From Candidatus Thorarchaeota archaeon (GTDB lineage: Archaea > Asgardarchaeota > Thorarchaeia > Thorarchaeales > Thorarchaeaceae): a stretch of 64,000 nt of DNA. Positions 1 to 64,000 of this stretch are shown here, in pieces. The stretch is taken from the NCBI GenBank assembly GCA_029855935.1, contig JAGSHN010000027.1, positions 96,001 to 160,000 of the forward strand. Direction: 5' to 3'. Position numbers and translations under genes: made by a program. A model generated the notes under the pieces. The model made no database searches. It saw only the letters and a program-made list of their open reading frames with translations, and was not told the origin of the DNA. The stretch's first letter is position 1. Every line of letters begins with the position of its first letter.

Positions 1-123
1 CCGGGGCCAAGTTCTGACCCTCCGTGTCGAGGGGAAGCGCACAAGAGTCTGCTAGGATACCCAATCGCGCAAGGCGATTCAGATATATGTGAGGTAACTG
101 GCTGTTGAAGTCAGTGACCGATT

Positions 124-1188
124 ATGGACCCGCGTGTTGCCGAACATGCCAAGATAATCGTTGAGTGGAGCACGGAGATGAAGAGAGGTGACAGAGTCAT
201 CATCAGGGCCAGTCCTGACGCAACCGAACTCGTTGTTGCCCTGAGTCGGGAGATAGCCAGGGTGGGCGCTCACCCCATCACCCTGATGGACCTTGGTGAT
301 GCCTCGCGTGCATTCATCGATACAGCCGACAATGAAACGTTGAGCGAGATTCCGGAGCACCACAGAGTGCTCTATGAGAACTCGGATGTGATAGTCAGCA
401 TTCGATCTCCCCTCAATACGAGAGCGATGGCTGGCGCCAGTCCAGAGAAGCTGGTCCTGCTGAGCAAGACGATGCGACCGCTCTCGGACATCGTGCTCTC
501 GAAGCGTTGGTGTCTCACAGTGCATCCCTGTCAGGCGCTTGCGCAAGAGGCCAATATGAGCTTGGAGGAGTACAAGGACTTTGTATATGGAGCCACCCTC
601 CTCGACTGGAAGGAGGAGAGCAAGATGATGTACCGGCTGAAGGAGCGACTTGAGAAGCACAGCGATATCAGGTTCGTTGGCCCCGAGACTGACCTGTACG
701 CAAAGACGGAGGGGAGAATCTGGATTGCCTCCGATGGAAAGCACAACCTGCCCAGCGGTGAAGTCTTTACCGCTCCCGTCGAGGACACGGTAGAGGGCAA
801 GATCTACTTTGACATTCCATTCCTTCAGAGGGGTCGCGTGATACAGGGAGTGCGACTGACTTTCGAGAAGGGAGAGGTCGTCGACTTCTCTGCTGAGAAG
901 GAGGAGGCAACCCTGAAATCAATCATCGAGACCGACGAGGGGGCGAGAAGGCTGGGCGAGATGGCCATAGGGACAAACCGCGGGATAAAGAGGTACACCC
1001 TCAACATGCTCTTTGATGAGAAGATTGGTGACACCATTCACTGCGCTCTGGGCAATGCCTACAAGGAGTGCAACGGGACGAATAAGAGCGCTGTCCATGT
1101 TGACATGATCAAGTCGATGAAGGAGGGTGAGGTCATAGCTGGCGACGAGGTGATATACTCCCGAGGCAAGTTCTTCTGGGAGAGGTGA
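124..1188 (+). CDS. M29 family aminopeptidase (AmpS/AmpT-like thermophilic metalloprotease)
   Basis: Motifs NLPSGEVFTAP, LGEMAIGTN, LFDEKIGDTIHCALG and SAVHVDMI; 354 aa. Confidence 0.93.
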   Translation: MDPRVAEHAKIIVEWSTEMKRGDRVIIRASPDATELVVALSREIARVGAHPITLMDLGDASRAFIDTADNETLSEIPEHHRVLYENSDVIVSIRSPLNTRAMAGASPEKLVLLSKTMRPLSDIVLSKRWCLTVHPCQALAQEANMSLEEYKDFVYGATLLDWKEESKMMYRLKERLEKHSDIRFVGPETDLYAKTEGRIWIASDGKHNLPSGEVFTAPVEDTVEGKIYFDIPFLQRGRVIQGVRLTFEKGEVVDFSAEKEEATLKSIIETDEGARRLGEMAIGTNRGIKRYTLNMLFDEKIGDTIHCALGNAYKECNGTNKSAVHVDMIKSMKEGEVIAGDEVIYSRGKFFWER

Positions 1189-1328
1189 GATCACCAGTAT
1201 AATGCCACGGCGCCCGCCGCGTAGGGGCGGTTCACTCCCTCCTCGTGCCCCTCAGTGCCAGTCAGGGCCGGGGTAGCCCGACACAATAAGATGCATAAGT
1301 CGCGCTGCTAGAATGATGTGGGGCGAGG

Positions 1329-1853
1329 ATGTTGAACTACCCGGACTTTGCTTACATTGAGAAGAGAATCAGGAAACGAACATTCGGAGTGCTTGGTACC
1401 GTTGACGGAAGGGGCCGGCCTCACTCGACAGGACTTGTCTACGGAGTCGCGCCAAAGGACCACCCGTTTGCGCTCTACGTTCTCACCGGCGCGAAGTATA
1501 AAAAGACGAGGAACGTGAAGCGCAATCCCGCAGTGTCCTTTGTCATCCCATTTCCGCACCACTGGCTGAGGTTCATCCCGGACTATGTCGTACAGTTCCA
1601 GGGCACAGCAACAATTCTGCCAGTCGATGACGAGATCGCGGTGGAGTCGTTCAGCCACAGGATGATTCTGAGAGAGAACCTGAAGGCTGCAGAGAAGATC
1701 GCAAGAGAGCGAACGGATGACGAGGCAGTGTTCATCAAGATCACGCCTGACCGCAAGATTCACGTGTTCGGTCTCGGAATCGGACCTATGACTATGTTGA
1801 GGAACGTCGAGGCTGGGGCCTATTCAGTCGAGATACCAGAAGACAGACTCTAG
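1329..1853 (+). CDS. Pyridoxamine 5'-phosphate oxidase-like (split-barrel flavin-binding) protein
   Basis: GVLGTVDGRGRPH and KKTRNVKRNPAVS match the PNPOx-like pattern. Confidence 0.8.
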   Translation: MLNYPDFAYIEKRIRKRTFGVLGTVDGRGRPHSTGLVYGVAPKDHPFALYVLTGAKYKKTRNVKRNPAVSFVIPFPHHWLRFIPDYVVQFQGTATILPVDDEIAVESFSHRMILRENLKAAEKIARERTDDEAVFIKITPDRKIHVFGLGIGPMTMLRNVEAGAYSVEIPEDRL

Positions 1854-1988
1854 AACGTAGGTGCCCGTCACGCCTGTCGCTGCCGTGCACTGACGGCCGC
1901 GTGCCTCGCACGCGCCCATAGGAAACGCTTCGGCCAGATAGACAAATACTTTAGATGCGGGGCTAGATATAGCCCTCTAGTGGTCGAG

Positions 1989-3197
1989 ATGAAACGCAGG
2001 TGGCGTATCGCAACTGAGGAGGAGATTCTGTCCGGCAAGACGACGGACGTGTACTTTGACCGTACCGTCTCGGTGATGCAGGCCGAGGGCGTGAACCCAG
2101 AGGTCTATGCCGAGGTCACCGTTTCCTCAACGCCAGAGGAGTACGACTGGGCAATCGCTGCGGGAATCGATGACGCTCTCAGACTCTTCGAGGGCAAGAG
2201 GACCAACGTCTACGGACTGGAGGAGGGGACAGTGTTTCGGTCACGGTCGCCCCGTGGTGTGAGAACGCCAGTGCTGGCAATCGAGGGGCCATATCTGGAG
2301 TTCGCTACGCTGGAAACCCCAATGCTGGGATTCATCTGCTACACCTCCGGGATGACGACCCGTACAGCACGGATTCGCCTCGCTGCAGGCGATAGACTGC
2401 TTCTATCATTTGGAGCAAGGAGGACGCACCCCGCCATCACTCCTCAGGTCGAGTACGCGGCCTACATCGGCGGGTGTGACGGAGTCTCCTGCGTGCTGGG
2501 GGCTGAACTGCTCGACATCCCACCGTCGGGGACGATGCCGCACGCGCTCATCATTGCATTCGGCGATCACGTGAGGGCCTGGCGGGCGTACGACAGACAC
2601 CTCTCTCCGGAGATACCGAGGATTGCCTTGACAGACACGTACCTCGACGAGGTGAGGGAGGCGCTTCTGGCTGCAGCAAATCTCGATAGACTTGATGGCG
2701 TCAGACTCGACACCACAGGGAGCCGGAGGGGTGACTTCAGGAGGATCATCGAGGAGGTCAGATGGGAACTGGATGCAAGAGGCTTTCACGATGTGAAGAT
2801 CTTCGCCAGCGGCGGCCTGAACGAACAGACCCTCAAGGACCTCAAAGACGCACCTGTGGACGGCTACGGTGTCGGTGGCGCAATAAGCAATGCCCCCAGC
2901 ATAGACTTTGCGATGGACATAGTCGCCATCCGTGATGGTGAGCAGTGGAGACCTTGCGCCAAGCGGGGGAAGTTCTCGGGTCGAAAGACTGTCTGGCGGT
3001 GCGAGGCTTGCCTTGCCACAGATGTGACGCTCTGGGACGAGGAACCACCGAGATGCTCGTACTGTGGTACGAAGATGGCAAGACTGACCACCACTCTTGT
3101 CTCCAACGGCAAGATTGTGCGCAAACACAGGTCTGAAAAGCAGATTCGTGAGTATGTCATTGAACAGTTAGAGAGGTTGCGTGCACACGGTGATTGA
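1989..3197 (+). CDS. pncB: Nicotinate phosphoribosyltransferase, archaeal type with C-terminal Zn ribbon
   Basis: TTDVYF, FGARRTHP, GTMPHA, GVRLDT, ASGG, GYGVG and AKRGK motifs; CEAC...CSYC. Start is ATG 1989 or GTG 1980. Confidence 0.92.
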   Translation: MKRRWRIATEEEILSGKTTDVYFDRTVSVMQAEGVNPEVYAEVTVSSTPEEYDWAIAAGIDDALRLFEGKRTNVYGLEEGTVFRSRSPRGVRTPVLAIEGPYLEFATLETPMLGFICYTSGMTTRTARIRLAAGDRLLLSFGARRTHPAITPQVEYAAYIGGCDGVSCVLGAELLDIPPSGTMPHALIIAFGDHVRAWRAYDRHLSPEIPRIALTDTYLDEVREALLAAANLDRLDGVRLDTTGSRRGDFRRIIEEVRWELDARGFHDVKIFASGGLNEQTLKDLKDAPVDGYGVGGAISNAPSIDFAMDIVAIRDGEQWRPCAKRGKFSGRKTVWRCEACLATDVTLWDEEPPRCSYCGTKMARLTTTLVSNGKIVRKHRSEKQIREYVIEQLERLRAHGD

Positions 3198-3756
3198 TGT
3201 CGACCCCGAGAGGACTGCGTTGATCATAGTCGACATGCTGAACGACTTTGTCGACAGCAGGGGCACACTTGTCGTGCCTGCTGCAGAGGGACTCATCCCT
3301 GTCCAGAGAAAACTACTCGATGCCGCACGAGAGAGCGGCATGGTCGTCCTCTACCTAGCCGACCATCATCGGCCTGACGACCCCGAGTTCAAGATGTGGC
3401 CGCCACATGCTGTGGAGGGGACCTGGGGTGCTCAGGTCGTTCCAGAGCTCGCCCCGCGCGACAATGGGCGGGTGATTCCCAAGCGTCGCTATTCTGGCTT
3501 CTTCGGCACCGACTTGGACCTGACGCTGAGGGAGGCCGGAGCCACTACGATCGTCCTTGTGGGCGTCCTCACTGACATCTGCGTGATGTACACTTCAGCT
3601 GACGCCTCAGCACGGGCGTATCGCGTAATCGTTGTCCGTGACGCGACTGCGAGCACATCAGAGGAGGCACATCAGTTTGCACTGAAGCACGTGGAGAGCG
3701 TTCACGGAGCAACGGTTGTGAGTTCTGATGAACTCCTCACGGCTCTCTCTACCTGA
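3190..3756 (+). CDS. pncA: Isochorismatase-family cysteine hydrolase, probable nicotinamidase
   Basis: ALIIVDMLNDF, DHH, WPPHAV, KRRYSGF and TDICV; overlaps the pncB stop, suggesting an operon. Confidence 0.8.
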   Translation: MIDVDPERTALIIVDMLNDFVDSRGTLVVPAAEGLIPVQRKLLDAARESGMVVLYLADHHRPDDPEFKMWPPHAVEGTWGAQVVPELAPRDNGRVIPKRRYSGFFGTDLDLTLREAGATTIVLVGVLTDICVMYTSADASARAYRVIVVRDATASTSEEAHQFALKHVESVHGATVVSSDELLTALST

Positions 3757-3871
3757 GAAGACCGGGGGAGAGCGGTGACCTGACAACGCCAACAGCAGGT
3801 CACCGAGGCCAAATCATTCAAGTGGTGCCCTGTGCAGAACGCACTCCATCCCATAGTGCGAGGTGTTCGCG

Positions 3872-4903
3872 ATGGTGACTCCCTACAGAGTGTTATTGGT
3901 CGGAATGGGAACCATTGGAAGGAAAATTGCAGAGGCGATTATCGCACGGGACAATCTTGAGCTGATCGCAGTTGTCGACACCAATCCGGATCTTGCGGGG
4001 AAGAGAGTTGACGATGTGTTGGACCATGTTCAGACTAGTGATGCGAAGGTCTACCCAAGCATCGGAAAGGCGCTCAGACCCAAGAGGAACAGTGATGTTG
4101 ATGTTGCAATCGTCGCTACCTCTTCTGCCCTCCAAGATGTTGTTCCACTCATTGAGAGATGTCTGGAGGCCGGTGCCAACGTGATATCAATCTGCGAGGA
4201 GCTATCGTTCCCCTACGCCAAGCACGCTGATCTTGCCAAGAGGCTCGACCGCGCGGCGAAACAGGCGAAGAGGACTGTCGTCGGCACGGGCATCAACCCG
4301 GGCTATCTTATGGACACGCTCCCCATCCTTCTCTCGGCCCCCGTACGTGACCTTGAGACAATCGAGGTGACAAGGGTCATCGACTCGTCAAAGCGGAGGA
4401 CATCCTTCCAGAAGAAGATTGGAACGACAATGACAGTGAAGAGGTTCAAGGAGGCGATCTCCACGGGGGAGATCACGGGACACGTGGGTCTCTTCGAGTC
4501 GATAAGCATGATAGACAGTGCTCTCAACCTTGGACTCACAGCCATCGAAGAGCTGACGCCAGAGCCTGTCGTGGCATCGACACGCATCGAGACCGCCGTC
4601 GGGACAGTCCAGAGTGGAGAGGTGATTGGTCTCCGTAGTGTCGGTGTCGGGCGCAGAGGCGAGGATGTGGTGGTGACTCTCAACTTCCTGGCCTACGCAG
4701 GGGCCAGCCCTGAGTATGACGAGATACGCATTCGGGGTATCCCGGAGATCACCCAGAGAATTGAGGGAGGTGTCCACGGCGACATCGGTACGGTGGCGAT
4801 GGCAATCAACATGATTCCCATTGTCGTCGATGCTCGACCGGGACTGAAGACAATGAAGGATCTGCCCTGCCCCCACAACACCGAGAGAGTCATGAAACGG
4901 TGA
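3872..4903 (+). CDS. NAD(P)-dependent amine dehydrogenase, 2,4-diaminopentanoate dehydrogenase (Ord)/DapB-like
   Basis: Rossmann GMGTIG; GANVISICEELSFP, GTGINPGYLMD, GHVGLFES and GGVHGDIGT; SD GAGGTG before ATG 3872. Confidence 0.8.
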   Translation: MVTPYRVLLVGMGTIGRKIAEAIIARDNLELIAVVDTNPDLAGKRVDDVLDHVQTSDAKVYPSIGKALRPKRNSDVDVAIVATSSALQDVVPLIERCLEAGANVISICEELSFPYAKHADLAKRLDRAAKQAKRTVVGTGINPGYLMDTLPILLSAPVRDLETIEVTRVIDSSKRRTSFQKKIGTTMTVKRFKEAISTGEITGHVGLFESISMIDSALNLGLTAIEELTPEPVVASTRIETAVGTVQSGEVIGLRSVGVGRRGEDVVVTLNFLAYAGASPEYDEIRIRGIPEITQRIEGGVHGDIGTVAMAINMIPIVVDARPGLKTMKDLPCPHNTERVMKR

Positions 4904-4909
4904 CCTGAG

Positions 4910-6217
4910 ATGCTGAATCAGTACATCTCAAAGACCCGGAGGTCTCGAGATCTCTTTGAGAGAGCCGAGAGGGTCCTCTGCGGAGGGGTGAATCACAACA
5001 TCCGAACCTTCGGCCTGACCACTCACGGAGCGTACCCGCCATTCATGGCACGGGGAGAGGGATCTCACATCTGGGATGTTGATGGCAACGAGTACATCGA
5101 CTGGTGGATGACGCACTTCGCCAAGATACTAGGTCACGCCCATCCCTCTGTGATAGCTGCAATCAGGGAGCAGCTCGAGAACGGAGTCCATCTCGGTGCG
5201 CTGAATGAGGCGCAGGTGGAACTGGCCGAGCTGTTGCGGCGAGCGATACCACTGCTGGAGAAGATGCGATTCTGTACAACGGGCGCGGAGGCCACAATGT
5301 ATGCCACGCGACTGGCACGGCTGTACACAGGTCGCCATCTTGTTGCCAAGGCCAGAGGAGGGTGGCACGGTGGCAACGACTCGCTAGTCTACCATCTGAA
5401 GTATCCCTTCACGGACGAACCCATATTCGCGGGCCTCTCATTCGACTTCAACGACAGTGACAGTGTGACCGAGCTCTTCAGAGAGCACGGGGAGGAACTT
5501 GCTGCGGTCATTGTGGAGCCCGTCCTCGGTGCTGGTGGAGGGCTGCCACCGGAGAGAGACTTCCTAAGGCATCTGAGAGAACAGTGCGACGCTCACGGCT
5601 CTGTTCTGATATTTGATGAGATCATCACCGGCTTCAGACTGTGCTACGGCTCGGCCGGTGTCGAGCTCTTTGGCGTGAGGCCAGACCTTATGACCCTCGG
5701 AAAGATTGTCGGCGGTGGGATGCCCATTGGGATCTATGGTGGTAGAGAGGAGATAATGCGACTGGCGGAGCCCGGTGCCAAGGGCGGTAGGTGGGTTGGA
5801 GGCGGAACATTCTCCAGTCATCCGCTGTCAATGGCGGCTGGCGTTGCTGTGATTCGTGAACTTGAGAGACTGAAGAACGACTACAGGAGACTGAACACAA
5901 CTGGCGACACGTTCAGACGGAACATCAACACCTACTTCTCCGACGAGGGCATCAAGGCCTTGTCAACAGGCACGGGATCAATTGCTTTCGTAAACTGGCT
6001 GAGGCACGACATCGAGCCGCCGCTGACCGCGACCAAGCTCGGCGAGGCGGCGGACCACAAGAGACTCGACCTCTTCCAGTCTCTGTTGTTCGAGCAAGGC
6101 GTCTTCGGCTTTCACGGCCTCGGAGCAATCTCCTTCGCTCACACCAAGGAGGACATCAGTCGGACACTGGATGTTGCGAGAGAGGTAGCACCGATCGTTC
6201 AGGCCTATGATCAGTAG
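4910..6217 (+). CDS. Class III PLP aminotransferase, glutamate-1-semialdehyde aminomutase (HemL)-like
   Basis: WDVDGNEYID, LIFDEIITGFR, GKIVGGGMPIG (PLP Lys) and GGTFSSHP; 6 nt after the dehydrogenase stop. Confidence 0.85.
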   Translation: MLNQYISKTRRSRDLFERAERVLCGGVNHNIRTFGLTTHGAYPPFMARGEGSHIWDVDGNEYIDWWMTHFAKILGHAHPSVIAAIREQLENGVHLGALNEAQVELAELLRRAIPLLEKMRFCTTGAEATMYATRLARLYTGRHLVAKARGGWHGGNDSLVYHLKYPFTDEPIFAGLSFDFNDSDSVTELFREHGEELAAVIVEPVLGAGGGLPPERDFLRHLREQCDAHGSVLIFDEIITGFRLCYGSAGVELFGVRPDLMTLGKIVGGGMPIGIYGGREEIMRLAEPGAKGGRWVGGGTFSSHPLSMAAGVAVIRELERLKNDYRRLNTTGDTFRRNINTYFSDEGIKALSTGTGSIAFVNWLRHDIEPPLTATKLGEAADHKRLDLFQSLLFEQGVFGFHGLGAISFAHTKEDISRTLDVAREVAPIVQAYDQ

Positions 6218-6398
6218 ACGGGACGCAGACTCGTTGGCATCGGTTGTTGCAGGTCGCCGACTGCAGACGGCGGCTAGGCCGGTCTATGAGGCCGTCGAGT
6301 CTGCAGGTGAGCGGTCATCGGCCGAGGAATGGTCCGATATCCTTATTGGAGTCATCCAGACAGTGTGCGTCGGACACGCTTCGGGTTGTGAACGAACG

Positions 6399-6848
6399 AT
6401 GAGCGCCGAGGGAGAAGACACCCGTACGAGAGATCTGCTCAGGACCCTGATACTTGATGGCGACATCAGTGCCATCGAGATTCTCAGCAAGAGAACCGGC
6501 AGGGCCGAGGAGGAGGTTGTGGCCATTCTTGAGGACATGGTAGCAACTGGAGAGATTGATGGCTATCTCACGCCCGATAGACGACGCTTCTTCAGACGAG
6601 ATGTCACGCCTCCTGAAGGCACTGTTGGGAAGGACGAGTACGTACCCGAGTTTCTCGCCTACGAAACCAGGCTCTGGCGCGCAGTAGCACTCGTGGGCCT
6701 TGTGATAGTGATCGCCGGAGCATCAGCAGTCTGGGTGTTCAGTGAGGATGTCCAGGCTCAGAACGTGTCCACACTGCTGCTCACTACAGGTCTTGTCATA
6801 ATGATTGTGGGATGCTACCAGATTGGGAGGCGTCCCGCTCCACCCTGA
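6399..6848 (+). CDS. Winged-helix (PCI/DDRGK-like) protein with two C-terminal TM helices
   Basis: ILEDMVATGEIDGYLTPDRRRFF resembles a PCI/DDRGK wing; two hydrophobic segments follow. ATG 6399 preferred over the track start. Confidence 0.55.
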   Translation: MSAEGEDTRTRDLLRTLILDGDISAIEILSKRTGRAEEEVVAILEDMVATGEIDGYLTPDRRRFFRRDVTPPEGTVGKDEYVPEFLAYETRLWRAVALVGLVIVIAGASAVWVFSEDVQAQNVSTLLLTTGLVIMIVGCYQIGRRPAPP

Positions 6849-6920
6849 GTCGGTGGCCAAGACAACACTCCTTTTAAGTCACAGAAAGTGCGTCCGAGTC
6901 CGCCTTCGAAGGTGTGAGTA

Positions 6921-7907
6921 GTGATTCAGGCCATCGACCCAATGACGACTACAGTGATAGCACTCGCGGTGTTCGCCGTCCTCGTCGGAACACTGTGTTC
7001 GATGCTCGGAATTGGCGGCGGAACTGTCAACACTCCCCTGCTGATCATCGTGTTCATGCTCGGGCCGCGTGAGGCCTCCGCGACCACACTGATGGCCGCA
7101 ATCTTCATCTCCACATCCAGCAGCATCTCGTATTTCCGTCAGAACCCGCGGCCCGCGGTCTATCGAGCAGGGCTGTTTCTGGCGATGACAACAATCCCAG
7201 GGTCCTTGACTGGCGTGTGGCTGAAAGGCGTCATCACCGATGACCTACTCTTGAGATACCTCTTCGCTCTCCTCCTCTTCCCCATTGCTGTGAAGATGTT
7301 GTTCGCTCGGCGACGCAGCAGGACCGATATGGCCTCCGAGATCGGATCCTTCGACTTCAACTCTATCGGCCAGTCGCGGCTCATCGCAGCGCTGGCTGCG
7401 GCATACGGCGGCGGCGTAATGGCGGGTCTGCTTGGACTCGGTGGCGGTGTCATAGTGGTTCCTGTGCTGAGTATGATTCTCGGTCTTCCAATGCATGCAG
7501 CCGTGGCCACATCAATGTTCACCATGATGTTTACCACATCATCAGGCACGATTCTCAATCTTCAGTACGGACTCGTCAATCCGACGTTCGGCGCAGCACT
7601 CGGTACGGGAATGGTCATCGGCGGCCAGATAGGCTCAAGGCTCGCCTGTCGCGTCGATGCGGTCAGGCTGAAACAGGCGTTCGGTCTGTTGCTCGTTCTA
7701 CCTCTGATCAAGATGGCCAAGCTGGGTCAGATGTGGCTCGATCCGCAGAACGTCAATCCGGCAATGGCCCTTGTCGGAGACATCATCATCTGGTTCCTTG
7801 TGATGGTTCCGGTTGCCGCCATCAGATTTGTCCTCATTCGACGAGAGAACGGAGGAGAAATAGTTCCTGACGGAGAGAGATGCGACGAGGGAGGATTCGC
7901 ATCGTAG
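6921..7907 (+). CDS. Sulfite exporter TauE/SafE family membrane protein
   Basis: Duplicated GIGGG and GLGGG..VP motifs, AVATS, about 9-10 TM. Confidence 0.88.
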   Translation: MIQAIDPMTTTVIALAVFAVLVGTLCSMLGIGGGTVNTPLLIIVFMLGPREASATTLMAAIFISTSSSISYFRQNPRPAVYRAGLFLAMTTIPGSLTGVWLKGVITDDLLLRYLFALLLFPIAVKMLFARRRSRTDMASEIGSFDFNSIGQSRLIAALAAAYGGGVMAGLLGLGGGVIVVPVLSMILGLPMHAAVATSMFTMMFTTSSGTILNLQYGLVNPTFGAALGTGMVIGGQIGSRLACRVDAVRLKQAFGLLLVLPLIKMAKLGQMWLDPQNVNPAMALVGDIIIWFLVMVPVAAIRFVLIRRENGGEIVPDGERCDEGGFAS

Positions 7908-7941
7908 CATCGATGTCTGCCAATGGCCAGTAGAGACCTAT

Positions 7942-7973
7942 GAGAGAAGAAAGTGCGGGCCCATCGGGCCCGC
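7942..7973 (-). terminator. Hairpin plus pyrimidine tract after the caspase gene
   Basis: GCGGGCCC-ATC-GGGCCCGC (7955-7973), then CTTTCTTCTCTC on the minus strand, between convergent genes. Confidence 0.55.
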
Positions 7974-8007
7974 TGTTGGGGGATTACAACTCTACCTGAC
8001 CGCGAGG

Positions 8008-9510
8008 TCAAAGCGTGAATCCGACGGATGTGTTTCCATCGAACTCCTGCGGCGTGTCACCACCACCGTGTGGATAGGCGGACACGGCGTAGTCGAAACA
8101 ATCCTCCATCAGAGTGTTCGGATTGCTACCGAAGTGGTCGATCAGGCCGTACTCCAAGAAGTAGTACGTCCACGCACCGTTGTGGTGCTGTGAATCGTCG
8201 TAGCCGTATCCGTTGTCAGTACAGGTCGTGGTCATGTAGACCTTGTCGGCATTGGATAGCGCCTGGATCTCAGGAATCAGGCCTCCGCTGTAACAATGGT
8301 CCACAAAGATGAAGATCTTGTCTGCGGACCACGTGCCGACTATTGCGGCCAGCTCCGTGTCATAGAGGTTGCCATCCTCTCCGTTCTCGCCACTGTTGCA
8401 GTCCCACATACAGAGGTATGAGGAACCCTGCCCGTCTCCAGACCCGTGCCCTGACGTGATGAAGGCAACCTCATCGTCGGCATCAGCGCCGGCGAGCCAG
8501 TTGAGGGCCTGCTTGACGTTGTGCTCCGTGGCGAGAGCGTAGTAGCTCGGGTAGTTTGAGGAGTGGGTGTCACCTAGGACTCGGACATAGTCGTAGTCCA
8601 TCACGTTGACTATGTAGTTGTACCAGTCCGTCGCGTCCTCATCGCAGTAGCTCAGGTCGCTGATGGCCTTGTAGTCGCTGATTCCGACTATGACCGCCCA
8701 CTTGTGAACGACGCCATCACCGCCACCACCGCCACCACCACCAGAGCTATAGGTGAGCGTGACGGTCAGGTCATATGATCCAGAGCCACTGTAGGAGCGG
8801 ACCATTATGTACCACGTACCAGCTCCGGGATTGTTATAGGTGACATCCTCGCCACCCGAGGTGTAACCCCGCCAGTCGTAGGTGCTGGTGGTGGGCTCAG
8901 CACCGAGTCGTCCGTACAGGTCGAAGTCGGCACTACCGCACGTGAGTACAGAGTGCATGCTCTCACAGTTCTCATCGACCTGGATGGTCCACATCTCACT
9001 GTCTCCAGTACCGGAGAGGGAACTGGTGACCGTCTCACCGCTGGTGAGCTCGTTCGTCCCACCGCCGCCACCGCCAGAGCCAAGTTCGTACTCGATCTGG
9101 TCAATGGCGAAACCCCAACGGGTCACGGAGTAGTCGGTCTTGAGACGGACCTTGATTGTGTCGCCATTGCTCCATGAGGTCCAACCCCCGTTGGAGTACA
9201 GCCCAGTGAGCTTGTGGAGTTGGTTCCCAGCATAGTCGTACACATACACGTAGTCGTAGTTGTTCTCTACGTCTATCTTGGTGAAGTGCACACGTATCTG
9301 GGTCGCGCCATCCTTGGTGATTGTCCACGTGTGGTCAAAGTTGTTGGAATAGGGATGATCCGATTCCAAAGCATATGACTCCACGGTCCGGGTGAGCGTC
9401 ACCGTCCTTGTTGAGTCCGGGGCAACATATGCCGCAGCTGCAGTCGCAATGGACGATGTCGCAAAAATCACCAGGAGGAAGGCAGACAGAAAGACTAGTT
9501 TCCTCTTCAT
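8008..9510 (-). CDS. Secreted caspase-family (C14-like) cysteine protease: signal peptide-CUB-PPC-caspase
   Basis: Signal peptide MKRKLVFLSAFLLVIF; Cys-free CUB (HPYSNN..WTI..IRVHF..DVE..YDYVYVYD..TDYSVTRWGF); PPC (DFDLY..PGAGTWYIMV..Y); Gly linkers; KWAVIVGISDY, SGHG and DHCYSGG His-Cys dyad. Confidence 0.85.
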   Translation of the reverse strand: MKRKLVFLSAFLLVIFATSSIATAAAAYVAPDSTRTVTLTRTVESYALESDHPYSNNFDHTWTITKDGATQIRVHFTKIDVENNYDYVYVYDYAGNQLHKLTGLYSNGGWTSWSNGDTIKVRLKTDYSVTRWGFAIDQIEYELGSGGGGGGTNELTSGETVTSSLSGTGDSEMWTIQVDENCESMHSVLTCGSADFDLYGRLGAEPTTSTYDWRGYTSGGEDVTYNNPGAGTWYIMVRSYSGSGSYDLTVTLTYSSGGGGGGGGDGVVHKWAVIVGISDYKAISDLSYCDEDATDWYNYIVNVMDYDYVRVLGDTHSSNYPSYYALATEHNVKQALNWLAGADADDEVAFITSGHGSGDGQGSSYLCMWDCNSGENGEDGNLYDTELAAIVGTWSADKIFIFVDHCYSGGLIPEIQALSNADKVYMTTTCTDNGYGYDDSQHHNGAWTYYFLEYGLIDHFGSNPNTLMEDCFDYAVSAYPHGGGDTPQEFDGNTSVGFTL

Positions 9511-9792
9511 GGAGATACCACCACGCGTTCTGGCATTTCTGCCAGGACGATGGAGTGAAACAAATGCAATGGGTCATAAATAAGTGGTGTACTTTTGTTC
9601 CAGAATTCTTTCGGTCATATGCGCTCGTCTTAGAACAAACCTGCGGTCATGGTGCACAGGCGGGTACACAAGTGTACGTGGTGTCTGGGCCGCCCAAAAG
9701 GCGAGCGGTCGAGTCGCGAGATCACTCTCTACGGCCGAATATGTCAGGGTGGGAAGGGGCCGTCGTGGCCCTCGTTCAGAAGTCCACACCCA

Positions 9793-10689
9793 TCACGTGA
9801 TCTTGCTCAGCACGACCAGTGCGACAACAACAGCGATCAGTGAGAGTATGCGGCCACCGAAGTCGAGGGCCGTGACCATGCCGCCCCCCGTCACGGTTCC
9901 GTAGGAGAGATACACTGTCAACTGGTATGTGCCTGACCCCGAGTACGCGTAGACCATTATATACCATCGCCCGCTCGGGGGAGTTGGCAGAATAAAGTCA
10001 TCATTCCCCACGTTTGTGGAACTCCAGTCGTTGGTGCCCAGAGTCGGCGCGGAGCCGAGCCGTCCATAGAGGTCGAAGTCCGCTCCCGATGGCCCTCGGA
10101 GTACCACCTCCATTCTCGCGCATCCGCTGTCAACGTCAATGTACCAAACGTCAGACTCCTCCGTCTCAAGATTGCCGGAAACAGTGTTGCCGCTGAATAG
10201 AACGTTGCCCGACACGCTAGTCGTTGTTGTTGAATTGCTGGTTTCATACTCTATCTGGTCGATGCCAAAGCCCCAGTTGGTGACAGAGCCATCAGTCTTA
10301 AGACGAACCCGAATCGATGGCCCGTCGCTCCACAGACTCCACGTGTCAGTGTAGCTGCCCACAAAGTCATTGAGTTGAGTGCCGGCATAGTCGTAGACGT
10401 AGACGTGGTCATAGGTCGACTCGACATCTATGCGGTAGAAGTGGACCCGGATTCTTACTGCACCACTCTTGGTGATGGTCCAGTTCCGATCATAGTTGTT
10501 GTCATACGGATGTGGTGACTCAAGAGAATAGCTCTCTGTCGTGGCCAAGACGGCGGTTCTCACCGACCTCTGCACTGTGTGACTGGTCGGGGGAGCCCAG
10601 ACTGGTACGGTCAGCATGATCAGAACTGCAAAGAAGAATGTCCAGCCAAACATGGCCCTGCTCTGTGCCACAGCCATCGAACCCCGCAT
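9793..10689 (-). CDS. Membrane-anchored CUB+PPC domain protein without a catalytic domain
   Basis: N-terminal hydrophobic signal; CUB about two-thirds identical by hand alignment to the neighbouring caspase CUB; Ser/Thr linker; PPC; C-terminal TM (ILSLIAVVVALVVL). Start is 10689, 10677 or 10653. Confidence 0.8.
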   Translation of the reverse strand: MRGSMAVAQSRAMFGWTFFFAVLIMLTVPVWAPPTSHTVQRSVRTAVLATTESYSLESPHPYDNNYDRNWTITKSGAVRIRVHFYRIDVESTYDHVYVYDYAGTQLNDFVGSYTDTWSLWSDGPSIRVRLKTDGSVTNWGFGIDQIEYETSNSTTTTSVSGNVLFSGNTVSGNLETEESDVWYIDVDSGCARMEVVLRGPSGADFDLYGRLGSAPTLGTNDWSSTNVGNDDFILPTPPSGRWYIMVYAYSGSGTYQLTVYLSYGTVTGGGMVTALDFGGRILSLIAVVVALVVLSKIT

Positions 10690-10799
10690 CGAGTCTGGTG
10701 AGTGACTTCTCGCTTCCACGTATATAGATATTGCATACGTACGGGTCCGACCATGACAAGACAGACCGAGATTGTGTCCCGTAGGGAACAAAGGCCCAA

Positions 10800-13775
10800 T
10801 CACTTCACGGGACTCTTGTCCACCTTGGGAATCCAGATCAAGAACTCTGCACCCTGTGTGTGGTCACCAGGCACTCTGTCACGCACCGTTATCCTGCCGC
10901 CATACTTCTCGACGATCTGGCGAGAATGATGCAGGCCGAGCCCTCCGAAACGACGCGCCCGGTCGAACAGGCTCCTCTTGGCCGAGTCGGGAACGCCCGT
11001 GCCGTTGTCCGCGACACTGATGACATACCAGTCGCCATCCTCGAACACGCGCACCCAGACCTTCTTGACATCGTGCGGGTTGTGCTCCACTGCATTCATC
11101 AGGATGTTGGCAATCAGTAGCTCCAGGTACGAGTCCGCGAGGACGTCCGCCTTGTCGACCTCCCTCTCGACATAGAACTTCACGCTGGCACCACCCTGGG
11201 ACAGGCCCTTGATGCAGTTGTCGACCGCCTCAAGCAGGTCTCGTTTTTCCAGCGGGACACTGTGAAGCTGTTCCGTTGCACGGACCTCCTGAATCAGTCG
11301 GCTGACACGATTGACGGAGTCTGTCATTATCTGCAAGAAAGAGTCACGCGACGCATCATCAGTGGCATTGCGGAGCAGGTTTGCACTGCTGAGGATCACC
11401 TGCAGGTGATTGCGAATGTCATGCGAGATTATGTCAAGGTAGAGGTCTGCCTGATCACGCGCTGAGCGGACGCGCTTCTCTGCCTCCACGCGGTCGGTGA
11501 TGTCGATGAGGACGACCTGCAATGCACGGGCCCCCTCGTAGTCAACGGAACTAATGAAAGCCTCAACCCACCTGACTTTGCCGTCCGCTCCCACAAGCCT
11601 AAACTCAAGGTTACTCGGACCAGGTTCGCCCTGAAATCGCGACCGCAGTATCTCACTGACCGTTTCGCGGTCCTCGTGATAGATGAACTTTGACATCTCT
11701 TCAAGTGGAATAGAACGAAACTCATCAATCGTCACGCCGAGTAGTTCGAGCAGAGGGCGGTTCGCATACAGCAGACCCTCGGTGGACAGAACAGCCAGCC
11801 CCTGAAGACTGTTCTCTGCAAGCGACCTGTATTTCATCTCAGACCTGCGTATCGCCTGATCGCGAGCTCGCCTCTCTGTGATGTCCTGTGCGGTCCCGAG
11901 GACACCTATGATATTGCCCTCAACGTCATGCAGGGGTACCTTGTTGGTCTCAATCCACACCTCCCGTCCGTCTGCTTGGTGTTGTCTCTCAACAAGGCCA
12001 TACACACCCGCCCCGGACTCGATAACACGACGGTCTGTCGCTATGTATGACTCCGCCTCCTCAGGGAGCCAGGCAAGGTCGTGGTCAGTCTTGCCAACAA
12101 TCTCCGACGGATCTTTCACGCCTGCGACTCTTGCGAAGTTTGTGTTGCATCCCAAGTAGACGGAGTTCCGGTCCTTCCAGTAGACGTACAGTGGTATTGT
12201 CTCGAGAATGAGCTGCAACTTCTCTCGTGATTCAACTAGTTCATCCTGTGCCTCCTTCTTCTCCGTGATGTCTACGACGACCACCTGAAGAGCCTCTCTA
12301 CCTCCAAAGTCAATGTAGTTGGAGAATGCCTCCACCCATCGGACCGACCCATCCGGACGAATGAACCTGTACTGATAAGGAACGGGGAAAGGCTTGCCTG
12401 CCCTTCGCCGCTGGGCGATCTCGAGCAGGTACGGCTGGTCATCGGGATGTACCATAGACCATCCCTCCTCGCGGCTCATCGCGAGAATCTCTTCTCTGGA
12501 ACGTCCGACAATATCGCAGAACGCGGGGTTCACATAGACGTAGTGCTGATTCTGAATGATGGAGATTCCCTGTAGTGAGTGTTCGGCCAGTGCCCGGTAC
12601 TTCATCTCCGACTCCTGCAGAGCCGCCTCCATACGCTTCTTTTCCGTGATGTCATCGAACAGGCCCAGTACCTCGACCACGTTGCCGTCTTCGTCGAGCA
12701 CGGGATGCGCCTTCAGCTGACCGAACCCCCTACGACCAAACCTTGTAACATATTCGTGCTCTGTCACGACGGTCTGCTTAGACTCAACACATTTCCTCAG
12801 CGAGTCTGCTATTCCTGATTGAATCGAGTACTCGGATGTCAGGAAATTTATCTCAGCAACGTCCTCGGGCGTTCGAGCACCCAAGATCTCAAGGCCCTTC
12901 TTGTTGATGCTTATGATGTTGCCATCAGGTGTGACCACAACGATGCCAACGGGCATCTCATCAAAGAAGGTGCGGTAGCGTGCCTCCGTCGTCTGCAGCT
13001 CTCGGTGTATTCGTTTCAGGTCACTGATATCCATCACCACAGCAATTACGCCAACGAATTCTTCCTCCTGATCTGTGATGACTCGTGGCATCATTGCAGA
13101 ATGAACCCGCCTCCCGTCTGCCGTCCTGAACATGATCTCAAGCGTGACCTCTGTGCCCTCCGATGGCGGTTCGGCCATGAGCGTCTTGACCTGACCGAGC
13201 TCAGAGGGGTCTACTATCTCTAGCAAGGACTTGCCAAGCAGTTCGTCGGGGGAGTAGCCGAGCATCTCGAACAGACGGGGGTTTCCATACTTGACGCGCC
13301 AGTCAGCATCCAAGAACAACACGGCCTCATGCATGGTCTCAAGAATCGTCCTGAAACGGCGCTCGCTCCGAATCCTCTTCTCCTGCTCCAGTCGCATGCG
13401 AGTGATGTCTGTAATCACTGCGAACGAGCCGACAAATCTGTCGCCATCGAACATCGGCGTGGCGGAGACCACGGTATTGACCTTGTCACCAGTCCAGTGT
13501 ACCCAGTCGAGCGTGTACTGAGACGAGACACCCTCCTCCCTAAGATGCGAGAAACGGCGCACAACCTGAGCATTCTCCTCGTCGAGAAAGTCGAAGACAG
13601 GGCGCCCGATGATCTCACCCAGCGGATAGCCTATCAGCTCAACGAAACTATGGTTGGCGTAGGTAATCACATTCTCAGGGTCAACAACTATGAGGGCATC
13701 ATTCATCGTGTCTACAATCTCTTTGTAGGGGACAGCTGGTCTTTCATTGGCTATAGAATCGGAGTTTCGGGTCAT
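10800..13775 (-). CDS. Cytoplasmic sensor histidine kinase with six PAS domains
   Basis: Six PAS/PAC units ending DITE/DISD-type motifs; H-box SHDIRNHL, N-box NILMNAVEH, DNGTG and GGLGL. No TM or receiver domain. ATG 13775 preferred. Confidence 0.92.
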   Translation of the reverse strand: MTRNSDSIANERPAVPYKEIVDTMNDALIVVDPENVITYANHSFVELIGYPLGEIIGRPVFDFLDEENAQVVRRFSHLREEGVSSQYTLDWVHWTGDKVNTVVSATPMFDGDRFVGSFAVITDITRMRLEQEKRIRSERRFRTILETMHEAVLFLDADWRVKYGNPRLFEMLGYSPDELLGKSLLEIVDPSELGQVKTLMAEPPSEGTEVTLEIMFRTADGRRVHSAMMPRVITDQEEEFVGVIAVVMDISDLKRIHRELQTTEARYRTFFDEMPVGIVVVTPDGNIISINKKGLEILGARTPEDVAEINFLTSEYSIQSGIADSLRKCVESKQTVVTEHEYVTRFGRRGFGQLKAHPVLDEDGNVVEVLGLFDDITEKKRMEAALQESEMKYRALAEHSLQGISIIQNQHYVYVNPAFCDIVGRSREEILAMSREEGWSMVHPDDQPYLLEIAQRRRAGKPFPVPYQYRFIRPDGSVRWVEAFSNYIDFGGREALQVVVVDITEKKEAQDELVESREKLQLILETIPLYVYWKDRNSVYLGCNTNFARVAGVKDPSEIVGKTDHDLAWLPEEAESYIATDRRVIESGAGVYGLVERQHQADGREVWIETNKVPLHDVEGNIIGVLGTAQDITERRARDQAIRRSEMKYRSLAENSLQGLAVLSTEGLLYANRPLLELLGVTIDEFRSIPLEEMSKFIYHEDRETVSEILRSRFQGEPGPSNLEFRLVGADGKVRWVEAFISSVDYEGARALQVVLIDITDRVEAEKRVRSARDQADLYLDIISHDIRNHLQVILSSANLLRNATDDASRDSFLQIMTDSVNRVSRLIQEVRATEQLHSVPLEKRDLLEAVDNCIKGLSQGGASVKFYVEREVDKADVLADSYLELLIANILMNAVEHNPHDVKKVWVRVFEDGDWYVISVADNGTGVPDSAKRSLFDRARRFGGLGLHHSRQIVEKYGGRITVRDRVPGDHTQGAEFLIWIPKVDKSPVK

Positions 13776-13960
13776 AAGAGAGTGGTCCTCCGAGGGAGGG
13801 AGTAACGCAGACAGCTCTGATATAACTGGTAATAATGCCTTTGGTCGCACTTTGATACGGCCACCAGTCTGTTGTGGACTGTGCCGATGACATTGTACGG
13901 CCAATCGTCAGAGAAATAAGTGTCAGTGCGCAGTGTATAGCCCCGGGAGGTAGCCGCGTT

Positions 13961-14878
13961 TTGGAACGAGAAAGGGGCGAAGATGTCCTTCCTGTGATTA
14001 GGGTGTCGGCCCGGATCTACAGGCCCATCGATGAGGTATGGAACCTGTTTCTCGACCCCGTCAAGATGGTACAGTGGCTTGGTAACGAGATCACGGCGGA
14101 GATAAAGAGCGATGGTGTCATCTCCTTCGATGGGCCGAATGCACCCGTCACTCCAGAGATGACGGGACAGTGGAAGATAACAACACTGAGACCTCACAGT
14201 GGCATTCTCTTCACGTGGAGCATACTGGGCACGGACACTCTTGTACTGATGAGATTCCGACGCATACCTCCCGGTACACTCCTTGAGGTCAGGCACGGTG
14301 CCATACCGCCCGCCGCCAAGATCTTGCACCTACCTGAACACTGGACTCTGATGCTGGCCAATTTCAGGTCCATAGTTGAGCTCGGCGAGCCGGCCTTGCG
14401 TTTTGACTATTCGAAGTATCACCCATTGAGAGTCACACGCTACGACCCGACCGAGGTCAGGCTCAGCGTGGTGATCAATGCGCCACCGTCATTGCCCTTT
14501 GACGTCTGGACCAATCCCGAGAAACTGAGGCACTTTCTCGGGGTAGAACGTCCGGTGGTCGACAGAAGATATGGTGGTATCTATACCTGGTGGGCAGAGG
14601 GCAAGGGTCCGGTTGTCTTTACAAAGCTCGAGCAGGACAAGGAACTAGAGTTCACGTGGGTCTACGGCGATGAGCCCGAGACCAAGGTGAACATCAGGTT
14701 TGAACCCGTGGAAGACAAGACGCTCGTCATGCTCCATCATTTTGGATTCAGGCATCCTGAGGATGTTGTCGGATATGACATTGGCTGGGCAGCAATTCTG
14801 GCCGAGCTCAAGCTCACCTGCGAGCTTGGGGAGTCGGGCATAGAGAGGGAGAGCATCTGGGAAGAAGTCCGTTTCTAG
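13961..14878 (+). CDS. Tandem SRPBCC/AHSA1-like domain protein
   Basis: Two repeats (EVWNLFLDP..WLG and DVWTNPEKL), LEFTW..ETKV..F, GWAAILAELK; TTG start after GGAGGT. Confidence 0.8.
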   Translation: MERERGEDVLPVIRVSARIYRPIDEVWNLFLDPVKMVQWLGNEITAEIKSDGVISFDGPNAPVTPEMTGQWKITTLRPHSGILFTWSILGTDTLVLMRFRRIPPGTLLEVRHGAIPPAAKILHLPEHWTLMLANFRSIVELGEPALRFDYSKYHPLRVTRYDPTEVRLSVVINAPPSLPFDVWTNPEKLRHFLGVERPVVDRRYGGIYTWWAEGKGPVVFTKLEQDKELEFTWVYGDEPETKVNIRFEPVEDKTLVMLHHFGFRHPEDVVGYDIGWAAILAELKLTCELGESGIERESIWEEVRF

Positions 14879-14935
14879 ATTTGGAGCCTAGGAGTGGACG
14901 TGGCGAAACAACCCTGCAGACAGAGGAGAGATACG

Positions 14936-15682
14936 TCACAGACCGGGGAGAAATAGCAGCTGCATATCAGGGAATAGCAGGAGCCACATGGAGAACGATG
15001 TGACAAGCGGGATGAGAAAGTTGTCCAGCCATCTAGTGCTCACAAGTTCCGTCACTGTGACTAGGCCGGCGATTGTCAACAGATGCGGAAAGACACTGAC
15101 AATCTGGATGTCGGCAAACAGATAGAGCGAAACAAGGAGGGACAACAGCGAGAAGACGAAGACCCCGACAGAGCCCTCAACGGACTTCCCACGAATCCGC
15201 CTTGACAGAACTCGCGCGCCAAACAATCGTCCAAACACCTCACCTGCTGCATCAGCCCAGGCCACAGCAAGAATGGCAGACACGAAGATTGCGGGCTGTG
15301 CGAGAAAGAGGAGAAATGACACGGCAAAGGAGATCATACCCATCAGCCCCGATACGAAGGTATTGGCACGCGACTCGTTCTCCCTGCTCCCTGCAGCGAG
15401 GAGGTCCGAGATAAGGCTGTGCTTGTGGCCCCACGCATAGATGAGAATGGCAAGAAAGACGCCCGCCGCAAATGTCGGACCACTGAGGTTTGTGTAGACC
15501 ACAACAGTCAATGCGATGGTCGTGCCCATCACTATGTGAACGAGTTTTCTTGCCTTCCAGTGGGCCACACCGTGTGATGCCATCACATACGCTGCGGCCA
15601 AGACCAGACCAGCAAGGAACCCCGTCATCAGGGCCATTGCTATATCAAGCGGTGTGAGCGTCCCGAAGAATAGCTCGACCAT
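14936..15682 (-). CDS. Polyprenol/phytol/dolichol kinase-like (CTP-dependent) membrane protein
   Basis: ARKLVHI, WADAAGEVFG, GKSVEGS and ELVS..LDNFLIP motifs. Confidence 0.82.
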   Translation of the reverse strand: MVELFFGTLTPLDIAMALMTGFLAGLVLAAAYVMASHGVAHWKARKLVHIVMGTTIALTVVVYTNLSGPTFAAGVFLAILIYAWGHKHSLISDLLAAGSRENESRANTFVSGLMGMISFAVSFLLFLAQPAIFVSAILAVAWADAAGEVFGRLFGARVLSRRIRGKSVEGSVGVFVFSLLSLLVSLYLFADIQIVSVFPHLLTIAGLVTVTELVSTRWLDNFLIPLVTSFSMWLLLFPDMQLLFLPGL

Positions 15683-15843
15683 TGTGGGCCGAGCATTGGT
15701 CGTGACGCCCCCTTTTGACGTTTGTCGTGTCCAACCAACGGCAACCTTAAGTGTTCCTTCTCGTGCATGCTCACACTACGCGGGACTGACATAGCAGACA
15801 GTCGGGACCGCAACGTGTGGTCCACCGTCAGGAGTACTGTGTG

Positions 15844-16428
15844 ATGAGAGACCAGAACGATGGCAGCAAGATTCTCAAGGCCGTCCTCATTGGCGATGGT
15901 GCTGTCGGAAAGACCAGTATCAGAAGAAACTATCTTGGCGAGGACTTCATCGAGGGCCACCTGGCCACGATTGGAGTGGACCTGGCCACAAAGCGAGTCT
16001 TGTTTCGGGACGAAATCATCAAGTTCGTCATATGGGATCTGGCGGGACAGCCGACATTCGAGAAAGTCAGAGGACATTACTACCACGGTGCGAACGGTAT
16101 ACTCCTTGTCTATTCTGTGGTCGACCGCACATCCTTCGACAATGCTTCAAAGTGGCTTGTCGAGGCATATCGGAATATGGGCCGACTCCCACCGACAATC
16201 ATCATCGGCAACAAGATTGACCTGCGCGACAAGGTGCCTCCGGAACAGCAGGTCACTCCGGAGGAGGGAAAGCAGTTTGCCGAGTACTTCACACGAAAGC
16301 TTGAGGTCCCGGCAGTCTTCATCGAGACCTCGGCCAAGACTGGCGAGAACATCCAAGAGGCCTTTCACGCCATCCTCTCAATGATGTACGATGCTGTTGA
16401 TGACAAGAGCGACCACTATGTCGGATAG
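15844..16428 (+). CDS. Rab-like small GTPase
   Basis: G1 GDGAVGKTS, TIGVD, WDLAGQ, YYHGA, NKID and ETSAK; no C-terminal Cys. Confidence 0.93.
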   Translation: MRDQNDGSKILKAVLIGDGAVGKTSIRRNYLGEDFIEGHLATIGVDLATKRVLFRDEIIKFVIWDLAGQPTFEKVRGHYYHGANGILLVYSVVDRTSFDNASKWLVEAYRNMGRLPPTIIIGNKIDLRDKVPPEQQVTPEEGKQFAEYFTRKLEVPAVFIETSAKTGENIQEAFHAILSMMYDAVDDKSDHYVG

Positions 16429-16482
16429 TCTCGGGTGTACCTGCCGCCCATCACCCCGAGAGACAGGGAACTCAAGAACACC

Positions 16483-16496
16483 AATCATTTAAGTGG
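16483..16496 (+). promoter_or_regulatory. Putative BRE/TATA promoter AATCATTTAAGTGG for the GTPase2-V4R operon
   Basis: TTTAAG box about 70 nt before ATG 16562; near-identical AATCATTCAAGTGG at 3812-3825 before another operon. Confidence 0.45.
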
Positions 16497-16561
16497 GCCG
16501 GTGAGTTCATTCCCTCAGCGTCCAGGGCGCAACCGCGAGTTCAAGCGGGGTGACACCCTCG

Positions 16562-17095
16562 ATGTCTAAGGGACCAAGTAAGCGAAAGACCTCTCAAGTC
16601 AACAAGATTGTACTTGTTGGTGCGGGAGGCGTCGGCAAGACCAGTATTGCCAAACGACTCGTGACCGGGGAATACCTGGAGACAGGGATGACCGTGGGAC
16701 TGAACGTCGAGTCGTGGATGGTGAAGGACACCGATGAAGACGTTAGCTTCAAAGTCGTTGCCTTCGACCTGGGTGGTCAGAAACAGTTCAGGTTCTTTCA
16801 ACCGGAACTGGTCAGCGGAGCGGACATAGCATTGATCGTCTTCGACCTCAGCCGGTATGAGTCATTTGCAGAGCTGGACGAATGGTTGGATATGGTCAAA
16901 GAAATGCCAGCAGAGTCGAAGCTACTGATAGCCAACAAATGCGACCTCCGACCGGTCGTTCAAGAAGATGAGGCCAATGCATTGGCCAAACAGCTGGGAG
17001 TCCGCTTGATCTACTTGAGTGCGAAGACCGGCCAAGGCTTCGACAAGCTGGAGAGCATGATCTGGAAACAACTCAAGGACAAGACTAAAACGTGA
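16562..17095 (+). CDS. Ras-superfamily (Rab/Roc-like) small GTPase
   Basis: GAGGVGKTS, MTVG, FDLGGQKQF, NKCD and LSAK. Confidence 0.92.
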   Translation: MSKGPSKRKTSQVNKIVLVGAGGVGKTSIAKRLVTGEYLETGMTVGLNVESWMVKDTDEDVSFKVVAFDLGGQKQFRFFQPELVSGADIALIVFDLSRYESFAELDEWLDMVKEMPAESKLLIANKCDLRPVVQEDEANALAKQLGVRLIYLSAKTGQGFDKLESMIWKQLKDKTKT

Positions 17096-17101
17096 GAGGC
17101 G

Positions 17102-17572
17102 GTGTTGCTGGAAACAAGGTCGTGGGCAGCAGTGGTGGAGATAAAGGTCGAATGTCCTGTTTGTTCACAGGTCATTGTTACAGACATCAGAGAGGCGCAG
17201 GTCAAGTACTCTTTGAGGAATCCGGTGCCCATCGTTCTCACTCACGGTGACCCCGAGCATGCCATAACCGCATTTGTGGATAAGGAGTTCCGAGTGCGTG
17301 CTGTGAGCGGTGTCAACATCGTGCAGCGTATTCAGGAGGCGGAGTCCAGAAGGCGTCCACTGGAAAAGAGATTCGTCCCGTTTCCGAAGGAGAATGTTGA
17401 CCTTAAGGGGATAGATTCTTTCCAGTTGAAGATTATGGCTCTGGTCGATGGCAGGAGAAGTGTCAAAGAACTTGCAGAGATTCTGAACGCGCCCGAGATG
17501 CGAGTTAAGATAGTCTGCGAGCAGCTCGTCAGAATGGGCAAGCTCGACTCGGTAAAAGTGGTGGTGGAGTGA
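17102..17572 (+). CDS. Hypothetical protein: CPxC/His putative Zn-binding domain plus winged helix
   Basis: ECPVC..THGDPEH..FVDKEFRVR, then DGRRSVKELAEILN..LVRMG. Real start may be about 17132. Confidence 0.7.
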   Translation: MLLETRSWAAVVEIKVECPVCSQVIVTDIREAQVKYSLRNPVPIVLTHGDPEHAITAFVDKEFRVRAVSGVNIVQRIQEAESRRRPLEKRFVPFPKENVDLKGIDSFQLKIMALVDGRRSVKELAEILNAPEMRVKIVCEQLVRMGKLDSVKVVVE

Positions 17573-17573
17573 C

Positions 17574-18188
17574 ATGGTCAAGAACTGGCTACTCGTACAG
17601 GCATCGAAGATCAAGAAACTGACTGGTGAGAAGGCACTAACACTAACCGTTACAAAGCTGAATGAGCTCCTCGTGGAGCAGTTGACTGAAGCACTGGGGC
17701 CAGATCAGGCATTTGAGCGAATATTCGAGGGAGGACTCCAGTTGGGACATGAGTTCATGATGGAGCTCTCAGCTCATCTTGATCCCGCATTTGAGCGCAT
17801 GCCAGCATACGGAGAGGCCGCGTGGATTCTCTTCGCCGGCAAGGCTCCGACATGGCAGCAGTTCCAGAAGACTGAGATAGGAGGCAAAGAGGCGTACATC
17901 TACCAATGGGCGGATGATGATTGCCCCTTCTGCAGAAATATCCGGTTTCCCCACAAGTTCTGCGCATTCCCGGCCGGTGCGTATCAGGGAGCTGCCCAGA
18001 CGTGGTCAGCACTGACACGGAACGGAGAGCACCATATGCTTGTTCGTGAAACAAAATGCAAGGCCATTGGTGATAATCGGTGCGAGTTTATGCTCGTATC
18101 CGTTCACAGAGATGTCTCGCTGGAGCAACTGCGGGGCGAGATGCCCGAGCTGTTCGAAGACTTTCACTACGGCTTTGTAGACTACTAG
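17574..18188 (+). CDS. V4R (Bet3/TRAPP-fold related) domain protein
   Basis: DCPFC..FCAFPAGAYQG..VRETKCKAIGDNRCEF is the V4R Cys pattern; starts 1 nt after the upstream stop. Confidence 0.82.
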   Translation: MVKNWLLVQASKIKKLTGEKALTLTVTKLNELLVEQLTEALGPDQAFERIFEGGLQLGHEFMMELSAHLDPAFERMPAYGEAAWILFAGKAPTWQQFQKTEIGGKEAYIYQWADDDCPFCRNIRFPHKFCAFPAGAYQGAAQTWSALTRNGEHHMLVRETKCKAIGDNRCEFMLVSVHRDVSLEQLRGEMPELFEDFHYGFVDY

Positions 18189-19378
18189 ACACGCAGCGAC
18201 TTTGCTGCAGCAAGAATAGCCCTCCGAAACGCTCCCTTCCGTGCCTCGCGATACGTCACAGTTCCAAGGATGGCTCGGCCCATCAACTCCCTGATTGGCC
18301 TGTCAGCTATCATCATCTTGACGATCAGCTCCATTCGACGCAGCGACGCGTAGACAAAGTCTGCCAGAGGAAGACCGTAGTTGATCATGTCATCGCCGAA
18401 GTCGGCCATCCATCGATCAGTGTAGTCCGATACAAGGTCCTTTGTGGCCTTGCCCTCCATAGCATCGCGAATCGCCTCCACTGCGTGAATCCCCGTCTTG
18501 ATACCAAACGAGATTCCCTCGCCGGTGACGGGCGACACAAAACCGCCGGCATCCCCAGCAAGGAGGACACGGCCCACACCTATTGGTTCGAATGGTCTCC
18601 TGAAGGGTATCGAGGCAGGAATCCCGGTCTTGGGGTCAAAGTCCTCAGGCAACATCTTGCGCTTCTTGAGCATCGCAACAAAGTCTGCAAAGACCTCAAA
18701 CTGTGTCTTGTCGGGGAGCCGTCGATTGCCGAAGCCAATCCCGACATTCATGAAGCCGCGCTTTGGAAAGACCCAGCCGTAGCCACGTGGAACAACGCCA
18801 AAAAAGATGTGCAGGCCACGGACCTCGCCAGTGAGCTCGTCAATCAGTGCGTCATCCATCGGGACCTCCGCGCAGACCGTCCTCGCCATATGGTCATAGG
18901 GCTGAGTGAAGCCCAGCTTCTTCCGATACGACTTCAGGCCAGTGCCGTCCGCGAGAATGACGTAGCGAGCCTCTATCGAGTCACCCGATCTCGTTCTGAC
19001 CTCGACACCATCGCCAGAAGGTGTGACGTCTGTGACCATCGTCTCCTCGCGCACGTCAGCACCAGCATCAGCCGCATCCAGCAACATCAGATGGTCCCAT
19101 TCCTTTCTCACAACAAAGTGCATATCGTGCTCAGGTACGTACTCAGCGGACCTGAGTTTCGGAGAATAGACCACCAGGCGCTTTGGGATACAGTTGATCC
19201 CTTTCTGTGCCTTGGGCCCAATCATAGGTAGGACCTTGAACGAGAGTGCACCGCCACACGACTTGTGACGCGGAAACTTCGCCTTGTCAAGGACCGTTAC
19301 GTCCAGACCGTATCTAGCAGCATAGAGAGCAGCAGCGCTTCCTGCTGGGCCTGCACCAACTACAACTATGTCCTTCAT
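18185..19378 (-). CDS. Geranylgeranyl reductase family FAD oxidoreductase
   Basis: GAGPAGS, FPRHKSCGG, GYGWVFPK and LAGDAGGFVSPVTGEGI. Confidence 0.9.
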   Translation of the reverse strand: MKDIVVVGAGPAGSAAALYAARYGLDVTVLDKAKFPRHKSCGGALSFKVLPMIGPKAQKGINCIPKRLVVYSPKLRSAEYVPEHDMHFVVRKEWDHLMLLDAADAGADVREETMVTDVTPSGDGVEVRTRSGDSIEARYVILADGTGLKSYRKKLGFTQPYDHMARTVCAEVPMDDALIDELTGEVRGLHIFFGVVPRGYGWVFPKRGFMNVGIGFGNRRLPDKTQFEVFADFVAMLKKRKMLPEDFDPKTGIPASIPFRRPFEPIGVGRVLLAGDAGGFVSPVTGEGISFGIKTGIHAVEAIRDAMEGKATKDLVSDYTDRWMADFGDDMINYGLPLADFVYASLRRMELIVKMMIADRPIRELMGRAILGTVTYREARKGAFRRAILAAAKSLRV

Positions 19379-19554
19379 CGTGACTCAAAGGGTGAGTCGG
19401 AAATCTGCCTAAAAAAACTAGGCTGCCCAATCAGCCTGCAACTCAGAGGCCGCATCATGCAACAGGTCGACAGAGAGCCCCCTGAAAGATATGCCGACTG
19501 CGAAGCAACAAAGAAATATTATGTTCGAGCGGAGGGGAGCAGGTAGTGGTCTCT

Positions 19555-20000
19555 TGGCGCAGGATTTGCGCGACTGGAGATGGGTTGGCGACTGGGCTGG
19601 AAGAAGGGCATCGTTGACGCCCGACCGCATAGCCATACGAGACAATACCACCAGCACGGAATACACGTTCGGAGAGATGAACAGGCGTGCCAATCGTGTG
19701 GCTTACGTGTTGTTGGAGCACGGTGTCACAAAGGGGAGTAGGGTTGCCACTTACTCAAAGAACAGAATAGAGATAGTAGATCTCTTCCTAGCCTGCGGGA
19801 AGATAGACGCAGTCCTAGTGCCACTCAACATAAGACTCGCACCGCCAGAGATAGAGTTCCTTGTCAAGAAGACCAATCCCAAGGTGATTGCCTACGACCA
19901 GCAGATTAAGACCAGGTTTCACAGCCTTGGGAAGGGCGTGACGGGCCGGACAGTGACGAGTCTGGGCGAGCCCGCTCGGGACGACGGTCGCGATGCGTAG
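19555..20000 (+). pseudogene. N-terminal fragment of an AMP-binding acyl-CoA ligase
   Basis: WVGDW..RRASLTPDRIA..YTFGEMNRRANRVA..GVTKGSRVA..VPLNIRLA; stops after about 150 aa, before the YTSGTTG motif, with no room for the rest. Confidence 0.75.
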
Positions 20001-20060
20001 ACGCGATGAGCTGAGTGTCATCAACCACTCATGGCCCGCTGCTCTGCCACTCCTGCGACT

Positions 20061-21464
20061 CTACGTCGCTCCATCAGACTCTGAAGAGAACGATGTGCCC
20101 GCTTCTGCAGCATCTCCGGGGTCCTCGCCCTCCACCACGACAGGGGGCTCGTGCCGCTCCCTCTTGAGCCTCTCAAAGTCTGGATCGAGATCAACCCAAT
20201 GCAGGACTATCACAGACAAGAAGATGAAGATGGCGGCAACAGGGCCCCACAGCTGGTAGCCCAGAGTGACAAACTCGCCGGGGTGACTCGGAACAGGCAG
20301 GCTCTCAGGGAGGGAGAGCAGGAAGCCCATCAACGTGGACGATGCAGCCTGACAGATATTGAGCGGAATGGATGGAAGTCCCGTATACATCCCGGCACGA
20401 CCCTCACCCGTCAGGATCTCATCCTTGTGCGCAAAGTCAGCATAGACTATGTACGGGAAGAGGTAGTATCCCGAGACCGCAGCTGCCACGAGAGCAATCA
20501 CAACGAACCCGCCAACCTTCGTTGTCACAATCAGGGTCAGCGGCAACGAAAAGGACGCAAGCAGCATAGCGGCCTGCAGGGTCACGCGCTTTCCAACGTG
20601 CTTGATGTCCCAGCTCCAGACCAGAAAGAAGCTGAAGACCACTGCGAGAAGCTCTAGACCGAAGAGCAGCATGTCGGAGGTCCCGAATCGCAGGTAGTCA
20701 TTGACGTATGGGAACGCCATCTGTGTGATCATCACAAAACCAAGGGAGAGAAGCCCCTGGGCCACAAGCCATCCCACAAAGTCGCGGTTCTTCAGTGCAG
20801 TCTCCAGCTCCCTCACAAAGCTCGGCTGGGGGATGAATCTACCCTCCGCACTTAGTCTCGCCACGGGTAGCACGAACCCGATGATCTCTACGGCCACGAT
20901 GACCATCAAGATCATGAAGACCTCCTGTGGCAACCCCCAGCCCGTGGAGAGGCCTGCCAGGAGTGCAGTGGCCAGCGTTGCGATTGTGAAGGCCAGAAAG
21001 TTCGCAATGTTCTGCCATGCCGAAACGGCAGGCCGCTCGTCAGGATCCGTGAGCTCTGGCATCCACGCCTGCAGCGGCGTTGTGACCATTCCGTAGAATA
21101 CCTTGAACAACGACAGCGTCACGGTCGCGTAGATGAACAGACCCCACACATCGCCCTGAGTAACGAACCAGTGAGGAGTAAAGACTAGGACGAAGGTGAT
21201 GGCCATCAGGGGGGCGCCGACTAGGATGTATGGTTTTCTACGGCCCCATCTCGTCTTGGTCCGGTCACTTAGGTGACCGAATCCGAGTTGTGCCAGCCCG
21301 ATGACGAGATAGCTAATCCCCTGCGATACACCAGTGTATATTCCAGGCAGGTCCTGCAGGGAGAAGTAGAACAGTGTCGTTGCCAGCGATATGAAATCCA
21401 ACATCATGCTCGGCCCGAAACGAGCCATCCCGAAGTAGATCTTCTGGAGCCGTGTCAGCGCCAC
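20061..21464 (-). CDS. MFS transporter, GPH/MelB-like family
   Basis: GHLSDRTKTRWGRRKPY, PELTDPDER and GEGRAGMY; about 12 TM. Confidence 0.88.
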   Translation of the reverse strand: MALTRLQKIYFGMARFGPSMMLDFISLATTLFYFSLQDLPGIYTGVSQGISYLVIGLAQLGFGHLSDRTKTRWGRRKPYILVGAPLMAITFVLVFTPHWFVTQGDVWGLFIYATVTLSLFKVFYGMVTTPLQAWMPELTDPDERPAVSAWQNIANFLAFTIATLATALLAGLSTGWGLPQEVFMILMVIVAVEIIGFVLPVARLSAEGRFIPQPSFVRELETALKNRDFVGWLVAQGLLSLGFVMITQMAFPYVNDYLRFGTSDMLLFGLELLAVVFSFFLVWSWDIKHVGKRVTLQAAMLLASFSLPLTLIVTTKVGGFVVIALVAAAVSGYYLFPYIVYADFAHKDEILTGEGRAGMYTGLPSIPLNICQAASSTLMGFLLSLPESLPVPSHPGEFVTLGYQLWGPVAAIFIFLSVIVLHWVDLDPDFERLKRERHEPPVVVEGEDPGDAAEAGTSFSSESDGAT

Positions 21465-21666
21465 GAGGATTCCTCCTCTCGATGCTGCATCTGAGGGTGC
21501 ATCCGCGACTATTAAAGAGTCGCCCTTCAGGGTTTCACGATAGACACTGGCCCGCGGTGAGGTCCTTCGGCTAGAGCGCGGGTTCTCGGGCAGGCTTCAA
21601 CAGATCAGTCACAGGACTGCAGCTGACCAGACCGCAGGGTCGGTATGGAACGACCTCACAGTCAGA

Positions 21667-21708
21667 GGAAAAAAGAGAGAGGGCGGGACACGTCGTGAAG
21701 CGTGTCCC
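21667..21708 (-). terminator. Hairpin plus T-tract after the large surface-protein gene
   Basis: GGGACACG/CGTGTCCC stem (21685-21708), then CTCTCTCTTTTTT on the minus strand. Confidence 0.6.
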
Positions 21709-21719
21709 AAGAGTCCGTC

Positions 21720-24700
21720 TCAGCCCTTCTTGCTGCGGCGGTCGACGACAATCTTCAGTACTATGAAGAGTGCCACGGCACTGCCGAAGCCTATTACTAT
21801 GCCGTATTGCGCGACTACTGATTGAAGCAGGTCGGACATTCCAGGCGGGATGTTCCTCACCGTGAATGTTGCCTCGTAGACGGCCTCATTCCCGGCGGCG
21901 TCACGTGCAACGACCCTCAGCGTGTGCTCTCCGTTCTCGAGCTGGAATGTGTCCCATGAGAAGAACACGGATGCCTCGGACCCAGAGTATACCTGCTCAC
22001 CGTCAACCAGCACTATCACAGACGCCACACCACTGCCCTCGTCTGATGCCTCAATCGAGATGTTCACAATCCCGCTGAGTACCGAACCGGGTATCACACC
22101 ACCGACGTTGAGCGTGGGATCGACAGAGTCTCCGACTGTGTAGCTCAGAGGTGAGCCCTCGGTCCCGAGGTAGCCCGTCTGACCGAACTCGTCACTGGCA
22201 GAGATGTAGTACTCCACCAGAGTGTTCCAAGGCTGTGCTGGTATGACACCTGAGTACAGTGGCCCCGAGGCGCTCATGGCGACATCAGTCCACGATCCGC
22301 CATCGACACGATACCAGAGCGTGACCGCAGCAATGTCTGACTGGTCGCTCACGCCGACGACCACTGTGACTGGTTCGCCGTACTGCGGCGAACTCGGAGT
22401 CAGGAACGGACCTGTCAGGAGTGGCGCACTCACATCGTTCTCCACAGTGACTGTGGCATTGCTGGTCGCAACATTGCCTGCGTAGTCGTAGGCGAAGGCA
22501 CCGAGGTTGTACGTGCCGTTTGGTAGCATTCTGGTGTTCCACGTGGCGTTGAAGGGCGCAGTCGTCGCATTGGCCACCAAGACGGCCCCCGCCCAGTACT
22601 CCACGTAGGCCACGCCGCTTGAGCCAGTACCTGGATCAGATACTGACACCTCAAGGCTCACGGCGCCCGAGATGACCGAGCCCGTCACCGGGTAGGTCAA
22701 TATCAAGTCTGGCGCAACGAAGTCGCCAACCGTGTACGAGTAGTATGCACCCCCGTCATCATAGGTTGCAGAGTTACCGAAGTCGTCCGTTGCAATGAGA
22801 TAGTACTCGACCAGTGTGCCAAATGACTGTGCTGGAATCACACCAGACAGACTGCCACCTGTCCACGTCATGGCGACCGACTGCCACGCGCCCCCGTCCA
22901 GCCTATAGTACAGCGTCGCACCCCACGGACTCAGGTCAGAGCCTGAGGCACTAATTGTCACATCATCCGAATAGGCCGGGTTGCTCGGAGACCTTGTCAC
23001 CTGAGTGACATCAGGTGGGGTCTAGTCTCGAACGAACCCCATGTCGTCAAAGAGAACTGAGAATGACTCACTCCCGGCTACCACGTACGTGAAGACATCC
23101 GTGACAATGGGCTTGACAGAGGGATATGCCTCTGCTATATCCTTGTTGATATCTCGAACCAAGTTGATCCATTGGCCCGTTGTTGTGTAGTTGAGGACAA
23201 AATAGGTATCGTAGGTGGTGTTGGTGAGTGTGTTGGTCGTGGCGAGAACGTAGTGGATGTCCCAATCGCGATCGATTCTCAGGATGATTGACGCATAGTA
23301 CGACGCTGGAAGCGGGTCGACAAGCTGGAACCAGAAGTCCGTGTAACTGCCGGCAGGGAACACGATTGCCATCGAGCGGTGGAGCTCGGCAAGCTCGAAT
23401 GGTGAGGGTGTCGCGTTATAGGAATATGATCCCGAGTGCGAAACCGTCGAAAGCCGATTCTCCTGCGCATTGCCGGACCATGCGTCCCACAGTGTCACCT
23501 CGCTATTCGAAGTTGACCACCAGTCCACCTCGAAGCCATAGTCCATCAACGGGTAGGTGACTAGCTCAAAGTCGTCAATGAACAACGTCGCCGTGGAGTT
23601 GCTCGCCCCGCCAGCATCAACCCTCAGCTGCACCATTGTCAACGAACTGTGCCTGAAACCAATCTCGTTCAGCACATCGTAAAAGTCGTAGTCAAAGTAG
23701 TTCCACTGATTACGTGTGCCAAACCCTGGGGCAAACAGATAGACATATGATGACGAGTTGGAGTAGCCAGATGTGGAGTTGGAGAGGCGTCCCAAGTAGA
23801 AGTAGATGTAGACGTAGTGACTATCGTTGTACCACAAGGTTGTCAAGAAGGCCCGCTGGGAGCTTCCTCCTCCGGACGTGTCATTGTACATCCAGTAGAA
23901 CCGCAATCGCATGAGACCAGGCTGATACGCCGTGAAACCGTCAGGGGTCGACCGGGAGACTTCCAGTGACGCGCGCGACGTCGACTCACTCGGAGTGGCC
24001 GCATACAGTTTGTAGCCGTAGTCTCCGTTGACATGTGTGGTCGTTCGTCCCGCATATCCGGGATCGCTCCCCGAATAGCTCCAGTCGGTCGAGCCGGACT
24101 CAAATCCACCATTCGACACACCATTCGCCATTGTCGAGTTGTAGAGAATGACATTGTCCCAGATGGCCTCATATCTTGCCCCATACTGTCCTCGTGAGTG
24201 CAAGGCGAGGACTACTTCGTCGACGTAGAGTTCGCCGCCAAATAGCTCATCGACATCAGATGCCAGATCGACATGCAGAGTGTTCCAGACACCAACAGAG
24301 GCGTTGCCCCTTATGAGGCGCTTGCCCCATGAATAGTTGGAGAAGTAGGCGCCACTGGAGTACGCCGTGACATAGTAGAGAACGTAGTTGTTGGTTGAGT
24401 TTCTGAGAGAGACTCGTACCTCGTGCCACATCGAATCATTCACAAAATCGACATTCTTCAGATAGTACGAGACGTTGAGGAACATCTCGGATCCGACTGG
24501 ATAGTCCTGCCAGGCCAGATAGTGATAGGTGAATAGATCCGAGGTGGAGCCCCGGGAGTCCATCACACCCTGTGCAGCATACGAACCCTCGGCCACAATC
24601 TCTGAGTATGTGTAGTTGAAGTGTAGACCAGAGGTCATAAAGGAATAGGAGCCAGCGGGCGGATCGTCGCCGGCCTCGAAGTCGCCCTCCGAGTAGATGT

Positions 24701-24878
24701 TGGTCATCATTGGCGGCTCGCCGCCAGCGCCTGAAGGCGTGCTATGAGAGTGTCCCTCCGGCACAACCTGAATGGCAGCAGGTTGCCCATCTCTATGATG
24801 TGCCGGAACAGCAAAGACACTGAAGATGAAAAGACAGATCAACAAGATCACGTATTTGTCACGTTCTCTGCGTTTCAA
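21720..24878 (-). CDS. Large cell-surface glycoprotein (signal peptide, 3 CBM-like jelly-roll repeats, 4 Ig-like domains, C-terminal TM) interrupted by one in-frame TAG at 23022-23024
   Basis: Track ORFs 23022..24941 and 21720..23000 share a frame and read ..GFVRD*TPPDVTQVTRSP..; repeats start EGDFE/NGGFE/DYGFE; TTG start after GGAGGT; TM plus RRSKKG tail. Whether this is readthrough or a pseudogene is unresolved. Confidence 0.75.
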
Positions 24879-24949
24879 ACGTAGACCTCCCAAGTTCTCG
24901 GCTATTAGTTCGACCGAGAGGTGGTGCATAACGGCTGTCACGAAGACAC

Positions 24950-25040
24950 ATAATACTTTCGTTCAATTGATAAGAGAGTTAATTATTATTATACTACAAT
25001 GCGATATACCATATATTTTATAAGCCTATATAGTTTAGGC
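24950..25040. promoter_or_regulatory. AT-rich divergent promoter region
   Basis: Markedly AT-rich (TTAATTATTATTATA, TATATTTTATAA, CTATATAG) between divergent genes. Confidence 0.55.
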
Positions 25041-25053
25041 TTCCGTGAGAGAA

Positions 25054-26088
25054 ATGGGCGACGAGGAGATTGTGTTCTCACACATTGTCAAGACATACAG
25101 AAATCGCCGGCTTGTGGGGATACTCCCACCGCGCTTCGAGCGCAGAGAGATCCGAGCGCTCGACGGCCTCTCCTTCACGGTCCGCAATGGCGAGGTCTTT
25201 GGGCTGTTGGGCCCCAATGGAGCAGGAAAGACAACGACCGTGCAGATCCTCTCGGGGCTGCTGATTCCCGATGAGGGAGAGGCCAGAGTATGCGGAATCG
25301 ACCCTGTAGGCGAGCCAGACAGAGTCAAGCGCATAGTGGGTGTCGTTGCCGGGGGAAATCCGCGGCAACTCTACAACAAGCTGACCGCACGAGAGAACCT
25401 GCGATACTGGGGACAGCTCCACGGAATGTCCGGGTGGAGGCTCGAGAGGAGGATTGACGAACTGATAGAGCTCATCGGGCTGAAGGACCGTGCGGACGAC
25501 GTTGTGGAGAAATTCAGCATGGGCATGACTCAGAGAGTCATCCTCGCAAGAGGACTGCTGCACGACCCCGAAGTGCTGCTGCTCGACGAGCCGACAGTTG
25601 GACTCGACCCGAAGGCAAGCAGGGAGATGAGGGCCTTTATCCGCCAGAGGCTTGTGGACGAGCGAGAGAAGACCGTAATCCTCACGACTCACGAGATGCA
25701 CGTTGCCGAGGAGCTATGCGACCGCATCGCAATCATAAACCACGGTCGACTCGTCGCGCTGGGGACACCCGGGGAACTGAGAAGGCAGGTCATCGGAGGG
25801 ACACGTCTTGAGGTGGACGTAGAGAACCCCGATGACGATCTGATCGAGACGATGCGGGGGATGGGGCTTGAGGTCGTTGGCGAGGTGACGGTCCAGAATG
25901 GAACTGAGTTGACACGGTTGACCATCAGGACCGAACGTGAGGAGGAGGCGCTCCAGACCGTGGTGGAAGCAATACTGAAGAGCCCGGCGGCGCGGCTACG
26001 CAGGATGACACTGCGAGAACCAACTCTCGAAGATGCCTTTGTATCACTGACGGACGAGAGCGAAACGGAGGCGGAGGTCAATGCATAG
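25054..26088 (+). CDS. ABC-2 (DrrA-like) exporter ATP-binding protein
   Basis: GPNGAGKTT, FSMGM, LLLDEPTVGLD and TTH; C-terminal EPTLEDAF. Confidence 0.92.
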   Translation: MGDEEIVFSHIVKTYRNRRLVGILPPRFERREIRALDGLSFTVRNGEVFGLLGPNGAGKTTTVQILSGLLIPDEGEARVCGIDPVGEPDRVKRIVGVVAGGNPRQLYNKLTARENLRYWGQLHGMSGWRLERRIDELIELIGLKDRADDVVEKFSMGMTQRVILARGLLHDPEVLLLDEPTVGLDPKASREMRAFIRQRLVDEREKTVILTTHEMHVAEELCDRIAIINHGRLVALGTPGELRRQVIGGTRLEVDVENPDDDLIETMRGMGLEVVGEVTVQNGTELTRLTIRTEREEEALQTVVEAILKSPAARLRRMTLREPTLEDAFVSLTDESETEAEVNA

Positions 26089-26893
26089 CGCTGTCGAATG
26101 GTTCACTGCAATGAGGGGAACTCTTGTCAAGGAGTTGAAAATACAGAAGCGCTATGTGGGCTGGATGGTCGCGAGCCTGATCCAGCCAATAATCTGGATG
26201 GTGCTCTTCAAGCTCATAGGAACCGGCTTCGGAATCGGACAGACGGCGTCAGGATACGATTTCACGAGCTACCTGATACTCGGCGTCCTGCTCCTGATGA
26301 TTCTCTCTCAGTCGCTGTGGGGTGCAGGACTGGCCCTACGCACGGAGCAGTACAGAGGGACGCTGGAGTCGCTGTTTATGACCCCTGCAAGACTGACGGC
26401 CGTGCTCGTGGGATTCGCCCTCTCGGACCTCGTCTTTGCTGGATATCTACTCGCAGTGGGATACGTGATAGGCACGTTCGTCTTCGGTCTCAGTCTTGTT
26501 GTGACCGACCCGGTCGGACTTGCTGTGGCATTCATCGTCACGATCTACGGTGTGACAGGGTTTGCGTTCCTCTTCGCTGCAGTGACTCTAGTCATCAAGC
26601 AGGCGAACGCACTGGTCAACACACTCCAGCCTGTGCTGTTTATGATCACCGGCGTCTTCTTCCCTATCACGGCCCTACCGACAGCACTGCGACAGTTCTC
26701 TCTTCTGTTGCCGCTCACCCAGGGATTCCTTGCGATACAAGAGATAACGCTAAAGGGCGCGTTGCTCATTGATGTGCTGCCGCTCCTGATTGGCACAATA
26801 GTTTCGGGAACGGTGCTCGCATTGATCGGGATAGCATCACTGCGGGCGACGATCAAGTCTGCGAGGCGAAGAGGACTGCTGGGAGCATTCTGA
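26081..26893 (+). CDS. ABC-2 exporter permease
   Basis: EQYRGTLESLFMTP, GVFFPITALP and LPLT; 6 TM; overlaps the ATPase stop. Confidence 0.9.
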   Translation: MHSAVEWFTAMRGTLVKELKIQKRYVGWMVASLIQPIIWMVLFKLIGTGFGIGQTASGYDFTSYLILGVLLLMILSQSLWGAGLALRTEQYRGTLESLFMTPARLTAVLVGFALSDLVFAGYLLAVGYVIGTFVFGLSLVVTDPVGLAVAFIVTIYGVTGFAFLFAAVTLVIKQANALVNTLQPVLFMITGVFFPITALPTALRQFSLLLPLTQGFLAIQEITLKGALLIDVLPLLIGTIVSGTVLALIGIASLRATIKSARRRGLLGAF

Positions 26894-26923
26894 GGGTTCC
26901 CTCGCGACAGGGGAAGAGACAGA

Positions 26924-27313
26924 ATGGCATCGGGCGAGAAGGACAAGCAGGTTCGATTCGGAGAGGCGGAGACGCTGAACGAACTTGCCGATGCTCTGAC
27001 TCTTCTCGGCAACCTCACAAGACTGAGGATAATAGCGGCGCTCAGCGAGAGGCCGATGTTCGTGCAAGAGCTGAGCACCCGGCTAAATGTCTCATATCCA
27101 CTCCTGCATCTGCACCTGAAGAACATGGAGAAGCACGGCCTGGTCAGGTCAGAGTATAGAGTTGGGACAGACAAGACGAAGAGATACGTCAAACGGTATT
27201 TCGAGCTCGTCGACTTCCGAATAGAGGTCACACCTATGAAGATCACGAGGCTTGCCAGAACAGGCGGAGAGGGGCCCAAGCCATCTGACGAAGAGGAGGT
27301 CAAGAGAGAATGA
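26924..27313 (+). CDS. ArsR-family winged-helix transcription regulator
   Basis: LGNLTRLRII..VQELS..LHLHLKNMEKHGLV. Confidence 0.85.
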   Translation: MASGEKDKQVRFGEAETLNELADALTLLGNLTRLRIIAALSERPMFVQELSTRLNVSYPLLHLHLKNMEKHGLVRSEYRVGTDKTKRYVKRYFELVDFRIEVTPMKITRLARTGGEGPKPSDEEEVKRE

Positions 27314-27627
27314 GTGCTGACAAAGTCTTGAGTGCGCTGGCGATAGCTTTCTTGGGATTCGGATTGCCGGTCTATTTGGCATACTTGGGGGCTGTCTATC
27401 AGCTCAACATCTGGTACGTCGGGATATTCACGTTCCTGTCACTTCTCGGAGGCGTGACAATCCCATTGGCACTACACGCAATTACAGAGGCGCTTGAGCA
27501 TCCAGACGAGGACTATGAGGAGCAGCTCGACGATATGGTGAGAGCGTTCAGAGCGTTGCTGTCGAGGATGGACGATGTGTTGCTCGAACTGAGAGAGATT
27601 GATCGGATGTTGAACGTGGAGGGATAG
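27310..27627 (+). CDS. Small membrane protein (2 TM plus coiled coil)
   Basis: ATGA overlap with the ArsR stop; two hydrophobic helices. Confidence 0.65.
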   Translation: MSADKVLSALAIAFLGFGLPVYLAYLGAVYQLNIWYVGIFTFLSLLGGVTIPLALHAITEALEHPDEDYEEQLDDMVRAFRALLSRMDDVLLELREIDRMLNVEG

Positions 27628-27632
27628 AGGAT

Positions 27633-27764
27633 ATGAGCGAAGACCAATACAAGAAGCTGGGTGCGGCAGAACTCATGCGCCTTGCAGAGGAGAAGGTGTC
27701 TGAGATGCAGCATCTGGTCAAGTCGATAATTGCGTCGCTGAAGAGGATTGGCGGGTTTGAATAG
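27633..27764 (+). CDS. 43-aa helical small protein (absent from ORF track)
   Basis: MSEDQYKKLGAAELMRLAEEKVSEMQHLVKSIIASLKRIGGFE; GAGG just upstream; fills the gap to the convergent gene. Confidence 0.5.
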   Translation: MSEDQYKKLGAAELMRLAEEKVSEMQHLVKSIIASLKRIGGFE

Positions 27765-27768
27765 TCCG

Positions 27769-28488
27769 CTACACGAGTCTCACGTTCGCCTCATTATAGA
27801 CCCATACTCTCTCAGTCCCCACCGAGCCGACGAGCGTGAGACGGCTCTCGCGGGCAATCCGGATCCCTGTGTCCGTCGCCACGGCCAAGGAGAACACGGC
27901 AGCCACTCCTGCCGTGGCGCACTGGGACACGATCTCCGAAGTGAGTCGGCCTGTGAAGAGTAGCACTGTCCTGTGAAGATTCATTCCAGCAAGCACTGCC
28001 GCACCTATCGCCTTCCTCAAGGCATTGGTCCGGCGTATGTCCTCTCTCACTATGATCTCGCCAGTGTTGAGCGACATCACGAGACAGCCGTGGGCGCAGC
28101 CCGTCCTGTTCAGTATCTCTTGAGAGACGCGGAGCTGATGGAGCAGGTCAGTTACTTTGGCCCACCGCAAGTCGGTCGGACAGGGGGAGCCAGACATCGC
28201 CGCTCGACCCTCGTATGCTCTGACACCATCACGTTGGACAGTCACTGTCGCAAGGTCCTCCGACTCCTCCACCGACACGGCACCAGAGTCGACAGTCATA
28301 CGCCGCGTCAGCAGGAGCACGCCTGCAGCGAGTTCGGTCAGGTTCGCAGGTGTTCCCGTTGTCTCCTCGATGATGTCACCGTCGGACCAGACCAGTCTCA
28401 GCCTTGCCTCAACGGCAAGTTCCTCAATGACCGCTGACCTCTGACCGTTGACTACGGATTCCACCTCAGTTCTCCTCGTGACTGGCAT
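27769..28488 (-). CDS. fdhD: FdhD/NarQ-like formate dehydrogenase accessory sulfurtransferase (divergent)
   Basis: TPANLTELAAG, TGCAHG, REDIRRTNALRKAIG, TGRLTSEIV and TLVG. Confidence 0.75.
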   Translation of the reverse strand: MPVTRRTEVESVVNGQRSAVIEELAVEARLRLVWSDGDIIEETTGTPANLTELAAGVLLLTRRMTVDSGAVSVEESEDLATVTVQRDGVRAYEGRAAMSGSPCPTDLRWAKVTDLLHQLRVSQEILNRTGCAHGCLVMSLNTGEIIVREDIRRTNALRKAIGAAVLAGMNLHRTVLLFTGRLTSEIVSQCATAGVAAVFSLAVATDTGIRIARESRLTLVGSVGTERVWVYNEANVRLV

Positions 28489-28551
28489 CCCTACTATCCT
28501 CCGTGCCCGATACGCAGGCAGTTCACCCACCGATGCTGCAGCTCTGGCAAT

Positions 28552-29508
28552 TCAGTCTGGGACGAGCCTCGTTCCTGTTTCGCCATTCAGTGCCCGCGTG
28601 ATGTTCGGTGGGTCTGTGATGATTGCAAGGTCGCCACCGTGTTCGATGAACTGAACACAGGCCTCAATCTTCGGCAGCATGCTCCCTGCGGCAAAGTGAC
28701 CCTCCTTGACGTATTTGCGGGCCTCGGAGACGGTCATCGAATCAATAGCCATCTGATTGGGAGTGTTGTAGTGGAGATAGACCTGCTCAACGGCTGTTGA
28801 GATTAACAGGACATCCACATCCAGGTCGCTGGCCAGCAGGCTTGACGCAAAGTCCTTGTCGATTACAGCATAGGTCCCCTCGTACATCCCGTCGTCCCGC
28901 CGAATGACGGGAATGCCGCCACCACCGACCGCGTATACGATGATGCCGCGACTCACGAGCTCCCTGATGGCCTCGAGTTCAAGAATGCGCTTTGGACGGG
29001 GTGAGGGAACCACACGGCGCCAGCCGCGACCGGCGTCCTCGACCACATGCCATCCGAACTTCTCCCTCTTGCGCAGTGCCTCCTCGCGCGTCATAAACAA
29101 CCCTATCGGCTTGGTGGGGTTCTGAAACGCAGGGTCTGAGGGGTCGACCTCCACGCGAGTGATCACACCAGTCACAGTCCTGTCGACGCCGCGGCGGATG
29201 AACTCGTTCTTCAACGCCTGTGCAATCATGTAGCCTATCTGACCCTGGCTCTGCGCGCCACAGTAGTCCAGCGGCACAGGATGTACCTCGTGCTCAGCGA
29301 GCTCCGACCTCCGTAGTATGGCACCGACCTGGGGGCCATTGCCGGAGGTGATCACAATGTCCCAGCCCTGAAGTATCATGTCTGCAATATGTCGCGCAGT
29401 CTCCACGGCAGCCTTGTACTGATCGGGAATGGTCCGATGGCTCTTGTCGCGCATCAGTGAGTTCCCGCCGATGGCCACTACTCCCGTCTTGGTCGTCGAT
29501 GAAGCCAC
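28552..29508 (-). CDS. arcC: Carbamate kinase
   Basis: AIGGNS, GNGPQVG, PTKPIG, GWRRVVPSP, GGGGIPV, AVIDKD and GSMLPKI. Confidence 0.95.
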   Translation of the reverse strand: MASSTTKTGVVAIGGNSLMRDKSHRTIPDQYKAAVETARHIADMILQGWDIVITSGNGPQVGAILRRSELAEHEVHPVPLDYCGAQSQGQIGYMIAQALKNEFIRRGVDRTVTGVITRVEVDPSDPAFQNPTKPIGLFMTREEALRKREKFGWHVVEDAGRGWRRVVPSPRPKRILELEAIRELVSRGIIVYAVGGGGIPVIRRDDGMYEGTYAVIDKDFASSLLASDLDVDVLLISTAVEQVYLHYNTPNQMAIDSMTVSEARKYVKEGHFAAGSMLPKIEACVQFIEHGGDLAIITDPPNITRALNGETGTRLVPD

Positions 29509-29764
29509 TATATCACCTCAGCAGAGAGGCTTGACCGGGCCAGACGCACCTTTTAAGGGGTTCGACAACAGCCACTGGAGTACCAGAGAACGACACACAA
29601 GGGCGGACACGACCTCTCATTGCTCTGGCCAGATGCGATACCGTGAGATTGAGGCCGTAGGGGGCCAGCACAGCAGCTCTCGAGCCGTGAGGGCACTGGA
29701 GAGAAATATCTGGGCGCTGATATCGGGTGTTAACTCTATTTAAATCGCATCTTGAAGCGAGAGA

Positions 29765-29782
29765 ATAAAGAGAATTTATAAA
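29765..29782 (+). promoter_or_regulatory. Consensus BRE-TATA promoter of the second caspase gene
   Basis: Purine-rich ATAAAGAGAA followed by TTTATAAA (29775-29782), about 50 nt before the start. Confidence 0.6.
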
Positions 29783-29832
29783 GGGGGTTTGTAGTCATTG
29801 CAGGCGGAGATCTATCTCCGAGGAGAAGGACA

Positions 29833-30936
29833 TTGAAGAAGAAGACACTCATAGCAATTGGGTTGCTGTTTGTATTCGCGCTTGCCTTTGCGCTCCCGCA
29901 GGCTGCGGCCGTTGTGACTGACGATAATCAGGCAATGGCCCGCAGGGGTGGGTCCGGAGGTGGCCGACGGAACACCGCTCCGACCGTGACCATAACCTCG
30001 CCGGAGGACCTCTCGACAGTGAGCGGTACAATCACCATCACGGCCACAGCCACCGATGCACAGGACGGGACTCTCATACCGACCATATACATCGACGGCG
30101 TGGCAGTGGCGACTGCGACATCGTATGTGTGGGACACAACTACCGTGGCCGATGGCACGCACACCATAGACGCCAAGGCCACAGACAGCGGAGGCCTAGT
30201 GGGGCAGGACAGCGTGATAGTGACCGTTGACAACGTTGAGGAACCGCCCCCGCCGCCTGGACAGAACAAGTACGCTGTGATAGTCGGGATATCAGACTAC
30301 CTTGCGGTCAATGATCTGTCCTACTGCGACGAGGACGCTACTGACTGGTACAACTACCTATCAGGCCTCGGTTACACTATCAAGCTGTTCGGCGATGGCA
30401 CCAACTACTATCCCCAGTGGGATGGCTATGCCACTGAGTACAACATCAAGAACGCTCTGGCAGACTTCATCGCGCTCGCTGACGAGGACGACATCTTAGT
30501 CTACGCCAGCTCTGGTCACGGTACCACCTACAGCGGTGGAGAGACTATCTGCTGCTGGGACTATGGTGCTGGACAGGATGGTGAGGATGGGTCCTTTACC
30601 GACGTAGAGATGGCTGATGTCTTCGCCCCGGCTGTCTGTAACATCTTCATCTTCCTCGACCACTGCTATAGCGGTGGAATGAATGAGGTGATGTACAACT
30701 CGAACTCGGCAAAGATCTACCTCACAACGACCTGCACGGCCACCGGATACGGATACGATGAGCCGACCTATCAGAACGGTGCGTGGACCTACTGGTTCCT
30801 CGAGGCCGGCCTCGTGGGTCAGGGCTTCACAACGATGGAGGACTGCTTCGCGTGGGCAGTTGCTCAGTATCCGTACGGCGGCGCGGACACACCGCAAGAG
30901 TTTGACGGAAACCCCAGCGTCCCCTTCACTCTCTGA
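29833..30936 (+). CDS. Secreted caspase-family protease: signal peptide-Ig (Big_7-like)-caspase
   Basis: Signal peptide MKKKTLIAIGLLFVF; APTVTITSP..WDTTTVADGTHTI Ig; PPPPP linker; KYAVIVGISDY, SGHG and DHCYSGG. Close paralog of 8008..9510. Confidence 0.87.
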   Translation: MKKKTLIAIGLLFVFALAFALPQAAAVVTDDNQAMARRGGSGGGRRNTAPTVTITSPEDLSTVSGTITITATATDAQDGTLIPTIYIDGVAVATATSYVWDTTTVADGTHTIDAKATDSGGLVGQDSVIVTVDNVEEPPPPPGQNKYAVIVGISDYLAVNDLSYCDEDATDWYNYLSGLGYTIKLFGDGTNYYPQWDGYATEYNIKNALADFIALADEDDILVYASSGHGTTYSGGETICCWDYGAGQDGEDGSFTDVEMADVFAPAVCNIFIFLDHCYSGGMNEVMYNSNSAKIYLTTTCTATGYGYDEPTYQNGAWTYWFLEAGLVGQGFTTMEDCFAWAVAQYPYGGADTPQEFDGNPSVPFTL

Positions 30937-30982
30937 GATGAGACAGCTCTCCACCTCTACAATGTAGAGTGGACCGCCAACA

Positions 30983-31030
30983 GGATGGGACGCCCTCTCG
31001 TCCCATCCGCCATCTCCTTCTCCTGGTTTC
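30983..31030 (+). terminator. Hairpin plus pyrimidine tract after the second caspase gene
   Basis: GGATGGGACG-CCCTCT-CGTCCCATCC (10-bp stem), then C/T-rich sequence. Confidence 0.55.
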
Positions 31031-31148
31031 TGCCAGACCACAACGACTAGAGTAGATTCTTGTAGGACCCCGAAAACCAGATAACGTCCGCTGGTAGAGA
31101 CAGCTGGAAGCGCCACGCTGATTCTCAACGGGCTAGGAGAGCAGTCAG

Positions 31149-32600
31149 ATGGAGAGGTCCAGAGCGCAAGTCAATCCCTATCTCGTGGTGGCGGCGACAG
31201 GCGTGGGAGTCTTCCTCAGTGCCCTCGACTCGTCTATCGTCAACGTGTCGCTCTGGACAATGGCGAGGGACTTCGGGGTCGGGATGGCCGACATACAGTG
31301 GGTGACCGTGGCGTACCTACTGGTGCTGACCTCTCTGATGCCTCTCGGAGGAAAGATGGGAGACAGAGTGGGAAAGACCCGGATCTTTCAGATGGGTATC
31401 GCACTGTTCACTCTCGGCTCACTGTCATGTGCCCTATCGCCGACACTGGCACAGCTCGTTGCCTCTAGAGTGTTCCAAGCAATCGGCTCAAGTATGATGA
31501 CGGCCAACGGGCTGGCCCTGGTCACATACTTCACAACGCCTGAGAATCGTGGGCGGGCGATGGGACTCAACTCAATCACACTTGCTATCGCTCTTGCAGC
31601 AGGACCTGTCCTCGGCGGCATTCTCACGCAGTTCTACGGCTGGCCAAGCATATTCCTTGTCAATCTCCCGCTCGGCGTGCTGGGCTATCTGCTCGTACGC
31701 CACATCGTCCCTCGCACAGAGCCTGTACGAGAGGTCAGCTTTGACGTGGTCGGCGCCGCTCTCTTCTTCCTCTGCCTGTTCTCACTTGTATACGCTGTCT
31801 CTGTGGCGAGAGACGTCGCAGTCGAACAGACCGTACTCTTCGCCGTGGTCTCGATTGTCTCCTTCGTAGTGCTGCTGATCAGAGAGAGGAGATTCATCTC
31901 GCCAATCATCCCCACCCGAGTAATGGCCGACAGGAGAATCTGGACAAGCATCGTCTCAGCCATTCTCTCCTTCATGGCAATGATACCCATCTCCTTTCTG
32001 ATGCCCTTTCTGCTGCAGGACGCACTCGGGCTGACACAGGGCGCAACCGGACTCTTCCTCACAGTTCACCCGATTGTGATCTCCGTCTTTGGGCCGATTT
32101 CAGGGGTTCTATCGGAACGCGTGCAGGCGAGAGTACAGACGGTCATTGGATTGATCATTCAAGCCGTGGGACTGTGGGCCCTCGCGCTCAGCGTTCCCAA
32201 TCTTGCCCTGATGGTAGCAAGCATCATCGTGCTGGCGATTGGTCTCTCACTCTTTACGGTCGCCAATGGCAACTTTGTGATGACGGCCGCACCGAAGGAG
32301 TATATGGGTGTCATGAGTGCCCTCACCAACATAGCTCGCACAACTGGCTTCTCGGTGGCCACGGCCCTTGCCACAACCGTCTTCTCCTTCTACTTTGGAT
32401 GGTTCAATCCTCTCGGACTGACCAGTGGCACCGAGTACGTGACTGCATACGTCGAGGGATACCGGCTGACAGCCTGCTCGTTCTCAGTCTTCCTCATCAT
32501 CGGTGCTATTGTGTCGTGGCTGCGCGGAAGACTCCATCCATCTGAGGAGGCAAGGAGCCGTCCGAAGACGAATCTCGGCCTGACGCCCCCGCCCGTTTGA
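31149..32600 (+). CDS. MFS drug:H+ antiporter (DHA2/EmrB-like)
   Basis: LDSSIVNV, GKMGDRVG, GPVLGG and WPSIFLVNLPLG. Confidence 0.9.
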   Translation: MERSRAQVNPYLVVAATGVGVFLSALDSSIVNVSLWTMARDFGVGMADIQWVTVAYLLVLTSLMPLGGKMGDRVGKTRIFQMGIALFTLGSLSCALSPTLAQLVASRVFQAIGSSMMTANGLALVTYFTTPENRGRAMGLNSITLAIALAAGPVLGGILTQFYGWPSIFLVNLPLGVLGYLLVRHIVPRTEPVREVSFDVVGAALFFLCLFSLVYAVSVARDVAVEQTVLFAVVSIVSFVVLLIRERRFISPIIPTRVMADRRIWTSIVSAILSFMAMIPISFLMPFLLQDALGLTQGATGLFLTVHPIVISVFGPISGVLSERVQARVQTVIGLIIQAVGLWALALSVPNLALMVASIIVLAIGLSLFTVANGNFVMTAAPKEYMGVMSALTNIARTTGFSVATALATTVFSFYFGWFNPLGLTSGTEYVTAYVEGYRLTACSFSVFLIIGAIVSWLRGRLHPSEEARSRPKTNLGLTPPPV

Positions 32601-32605
32601 CGATC

Positions 32606-33949
32606 TCAGAGGCCAAAGACATCAGCGAGAAACAACACCCTTCTGCGGAAATCGGGATGGTCAAGGACCAGAATATTCTTTCCAATCTCATTGTCGAAGA
32701 GGAGCCCTGAGGGGTCGTTCCTTAGTTCGGCAACGAGTCTGCGGAGTTCCGACTCGGAGAGCCGTCTGTCGCCGTCAATGTCTGCAGAGCGCCAGTCAAT
32801 CTTCTTTGGCACACTGGTGTCGGCGACGATGTCGCGCGACCTCCTCCTCACCAGTTCAACCGCTGCAGGCCGGACCAGTTGCTGAATATCAGAGTCCGTC
32901 AGAGGGAGCCCGTATGCGTCGCGGAGCACCTCTAGGCGTCTTCGCAGGAACAGGTGCGGGGCCTTGACCCTCGCAACCCTGTCGTCCAACTCATCGGGGC
33001 CGAGGGCAATGACCATCTCACGGATCTCCCTGTCCGTCAGTGGCATGATGCCGCTCTCGTTCAGCGAGTCAAGCCACCTCGCCTCCTCGACAAGGGTGTG
33101 CAGTGCCTCAATCCTCTGTCCAAGCCGGAGAAGGGCATTGACTGTGACAACCGGACCAAGGAGGGTTGCAGCGTGATAGTCGGCAAGCAGTTCCGCAGCG
33201 CGGCTTGCGGCCTGAATCAACGCAGTGCCCACAGTCAGAACGCCACGCGACAGAATGAAGAACACTAGAAGCGCGGCAGTCCGAGCAATGACCGCCACCG
33301 GATCACCTGTGACCAGCAGGGCATCGACCACGCCCAGCAAAAGACGCGCATAGATGTACAGGTAGACGACCTGGATGAAGAACTCTGGCATCCTTGCGAG
33401 GATCTGAACCAGCGTGTCACGGTTCTTGATGTGGGCGGTCTCGTGGGCAATGACCGCGCGGACCTCAGATGGGTTGAGCAGACTCAGGATGTTGTTGTGA
33501 AGCACGACAATATTGCCAATAAGAGGAAGCCCGAAGGTGAACGCATTTGGAATTGGTGAGTCAAGGAGATAGATTCTGTCGACACTCACATCCGACTGCT
33601 TGGCAAGGTCAAGTGTCCACTGCACGACGCTGTCTCGACTGTGCCGGCATGTCCATCCCTGCGGGGGAGGAGAGGAGGGCCATATCTCCACCACCCCCTG
33701 ACGATGCGTCATTGATAGAGCCATATAGTAGAGCAGCATCACTTGAACAAGGACAATCCCGACGAACAGTCCGCCAGAGACCACTGGGCTGGTCCTTGAC
33801 GGATCGAACCCGATGATGAAGAGCGAGGATGAGTCCAGCGTCAGGACGGATACGAAGGCAATCTGGAAAAGGTCGACAATCACGAAGAGAATCAAGAACT
33901 GCCACTTGCGGCGTTCCACCTCTCTGACAGGGGCCGGCTGCGTGCTCAT
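32606..33949 (-). CDS. M48 (HtpX/Ste24-like) membrane zinc metalloprotease with an inserted EF-hand-like loop
   Basis: PNAFT, AVIAHETAH, SRAAELLAD and terminal DHP..RR; DIDGDRRLSESE loop. Start is 33949 or 33979. Confidence 0.85.
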   Translation of the reverse strand: MSTQPAPVREVERRKWQFLILFVIVDLFQIAFVSVLTLDSSSLFIIGFDPSRTSPVVSGGLFVGIVLVQVMLLYYMALSMTHRQGVVEIWPSSPPPQGWTCRHSRDSVVQWTLDLAKQSDVSVDRIYLLDSPIPNAFTFGLPLIGNIVVLHNNILSLLNPSEVRAVIAHETAHIKNRDTLVQILARMPEFFIQVVYLYIYARLLLGVVDALLVTGDPVAVIARTAALLVFFILSRGVLTVGTALIQAASRAAELLADYHAATLLGPVVTVNALLRLGQRIEALHTLVEEARWLDSLNESGIMPLTDREIREMVIALGPDELDDRVARVKAPHLFLRRRLEVLRDAYGLPLTDSDIQQLVRPAAVELVRRRSRDIVADTSVPKKIDWRSADIDGDRRLSESELRRLVAELRNDPSGLLFDNEIGKNILVLDHPDFRRRVLFLADVFGL

Positions 33950-34064
33950 CGTTCTCACGTTGTCTGCCGGGGGGAGCATTTTACTGTATCTGAAGGGGCG
34001 GCGGCCATAGCCCAATCCTCATATAGGCCACCCACGGAGGAGGTCCAGCAAAGGAGTTGATACA

Positions 34065-34559
34065 ATGACACGACTCACAGGTGTGAACCTCGACGATATT
34101 AGGTCTCGGACAAAGACCGTAGGTGAGTACTTGGACAGCATTCAGGGAAAGGACAAGGACGCCATGCTCAGGATCTACGAGCACTACAGGCCCAAGGAGG
34201 ACGTTGTCGATCGCCTACGGAGGCACGTGAACGACATAGTCATAGTCGTCTTTAGTGCAGCATGGTGCAAGGACTGCAAGAACGCCCTGCCGGTGCTAAG
34301 GCACCTAGAGGAGCGGATTGGCTTGAACGTGAGAGTCTTCGGGGGAATCAAGACAGCACCACTCGACCCGAACCACCAGTGGCGAATACCGCCCTCTCCG
34401 CCCGAGATGGAGGAATGGGAGATAACACACATCCCCTGGATAGTCATATTTGACCTGGAGGGCAACGAAATAGGAACAGTCATCGAGAAGCCGACGGTCA
34501 CGGCGAGCCTCGAAGAGGAGATACTGTATCACCTGGAGCGCCCGAAGACCGATAGCTAG
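34065..34559 (+). CDS. Thioredoxin-family protein
   Basis: WCKDC redox motif; HIPW cis-Pro region. Confidence 0.85.
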   Translation: MTRLTGVNLDDIRSRTKTVGEYLDSIQGKDKDAMLRIYEHYRPKEDVVDRLRRHVNDIVIVVFSAAWCKDCKNALPVLRHLEERIGLNVRVFGGIKTAPLDPNHQWRIPPSPPEMEEWEITHIPWIVIFDLEGNEIGTVIEKPTVTASLEEEILYHLERPKTDS

Positions 34560-34705
34560 AATGGCGCTCGATGCGGTCCACGATTGTCACTCCGGTAGCA
34601 GATTCTGAGCCCCCCGACCACACGAAGATGGAGCACTGCAACCCTTCAAAAGATAGATAACGGACCATCCTATACGAAGTGTAGTCATCCGAGGAGATAT
34701 GCACA

Positions 34706-36043
34706 ATGGAGATACCAATTCTGAGCTCATTCATCGAAGGTCTTAGACTGTTTCTCAGCAACAAGCGCCTGAAGTGGTTGACGGGAGTCTTCCTCCTAAG
34801 CCTGGTAGTCACATCGCTGTCAGGAGGCGTAGGCCTCTACCTCGTTGGCAGAGATCCGACCCTTCGGGGCGCTGCAATGTTTCTCGTTGCACTGACGTCC
34901 GGTGTGTGGCCGGTCTTCTTCATGCTGGCCTCCTTCATGGCGCTGGTCAGACTGGAGAGGTTCGTCGCCAGTGATGAGTCCTACAAGAGGTCTGCCATTC
35001 TGTTCATTCCGTGGATTGTCATCAGCTTCTTCGCTCTGTTCTTCCTTGTCACCTTCTTTGCGGCCTTCCTCTTCGTTATGGTGTTCATCATTGCATTCCT
35101 CGGATGGATTGTGTTTCAAGCGTATTTCTCCACAAGGACCGCCCTGAGATACGGTGGCGCAGTACATGTCGAGTCCACGTCGAGGCTCACGAAGGCACTG
35201 TCTGTCTTCAGCAATGCATTCAACTACATTGTCATCATCGGCGCGCTCGCCTATGTTCTGCTCACCAATATTGCCGAGCTGCTGGGCTTTCTCCCACGGC
35301 TCGGGCTCCTGCTGCTAGGGACTGGTTTCGCGCTACTGTTCAACATGCTCAACTCAATGATCATGGTCAGGGAACGCAACAGTCCAAAGTTGGCGAATGT
35401 CGCTCTGATCGGGATGTTCATCTCACTGTACTCAGCCTACTTCATCTACAATGCCGGTAAACCTGTCGACACGTCACCGGACATTGTCAGCATAGCCATC
35501 TCGATATTCTTCGTCTTCTACACAATGAGCTCCGTGGGGAGGATGCTCAAGCCACAGGTTGCGTCTGAGTCGTTCTTCAGGATCTCGGCAGACTTCGCCG
35601 CGATGCTGACATTCTTCCTCGCCTCCGGATACTACTTTGCTGACGTGTGGTTTCCGATCTCCCTACCCGACCCGACATTTGGGGCCACCCTCTCAGACCT
35701 CATCAAACTGATCATCTTCCCGTTCATCGCTCTGATAATGGAGCTACTCTATCTCAGGCAGGCCAAACGCGTACCACCTGAGGTCGTAGCGGTGCCCGAG
35801 GCTGGAGCCGAGGAAGAGATGCCACCCGCCGAGGAGGAAGAGCCGACCCCCGAGGCCGAGATGCCGCTTGAGTCTCCAGAGGAGACTGGCGAGGACGAAA
35901 CGGGTTCGAGTGCTGTTGGGCCCGCGCCCTCCCCGGAGGAAGAGCCTGAGCAGAGTTTCGGCGTAGAAGAGGGCGAGGGGGAAGAGGAGATAGACAGCGG
36001 AGAGGTCATCAGCTCCGACTATGACGGCGAAGAGAGTGGGTAG
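34706..36043 (+). CDS. Polytopic membrane protein with a long acidic C-terminal tail
   Basis: About 10-11 hydrophobic helices; last ~90 aa rich in E/P/S/G. Confidence 0.75.
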   Translation: MEIPILSSFIEGLRLFLSNKRLKWLTGVFLLSLVVTSLSGGVGLYLVGRDPTLRGAAMFLVALTSGVWPVFFMLASFMALVRLERFVASDESYKRSAILFIPWIVISFFALFFLVTFFAAFLFVMVFIIAFLGWIVFQAYFSTRTALRYGGAVHVESTSRLTKALSVFSNAFNYIVIIGALAYVLLTNIAELLGFLPRLGLLLLGTGFALLFNMLNSMIMVRERNSPKLANVALIGMFISLYSAYFIYNAGKPVDTSPDIVSIAISIFFVFYTMSSVGRMLKPQVASESFFRISADFAAMLTFFLASGYYFADVWFPISLPDPTFGATLSDLIKLIIFPFIALIMELLYLRQAKRVPPEVVAVPEAGAEEEMPPAEEEEPTPEAEMPLESPEETGEDETGSSAVGPAPSPEEEPEQSFGVEEGEGEEEIDSGEVISSDYDGEESG

Positions 36044-36268
36044 GCAAATCCCTCAAGTACACGTGAGGCTCGGTTCGATACTCAGTCCATCATAGTGGCC
36101 TGCCTGTTCCGTGAGAGCTATCTTGTCGCCGGTGGATGAGACCGCCTCCCTTCGACATTTCACACCAGACCGCGGACCCGGCCTATGCGAATGCTTTTAT
36201 CCCACGCAGCGGGAGTTTCAGCCACAACGCCTCTCAGGCGTGTCGTACTGAAGGAGTGAATCGATAGA

Positions 36269-36430
36269 ATGGCAAAGTACGAGTGTCAGGTCTGTGGCTG
36301 GGTATATGACGAGGAGCTCGGAGACCCAGACAGTGGGATTGCGCCTGGAACAAAGTTCGAGGACCTACCCGATGACTGGGTCTGTCCGATGTGTGGCGCT
36401 GGAAAGGAGGACTTCGAGAGAATCGATTGA
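36269..36430 (+). CDS. rub: Rubredoxin (absent from ORF track)
   Basis: [53 protein letters not shown]; AAGGAG upstream. Confidence 0.97.
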
Positions 36431-36575
36431 AGGGTCGCCCTGTTCGCGGTCGGCCGTACCGTGCGAGCATAGGGTGACTCACCTCTGTGTGTTAGGAGAA
36501 CCGTTTTTTCATCGGCAACATTCCAGCGGTCTACTTTGGATAGAAGCCAGACCAGTAGGATGAAGGGGTGTCGGA

Positions 36576-37127
36576 TTGACGATCGTAGAACGACTCAATG
36601 GACTGTACTCGAGGGGAAGACTTCTCTCTGTCTGCCTACTCTTTCTGCTTCTCTCTGTTGTGATGATGTTGATCGTGGCCCCAGCTGTACAATCGGCAAC
36701 GGGCCTGCCGCCACTGGACGTTCGCTTCGGCTATACGGCGGATGACGTGGCACAGTTCTTTCAGGCACTGGGTCCCGAAGGAATCTCTACCTACCACGCT
36801 ATGTGGGGACTCGACATCGTATATCCTGCGGCGTACGGAATGGGCGCTATGATGGCGATGGCTGTACTGGGGAGAAGGCTATTCTCGCCCGACTCGCAAC
36901 TTCAATGGATCATGGTGGTCCCACTCGCGGCTATGCTGATGGACTACGTGGAGAACGTGTGTCTTCTCATATTGTCCCTCTCCCCCACCAGTGTGAATCC
37001 ACTGCTTGCAGCTGTGGCAAGTGGTGCCACCATCACTAAGTGGGTTCTGATCATCATCACAGTGCTGGCTCTGCTGGTCGAGCTAGTTGCCCACCTGATT
37101 ATGTCGAGGAGGGGCGAGCCGAGATAG
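36576..37127 (+). CDS. 4-TM hypothetical membrane protein
   Basis: LDVRFGYT..LGPEG..Y..DIVYP..DYVEN..ATITKW pattern. Confidence 0.7.
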   Translation: MTIVERLNGLYSRGRLLSVCLLFLLLSVVMMLIVAPAVQSATGLPPLDVRFGYTADDVAQFFQALGPEGISTYHAMWGLDIVYPAAYGMGAMMAMAVLGRRLFSPDSQLQWIMVVPLAAMLMDYVENVCLLILSLSPTSVNPLLAAVASGATITKWVLIIITVLALLVELVAHLIMSRRGEPR

Positions 37128-37208
37128 TGTGTGCCTCGGTGTGCTGGAGGACACATCGAAACCATTTTGTGAGCTGCCGAGAAGGCCGTTGGCAGAGGAT
37201 TGAACGCA

Positions 37209-38945
37209 ATGGATGAGAAGCTTCTCAGGCTCCGCCATTCATTGGCACACGTTATGGCTCAGGCCGTTCTCGAGCTGTTCCCAGATGCAAAGCTGGGAAT
37301 AGGTCCTGCGATTGAAGACGGCTTCTACTACGACTTTCTCCTTCCGCGGCCTCTCACGCCCGAGGACCTGAAGGAGATAGAGACCATTATGCGACGCAGC
37401 ATAAAGGAGAAGCACGACTTCATCAGGGAGGAGATAACACGAGAGCAGGCCCTTGAGATGTTCAAAGATCAGCCGTTCAAGATTGAACTCATCAACGACC
37501 TCCCGCCTGACGAGACAATCAGCATCTACCGGCACGACGGCTTCGTCGACCTGTGTCGCGGACCACATGTGTCAAACACTGGAGATATCCCGCCGAAGGC
37601 CTTCAAGCTACTTGAGGTGTCGGGTGCGTACTGGCGGGGCAATGAGAAGAATCCACAGCTCCAGAGAATCTATGGGACGGCCTTCTTCACGAAGGATGAG
37701 TTGAGGGCCTATCTCGACAGGCTGGAGGAGATACGCCAGAGAGACCACCGGAGGCTTGGCAAGGAGCTTGAGCTGTTCCATATGTCGGAGGCCATCGGGT
37801 CGGGTCTGGTACTATGGTTGCCAAAGGGCGCAGCCGTGAGAGCTGCTCTGGAGGACTACTGGAGACAGGCACACTTCAAGGCGGGCTACGAGTTGGTGTA
37901 CTCGCCTCACATCGCACGGCTTGACCTGTGGAAGACGAGCGGACACCTCGACTTCTACCGCGAGAATATGTACTCGCCCATCAAGATTGATGAGCAGGAA
38001 TACCAGATCAAGCCGATGAACTGCCCGTTCCACGTGCAGATGTACAAGATGCGAAAACGCAGCTACAGGGAGTTTCCCATTCGCTGGGCGGAGCTCGGTA
38101 CCGTATATCGCTACGAGCGTTCCGGTGTCCTCCACGGTCTGCTGAGAGTGAGAGGATTCACCCAGGACGACGCACACATCTTCTGCAGGCCAGACCAGCT
38201 CAACGATGAGATCACCAACATCCTGAACCTCAATCTCGATATACTGAGAACCTGCGGCTTTGAGGACTATGACATCTACCTGAGTACGAAGCCAGAGAAA
38301 TACGTCGGGTCGGACGAGTCCTGGGAGAAGGCCACAGACGCCCTCAGGAGGGCTCTTGAGACCATGGGACTCGAGTATCAGGTCGACCCCGGCGAGGGAG
38401 TCTTCTATGGTCCCAAGGTTGACATCAAGATACGCGATGCCCTAGGCCGTTCCTGGCAGTGTACGACCGTGCAGGTTGACTTCAATCTCCCCGAGAGGTT
38501 CGACCTGACCTATATCGCCGAGGATGGCGCAGAGCACCGTCCGATAATGATTCACCGTGCGCTGATGGGCTCGATGGAGAGATTCTTTGGCGTGCTGATC
38601 GAGCACTACAAGGGGGCATTTCCTGTCTGGATGGCGCCAGTGCAGGCGAGGCTCATTCCGATCACCGACGCCCAGCTCGACTACTGCTACGAAGTTGCGA
38701 GAGAGCTGCGCGATCTTGGTGTCCGTGTCGAGGTGGACGACGGACCAGAGAGAATGCAGAAGAAGATTCGAAATGCGCAGCTGGAGAAGGTGCCGTATCA
38801 GCTCGTCGTCGGAAAGCGAGAGGCGGAGAAGAGACAGGTCGCCGTTCGGCTCAGGACGAACGAGAATCTCGGGCCGATGTCCCTCGACGACTTCAAGGAG
38901 ATGGTCCTGCGCGTGATCAACACACGTTCTCTCAACCTGACATGA
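37209..38945 (+). CDS. thrS: Threonine--tRNA ligase, bacterial-type editing domain, no TGS domain
   Basis: RHSLAH, DLCRGPHV, RDHRRLG, KPMNCP, RVRGFTQDDAH, FYGPK and HRALMGSMERF. Confidence 0.97.
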   Translation: MDEKLLRLRHSLAHVMAQAVLELFPDAKLGIGPAIEDGFYYDFLLPRPLTPEDLKEIETIMRRSIKEKHDFIREEITREQALEMFKDQPFKIELINDLPPDETISIYRHDGFVDLCRGPHVSNTGDIPPKAFKLLEVSGAYWRGNEKNPQLQRIYGTAFFTKDELRAYLDRLEEIRQRDHRRLGKELELFHMSEAIGSGLVLWLPKGAAVRAALEDYWRQAHFKAGYELVYSPHIARLDLWKTSGHLDFYRENMYSPIKIDEQEYQIKPMNCPFHVQMYKMRKRSYREFPIRWAELGTVYRYERSGVLHGLLRVRGFTQDDAHIFCRPDQLNDEITNILNLNLDILRTCGFEDYDIYLSTKPEKYVGSDESWEKATDALRRALETMGLEYQVDPGEGVFYGPKVDIKIRDALGRSWQCTTVQVDFNLPERFDLTYIAEDGAEHRPIMIHRALMGSMERFFGVLIEHYKGAFPVWMAPVQARLIPITDAQLDYCYEVARELRDLGVRVEVDDGPERMQKKIRNAQLEKVPYQLVVGKREAEKRQVAVRLRTNENLGPMSLDDFKEMVLRVINTRSLNLT

Positions 38946-39010
38946 GTCATTGCGAACACACTGAAAGGTTATATGCCCAGCAGGTGTGCGAACTCTGAGG
39001 AAATGGGTCG

Positions 39011-40531
39011 ATGAGAGAGGCAGAGGCACCAATATCGAGAGTCACTGTCCTTACGGATGGCGCCCGCATCACACGTACAGCGAGAGTCTTGTTGCCGAAG
39101 GGAACACATCATCTCGTGGTCAAGGGTATCACAGGGCTTGCCCTTGAGGACAGCTTTCGTGTGACTGGAAGAGGTCCTGCCGTCCTGTCGTCAATCGATG
39201 TCAAGAGCGAGTCGAGAGTGTACTCTCCCGAGGAGGAGAGGAGAAAGGCCCTTCTGGAACAGCTCAGGTCATTGCAGAAGAAGAGGCAAGAGGTCGCAGA
39301 CGAGATAGACGTGGACAATGCAAGCGTCGTTCAACTCGATATGATGGCGTCTGAGTTCGCAGCGATAGCAGCACCTCTGCTCGCCAGCGGTGAGTCAGCG
39401 GCTGAGGACGCGCTGGGGTTCTACAGGGAGATCACCGAGGCCAAGACCGAACTGCAGCGCAGAATTCGGACTAATGAGCAGGAGCTAGGAAGACTCGATG
39501 AGCAGATCGAGGCGGTCAAGGACAATCTCACTGAGATTGGCGCAGATGCGAGAACGGAGCCGGTGTACAATGTCGAGATTCATATCGAGATGAAAAGTGA
39601 GGGAAGTCTTGAGCTCGACGTGACGTACCACGTCTCCGACGCGTTCTGGACGCCAGCCTATGATGTCCACCTCTCAGACAGAACTGCCCGTATCACCCGC
39701 CTTGCGATGGTGACAAATCATACCAGAGAGGATTGGTCGAAGGTTCCACTTGTTGTGTCCACTGCATCATCAAGACCTGTGGAGATTAGAGAACCGACAC
39801 CGTGGTTCGTCGATGAGGCGGCACAAGTCGAGCTAGATGTTCTTGCGCGCTCCATTGAGGCTGGCGCTCCGCCGGGCGTGGCAGGAGCACCACGGGTCAA
39901 GGAGTCCCGCGAGATTGGTGGAACAGTGACATACGAGGTGGAGAAACCCGTGACAATCCCGACTGGTCGGAGCCGGCATCCAGTTCGGCTCGCTGAGGAG
40001 GTCCTCGATAGCAAGACTATGTACTACTGGTACGCCGACAAGATGGCCGATGTTGTTGCCCACGACGAGGTGACCAATGGCCAGAGTGTGTTGCTCCGGG
40101 GCGAGGCAAAGGTCTTCCAAGACGGAGAATACGTGGGCCAGTCCGTCATCCCGCTAGTGGCGCCGGGCGAAACGTTCAAGGTGGGCACAAGGCGGACCTA
40201 CGACGTACGTGCGGAGAAGAAGCTGAAGAAGCGGGTTGTTGAGAAGGCAGGCATCACACGAGGGAAGAAGAGGCGGTCCTACGAGTACGAGCTGAGAGTC
40301 GAGAACCACTCAGAGAACGAGATTGAGATCGAGATCCTAGACAGAATACCCCACAGCGAGGACCCGGAGATAGAGGTCCATATCGATGTCGATCGACTCG
40401 GAGTCGAGGAGTTCAGACTTGGGATACTGAAGTGGAGACGAACGATATTGCCGGGAGAGAGCATCACAATCACGTATTCCTTTGAGGTCGTCTGGAACAA
40501 GGACATCACCGTCGTGCCCCCTCTCCCCTGA
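39011..40531 (+). CDS. DUF4140/DUF4139 (MuiA-like) protein, copy 1
   Basis: VTVLTDGARITR, coiled coil, WTPAYD, NHTREDW..VST, DRIPHS and GILKW. Confidence 0.85.
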   Translation: MREAEAPISRVTVLTDGARITRTARVLLPKGTHHLVVKGITGLALEDSFRVTGRGPAVLSSIDVKSESRVYSPEEERRKALLEQLRSLQKKRQEVADEIDVDNASVVQLDMMASEFAAIAAPLLASGESAAEDALGFYREITEAKTELQRRIRTNEQELGRLDEQIEAVKDNLTEIGADARTEPVYNVEIHIEMKSEGSLELDVTYHVSDAFWTPAYDVHLSDRTARITRLAMVTNHTREDWSKVPLVVSTASSRPVEIREPTPWFVDEAAQVELDVLARSIEAGAPPGVAGAPRVKESREIGGTVTYEVEKPVTIPTGRSRHPVRLAEEVLDSKTMYYWYADKMADVVAHDEVTNGQSVLLRGEAKVFQDGEYVGQSVIPLVAPGETFKVGTRRTYDVRAEKKLKKRVVEKAGITRGKKRRSYEYELRVENHSENEIEIEILDRIPHSEDPEIEVHIDVDRLGVEEFRLGILKWRRTILPGESITITYSFEVVWNKDITVVPPLP

Positions 40532-40573
40532 CTATATGTGATGAGATGAGAGACACAGGAGGAAGACTGAGGG

Positions 40574-42145
40574 ATGATTGAACTCAGGACAAAGACGACC
40601 GAGGTCACGGTCTTCATCAATGGCGCTCGCGTGACGCGTGCCGGTCAGATAGAGCTCGGCGAGGGAAGACATGACGTCAAAGTCACTGGTCTCAGTCCTT
40701 GGACTGACGAGAGCAGCATCAGAGTCCGTGGGCTTGCCGACGCGATGCTGATAGGTATCGCCACTGGAACTGAAACAGCACCAATCGAGGACAGGGAACG
40801 GATTGCAGAGCTTGAAGAGAGGCTCAGGGAGCTAGAACTGGAGAAGGCGAACATCGAGGATATCATCAGTGCCGACCGTGCCGAGCAGGAATACCTCACC
40901 AACTTGGCTAGGGGTGCTGCGCTCGACGTCGCACGCACAGCCGCACTGTCGAAAGACGTCAAGGCGAAGGATGTCCTGAACTTGTCAAGAGGAATACGCG
41001 AGAGGATCATGCGCATCAAGGAGGCCGGAAGAGAGAACGCCTTTAGGCTTGAAGACATTAAGAGGCAGATCGAGGCCCTGCGTCAGACCATTGATGAGAT
41101 GAAGGCCGGGCACGAGAGGGTGAAGCGGACAGTAGTCATACTCACTGTCCAAGTGCCAAAGAAGACAACGCTAGACATTGGACTCTCGTATCAGGTCGAC
41201 GATGCCGGGTGGTCACCGAGGTACGATGTCGACCTCGGACGAGAGAAGTCGACCATACGAAGGATTGCGATGGTCAGGAATCGGACCGAAGAGGACTGGA
41301 CTGATGTCCAGATGGTGGTCTCGACCGCATCCGCGCAGCCTGCTGAGGCAATAGAGCCCACGCCATTCTATATCAGAAGGTTCGTTCCGAGGCCTCGCCC
41401 CATGCCGAGAGCTCGTGTCAAGAAGAAACGCGAGAGGCCCGAACCTGCCATGGCATATGCTGCTGCAGCCCCACCTGCGCCTCCAGAGATGCCCAACATT
41501 GAGGAGGAGTTCGCGGAGGTGGAGACAGGAACGGGGGGCGTGATGAGTTACAAGATACCCGGCGCCATCACCATTCTGTCGGGGGAGTCGCCCCAGCCTG
41601 TGACTCTGATCGAGGAGGAGTTGGAGTCGGAGAGGCTGTACTTCTGGAACGCAGCAGAAGAGGACGTGGCTGTGGTCGCAGAGAGACTGACGAACGGCGA
41701 TGCGACGTTGCTGGAGGGCCCCGCCAAGATCTACGCAGGGGGTGAGTACATTGGCGAGAGCAGGATAGGGCTTGTGGCCCCCCGGGAGGAGTTCAGGCTT
41801 GGTGCGCGAACCGCCCACGATGTCCGCGTCGAGAAGAAGCTCCTGTCCAAGAAGGCAGAGAAGGCTGGTGTGCGAGGCAAGAACCGAATAGAGTACGAGT
41901 ACGAACTGATTGTGAAGAACTTCTCGGGAGAGAGAATCAAGATCGAGATAGTAGACACGATACCTCATAGTTCGTCAGAGAAGATCCGCGTTGAACTTGA
42001 GGACGTCTCCGTCCCATACAAGTCGATGGAGCTGGGAGTACTTACTTGGGAGATTGAGATGGAGAAGGGACAGGAGACCAATGTCAGGTATCGCTTCGAG
42101 GTTGAGTGGGAACGTGACGTGATGGTCACGCCACCACTGCCGTAG
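40574..42145 (+). CDS. DUF4140/DUF4139 (MuiA-like) protein, copy 2
   Basis: VTVFINGARVTR, WSPRYD, NRTEEDW, DTIPHS and GVLTW; same PPLP C-terminus as copy 1. Confidence 0.85.
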   Translation: MIELRTKTTEVTVFINGARVTRAGQIELGEGRHDVKVTGLSPWTDESSIRVRGLADAMLIGIATGTETAPIEDRERIAELEERLRELELEKANIEDIISADRAEQEYLTNLARGAALDVARTAALSKDVKAKDVLNLSRGIRERIMRIKEAGRENAFRLEDIKRQIEALRQTIDEMKAGHERVKRTVVILTVQVPKKTTLDIGLSYQVDDAGWSPRYDVDLGREKSTIRRIAMVRNRTEEDWTDVQMVVSTASAQPAEAIEPTPFYIRRFVPRPRPMPRARVKKKRERPEPAMAYAAAAPPAPPEMPNIEEEFAEVETGTGGVMSYKIPGAITILSGESPQPVTLIEEELESERLYFWNAAEEDVAVVAERLTNGDATLLEGPAKIYAGGEYIGESRIGLVAPREEFRLGARTAHDVRVEKKLLSKKAEKAGVRGKNRIEYEYELIVKNFSGERIKIEIVDTIPHSSSEKIRVELEDVSVPYKSMELGVLTWEIEMEKGQETNVRYRFEVEWERDVMVTPPLP

Positions 42146-42237
42146 AGGAAGATAGGCACGAGAGAGACTCGTCAGTCCTACTACGAAACGGGCAGGCCGA
42201 GAGGCCAGATAGGCCTCAGGCCACACGAAGTGTCACA

Positions 42238-43584
42238 TCACATCTTCGCAAGCTCGTCCATCACAAAGACGGCGCGCTTGGCCGACCTGACAAAGTTGTC
42301 GATCTTGATGCTCTCGTTAGGGGAGTGAGCCCTCGAGTCATAGTCGCCACATCCGACGGACACGAAGGGCACAAGGCCTCTGAACAGGTAGAGCGGGCCT
42401 GAGCCTGCACTGGTCGGATGGATGACAGGACGGTGACCAAATGCTCTCTCCGTCGCCCGCGAGACGGCCTCCACGAACGGGTGGTCGACAGGGGTCTTTG
42501 CTGCAGGGTAGCCTTCCGACCAGGCGATCTTGACGTTCTGGAAACCGTGCTGGTCGAGATGTTTCCTGAGCAGTCTCAGGATGGTCTCAGGGTCCTGCGA
42601 CTCAACGAGCCTGAAGTCCACCTTCGCGCTTGCCTCTGCGGGAAGCACGGTCATCGATCCGGGTCCCTGATATCCCGTGGTAATTCCACGGATGTTGCAG
42701 GACGGGGATCCATAGTATCTCTCCTTGAGAGCATCGCCGCTCAGACCGAGAACGAACTGGTCGATGCCGTAGTGATGCTTCATCTCCTCCTCGTGAACAT
42801 CGATTACAGCAATGGCCTCCCTCTCTGGCTCGGTGAGGGGTCTGACATCGTCATAGAACCCCTCAATCAGGATATTCTCTTCCGGATCCTTCAACGAGTC
42901 GAGTGCGCGAACGAGGGTGTAGGCCGCGGAGGGCAGTATGCACGACATCGATGAGTGGGCGTCGTGGGAGAGGCCTCGGACCTCCAGCTGAACGTACACT
43001 ATTCCCTTCAGGCCCAGCCAGGCCTCTTGCCGCCCGTCCAGTCCCTCGCCACCAAACTCCCAGATCCCACCATCAGCACTCACAAAGTCCCGGTTGGCAC
43101 GTACGAACTCCTCAAGATGGGGACTGCTAATCTCCTCCTCCCCCTCAACAACGAAGCGGACGTTGACTGGTGGGTCAAGTCCCGACTCTGTGAGAGCACG
43201 GACTGCCCAGATTCGGGAGACAAGGTCGCCCTTGTTGTCAGCCACGCCACGGCCGTAGATCCGCCCATCCCGAATCTCCGGTTCAAAGGGCGGGCTATCC
43301 CACATGTCCAAGTCACCGGCGGGCTGGACATCATAGTGGTTGTAGAACAGTAGTGTGCGCTTGGCATCGACATCGAGTTCTGCAGTGACCACCGACGCCC
43401 CCGAAGTGGGATGGATTGTGGCTTTCATTCCGGCCGCCTCAAGCATCTTGGCAACGGCCTCAGCAGCCCGTTCCATACTATCTCCGCCCTCGGCCGCGAC
43501 CGAGGGGATGCGAACCAGATGAATGAGATCGCGAAGAGCGTCCTCAGTATGATTGTCGATGAAGCTCAATATCTCCTCGTCCAT
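42238..43584 (-). CDS. M20/M25/M40 family metallo-dipeptidase
   Basis: YNHYDVQP, GRGVADNKG, EGEEEISS and AHSPNE; ATG 43584 preferred. Confidence 0.92.
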   Translation of the reverse strand: MDEEILSFIDNHTEDALRDLIHLVRIPSVAAEGGDSMERAAEAVAKMLEAAGMKATIHPTSGASVVTAELDVDAKRTLLFYNHYDVQPAGDLDMWDSPPFEPEIRDGRIYGRGVADNKGDLVSRIWAVRALTESGLDPPVNVRFVVEGEEEISSPHLEEFVRANRDFVSADGGIWEFGGEGLDGRQEAWLGLKGIVYVQLEVRGLSHDAHSSMSCILPSAAYTLVRALDSLKDPEENILIEGFYDDVRPLTEPEREAIAVIDVHEEEMKHHYGIDQFVLGLSGDALKERYYGSPSCNIRGITTGYQGPGSMTVLPAEASAKVDFRLVESQDPETILRLLRKHLDQHGFQNVKIAWSEGYPAAKTPVDHPFVEAVSRATERAFGHRPVIHPTSAGSGPLYLFRGLVPFVSVGCGDYDSRAHSPNESIKIDNFVRSAKRAVFVMDELAKM

Positions 43585-43760
43585 TTCTCTCTCCGTCTCT
43601 CTACTGGGGACAGACTGTGTGATATTCTCTGCGGTGTCCACAGTGGAACAACACGCTCTGCTCTCCGGAGGCCGGACCGTCACTGTGTAGGAGAGCCAAG
43701 ACCATAGAGGGAACGCTAGGAGAGGCCTGGGTCTCGGGTCCGAGCGGAGTCACGTGGATA

Positions 43761-44078
43761 CTACGTCACGGCCTCGACCTTGTCTTCCATCTTCCGTGGC
43801 TTGTCACGCCGATCGTCAATCCTCAGTAGAGTGGACACTCTCTTCGCGCCCGCCCTGAACATTGCTTCGTGTGCAGCCCTTGTGACCTCCAAGACCTGTT
43901 CCACTGTGTCTGCCTCGATGATTGAGCTCATAGGTGTATGCAGGACCCGTATTCCCGGAAACGAGTCTATGGCCCTCACCGACTCGCGAACGTACTTGCT
44001 CAGGCTGGTACCGACCCCGAAAGGGGCCACTACAAGCTCAGCGATGACCTTTGTACTCGTCTCATCACTTTCCGACAT
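43761..44078 (-). CDS. MTH1187/YkoF-like thiamine-binding protein
   Basis: APFGVGTSLSKYV, TPMSSIIE and RVSTLLRIDDRRDK..MEDKV. Confidence 0.9.
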   Translation of the reverse strand: MSESDETSTKVIAELVVAPFGVGTSLSKYVRESVRAIDSFPGIRVLHTPMSSIIEADTVEQVLEVTRAAHEAMFRAGAKRVSTLLRIDDRRDKPRKMEDKVEAVT

Positions 44079-44251
44079 CGCACAGACTGGCCTCCTTCTG
44101 TCACTAAGGGCCACCCCGCGCGGCCGACGCCCGCTGGCCGAGCCCTGACCGCCGAGTCGGTGGCCAGTGTGACCGTCGTCCTCCTATTGCAGTCTCTGAG
44201 TGAAACCTCAAGGGCGCCATATTAATATCGCTGAGAGTGTTCTGATGATGC

Positions 44252-44905
44252 ATGGGAAGACGGAAGGCTGGGATTATCATTGTCCTGCTCCTTATCGCAG
44301 CTGGCGCACTGTGGTACCTGAGGTACCGTCCGGGAGACGGCGCCCCACAGTCATTTGACACGGGAGGACGCTACGACGATTCCGTGCTGGATGATATGGG
44401 AGTGATCTACACCAATAGGTCCGACATCTACGCCTTCAATGAGGGATACAGCGAGAGCGACAATTGTCCCTGGGGATTCGTGCACAACGGGATAGACTAC
44501 TTCTTCAGGAACAGTTCCACAGTGATAGCCGCTGCGCCAGGCCGAGTGGAGAGAATCGAGCCGACAGACTACGGGGAGGGCGCGTTCAACAGATATCGGA
44601 TAGAGGTCGCCATCAGGTTCAACGCGACAGTAGAGGTGATCTACAACTTCGAGCCCTTCACCCAAGACTCTAAGATGAGAGATCTTCAACTGTCTATGCT
44701 CAAGGTCGAGGTCGGTGACTGGGTGGCCAAAGGCGATGCCATTGCGACGTTTCTGTACTGCGCCGAGGGCGCGCACATCCACTTCGGTGTGGTCCAAGAC
44801 AACGAGTGGCGATGTCCTGCCCTGTATCTGTCGCAAGATGCGTACGGGGAGCTCCTCACTCTCGTTCACACATTTCACCCGGACTGGGACCTATGCTACC
44901 CCTGA
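44252..44905 (+). CDS. M23-family metallopeptidase with an N-terminal membrane anchor/signal
   Basis: HNGID, VIAAAPGRV, VEVGDWVAKGDAI and HIHF. Confidence 0.8.
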   Translation: MGRRKAGIIIVLLLIAAGALWYLRYRPGDGAPQSFDTGGRYDDSVLDDMGVIYTNRSDIYAFNEGYSESDNCPWGFVHNGIDYFFRNSSTVIAAAPGRVERIEPTDYGEGAFNRYRIEVAIRFNATVEVIYNFEPFTQDSKMRDLQLSMLKVEVGDWVAKGDAIATFLYCAEGAHIHFGVVQDNEWRCPALYLSQDAYGELLTLVHTFHPDWDLCYP

Positions 44906-44986
44906 GACCAACACTCGAAACTACGGTCCCGCCTTCGGATCTCCTAGGATAGGATTGCACCAGACGTGTAGTTGACACAGGCCGAT

Positions 44987-47734
44987 TCACGCCGCCTGTG
45001 AGCGTTGATGTCTGTCATATGCAATGGCAACGGCTATGCCTATGACTGCTCCGACACCGGCCGCCCCCGCTGTGATCAGAACGGTTGTCAATCCAGGCTC
45101 CTCACCTGTGACATTGCTGATCATTGTAGAGGTCGTGCCACCAGACGATGGTTCCACGATGAATGAGTAGTACTGGCCGCCGTTGTTGTCCAATGCCTCG
45201 TTGGAAACGGGCGAGGAGTCCGTAGCAGAGACATAGTACTCCACGCTCGCACCTGCCACAAAGGGTCCGAGTGTGACAATATAGGTTTCACCGTTCTGAG
45301 AATACATCATTGCGACAGACCACGTGCCCCGATTCACACGGTAGTGGAGCGCCACAGAGGCAACTCCTGAGTTGTCCGTCACGTTGGCGTAGAATGTCAC
45401 AGTCTCGTTGTCAAGCACTGCCGCCGGGCTGTGACGGACACCCAAGATTGTCGGGGCCACCGCGTCGGAGGGGATGACCGTGAAGGCATAGTAGACACCG
45501 TCGTTGTTGTCAAGTATGCTGTTGACGCCAGTCAGGTCGACCGCACGCAGGTAATACTCCACGGTCACACCAGCAGCAAATGGTCCGATTCTGCACGTGT
45601 ACAGCTGACCCGAACCTGTCGAGTCCATCTCAACAGCCGTCCACGCACCCCCGTCGATCCGGTAGAGCAGCTCCACCGTGGCCACACCAGTGTCGTCCGT
45701 GACCATCGTGGACACCGTGACGACATCGCAATCATCCGGAATCTCGGGCGAGTGGTCTGTCCTCCAGACCGCTGGAGAGCGCGAATCGGGCAGGAGATTG
45801 AGTATCTCCAGACCGTCTTTCTGATCCGCGACGTACGCATAGTCGCCCACTACAGCCACCGCGTAGGCTGCGCCACCATCGAAGAACTGGCCCACCTTCT
45901 CTGGGTTGGTGGGATCGCTGATGTCCACAATCTCAAGTCCGTTCCAATAGTCTGCCACATAGGCATAGTCTCCGACGACGGAGATGCCCATTGCAATCTC
46001 ACCGTCATAGAACTGGCCAACCTTGACCGGGCTTGTTGGACTGCTGATATTCAGTATCTCCAACCCGTCTACTCCATCGGCGACGTAGGCCAAGTCACCA
46101 ATGACGCAGACGTCCCTCGCAGCCCCGCCGTCGTAGAACTGGCCGACCTCTACGGGGTGAGTCGGATCGCTTACGTTGAGAATCTCCAGACCGTCGTCAT
46201 CGTCAGCAACATACGCGTAGTCACCCGACACGTAGACACTCCATGTCCATCCGGTGCTGTCCCAGAACTGACCGACTTTCGTCGGGCTTGTCGGGTCGGT
46301 CACATTCACGATGGCCACTCCAGACCACGTCTCCGCAACGAAGGCATAGTCACCGTCTACACAGACATCACACGCCCACCTACCGTCGTGAAACCTGCCA
46401 GCCATTACCGGACTTGTAGGATTGGTGACATCCACAATGACGAGTCCGTGATAGTCTTCCGCGACAAAGGCGAGGTCGTTGGTCACAAAAACACCCTGCG
46501 CGAATCCCTCACCATCGTTGTAGGCTCCAGCCAAGAAGGGGGTCGCGGGATCAGTGATATCGACTATCTGAAGGCCGTCATCCCAACCTGCCACGTAGGC
46601 GTAGTTCCCGACCACATCTATGCTCATCACCTCTGCGGCGTCATCGTAGTGCCCTACCGTCACAGGTGACGCAGGGTTGCTGACGTCAACAATCTCCAGA
46701 CCATCAACGTGGGACAACTGACTATCACCCACAAAGAAGGCGTAGTCTCCGGCTGCACACACACCCCACACATAGCCGTATTCATAGAGCTGACTGACTA
46801 TGGTGGGCCTCGTCGGGTCACTTACGTCAACAACCTTGGGGCCGCCACCATAGTCGGCGATGTAAGCGTAGTCTCCTGATACGTGTACACCAAAAACGTC
46901 CCCGTTCTCGTCGAATACTCCGACCAGAGCCGGAGCCGTCGGATTGCTGATATCAAGTACCTTCACGCCGCCACCGTAGTATGCCACATAAGCATATTCG
47001 CCCAGGACATACACATCCCAGGCCCAGCCGCTGTCGTCATGCCATTGTCCCAGCTCCACAGGGTTGCTTGGGTCACTTATGTCAACAATCTCAAGGCCAT
47101 CGTCGTAGTCAGCAACGTAGGCGATGCTCCCCGATACAAACACAGCCAAGGCCTCACCACTACCGTCATAGAATCGGCCATCCTTCACAGGGTTTGCAGG
47201 GTCACTGACATTGAAGATCTCAAGACCATTGGCCCCATCAGCAACATAGGCGTACTCACCTGATACGTAGACACTCCAGGCCTCTCCTCCGTCATAGTAG
47301 TGGCCAACAAGAGTGGGATTGGCTGGGTCGACAATGTCCACTATCACAAGACCGTTTCTCTGGTCTGCAACATAGGCGTACTCACCCGATACATAGACGC
47401 CCCTCACCTCGCTTGCGGTATCGTACTCGCCTACGAGGCGTGGCATCGTAGGGGCCGAGACGTTAATGATCTTCAGACCACCAAACGAGGCGGCCACGTA
47501 GGCAGACTCGCCCACGACCATCACGTCATAGTAGATGCCATCAAGCACATCAGATTCCTTCTTGAGAGCCACCTTTTCCTCTCCGGCAACTGTGTACGGT
47601 GCGACCACTCGATGCGTCTTCATCGCGCCGGCAGACTCTGGCGTCACTGTGACGCTTGCCCCCGAGAGCAGTGCGGCGCCTGCAACAGCAACCACGATGA
47701 GAAGAGTCATCAGCAGATTCAGAGACCTACTCAT
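44987..47734 (-). CDS. LVIVD-repeat surface protein (14 repeats, 2 Ig-like domains, C-terminal TM)
   Basis: 14 units of about 43 aa (YAYVAD..GLEI.DISDP..P..VG); YRIDGGAW..VEYY Ig domains; signal peptide and anchor. Confidence 0.9.
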   Translation of the reverse strand: MSRSLNLLMTLLIVVAVAGAALLSGASVTVTPESAGAMKTHRVVAPYTVAGEEKVALKKESDVLDGIYYDVMVVGESAYVAASFGGLKIINVSAPTMPRLVGEYDTASEVRGVYVSGEYAYVADQRNGLVIVDIVDPANPTLVGHYYDGGEAWSVYVSGEYAYVADGANGLEIFNVSDPANPVKDGRFYDGSGEALAVFVSGSIAYVADYDDGLEIVDISDPSNPVELGQWHDDSGWAWDVYVLGEYAYVAYYGGGVKVLDISNPTAPALVGVFDENGDVFGVHVSGDYAYIADYGGGPKVVDVSDPTRPTIVSQLYEYGYVWGVCAAGDYAFFVGDSQLSHVDGLEIVDVSNPASPVTVGHYDDAAEVMSIDVVGNYAYVAGWDDGLQIVDITDPATPFLAGAYNDGEGFAQGVFVTNDLAFVAEDYHGLVIVDVTNPTSPVMAGRFHDGRWACDVCVDGDYAFVAETWSGVAIVNVTDPTSPTKVGQFWDSTGWTWSVYVSGDYAYVADDDDGLEILNVSDPTHPVEVGQFYDGGAARDVCVIGDLAYVADGVDGLEILNISSPTSPVKVGQFYDGEIAMGISVVGDYAYVADYWNGLEIVDISDPTNPEKVGQFFDGGAAYAVAVVGDYAYVADQKDGLEILNLLPDSRSPAVWRTDHSPEIPDDCDVVTVSTMVTDDTGVATVELLYRIDGGAWTAVEMDSTGSGQLYTCRIGPFAAGVTVEYYLRAVDLTGVNSILDNNDGVYYAFTVIPSDAVAPTILGVRHSPAAVLDNETVTFYANVTDNSGVASVALHYRVNRGTWSVAMMYSQNGETYIVTLGPFVAGASVEYYVSATDSSPVSNEALDNNGGQYYSFIVEPSSGGTTSTMISNVTGEEPGLTTVLITAGAAGVGAVIGIAVAIAYDRHQRSQAA

Positions 47735-48052
47735 TCTGCCAGCCTCCATCCGAGATCCCCACACTCTTGAGTCCGCAGAGAGACTCCCATCTATCTCTGC
47801 AGTACCGCCTACCCCACCTCAGGACACTCCTCGCATAGTGACGACCATTGGCGGGACAGCCGCATCACATCTCAGGCGTCCCGTGTTGTACATACTACGA
47901 TCACTCTGCAGGAGGCCCGATGCGAACATAGGACAATAATGGCAGGAGCACATCTCGGCTATTTGTCAAACGGTTTCAGTAAGACAAGTGCGTTGGCCAT
48001 TCCTACTTCGACAGATGCGTCCTCGGGTGACCCCGCACACGAGTCATACGGG

Positions 48053-49129
48053 CTAGTACGCAACTACAAACGGAAATGAGGAGTCCACGAGCACGTCCCC
48101 GTCTTCAAAGTTCGTGGGTGAGGACCTGTCCTCCAGAAGCTGGTCGCCAAATCGTTCGCAGAATCCCTCAGCGAATATCGTCAATGCCCGCTGCAACATC
48201 GGGCTCGACCGTGTCGCTACAAGAACAAAGGCTGCGTCCCACCTGGCCCGGTGGTCTACCATCAGCACTCCCTGCTCGAATACTATGTGCTTGATCGCAC
48301 CGCGACTGACTGACTCATTGAGCAGCTGGTTGATACCAACAAGAGCACCCGTGAAGAGGGTCTCATCGACCAAGCCCTCAGAATCCCAAGTATAGGTGTA
48401 CATCGGCAAACCACTCTCCATATCGACGGCAGTGAGACGAAACACCTTGTACGGTAGTACATAGGCGAGCTTGGGCTGTCTCGCAAAGGCATATGTTGTC
48501 AGGAACGAGCCTATCCCAATTAGCATGTAGTCAGTCCCTGGTACTATCCATACGAAGCCCGTCGCGAAGGCAAGTATCGAACCAGGTCCTGCAAGAATAG
48601 CACCAGCCAGGCTGATACTGGAATAGGACTTCAGCACGGGCGGGGAACGTAGATGGATCATAGCCATATAGTATAGCCAGAAGGCCCCGGCAATCAGGAA
48701 GACAACGGAACCTGCAACCGCGAAACCGCCTGTCATAGCAAGGCCCGTCTCGCCAAGCGCTGACACGCTGGTCGTGACGACATCAGGCCCCAGAGACAGA
48801 ATGGCAAGAGCGGTGGCTGCCGCAGTGACGACTATCAGCTTCCTCGCGTCCACACTGTCCCTAGAGACAGAATCGACGAGGAGCATTATCCCAAAGAGCA
48901 ACAGCGCCGACGTAGCAATCCCAACCCTGTACAGCTGAGTGTCGAGCGTGAGATACGAGATCCCAATCAGCACGTTGCCAATCCACAAGAAGAACCATGT
49001 CACGAACATGAAGAGATACTCGCGGTATCCGCGCTCAACATATCCTCTCAGACTTGTGAGAACGGCCAGTGCCTCTGGCACAGTGGCGATGAGCAGCATG
49101 GCAGCTCCTAACGTGATGTTCAGGGCCAT
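48053..49129 (-). CDS. 7-TM membrane protein fused to a C-terminal longin-like domain
   Basis: Seven hydrophobic helices, then RLTAVDMESGLPMY..LFTGALVGI..IKHI..FVLV..LTIFAEGFCERF..F..LV (beta-beta-alpha-beta-beta-beta-alpha-alpha pattern). Confidence 0.65.
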   Translation of the reverse strand: MALNITLGAAMLLIATVPEALAVLTSLRGYVERGYREYLFMFVTWFFLWIGNVLIGISYLTLDTQLYRVGIATSALLLFGIMLLVDSVSRDSVDARKLIVVTAAATALAILSLGPDVVTTSVSALGETGLAMTGGFAVAGSVVFLIAGAFWLYYMAMIHLRSPPVLKSYSSISLAGAILAGPGSILAFATGFVWIVPGTDYMLIGIGSFLTTYAFARQPKLAYVLPYKVFRLTAVDMESGLPMYTYTWDSEGLVDETLFTGALVGINQLLNESVSRGAIKHIVFEQGVLMVDHRARWDAAFVLVATRSSPMLQRALTIFAEGFCERFGDQLLEDRSSPTNFEDGDVLVDSSFPFVVAY

Positions 49130-49197
49130 AGAAGAGGCGGGTCCGCGCTACATTATAGTCGTTTCTCGTACAGCTGGGGTGAGGGGAACGCGTGTGA

Positions 49198-50304
<1,107 letters not shown>

Positions 50305-50354
50305 TTGGCGAGTGGCGTTCAGCCTGTCCATCGTAACGTCTCAGAGGAGTGCCG

Positions 50355-51344
50355 ATGGAGCCCATAAGCCGCATCGACGTAACAGAAGGGCGTCTGTACT
50401 TTCGAGGTATTGATGCCACCGAGCTTGCGGCTAAGAGAAAGTTTGAGGATGTCTTCCATCTCCTTGTGACAGGGCGCCTCCCCTCACCCAGAGAGGCCAG
50501 AGCAATGGTCAGGGAGATGATTGATGCATGAGATCTGCTACAGTCACAGTGGTCGCACAGTAGTCTGTCGGCCCTTGCCGAAGCACTGGACGATCTCGCG
50601 GAAGCTGTGGGACTCCGAGAGGCACTCAACTCTTTTGTTGCGTGCGTCCCCATTATCGTTGCAAATGAGTGGAGAGAATCAAGAAGAGAGGCGCCCATCG
50701 AGCCATACCGTGACAAGCGACAGGTTCCCAATCTTGCGGCTATGCTTGGGCTCAATCCAGACGGAGAAGATGCGAGTGTTCTTGAGATGCTCCTCATCCT
50801 TGAGATGGATGATCCCGACAATCCCCCTCTGACAGCACTCACTGATACGTTCGAGGCCACTGGATCGGTGTCCCGCGCCCTGCAGGCCGCGCTGAGCGTC
50901 CATGGCGATCCGCTGCATCACGGAGCTGGCCACCATGCAGTGAGGATGATATACGATGTAAGAGAAGTCGAAGATTTCAGAGCCGCACTGGACCGACGCC
51001 TCGATTCAGGTGAGAGAATCTACGGTATTGGTCACCGGATATCCAGGACGATCGATCCGAGAGCCGTCGTATTGCGGCAAGTTCTCAGGCAACGGGTCAA
51101 GGGAACCGAACTCGAGTGGTTGGTGGACACAATAGAGGAGATTGCACTCATCGGTGCGGACCTTCTGAGACAGAGAAAGGGAGTCACAGTGTTTCCCAAT
51201 TTAGACCTCTACAACGCTGCTGTCGTCTCAACACTCGGCCTGCCGCCGGAGATGAATACACAGCTGTTTGCGGTGGCCCGGTCGGCTGGCTGGACCGCAC
51301 ACCTCATCGAGATGCACCAGCGAGGGGTACCCCCTCATCTCTAG
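50355..51344 (+). pseudogene. Citrate-synthase-like gene with an in-frame TGA at 50529-50531
   Basis: ISRID..GRLYFRG..FEDVFHLL..GRLP, then EMIDA*DLLQ in the same frame to GIGHR..DPR..PNLDLY..FAVARSAGW. The DHxxN motif is degenerate. Confidence 0.7.
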
Positions 51345-52582
51345 GTCGAGATCTGTTCTGAGACTCCTTCATCAATCATGTGCGCAGGGGCTAAATCCAC
51401 CGCCCCCTTCTGGGCGCGGATACGCTTGACAGTGCCAATCAGCGACAGCGAGAGCAGCAGTGCTAGGAGATTGAATCCCATAGTCAACCACACTACCGGG
51501 TGGGCGCTGAGAAATACGTTGTCTGCAAACCAGCCTCCGACGATTGGTCCGATAGCATTGCCCCCGTTCTGTGCCCCATTGACAAGCCCCATCGCACGAC
51601 CGCGCTCCTCCTCTTGGGAAACGAGTGCGGCAAATGCGGATGCGGCCGTCGCAACGAGGGGATAGAGTGGGAGTGAGTACAGAATCACAGCCGTCAATGG
51701 ATCCGTGACAAGAGCAAATGCCACAGAGAACAGGACATATGACAGAAAACCAGTGACCAAGACTCTGGCGGGGCCCTGTCTGTCGGTGATCCGCCCCACG
51801 TAGCCAGTGATCAGAGCCGCCAGTGCGGTGGCCCCAGCGTTGGCGAAGCCCACAAACGAGGTGGGGCCTCCGAGCTCGTCGGAGATTATTATGGCCATTA
51901 TTGAAGTGATGCTGCTCACGCCGAGCGTGCTCAGAGTCACAGCAAGAACCAGTACGGTCATTCCTGGCCTTCTCAGTATGTCGAACAAATGCGCGGGGCG
52001 ACTCCGCAACGACGGCGCGGGAGGTATGTCATCGACAAGGATGACGCCAGCCACAAGTGCTCCGAAGCATAGCATTGCCGAGATACGAAACAGGACGAAC
52101 ATCCCAATCACGTCGTAGAGAAGACCACTCGACAGTGCACCCGCAAACCATCCGGCAGACCGAGCGGCCAGCAGGAGGCCGAGTCTCTCACCCCGCGCCT
52201 CAGTGCCAGACGTTATCAGCGCCTGGCCCGTGGGAAGAGCAGCCGACGCAAAGATAGTGCCGACAAGCGACACGACAAAGAACTCGGCACTGGTCCTCAC
52301 AAGAGAAGAGAAGAGATACATGCTCCCCCAGCCCACAAACCCCAGAAGCAGGAAGGGCTTGCGTGTCCTGAAGTGATCGGAGACCGCACCCCAGAAACCC
52401 ATTGCTATCATCATTACAAGAGGTGGAGTGGCGAAGATTGCCGTCATCACGAGGAATGATGTCACTCCAAGATCGTGCTTCAGGAAGTATGTGGTATATT
52501 GCCAGCCGATGGCTATCCCCGCAGACTGCAGCCCAAAGGCGAGATAGATGCCAATGGTTGTGCCTATCTGTCCCTGTGTCAT
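51341..52582 (-). CDS. MFS transporter
   Basis: WGAVSDHFRTRKP, GRITDRQG, ERGRAMG and GPIVGG; about 12 TM. Confidence 0.88.
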   Translation of the reverse strand: MTQGQIGTTIGIYLAFGLQSAGIAIGWQYTTYFLKHDLGVTSFLVMTAIFATPPLVMMIAMGFWGAVSDHFRTRKPFLLLGFVGWGSMYLFSSLVRTSAEFFVVSLVGTIFASAALPTGQALITSGTEARGERLGLLLAARSAGWFAGALSSGLLYDVIGMFVLFRISAMLCFGALVAGVILVDDIPPAPSLRSRPAHLFDILRRPGMTVLVLAVTLSTLGVSSITSIMAIIISDELGGPTSFVGFANAGATALAALITGYVGRITDRQGPARVLVTGFLSYVLFSVAFALVTDPLTAVILYSLPLYPLVATAASAFAALVSQEEERGRAMGLVNGAQNGGNAIGPIVGGWFADNVFLSAHPVVWLTMGFNLLALLLSLSLIGTVKRIRAQKGAVDLAPAHMIDEGVSEQIST

Positions 52583-52703
52583 CGGCGGCCCACAGCCGTA
52601 GACGCCATTACTCTCTATATTAACCGTACCGATGCCAGCGACGAGTCATCGGAGAACGCGTGAGCCGATGATGTTATCAGGAACTTGGCTCAACGCAGTG
52701 GGG

Positions 52704-53822
52704 ATGACAGCAGACGAAGTTCTCCGTGTCGAGAGGCTCCGTGCGTACTACACCTCCAAGCGCGGACTAGTGAGGGCTGTAGAGGATGTCTCGTTCTCGG
52801 TCAACAAAGGACAGTGCGTGGCGTTGTTCGGCGAGTCGGGAGCTGGCAAGACATCCGTCGCGCTCGCCATACTGGGTCTGTTCGATAGGGCCGCTCGGTA
52901 CTACGCATCAGTATCCGGGGACGAGGAGAACAAGCAGCTCTGGAGACTCCGCGATGAGGCAAAGGCCAAGGGCCTCACTTCGCGCGAGATGGGCTTGGAA
53001 CTCCCCGGTGTAGAGGGACACATCTGGTTCGAGGGCAGAGATCTTCTTAGTCTCGACGAGACAGAATTGAGGAGGATTCGCGGCAACCGTATCACCTACG
53101 TCCCACAGGGAACGCGCAAGTCGATGAATCCATACTTGACGGTCGAGCAGCAGACCGCTGAGCCGATGAGGGTGCACGACGAGGACGGGACACTGACCAG
53201 GGACGAGGCAATGAGGAGGGTACTCGAGGCGCTACGGCTCGTCGAACTGAACGAGGTGGACATAAGACGCCTGCAAAAGCCACCCGACCTGAGCGTCGGC
53301 GAGGACCAGAGGGTGCTGATAGCAATGGCCCTTGTGACCAGGCCCTCACTGCTGATTGCCGATGAACCAGCAACAGCGGTGGACGTCGGCGTCAGGAGCA
53401 GAATCATCGAGGCGCTTGAGATCGCTCGGAGTGAGATGGGGCTTGCAATGCTTCTGATCAGCAATGATCAGGGCATAGTTGCGGATCTTGCGGACCAAGT
53501 CGCTGTGATGTCCGCGGGCAGGATAATGGAATTCGGGACCGCAGAGAGGGTGCTCCTCTCGCCCGGACACCCATTCACCCGTGCGTTCCTGATGAGCAAT
53601 CCATCAATGGAGATTCTGAGAAGGATAAGGGAGAAGGGTCTGAGGATAAGGGGGATTCCTGGTTCCCCACCAGACCCAGTGTCGCCGCCGCAGGGATGTC
53701 CTTTTCATCCGCGCTGCCAGTTCGCCGACGACCTCTGCGGGAGGGAGGTACCGGAGTATAGACAGGTCGAAGAGGGACACTGGGTATTCTGCCACAAATA
53801 CGAGGAGCTGCCCGAGTGGTAA
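52704..53822 (+). CDS. DppD/OppD-like ABC ATPase with degenerate motifs
   Basis: GESGAGKT; signature LSVGEDQ; DEPATAVD; H-loop ISND; C-terminal GCPFHPRC..C..C. Confidence 0.85.
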   Translation: MTADEVLRVERLRAYYTSKRGLVRAVEDVSFSVNKGQCVALFGESGAGKTSVALAILGLFDRAARYYASVSGDEENKQLWRLRDEAKAKGLTSREMGLELPGVEGHIWFEGRDLLSLDETELRRIRGNRITYVPQGTRKSMNPYLTVEQQTAEPMRVHDEDGTLTRDEAMRRVLEALRLVELNEVDIRRLQKPPDLSVGEDQRVLIAMALVTRPSLLIADEPATAVDVGVRSRIIEALEIARSEMGLAMLLISNDQGIVADLADQVAVMSAGRIMEFGTAERVLLSPGHPFTRAFLMSNPSMEILRRIREKGLRIRGIPGSPPDPVSPPQGCPFHPRCQFADDLCGREVPEYRQVEEGHWVFCHKYEELPEW

Positions 53823-53902
53823 GACAACTCTCCGCGTGCAAACCGTGCGCCCTAGGCACCACTTATATGCGCCACAGCAAGGGTCAGCCACGGTGACTGC
53901 TC

Positions 53903-54997
53903 GTGGCGAAGGGTGACCCTCTGCTGATTGTGAAAGACCTCCGAGCATACTACACCTCTGTGAAGGGACTTGTGCGTGCCGTGGATGGGGTGTCGTTCGA
54001 GGTCAGAGAGGGCGAGTGCCTGGGGCTGCTTGGTGAGAGCGGATGCGGAAAGAGCTCTCTCGCACTCGCAATAATGGGGCTCTTCGAGAAGCTGGCAAGG
54101 TTTAGCGCAGGCACCTCCGGACGGCCCGAGCTGCTGAAGGAATTTGAGGGGGAGGGGGCTGACCGCCACGAGGAACGGCCGGGTGTTCAGGGCAAGGTCT
54201 TCTTCCGCGATATCGAGCTGACGACCTTGTCTGACGAGGAGTTTGCAAAGCTGCGTGGAAAGCATATCGCTCTGATTCCACAGGGACTCCAGCACGCCCT
54301 CAATCCCCAGTTCAGTATCGGGTACCAGACCGGCGAGCCTGTGGAGGTCCACGAAGAGAATATCAGACTGATAGAGTTGAAGAGAAAGGTCCTTGAGTAT
54401 CTTCGGCTCGTGAGTCTTGCTGACGCCGGCACTCGCTTTGTACTTGACCCGTCCAGCTTCAGCGGAGGAGAGGCTCAGAGGATATTGATTGCGATGTCAC
54501 TGATAGCTGGGCCAGAGCTGGTCATTGCAGATGAACCGACCTCTGCTCTCGACGTGAACATTCAGCGCCAGATAATGAATGTCCTCTCAATGGTGCGGGA
54601 TGAGTTCGATATCTCACTCTTGCTTATCAGCCACGACGCGGGGGTGGTCGCAGAGCTGTCGGACCGAGTGGCTGTCATGTACGCGGGTAAATTGATGGAG
54701 ATTGGCGATGCCAAGCAGATGTTCCTTCAACCAGGACATCCATACACGCGGGGACTGATGGCCTCCTTCCCGACCATAGCTATGATGAGAATGAGGGCCG
54801 GCAAGGGCCGTCCCAGACTGAGAGGGATTCGAGGCAGTCCACCCGACCTGACCGACATTCCCAGCGGCTGTCCGTTCCACCCGCGATGCGACTACGCTAT
54901 CGAGGTATGCAGGACGACTGTACCGGAGTTTAGAGAGGTGGAGCCGGATCACTCCATAATGTGCCACAGGTACGAAGAGTTGAAAGAGGAGGGGTGA
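53903..54997 (+). CDS. DppD/OppD-like ABC ATPase
   Basis: GESGCGKS, FSGGEAQR, ADEPTSALD, ISHD and GCPFHPRC. Confidence 0.9.
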   Translation: MAKGDPLLIVKDLRAYYTSVKGLVRAVDGVSFEVREGECLGLLGESGCGKSSLALAIMGLFEKLARFSAGTSGRPELLKEFEGEGADRHEERPGVQGKVFFRDIELTTLSDEEFAKLRGKHIALIPQGLQHALNPQFSIGYQTGEPVEVHEENIRLIELKRKVLEYLRLVSLADAGTRFVLDPSSFSGGEAQRILIAMSLIAGPELVIADEPTSALDVNIQRQIMNVLSMVRDEFDISLLLISHDAGVVAELSDRVAVMYAGKLMEIGDAKQMFLQPGHPYTRGLMASFPTIAMMRMRAGKGRPRLRGIRGSPPDLTDIPSGCPFHPRCDYAIEVCRTTVPEFREVEPDHSIMCHRYEELKEEG

Positions 54998-55017
54998 GCG
55001 TCGCGGGGACGCTCACC
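54993..55017. terminator. 10-bp hairpin overlapping the ATPase stop
   Basis: GGTGAGCGTC-GCGGG-GACGCTCACC. Confidence 0.45.
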
Positions 55018-55326
55018 AGGGGCGATGAATTCCCTGCTGTCATTGGCTGCGTCACGCGTGAGAATAGATTGATCAACAGGACACGGAGTTCTCCAAAACG
55101 CATCTTGCGACGGTCAAAGGTGTCATCATCTCGATGACACCAGACGGATCAAGAGGTGGAGTCACGGGGGCAACGCCTTCTGGGCAATTACGGTTCGAAC
55201 GCCCACCTGAATCCGCAATCACCCAACCCCACATACGAGGAACCACCTGACTCTCATTAGGCAGAATCGGTTCAAGTCCTCCCGGCAAGAACCTACTGGG
55301 GACGTGTTCCCCGCATATATATGAGT

Positions 55327-56241
55327 TCACGTTGACTCATTCGCACGTTCCCGTTCCGCGCGGAATGACCCCGGTAGGTGGCATAGCTCAAAGTCGAGCT
55401 GATAGATGTTGCCAGCAACTCTGAGCCCCATCTCTCTCAGAAGGAGAACGTTCGCCCGATCCGCCGGAAGCTCAATGGCCACGCTCCTGCAGCCGCGCTC
55501 CCTCAGGACAGAGAGGACATAGGAGATCTCATCCAACGTCGGGCCACGAGGCCAGATCTCGCGGTGTGGCGTGGCAAAGACGATTCGTCCTTGCCGCTGG
55601 TCGCGTCCTGAGAGATAGCCAACAATGAGCGCGTCCGGCTGGAGATGTGGTCTAACACCGACAACAGGAATCCAGCGCGCCCTCAAGGCATTGACGAGAG
55701 CGACCACAGAGAGAGATCCCTCGCGACTGGCACTGATGAAGGGAGGCAGGTCAACCGGAGGTACAACGTGGACCGCACGCTCGGAAACGTTGTGGCCGTC
55801 GTCATCCGGAATCGCCCCAGCAGAGACTATGTCAATTCGCCACAGATCGAAAGTAAAAGAGGCAAGAACATCGGCAATGGCGGAGTCACCGGATGTCATC
55901 CATATGGTCACGTGTCGCAGGTGCTTCGAGCGCGCCCGTGCCAATGCCTCATAGACCAGCGGACCGACGTGCTCTATGCGCCCTGGGAGCGAGGCGATCT
56001 CGGATATGATACCAACCGACCCATTCGACAATGGCCGAAGAGCAGCCTCGGCCACCGGACGGCTGCGGTCATACGCCACGAGTAGACCCTCTCTATGGAG
56101 CACTCCCTTTGAGAATAGATTGCGAAGGTCGCGCGCTGTAAGACAGGCCTCTACGGAACGGGCCTGTGAGTTATGAACTGCCAGCCAGTCTCTCACGTCC
56201 GCCCGTGTCAGAGGCAGGACCCGATCAGATACTATCAACAC
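55327..56241 (-). CDS. Hypothetical protein, possibly a degenerate tandem GNAT fold
   Basis: LLVAYD..PVA..L..IASLP..GPLVYEALARA and a terminal NVLLLREMGLR segment; start uncertain. Confidence 0.5.
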   Translation of the reverse strand: MLIVSDRVLPLTRADVRDWLAVHNSQARSVEACLTARDLRNLFSKGVLHREGLLVAYDRSRPVAEAALRPLSNGSVGIISEIASLPGRIEHVGPLVYEALARARSKHLRHVTIWMTSGDSAIADVLASFTFDLWRIDIVSAGAIPDDDGHNVSERAVHVVPPVDLPPFISASREGSLSVVALVNALRARWIPVVGVRPHLQPDALIVGYLSGRDQRQGRIVFATPHREIWPRGPTLDEISYVLSVLRERGCRSVAIELPADRANVLLLREMGLRVAGNIYQLDFELCHLPGSFRAERERANEST

Positions 56242-56412
56242 GATGGCCAGCGGTAGCTCTTGCTTTTCAAGGTATCTCATCCCACTCTACTGGGAACAGC
56301 TGTAGCGACTTCTGGACAGCCAAGGAATCAGGATAGAGCCCGGAATTGAAAACAGCCCTCGCCACTGAACAGACCGCAAAGCCTATTCGCGAGATTAGTA
56401 GACGAGGCTGAC

Positions 56413-57285
56413 GTGTCGACTCGATGTACGTTTGACCCAGAGGCAATTGATGGCTGCAGCAGATACTTGGGCATTGATATACCACTCATACCAGAACAAC
56501 GCACCAACCTCCGGAAACTGGGCAAGACAAGCCTGCGCATTGACCAGATGGAGCAAGTTGTCACGGGGCTCTGCCCTGACGCAGATGAGCTAGGTCAGTT
56601 TATTCTCAAAGAGGGCAAGAGGCTGCAACCGCTCTCTCTATCACTGTTTGTCATAAACGATATGGTGAAGAAACTGATGAGGCGTAAACCTCGACACCCA
56701 CACGCCATCCTGCCAATGGTGACAGTTCCGTGGTTCTACTGGAAGCAGAGTGCGGTGGACCGGAACAATCCGTTTGGCATCGTCCGACACAAGAACACAG
56801 GCGTTGAGATCGAGCTCGACGCTAAGAAAGAGATGCTGGTGTTCTCTGGCACCGGAGGGGACTTTGCGGGTATTCTTGAGGCGCAGGTGGCGGAGGGAGT
56901 ATGGAGCTCGCGTCCTCTGATAGTACCGGGATCGCTGCCCAATCGCCAGCCTGTGCCAGCATATCAGAGGAAACATATCAAGGTAGGAGTCAATCTGGGT
57001 GCACAGCGTGTGACGCTCTATCCGAAACCGCGCCGAGATCTCGACTACACCTTCTCAGAGAGCCCGCGAGTCTTCGCTGTCCACGGTGCCGAGATTGCTG
57101 GAGCCGGACAGGCTTTTAGACTCAAGACCGGCACTCGCAGCGAAACGGCACTAAGGGGCAATGTTCTCATGCTCATCGGCCGAAGACCCGAGCGTGAACA
57201 GCCTGATGCCATTTCGCTGACGTTTCACATCTGGTTGGCTGCTCTGGCAAGACTACTCAGAACAAGGGAGGACATCGAATGGTAG
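56413..57285 (+). CDS. Hypothetical protein
   Basis: 290-aa ORF overlapping the next start; no recognised motif. Confidence 0.6.
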   Translation: MSTRCTFDPEAIDGCSRYLGIDIPLIPEQRTNLRKLGKTSLRIDQMEQVVTGLCPDADELGQFILKEGKRLQPLSLSLFVINDMVKKLMRRKPRHPHAILPMVTVPWFYWKQSAVDRNNPFGIVRHKNTGVEIELDAKKEMLVFSGTGGDFAGILEAQVAEGVWSSRPLIVPGSLPNRQPVPAYQRKHIKVGVNLGAQRVTLYPKPRRDLDYTFSESPRVFAVHGAEIAGAGQAFRLKTGTRSETALRGNVLMLIGRRPEREQPDAISLTFHIWLAALARLLRTREDIEW

Positions 57286-58073
57286 TTGTGGCAGCAGCAA
57301 TCGCGGCGGCAGCAACAGGTGCCGCAATTCTCGTAGTGACGATGCTTCGTGTCAGGAGGTTGAGAAGGTACCGCGAGTTTCTGCGCTATATGGAGGACAA
57401 TTTCGACGTCAGTGACCTTGACCTGAGTGGCGAGACCGCCTACACGGACTGTCTGGCCCAGGAGTGGGTACTGGACAACGTCGCAAGAGGATCCTATGGT
57501 CGTTTCGCCAGAGGCGTCCAGTCGTATCTCGCGGAGAACACGCTCGCCGGGGCCATCCTGCTTGCCATCGTTGCCGGGTCTGCGGCGGTCCTCCTAGGTC
57601 TGTTGTTTGTGGAGGGATCCGCCGCGTTGGGGGCTGCGGCTGGTCTGTTCTTCATAGGTGGACTCGTAATAGTGGGGCCCAGTGAACCGAGAGTCTCTGA
57701 ACAACTGCTTACTGCACTGATGTCAAACAAAGACCGACTCTGTGAGCGTGACTACGTCTACGCAAGGCTAGCGTACGACTCCGTCCGAGGCTGGGAGAGG
57801 ACATCAACTGTGGCTGGCTTGGCGCTTCTCGCAATCTCGCCGTGGGCCGACCTCGTACCGACCACCCTAGCGGCAATCATCGCCATAGTGTCCGTGGGGA
57901 TGATCATCAGGCCAGCTATGTGGATTGCCACGTTCAACCCTGCTCTCGCCATCGGGTATGTCGGGGTCGTTGTGGTGATCGTCTTCTATCTCATCCCGAA
58001 GACGATGTGGCGCCTGATCAAAGGACCACCATCTGAAGAGGAGAGAGAACTGGAGAGCATGTCCCGCTGGTAA
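57279..58073 (+). CDS. Hypothetical membrane protein
   Basis: About 6 hydrophobic helices; GGAGG SD. Confidence 0.7.
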   Translation: MVVVAAAIAAAATGAAILVVTMLRVRRLRRYREFLRYMEDNFDVSDLDLSGETAYTDCLAQEWVLDNVARGSYGRFARGVQSYLAENTLAGAILLAIVAGSAAVLLGLLFVEGSAALGAAAGLFFIGGLVIVGPSEPRVSEQLLTALMSNKDRLCERDYVYARLAYDSVRGWERTSTVAGLALLAISPWADLVPTTLAAIIAIVSVGMIIRPAMWIATFNPALAIGYVGVVVVIVFYLIPKTMWRLIKGPPSEEERELESMSRW

Positions 58074-58091
58074 TGGGCTCGAACTCCACTC

Positions 58092-58430
58092 TCACGGCAG
58101 CAGCAGAGGAATGGTAGCAATCATTCCGTAGAGAAACACAAAGAGTCCGACAAGGACAAGTCGTCTTCCCGTCACAGCAAGCTTATAGCTCAAGACTGCC
58201 CTGCCCTCGTCATCATAGCGGTGGCTCTCGTCGAGCGGTTCTCTGAGTCCTAGGCATCCGCCCATGAGAATGAGAACGCCAAACTCGAGGATTGATATCC
58301 CAGAAACGAATCCAAAGAGTTCGAATCCTGGCAACAACAACAGGCCGATGAGTCCGGCAGCGAAATCGGTGCCTACAATGAGTGCTGCAATTGCGGCCGT
58401 GTAGATCACGGTCCGTGACCTCGCTGCCAT
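58092..58430 (-). CDS. Small membrane protein
   Basis: Three hydrophobic helices; downstream of the dpp genes on the same strand. Confidence 0.6.
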   Translation of the reverse strand: MAARSRTVIYTAAIAALIVGTDFAAGLIGLLLLPGFELFGFVSGISILEFGVLILMGGCLGLREPLDESHRYDDEGRAVLSYKLAVTGRRLVLVGLFVFLYGMIATIPLLLP

Positions 58431-58440
58431 AGACAAGCAA

Positions 58441-58671
58441 TCACCCCAGAACTCCGAGCAGGATTCCTACTACAAACAGCGACACGCCAAGAATGACCAG
58501 CGGGAGAAATATCGTTTCAAGGGCAGCAATGAAGAGCGCCACATAGTCGCTGCGTTCCAGAGTGACGACCGTGGGGGGCTCTTCGGGCGCCTCATAGTAG
58601 ACGATACCGTCCACCGGTATGGAGTCCTCTGGGCCCTCTGGCTCCCCAAATGACCTGTCATCTTCGATCAT
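58441..58671 (-). CDS. Small protein with an acidic N-terminus and C-terminal TM
   Basis: LERSDYVALFIAALETIFLP followed by a hydrophobic tail. Confidence 0.55.
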   Translation of the reverse strand: MIEDDRSFGEPEGPEDSIPVDGIVYYEAPEEPPTVVTLERSDYVALFIAALETIFLPLVILGVSLFVVGILLGVLG

Positions 58672-58775
58672 CAGTTCACACATCCACAGGGCCAGGCGCC
58701 CACGCATCACCTGACATCTACGCAACCGACCAGATAAAGACTTCGAGGGGGGAATGCCGGGCCGGGGCGCGGTGA

Positions 58776-59813
58776 CTACATCGCCGCGCCGTTCTCAGCG
58801 GCCTCGGCATACTCCTGCTGAACGCTCTTACCAAAGTCGAGTGCTCCAGCGAAGTGGCAAGCCACTAGATGCCCGTCCCCCATGTCGCGGAGAGGAGGTT
58901 CCTCCTCTGAGCAGACCTCTTGGGCGAAGATACAACGCGGGTGGAATCTGCAACCCTTCGGAGGATTGACCGGACTTGGAACCTCACCCTTCAGTATTGT
59001 CGCCTTTCCCGCAAAGCGCGGGTCAGGAATGGGAACTGCGGACACGAGAGCGAAGGTGTAGGGGTGCAGTGTAGTCCGGAAGATGTCGTGCGGAGTGAGC
59101 TCGACGATCTTGCCCAGGTACATCACCGCGACGCGGTCGCTCATATGTTTCACAACGCTGAGGTCGTGAGAGATAAACATGTATGTGAGTCCGAGCTCGT
59201 CCTGCAGGTCTTTCATCAGGTTCAGAGTCTGTGCCTGCACGGAAACGTCCGTACTCGATGTTGGCTCGTCCATCACTATGAACTTGGGATTCAGTGCAAG
59301 AGCGCGAGCGATGCAGATCCTCTGCCTCTGACCTCCACTGAACTCGTGCGGGAACCTGTTCAGGTGGTCTTCGTTGAGTCCGACCTTTCGGAGCAACTCA
59401 AGCACCATCTCACGCATCTTAGGCCCTCGCGCGATACCATGGACCACGAGCGGCTCGCCAACCGAGTTCTTGATGGTGACACGCGGGTCGAGAGATGCCA
59501 TGGGATCCTGAAAGACTATCTGCATCTGTCGCCGGATGTGCCTGAGTTCGCGATGTCCAAGATGGGTTATGTCCTTTCCATCGAACTCAATAGTGCCCTC
59601 CGTTGGGTCAAGCAACCTCAGAATGGTCCGTCCGAGTGTGGTCTTTCCACAGCCGGATTCGCCCACAACGCCGAGGGTTTCCCCCGGATAGATGTCCAGG
59701 TCCACTCCGTCTACCGCGTGAACCCTGCCAACAACCTTCCGGAACACTCCTCCGGTCAGCGGAAAGTGCTTCTTGAGGCCCCGAACCTTCACCAATGGTC
59801 CCATTTCGCTCAT
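58776..59813 (-). CDS. dppF: Di/oligopeptide ABC ATPase
   Basis: [28 protein letters not shown] and GCRFHPRC. Confidence 0.92.
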
Positions 59814-61000
59814 TACCTCTTACCTCCTTTATCAGGCAGTGGGTGATGACAGGCCACCCAATGTCCTGGACTGATCTCCTTGAGATGTGGCTTCTCTGTC
59901 TCGCATATGCCCGTCGCGTAGTCGCACCGAGGATGGAACCTGCATCCCGGCGGCGGAGTGATCAGGTTGGGGACGCTCCCACGAATCTGCGGAAGTCGCT
60001 CTCTATTCTCGTGGAGCTTTGGTACCGCGGTGAGCAGTCCAGCCGTGTAGGGATGCCTTGGGTTGTAGAAGAGCTCCTCAGTGGCACAGCTCTCCACAGT
60101 TGTCCCCGCATACATAACCGTCACCCATGAGCAGGTCTCTGCAACAACACCCATATCGTGCGTGATTATGATGATTGACGTTCCAACCTCCTTCTTCAAC
60201 TCGTTGAGAAGGTTGAGGACCTGAGCCTGCACAGTCACGTCGAGAGCTGTTGTCGCCTCATCACATATGAGTATCAGAGGATTGCAAGCCAGAGCCATAG
60301 CGATGAGGGCTCTCTGTCGCATTCCCCCAGATAGCTCGTGCGGGTATTGCATCATCACCTTGTCAGGGGCAGGCATCTTGACGAGTCGGAGCATGTCCTC
60401 TGCAATCTTCAATGCAGCCTTCTTCTTGTACTTCGGGTCCGGTTCTGGAGGATCATCCAGCTGTGACTCGTAGTGCGCAAGCCGTTCCCGTATCTTCTCC
60501 CGTCGGGTGGACGACACGAGACCGCCCTTCCCCTCCAGCTTGTCCAGCGCGTTTCGCAATTCCTCGATGCGAATCTCCAGCGCCTCTTTCCTCAGGTCCT
60601 GGTGAAGCATCACCACCTCTGCAATCTGGTCGCCTATGGTGAAGACGGGGTTCGGAAAAGTGGCAGGATCTTGAAACACGATGGACACCAGTCGCCCTCG
60701 AACATGAAGCATGTCCTCCTCGCTGAGCTTCAGAAGGTCAACCTCCTCAACGTTGCCTGACTCCTCATTGGGCACGTAGAGGAGGATACGCCCGCCTTCT
60801 ATTCGTCCCGGGGGCTCGACGAGTCGCAGAATCGACCTAGCCGTTACTGACTTCCCACAGCCCGTCTCACCGACCAGTCCCATTGTGTCGCCCTTTCGGA
60901 GAAACAGGTTGACACCGTCAAGGGCTTTTACCACACCCTCGTAGGTGTAGAAGTTCGTGACCAGATCCTCGACCTTCAGTACAAGTTCATCATCTGACAT
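59813..61000 (-). CDS. dppD: Di/oligopeptide ABC ATPase with a helical insertion
   Basis: GETGCGKSV, YPHELSGGMRQR and DEATTALDVTVQAQ; charged insert of about 55 aa. Confidence 0.92.
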   Translation of the reverse strand: MSDDELVLKVEDLVTNFYTYEGVVKALDGVNLFLRKGDTMGLVGETGCGKSVTARSILRLVEPPGRIEGGRILLYVPNEESGNVEEVDLLKLSEEDMLHVRGRLVSIVFQDPATFPNPVFTIGDQIAEVVMLHQDLRKEALEIRIEELRNALDKLEGKGGLVSSTRREKIRERLAHYESQLDDPPEPDPKYKKKAALKIAEDMLRLVKMPAPDKVMMQYPHELSGGMRQRALIAMALACNPLILICDEATTALDVTVQAQVLNLLNELKKEVGTSIIIITHDMGVVAETCSWVTVMYAGTTVESCATEELFYNPRHPYTAGLLTAVPKLHENRERLPQIRGSVPNLITPPPGCRFHPRCDYATGICETEKPHLKEISPGHWVACHHPLPDKGGKR

Positions 61001-61007
61001 CTATGTC

Positions 61008-62339
61008 TTACCTCCGCCTCAGCTTGGGATCAAGGATGTCACGGATGCCGTCTCCGACCAGGTTCAGAGCTAGGGATACGAGGAGTATTGCAAAACCGGG
61101 GAAGAACACGGCCCAGGGACTTATCGAGAAGTACTCCTGCCCCTTGGCAATCATTAGACCCCATTCCGCGATACCCGCCGGAGGTCCAAATCCGATGAAT
61201 GATAGACCCGCTGCGACAAGCAGCACAGCACCCGTGTCCATCGTCGCCTGAACAATTATGGGTTGAATGGTATTGGGTATGATATGATAGATGAGAATTC
61301 TCGCGTCACTGGCGCCGACAGAACGGGCTGCCTCGACGTAGAGCTTCTCTCTCTCAAGGAGCACTTGGCCTCGGACTAGCCGTGCATAGGTCGGCCACCA
61401 TGTGACCATCAGAGCCACTGAGATGTTCTCGAGACTACGAGAGCCTAGAGCCATCACTATCGCCATTGCGAGGATTAGCCCTGGAAATGCGAAGAAGACA
61501 TCAGTCACGCGCATCAGGAGTTCATCGAGCTTGCCACCATAATAGCCCGAAACCGCACCGAGAAAGGTCCCGATGACGATGGCAACTATGACAACGGTGA
61601 TGGCAACTCGTAGATCCACTTGCGCGCCGTAGAGGATTCTACTGAATACGTCACCGCCAGAATTGTCCGTGCCCCAATAGTGGACTGGATTTCCAGGAAC
61701 GTTGCTGGGCGATCCTGGTGGGAGGTTGGTGTCAGCCCATATACGCTCCTCTGGGCCGTACGGTGCTACCCAGGGAGCGAGGAGCGCGAGAATGACGAAA
61801 GCAACAATTATCACGATACCGACAACCACGAGGGGGCTTTTGCGCACAAGGTGCATGCTGTATCTAAACTCCCTGAGCCGCGGGACCATGTCCTCGACGA
61901 AGGTTTCCCACCAGTAGGACTTGACTCCCGGAAGGAAAAGAAGGACCACTGGAACAAGAACGAATACAGCGGCATAGAGCCCTGTCGAGAGTTCTGTGAG
62001 TATGAGAGAACCAGCAGAAATCAGATTCACATACAAGAGCGCTGAGAAAGTCCACATTTCGTAGTTCTCAAGCGCCGCAGCAATCCTCACCGCAATCAAT
62101 CCCAGTACTGCGATTGCGAAACCTATGGCGAACTTTCCAATTATCCAGTCTGGAGGCACGACAGGATAGCCCAGCCGTTCTATGATTGAGTAGGTCACGT
62201 CCCCAACGAACAATATTCCCCCAAGTATGGTGAGCATGATTGAAACGACAAGCTCAAGGAACCAGAGGACACGAAACTGACCGACTGTACTCGGGTCGAT
62301 TGGAATCTCGTCAGAACGAAGGTGATATTCTTCAGTCAC
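61008..62339 (-). CDS. dppC: Peptide ABC permease with an extra N-terminal 4-TM domain
   Basis: WGTDNSGGDVFSR, YVEAARSVGAS, LSFIGFG, EWG and GDGIRDILDP. Confidence 0.92.
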   Translation of the reverse strand: MTEEYHLRSDEIPIDPSTVGQFRVLWFLELVVSIMLTILGGILFVGDVTYSIIERLGYPVVPPDWIIGKFAIGFAIAVLGLIAVRIAAALENYEMWTFSALLYVNLISAGSLILTELSTGLYAAVFVLVPVVLLFLPGVKSYWWETFVEDMVPRLREFRYSMHLVRKSPLVVVGIVIIVAFVILALLAPWVAPYGPEERIWADTNLPPGSPSNVPGNPVHYWGTDNSGGDVFSRILYGAQVDLRVAITVVIVAIVIGTFLGAVSGYYGGKLDELLMRVTDVFFAFPGLILAMAIVMALGSRSLENISVALMVTWWPTYARLVRGQVLLEREKLYVEAARSVGASDARILIYHIIPNTIQPIIVQATMDTGAVLLVAAGLSFIGFGPPAGIAEWGLMIAKGQEYFSISPWAVFFPGFAILLVSLALNLVGDGIRDILDPKLRRR

Positions 62340-62353
62340 TCTTCTCTACCTCC

Positions 62354-63388
62354 TCAACCAAAGCGTATCCTAGGATCCAGAGTTCCGTAGACCAAGTCTA
62401 CTATCAAGTTCGCCGTGACAAAGATGAGGGCAACCAGCAGAGTGAACCCATTGATTGCCGCAAGGTCGGCACTCAGAATAGCTGACACCGCCCATTGCCC
62501 CAGTCCGTGCCACTGGAATATGGTTTCGGTCAGAACTGCTCCCGTCATCAGACCACCAAATGCGAGCCCAATGACAGTCACTGTTGGAATCAGTGCATTG
62601 CGGAGCGCATGGCGGTATATCACGACCTTCTCGGAGAGGCCCTTTGCACGTGCCAGAGTTATGTAGTCTTCACGCAGCACTTCAAGCATACTCGAACGCA
62701 TCATCCTTGTTATGATGGCCATAGTGAGGTAGCCCAGACAGAATCCCGGCATGACTAGGTGAGTCAGTGCGTCTACAAAGAGCGGAATACTGTGAGCATA
62801 GACCAATGAGTCTATCAGAATGAAGCCGGTCGTGTACTGGAACCAGTAGAATCGATTAGAGTCGTACCTGTATCCACCAGGCAAATGGGGGAGGCCCATT
62901 ATGGCGAGCTGATAGTAGAGGACGTACTTCAGCATAATAGCGAACCAGAATATGGGCATCGACACGCCTGCAAGAGAGAATATTCGTGTGAAGTGATCAA
63001 TCATCTGATCTTTGCGGGTTGCAGAGATTATTCCAAGAGGAATGCCCAGCAGCACGGCAAAGACCATCGCGACAAGTGCCAGCTCAATTGTTGCCGGAAA
63101 CCGCTGTGCTATCACCTCAGTCACTGGTCGAAAGCTCATCGAGGTACTCTCACCCCAATCGCCGTGAAAGAGGTTGTTCAAGTATATGAAATACTGAATG
63201 TGTGGGGGCTGGTCCAGTCCGTGGCTCCTGATGATTCCAGGTATTGCACTGGCTGGCGTGTTCGTATTAATGTACATGACCACAGGATCGCCAACCATGT
63301 GGGAGAGAAACCAAGTAATAGTCAGCACTCCAAACACGACTGGTATAGCCAGCAGGATTCGCCTGATTATGAAGTCGCGTAACCTCAT
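62354..63388 (-). CDS. dppB: Peptide ABC permease
   Basis: RFPATIELA, SMPIFW, DYITLARAKGL, HALRNALIP and LDPRIR. Confidence 0.94.
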   Translation of the reverse strand: MRLRDFIIRRILLAIPVVFGVLTITWFLSHMVGDPVVMYINTNTPASAIPGIIRSHGLDQPPHIQYFIYLNNLFHGDWGESTSMSFRPVTEVIAQRFPATIELALVAMVFAVLLGIPLGIISATRKDQMIDHFTRIFSLAGVSMPIFWFAIMLKYVLYYQLAIMGLPHLPGGYRYDSNRFYWFQYTTGFILIDSLVYAHSIPLFVDALTHLVMPGFCLGYLTMAIITRMMRSSMLEVLREDYITLARAKGLSEKVVIYRHALRNALIPTVTVIGLAFGGLMTGAVLTETIFQWHGLGQWAVSAILSADLAAINGFTLLVALIFVTANLIVDLVYGTLDPRIRFG

Positions 63389-63689
63389 TTGACCACCGCA
63401 TTCAGATACGGGTTGGTGTGTCCCGGAGGAATGGGATACTTAAGCATTTGCTTCAGTGTTGCCTTCATGGAGCAGCGGGGTCTTGTCACGCAATGCGCAT
63501 TCTGACGCGCTTCTGCCAGCAATCCCGTAATGTATATTAGACTGAACCCGACTTCAGATAAGTCAACTCGCCTAACCGCGAACTGCGCGTGCCGAGAGTC
63601 TAGTGGCTGGTCGATGCGGCTTCTGCCGGCGACCCGCTATTACTAGAGCTCGGCATTCGTCTACAAAAGACAAAGGAAGGAAGACCAAG

Positions 63690-64000
63690 ATGGAGAAGAC
63701 TAAACTCATAGCCATCGTCGTGGTCGTGGTCATAGTCGCGGGAGTCGGCGGCTACTTTCTCCTAGCACCGCCAGCACCTAGCGGCCAGACCCTGATCTGG
63801 GAGACTATTGGTAACCCAGACTATATGGACCCCCACGTGAACTATGAGTCATTTGGTTCGTGGATACACTACAATGTCTACGAAACCCTATTCACGTACG
63901 AATGGGACAGCCTGAACACCGAGCCGACTGTGCCTCTGCTGGCACAGAGCGTAGAAGTCTCGGCAGATGGACTGAACTACACCTTCCACCTCCGGCAGGG
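63690..64000 (+). CDS. dppA: Peptide ABC substrate-binding protein (family 5), truncated by the window edge
   Basis: MEKTKLIAIVVVVVIVAG..MDPH..NVYETLF..PLLAQS..SADGLNYTFHLRQ; not in the ORF track. Confidence 0.9.
   Translation, partial: MEKTKLIAIVVVVVIVAGVGGYFLLAPPAPSGQTLIWETIGNPDYMDPHVNYESFGSWIHYNVYETLFTYEWDSLNTEPTVPLLAQSVEVSADGLNYTFHLRQ

Follow-up and report, generated by a model that had tools for sequence, protein, structure and literature searches.

A conserved cassette of a small GTPase, a zinc/winged-helix protein and a Bet3/V4R-fold protein in a Candidatus Thorarchaeota archaeon and its relatives

In the genome of a Candidatus Thorarchaeota archaeon (GCA_029855935.1), the genes for a divergent Ras/Rab-like GTPase, a zinc/winged-helix protein (ZW) and a protein with the Bet3/V4R fold form a conserved three-gene cassette. 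We give an even chance to the reading that this cassette is one operon for a ligand-sensing small-GTPase switch with two dedicated partners. It lies in a window of 64,000 nucleotides (contig JAGSHN010000027.1, positions 96,001 to 160,000), and we found no published description of it in the literature. Asgard archaea possess Ras/Rab/Arf-like GTPases by the dozen, along with numerous roadblock, longin and TRAPPC3-like proteins. For strain MK-D1, the genome layout was of no help in matching regulators to GTPases (Tran et al. 2024, PMC10933270).

Results

Gene organization and conservation of the cassette

Four co-directional open reading frames on the plus strand encode GTPase 1 (15844-16428), GTPase 2 (16550-17095), ZW (17102-17572) and the V4R protein (17574-18188). 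The gaps between them measure 121, 6 and 1 nt, in agreement with the tight coupling of the last three genes described in the initial annotation. Since the orthologues of ZW begin about ten residues downstream of its annotated start in the alignment, the true start is probably the GTG at 17132, and the distance between the genes for GTPase 2 and ZW would therefore be 36 nt and not 6 nt. The heptamer TTAAGTG precedes both GTPase genes (15747-15753 and 16489-16495) and was not used as evidence, because two regions this long should have about one 7-mer in common by chance. A scan for sigma-70 promoters and terminators was set aside as inapplicable to archaea. Among sequencing runs, the only one listed as containing this DNA is a hydrothermal-vent metagenome, probably its source, and no RNA data set is listed.

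The order GTPase 2-ZW-V4R is kept in eight other genomes, which represent seven genera of the same family (G003, G010, G012, G014, G016, G019 and G299, the last with two copies) and a second family (G102). A further genome, G017, retains the genes for ZW and the V4R protein while that for the GTPase is missing. In the relatives, the junctions within the cassette are overlaps of 1-4 nt or short gaps, and the flanks differ between genomes. The distribution is patchy, with full-length ZW present in only 11 of the 301 Asgard genomes sampled. The conserved unit consists of the last three genes only. The clustering of two Rab-like GTPases proposed earlier thus had to be given up, while its core, a coupled GTPase, Zn/winged-helix and V4R unit with a conserved neighbourhood, held: GTPase 1 is adjacent to the trio only here. 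Its orthologues, present in 26 of 26 genomes of the family with 70-86% identity, lie away from the cassette in all other genomes, which places GTPase 1 outside of it. In G003, G016 and G017 the orthologue resides beside an AHSA1 gene and a gene for a membrane protein. As judged from its sequence and surroundings, GTPase 1 is orthologous to the Thor-Rab type, which has been crystallised, and is part of a different conserved gene block; it is a bystander that was brought beside the cassette by local rearrangement.

Two further candidates were rejected. The PAS histidine kinase encoded upstream on the other strand (10800-13904) is not conserved beside the cassette and was ruled out as a conservon-like sensor. 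The third gene of paralogous Thorarchaeota cassettes, encoding about 160 aa with the pattern CLICP...ACPVGG, was considered as a V4R protein and dismissed, as it matched nothing in Pfam and reached an hhalign probability of 1.5%.

A Thor-Rab-type and a divergent GTPase

Both GTPases carry the P-loop, the switch-I threonine, DxxGQ, NKxD and SAK, by which they are classified as small GTPases of the Ras superfamily. GTPase 1 matches Pfam Ras with 149 bits (1e-43; cut-off 21.6 bits) and contains the Rab-family-like motifs that had been pointed out before, i.e., IGVD, KFVIWDLAGQ, YYHGA and LVYSV; its best PDB match is 7EZB, 'Thorarchaeota Rab', at 8e-33. GTPase 2 scores 95 bits (4.7e-27) against the same cut-off, and its best solved relatives, Sec4/Rab1, are reached at only ~1e-16, so that its description as the more divergent of the two is justified. 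GTPase 2 shares the motifs GxGGVGKT, T48, DLGGQ, NKxD and SAK with its orthologues (alignments A3 and A5), and its versions of the Rab switch-region motifs are divergent (VGLNV and VAFDLGGQ). In a phylogenetic tree, a long-branch clade (support 91/100) contains GTPase 2, and no other GTPase of this genome, together with the cassette orthologues and other Thorarchaeota GTPases linked to the zinc module described below. Neither GTPase possesses a cysteine for prenylation, as had been noted: GTPase 1 ends in ...SDHYVG and GTPase 2 in ...DKTKT, and no C-terminal cysteine motif is shared by the orthologues.

A widespread zinc module encoded behind GTPase genes

ZW combines a beta-rich zinc (Zn) module (17129-17317, plus strand, residues ~10-72; CPxC...HGxPEH...D...R) with a winged helix-turn-helix (17366-17569, plus strand, residues ~89-156). 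Among its 18 orthologues (48-84% identity), C18, C21, H48, H53, D60 and R66 are invariant. The AF2 model of ZW has a pLDDT of 83. No Pfam family passes its cut-off with ZW and the Zn module on its own has no Pfam match either; structural look-alikes of residues 1-85 were confined to unnamed Asgard clusters, and an ESM Atlas look-up with residues 1-90 returned no usable match. A profile search detected the module in 224 of the 301 Asgard genomes sampled, and it forms 144 clusters at 50% identity among 1.84 billion proteins. Its signature, CPxC...HGxPxH...D...R, was derived from 204 instances, in which both cysteines are conserved to 100%, the two histidines to 92-93%, the aspartate to 99% and the arginine to 94%.

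In 17 of 48 Zn-module loci, the module is directly preceded on the same strand by the gene for a Ras-like GTPase, never in the reverse order, compared with a background adjacency of ~0.8% (from 24 GTPase ORFs in the 2.97 Mb of this genome); this count overstates the independent support, because the 48 loci are the top-scoring matches to a profile from a GTPase-linked protein and many stem from related genomes. Another 29 loci are without a model-recognisable GTPase beside the module, and in two more the GTPase gene is nearby and not directly upstream. Stand-alone Zn modules of 86-98 aa also occur behind GTPase genes (L071, L075), and the linked GTPases represent at least three clades and four families. 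Natural fusions join the Zn module to V4R (P0087, P0130) and to DegV, a fatty-acid-binding fold (P0110, P0132), and a Ras GTPase to a ZW-like winged helix (P0096). The Zn module of ZW is widespread among Asgard archaea, and time and again it is encoded right behind a Ras-like GTPase. The proposal that the Zn/winged-helix protein serves as adaptor or effector gains from these findings, since a protein whose Zn module sits behind GTPase genes and is found fused to V4R looks like a GTPase partner. The predicted complex of GTPase 2 (A5) with ZW (A1) scored 0.01, with the mark at 0.32, and speaks neither for nor against binding.

The closest structural matches of the ZW winged helix are the protein-binding winged helices of Npr2/NPRL2, and the same winged-helix type is present in the roadblock-wHTH proteins of this genome, which are paired with TRAPPC3 homologues. 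NPRL2/NPRL3 (Npr2/Npr3) of GATOR1/SEACIT are thus among the closest known systems, with a resemblance limited to the winged helix: a Foldseek search with the whole ZW model yielded no match at E<=0.001, and the idea of ZW as an NPRL2-like longin plus winged-helix protein was dropped because the Npr2/NPRL2/GATOR1 matches spanned the winged helix only. The order of strands and helices of the Zn module in the AF2 model (beta-beta-alpha-beta-beta-beta-alpha) is compatible with a roadblock domain. Its interpretation as a zinc-stabilised mini-roadblock found no support at the sequence level, with an hhalign probability of 0.3% in the comparison with 11 roadblock domains, and the module stays unassigned. 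Membership of ZW in the DUF742 family was likewise discarded as non-specific; with the cut-off at 27 bits, the match reached 16.4 (E 0.008) and, when the genome was searched, 17.6, and DUF742 matches below cut-off (E up to 1) turned up in 9 of 14 control genomes.

A Bet3/V4R-fold protein with a predicted zinc site

The V4R protein matches Pfam V4R (PF02830) with 29.2 bits in hmmscan, just below the cut-off of 31, and with 29.4 bits in the genome search, or 32.1 bits when neighbouring in-frame stretches are added. Its fold is clearly that of Bet3/TRAPPC3-V4R, with four helices over a four-stranded sheet in two layers along the whole domain. C130, C162 and C170 are invariant, while C120 is found in seven and C117 in four of eight orthologues. 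In a profile comparison, the pattern CxxC...C...Cx7C aligned in register, with all five cysteines, with the TRAPPC3 homologue of this genome, which itself matches eukaryotic TRAPPC3 by sequence, and the relationship to Bet3 suggested initially is thereby corroborated. The cysteines form a predicted zinc site that tethers the sheet to the last helix. Members of the Bet3/V4R fold bind palmitate or phenols, and zinc via Cys or Cys/Glu (PMC10933270; PMC7264223).

Thor-TRAPPC3 (PDB 7YH2, 7YH3; Tran et al. 2024, PMC10933270) and the Bet3 family (TRAPPC3/C5/C6) are among the closest known proteins. Unlike these, the V4R protein is missed by the Pfam TRAPP model (PF04051), which in this genome matches only two other genes, on contig C21, that pair with roadblock-wHTH proteins. 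Its profile found nothing among PDB sequences, even at E 10, its N-terminus is extended by a helix of about 40 residues and its partner ZW bears a Zn module instead of a roadblock domain. Furthermore, its gene is in an operon with a GTPase gene, which is not the rule in MK-D1 (Tran et al., PMC10933270).

A geranylgeranyl-reductase gene travels with the cassette

Downstream of the cassette, a convergent gene on the minus strand (18185-19378), which had escaped mention in the initial annotation, overlaps the V4R stop by 4 nt and encodes a geranylgeranyl-reductase-family FAD enzyme (TIGR02032: 205.4 bits, cut-off 158.8). None of the equivalog models for DGGGPL reductase, MenJ and ChlP passes its cut-off with this protein, which is one of about ten or more paralogues in the genome. 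The reductase gene adjoins the cassette or its V4R gene in eight loci (L009, L013, L014, L016, L017, L018, L019 and L100) and is co-directional with the cassette in the other family (L099), so that the linkage extends to both families and both orientations. In G010, a gene for an EMG1 methyltransferase takes the place of the reductase gene. One geranylgeranyl-reductase paralogue hence travels with the cassette and is nearly always adjacent.

Discussion

Parallels to bacterial GTPase systems

In the actinobacterial conservon (CvnA-D), the GTPase gene is accompanied by genes for a roadblock GAP and a helix-turn-helix GEF of the DUF742 family, the mycobacterial members being the GTPase MfpB, the GEF MfpC, the GAP MfpD and the kinase MfpE (PMC9769811, PMC11343762, PMC13343842). 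As there, a Ras-like GTPase appears to be co-transcribed with small non-enzymatic regulators, one of them with a helix-turn-helix, and a sensor component. Unlike the conservon, the cassette contains neither a roadblock gene nor a conserved histidine kinase, its sensor would be the Bet3/V4R-fold protein, and the Zn module has no conservon counterpart. Pfam searches of the cassette found neither longin nor roadblock domains; the 20 roadblock matches of the genome search all lie elsewhere. MglA/MglB and other pairs of GTPase and roadblock protein share with the cassette that a GTPase gene lies beside the gene for a small dedicated regulator, in the same order and with similar coupling. In contrast to MglB, the Zn module shows no relationship to roadblock domains in its sequence and features a predicted C2H2-type metal site and an invariant arginine, and unlike MglA, GTPase 2 retains the canonical DxxGQ and has no intrinsic arginine in switch I.

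Possible functions of the cassette

In the mechanism that we favour, ZW would dock on GTPase 2 through its Zn module and act as a GTPase-docking regulator. Because Arg66 and Asp60 are invariant, a GAP-type role of the arginine-finger kind appears to be the most likely single mechanism, and the winged helix could contribute nucleotide exchange or scaffolding, for which the actinobacterial conservon offers a model. The Bet3/V4R-fold protein may bind a hydrophobic molecule, with an isoprenoid connected to the adjacent reductase as the probable candidate, and would gate ZW. The nucleotide state of GTPase 2 would then report or control the status of membrane lipids, i.e., their prenyl chains. We infer the identity of the ligand and the role of the reductase from the gene neighbourhood alone.

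A distinctly less probable explanation is that ZW and the V4R protein constitute a two-piece, ligand-responsive transcription factor of the MsvR/XylR type, in which V4R senses a small molecule or redox changes, ZW binds DNA and controls the reductase gene, and the GTPase provides an accessory input. V4R domains are indeed best known as sensors of the transcription activators DmpR/PoxR/MopR (PMC7264223), the profile search against the PDB matched archaeal HTH regulators (PH0140) at 6e-4, and the reductase gene, conserved in divergent or convergent orientation, would lend itself to such control. However, the NCBIfam equivalog model for MsvR matched with 14.9 bits, far below its cut-off of 220, and the V4R protein is stand-alone, without the fused AAA+ or HTH output domain of XylR/DmpR/PoxR/MopR and archaeal MsvR; the V4R fusions seen here are to the Zn module. 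Such a function would also leave unexplained why Zn modules, including stand-alone ones without an HTH, are positioned behind GTPase genes. The occurrence of the same winged-helix type in the roadblock-wHTH/TRAPPC3 pairs and its protein-binding nearest structures argue in the same direction.

It is unlikely, in our estimation, that the Bet3-fold protein combines with ZW into a minimal GEF for GTPase 2 which serves membrane remodelling or trafficking and is a forerunner of the relation of TRAPP to Rab1/Rab11. This reading is in line with the profile link to the TRAPPC3 homologue of this genome, with Sec4/Rab1/Rab11 as the best solved relatives of GTPase 2, and with the operonic, conserved pairing. 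The Rab-binding site of TRAPP is formed by longin subunits (Bet5/Trs23 type), which mainly build its catalytic surface as well, and such a proto-TRAPP remains a minority reading since no longin subunit was recognised in the cassette. The minimal GTPase-regulator module of the initial annotation accordingly survives as the conserved GTPase 2-ZW-V4R unit, without GTPase 1 and without a recognised longin component. In addition, the true TRAPP-family genes reside elsewhere in the genome together with roadblock-wHTH proteins, GTPase 2 shows no lipid anchor signal, and the cassette is rare and tied to a lipid reductase, which suggests metabolism or sensing over core trafficking.

Still a little less probable is a mere accessory set for the reductase, in which the Bet3/V4R-fold protein as a carrier presents a prenyl lipid to the reductase paralogue while ZW and the GTPase help to assemble or localise it without any signalling: the linkage in two families and two orientations, palmitate binding by Bet3 together with the ligand transport proposed for Thor-TRAPPC3 (Tran et al., PMC10933270) and the fusions of the Zn module to lipid-binding DegV domains would fit, but the cassette of G010 has no reductase gene beside it, most Zn-module/GTPase pairs elsewhere lack a nearby reductase, and the complete switch GTPase with its conserved catalytic Gln argues for regulated cycling.

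Implications for Asgard GTPases

For the switch with two dedicated partners that we prefer, the operon provides a concrete, conserved pairing of a single clade of GTPases with one adaptor and one protein of the Bet3 fold, and it names testable candidate partners for Asgard GTPases. A bolder proposition, to which we assign only a slight probability, is that the Bet3-fold protein and ZW jointly catalyse nucleotide exchange, or its reversal, on GTPase 2 and so represent a minimal, ancestor-type version of the TRAPP-Rab relation, the Asgard-wide Zn module being an unrecognised class of small-GTPase regulators (GAP or GEF) which disappeared, or gave way to longin and roadblock subunits, on the way to eukaryotes. 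The module, present across the phylum behind GTPase genes and without a family name, is amenable to tests with recombinant proteins. If it proves to be a GAP or GEF, it would constitute a new regulator class for the Ras superfamily and would bear on the assembly of the eukaryotic TRAPP-type and GATOR-type regulators. The link to a prenyl reductase suggests a first physiological read-out for an Asgard GTPase, namely the saturation of membrane lipids.

Gene content and junctions

The genome holding the window (2.97 Mb, 97% complete, Thorarchaeota) probably derives from a hydrothermal-vent metagenome. The four co-directional genes described in the initial annotation were found as open reading frames at 15844-18188 on the forward strand. 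G1 (15844-16428) and G2 (16550-17095) both passed the Pfam Ras model; they are followed by ZW (17102-17572), encoding a zinc module joined to a winged helix, and by the gene for a V4R-fold protein (17574-18188). The stop codon of G2 is separated by 6 nt from the GTG of ZW, and a single nucleotide lies between the TGA stop of ZW and the ATG of the V4R gene. Because ZW orthologues start about ten residues downstream of the annotated start, GTG 17132 appears from the sequence to be the likelier true start. Both GTPases align with complete G motifs including the catalytic Gln. Every motif string quoted for G1 was located, and neither GTPase has a C-terminal Cys, in agreement with the claimed lack of a prenylation site.

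Conservation of the G2-ZW-V4R cassette

Loci around V4R orthologues were surveyed by tblastn and blastp for conservation of the neighbourhood, which was found for G2-ZW-V4R. Order and strand are kept in genomes G019, G003, G010, G014, G016 and G012, with overlaps of 1-4 nt or short gaps at the junctions of orthologous cassettes. G299 carries two diverged copies (37-45% identity to each other) around one reductase gene (locus L100, G299:C125:12000-27000); about 5 kb beyond them lies a G1 orthologue. In G102, from another family, G2, ZW, V4R and reductase genes are all co-directional (35-43% identity). G017 keeps ZW-V4R only, with a helicase-like gene in place of G2. The flanks of the cassette vary between genomes, with an MFS transporter gene on either side, and in G010 an EMG1 methyltransferase gene stands where the reductase gene is otherwise found. 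Full-length ZW occurs in 11 of 301 sampled genomes of the phylum (9/77 in the family, 2/28 in family f5), which makes the cassette a patchily distributed accessory element. Upstream on the opposite strand, the window encodes a 1034-aa multi-PAS histidine kinase (10800-13904, -), to which the conservation does not extend.

The convergent neighbour of V4R (18185-19378, -) passed a geranylgeranyl-reductase subfamily model and no equivalog model; the genome holds about ten or more paralogues. This reductase gene adjoins the cassette in nearly all genomes carrying it, in two families and both orientations.

G1 is separate from the cassette

The grouping of both GTPases into one cluster did not hold up: G1 is a bystander, with orthologues (70-86% identity) in 26 of 26 family genomes searched, many of them without the cassette, and placed in other blocks. 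Among proteins of solved structure it comes closest to 7EZB, a crystallised 'Thorarchaeota Rab' (8e-33). A tree of 43 GTPases unites it with an ordinary Rab-like paralogue and places G2 apart, in a long-branch clade. About 10 kb separates the G1 orthologue from the cassette in the congeneric genome G003, where it occupies the opposite strand within a block encoding an AHSA1 protein, a 248-aa membrane protein, G1 and an acyl-CoA ligase; the left-hand part of this block is also found in G016 and G017, on different contigs from the cassette. The window encodes a double AHSA1/SRPBCC (hydrophobic-ligand-binding) protein (13874-14878, +) and a 248-aa multi-pass membrane protein without a family match (14936-15682, -); since G003, G016 and G017 keep these genes together with G1 as a block, G1 may have a lipid-related context of its own. 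Here, cassette and reductase gene have G1 on one side and, on the other, a truncated AMP-binding ORF of the acyl-CoA ligase type (19491-20000, +; 169 aa, profile positions 3-107 of 384), which abuts an opposite-strand MFS gene. The position of the cassette beside G1 looks like a local rearrangement, of which the ORF is probably a truncated remnant.

The zinc module is linked to GTPase genes

The AF2 model of ZW (18 sequences, pLDDT 83, pTM 0.46) comprises two domains: a beta-rich N-terminal domain (strands 11-17, 24-30, 42-46, 55-59 and 65-70, helix 73-82) and a strand plus winged helix (residues 89-155). The N-terminal part matched no Pfam family, and its structural matches were exclusively unnamed Asgard clusters. 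A ZW-profile search found this zinc module in 224 of 301 phylum genomes, often in several copies; a set of 1.84 billion proteins yielded 144 clusters (50% identity) that contain it. Its signature in 204 instances consists of CPxC (each Cys 100%), HGxPxH (His 93% and 92%), an Asp (99%) and an Arg (94%). Full-text literature searches returned no published description of module or operon.

The module stands alone (70-110 aa), precedes a winged helix or about 200 further residues, or follows, by eye, a longin-looking domain. The latter type (L061:3024-3623, L078:3087-3689 and about five similar family f9 loci) comprises ~200-aa proteins with 135 longin-looking N-terminal residues and a C-terminal module; the GTPase model used detected no GTPase gene beside them. 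Fusions of the module with V4R (V4R at 1e-17 in P0087 and 1e-13 in P0130) or DegV (P0110, P0132) were confirmed, and in P0096 a ZW-like winged helix is attached to a Ras GTPase.

From many genomes, 48 loci containing module matches were compared; they represent the highest-scoring relatives of a protein that is itself GTPase-linked, and include non-independent kin. In 17 of them a Ras-like GTPase gene is found immediately upstream on the same strand, invariably in the order GTPase-module, with spacings that range between a 4-nt overlap and a 148-nt gap. A GTPase gene is close by in another two. GTPase ORFs (24 in 2.97 Mb) account for less than 1% of genes in this genome; MK-D1 has 74 GTPases, whose genes generally lie outside operons with roadblock, longin or TRAPPC3 genes (Tran et al., PMC10933270). 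The module-linked GTPases span at least four families and at least three clades, and those of Thorarchaeota share the clade of G2.

The third gene of paralogous cassettes encodes either a ~160-aa conserved protein (CLICP...ACPVGG) or a ~148-aa longin-looking one. The former arrangement (G2-clade GTPase, ~170-190-aa zinc-module protein, CLICP...ACPVGG protein; alignment A6) occurs in other Thorarchaeota, including the same genus (L049, L050, L055, L058, L082), and is absent from this genome; Pfam gave no match for its third protein, nor did hhalign detect similarity to the cassette V4R. In L071:2397-3905 and L075:2432-3982, a GTPase gene is followed by a stand-alone module (86-98 aa) and a ~148-175-aa protein that is longin/roadblock-like in sequence and has no Pfam match. 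These two loci suggest that the module alone suffices as a GTPase partner.

Relation of the V4R protein to TRAPPC3

The V4R protein scored 29.2 bits on Pfam V4R, below the cut-off of 31. As anticipated, Foldseek with its AF2 model (8 orthologues, pLDDT 74) retrieved Bet3: all 43 matches at E<=0.001 were Bet3/TPC6/TRAPPC3 proteins or V4R sensor domains of MopR/PoxR/DmpR. Palmitate and phenols are known ligands of this fold (PMC10933270; PMC7264223). Elsewhere in the genome, Pfam TRAPP identifies two true members, and three more V4R genes are present; one of the TRAPP proteins matches both Thor-TRAPPC3 (7YH3, 2e-24) and eukaryotic TRAPPC3 (7e-8). By hhalign, the cassette V4R aligned with this TRAPPC3 homologue over 123 columns (E 5e-6), with CxxC...C...Cx7C in register, and more weakly with a generic V4R paralogue (0.0065). 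All orthologues share C130, C162 and C170. In Thor-TRAPPC3 the zinc ligands are four Cys (PMC10933270); in DmpR they are Cys151/Glu172/Cys177/Cys185 (PMC7264223).

The TRAPP genes lie on contig C21 (L026:4313-9233) in two tandem pairs, followed by a V4R gene. In each pair a ~310-320-aa protein (P0016, P0015) with a roadblock-looking N-terminus (weak Pfam match, E 0.017, and sequence reading) and two winged helices is encoded directly upstream of the Pfam-TRAPP protein; the P0015 winged helix resembles that of ZW (hhalign 6.9e-6). Contig C29 (L027:5624-6535, -) encodes a 303-aa protein with a longin/roadblock-looking N-terminus and a V4R domain (Pfam V4R 2e-12), and on contig C28 (around 124788-127298) a V4R gene adjoins three roadblock genes. 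In total, roadblock matches number about 20 in this genome, alongside 24 GTPase ORFs and 6 V4R/TRAPP genes.

Possible functions of the cassette

The main rival to a GTPase switch is that the cassette encodes a split MsvR-like transcription factor. A TRAPP-type function, with V4R and ZW acting on a Rab-like GTPase, has a minority probability: Bet3 fold and Rab-like partner fit, but neither a longin subunit in the cassette nor exchange activity is in evidence, and the true TRAPPC3 homologues are encoded elsewhere, each behind a protein with a roadblock-looking N-terminus and two winged helices. Membership in the actinobacterial conservons was rejected, with DUF742 below cut-off. As a working analogy, conservons nevertheless come nearest: their co-encoded GTPase has a roadblock GAP and a DUF742 helix-turn-helix GEF (PMC9769811, PMC11343762), and the likeness lies in a GTPase co-encoded with regulators, whereas the cassette has neither roadblock gene nor kinase. 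The most specific guess for the GTPase switch is that the zinc module would serve as an arginine-finger GAP for G2, as its Arg and Asp are invariant and G2 lacks an intrinsic switch-I Arg. Taken together, the conserved operon, the GTPase-linked module, the fusions and the ligand-binding fold are consistent with a small GTPase acting as a switch, served by two dedicated partners and tied to isoprenoid-lipid chemistry.
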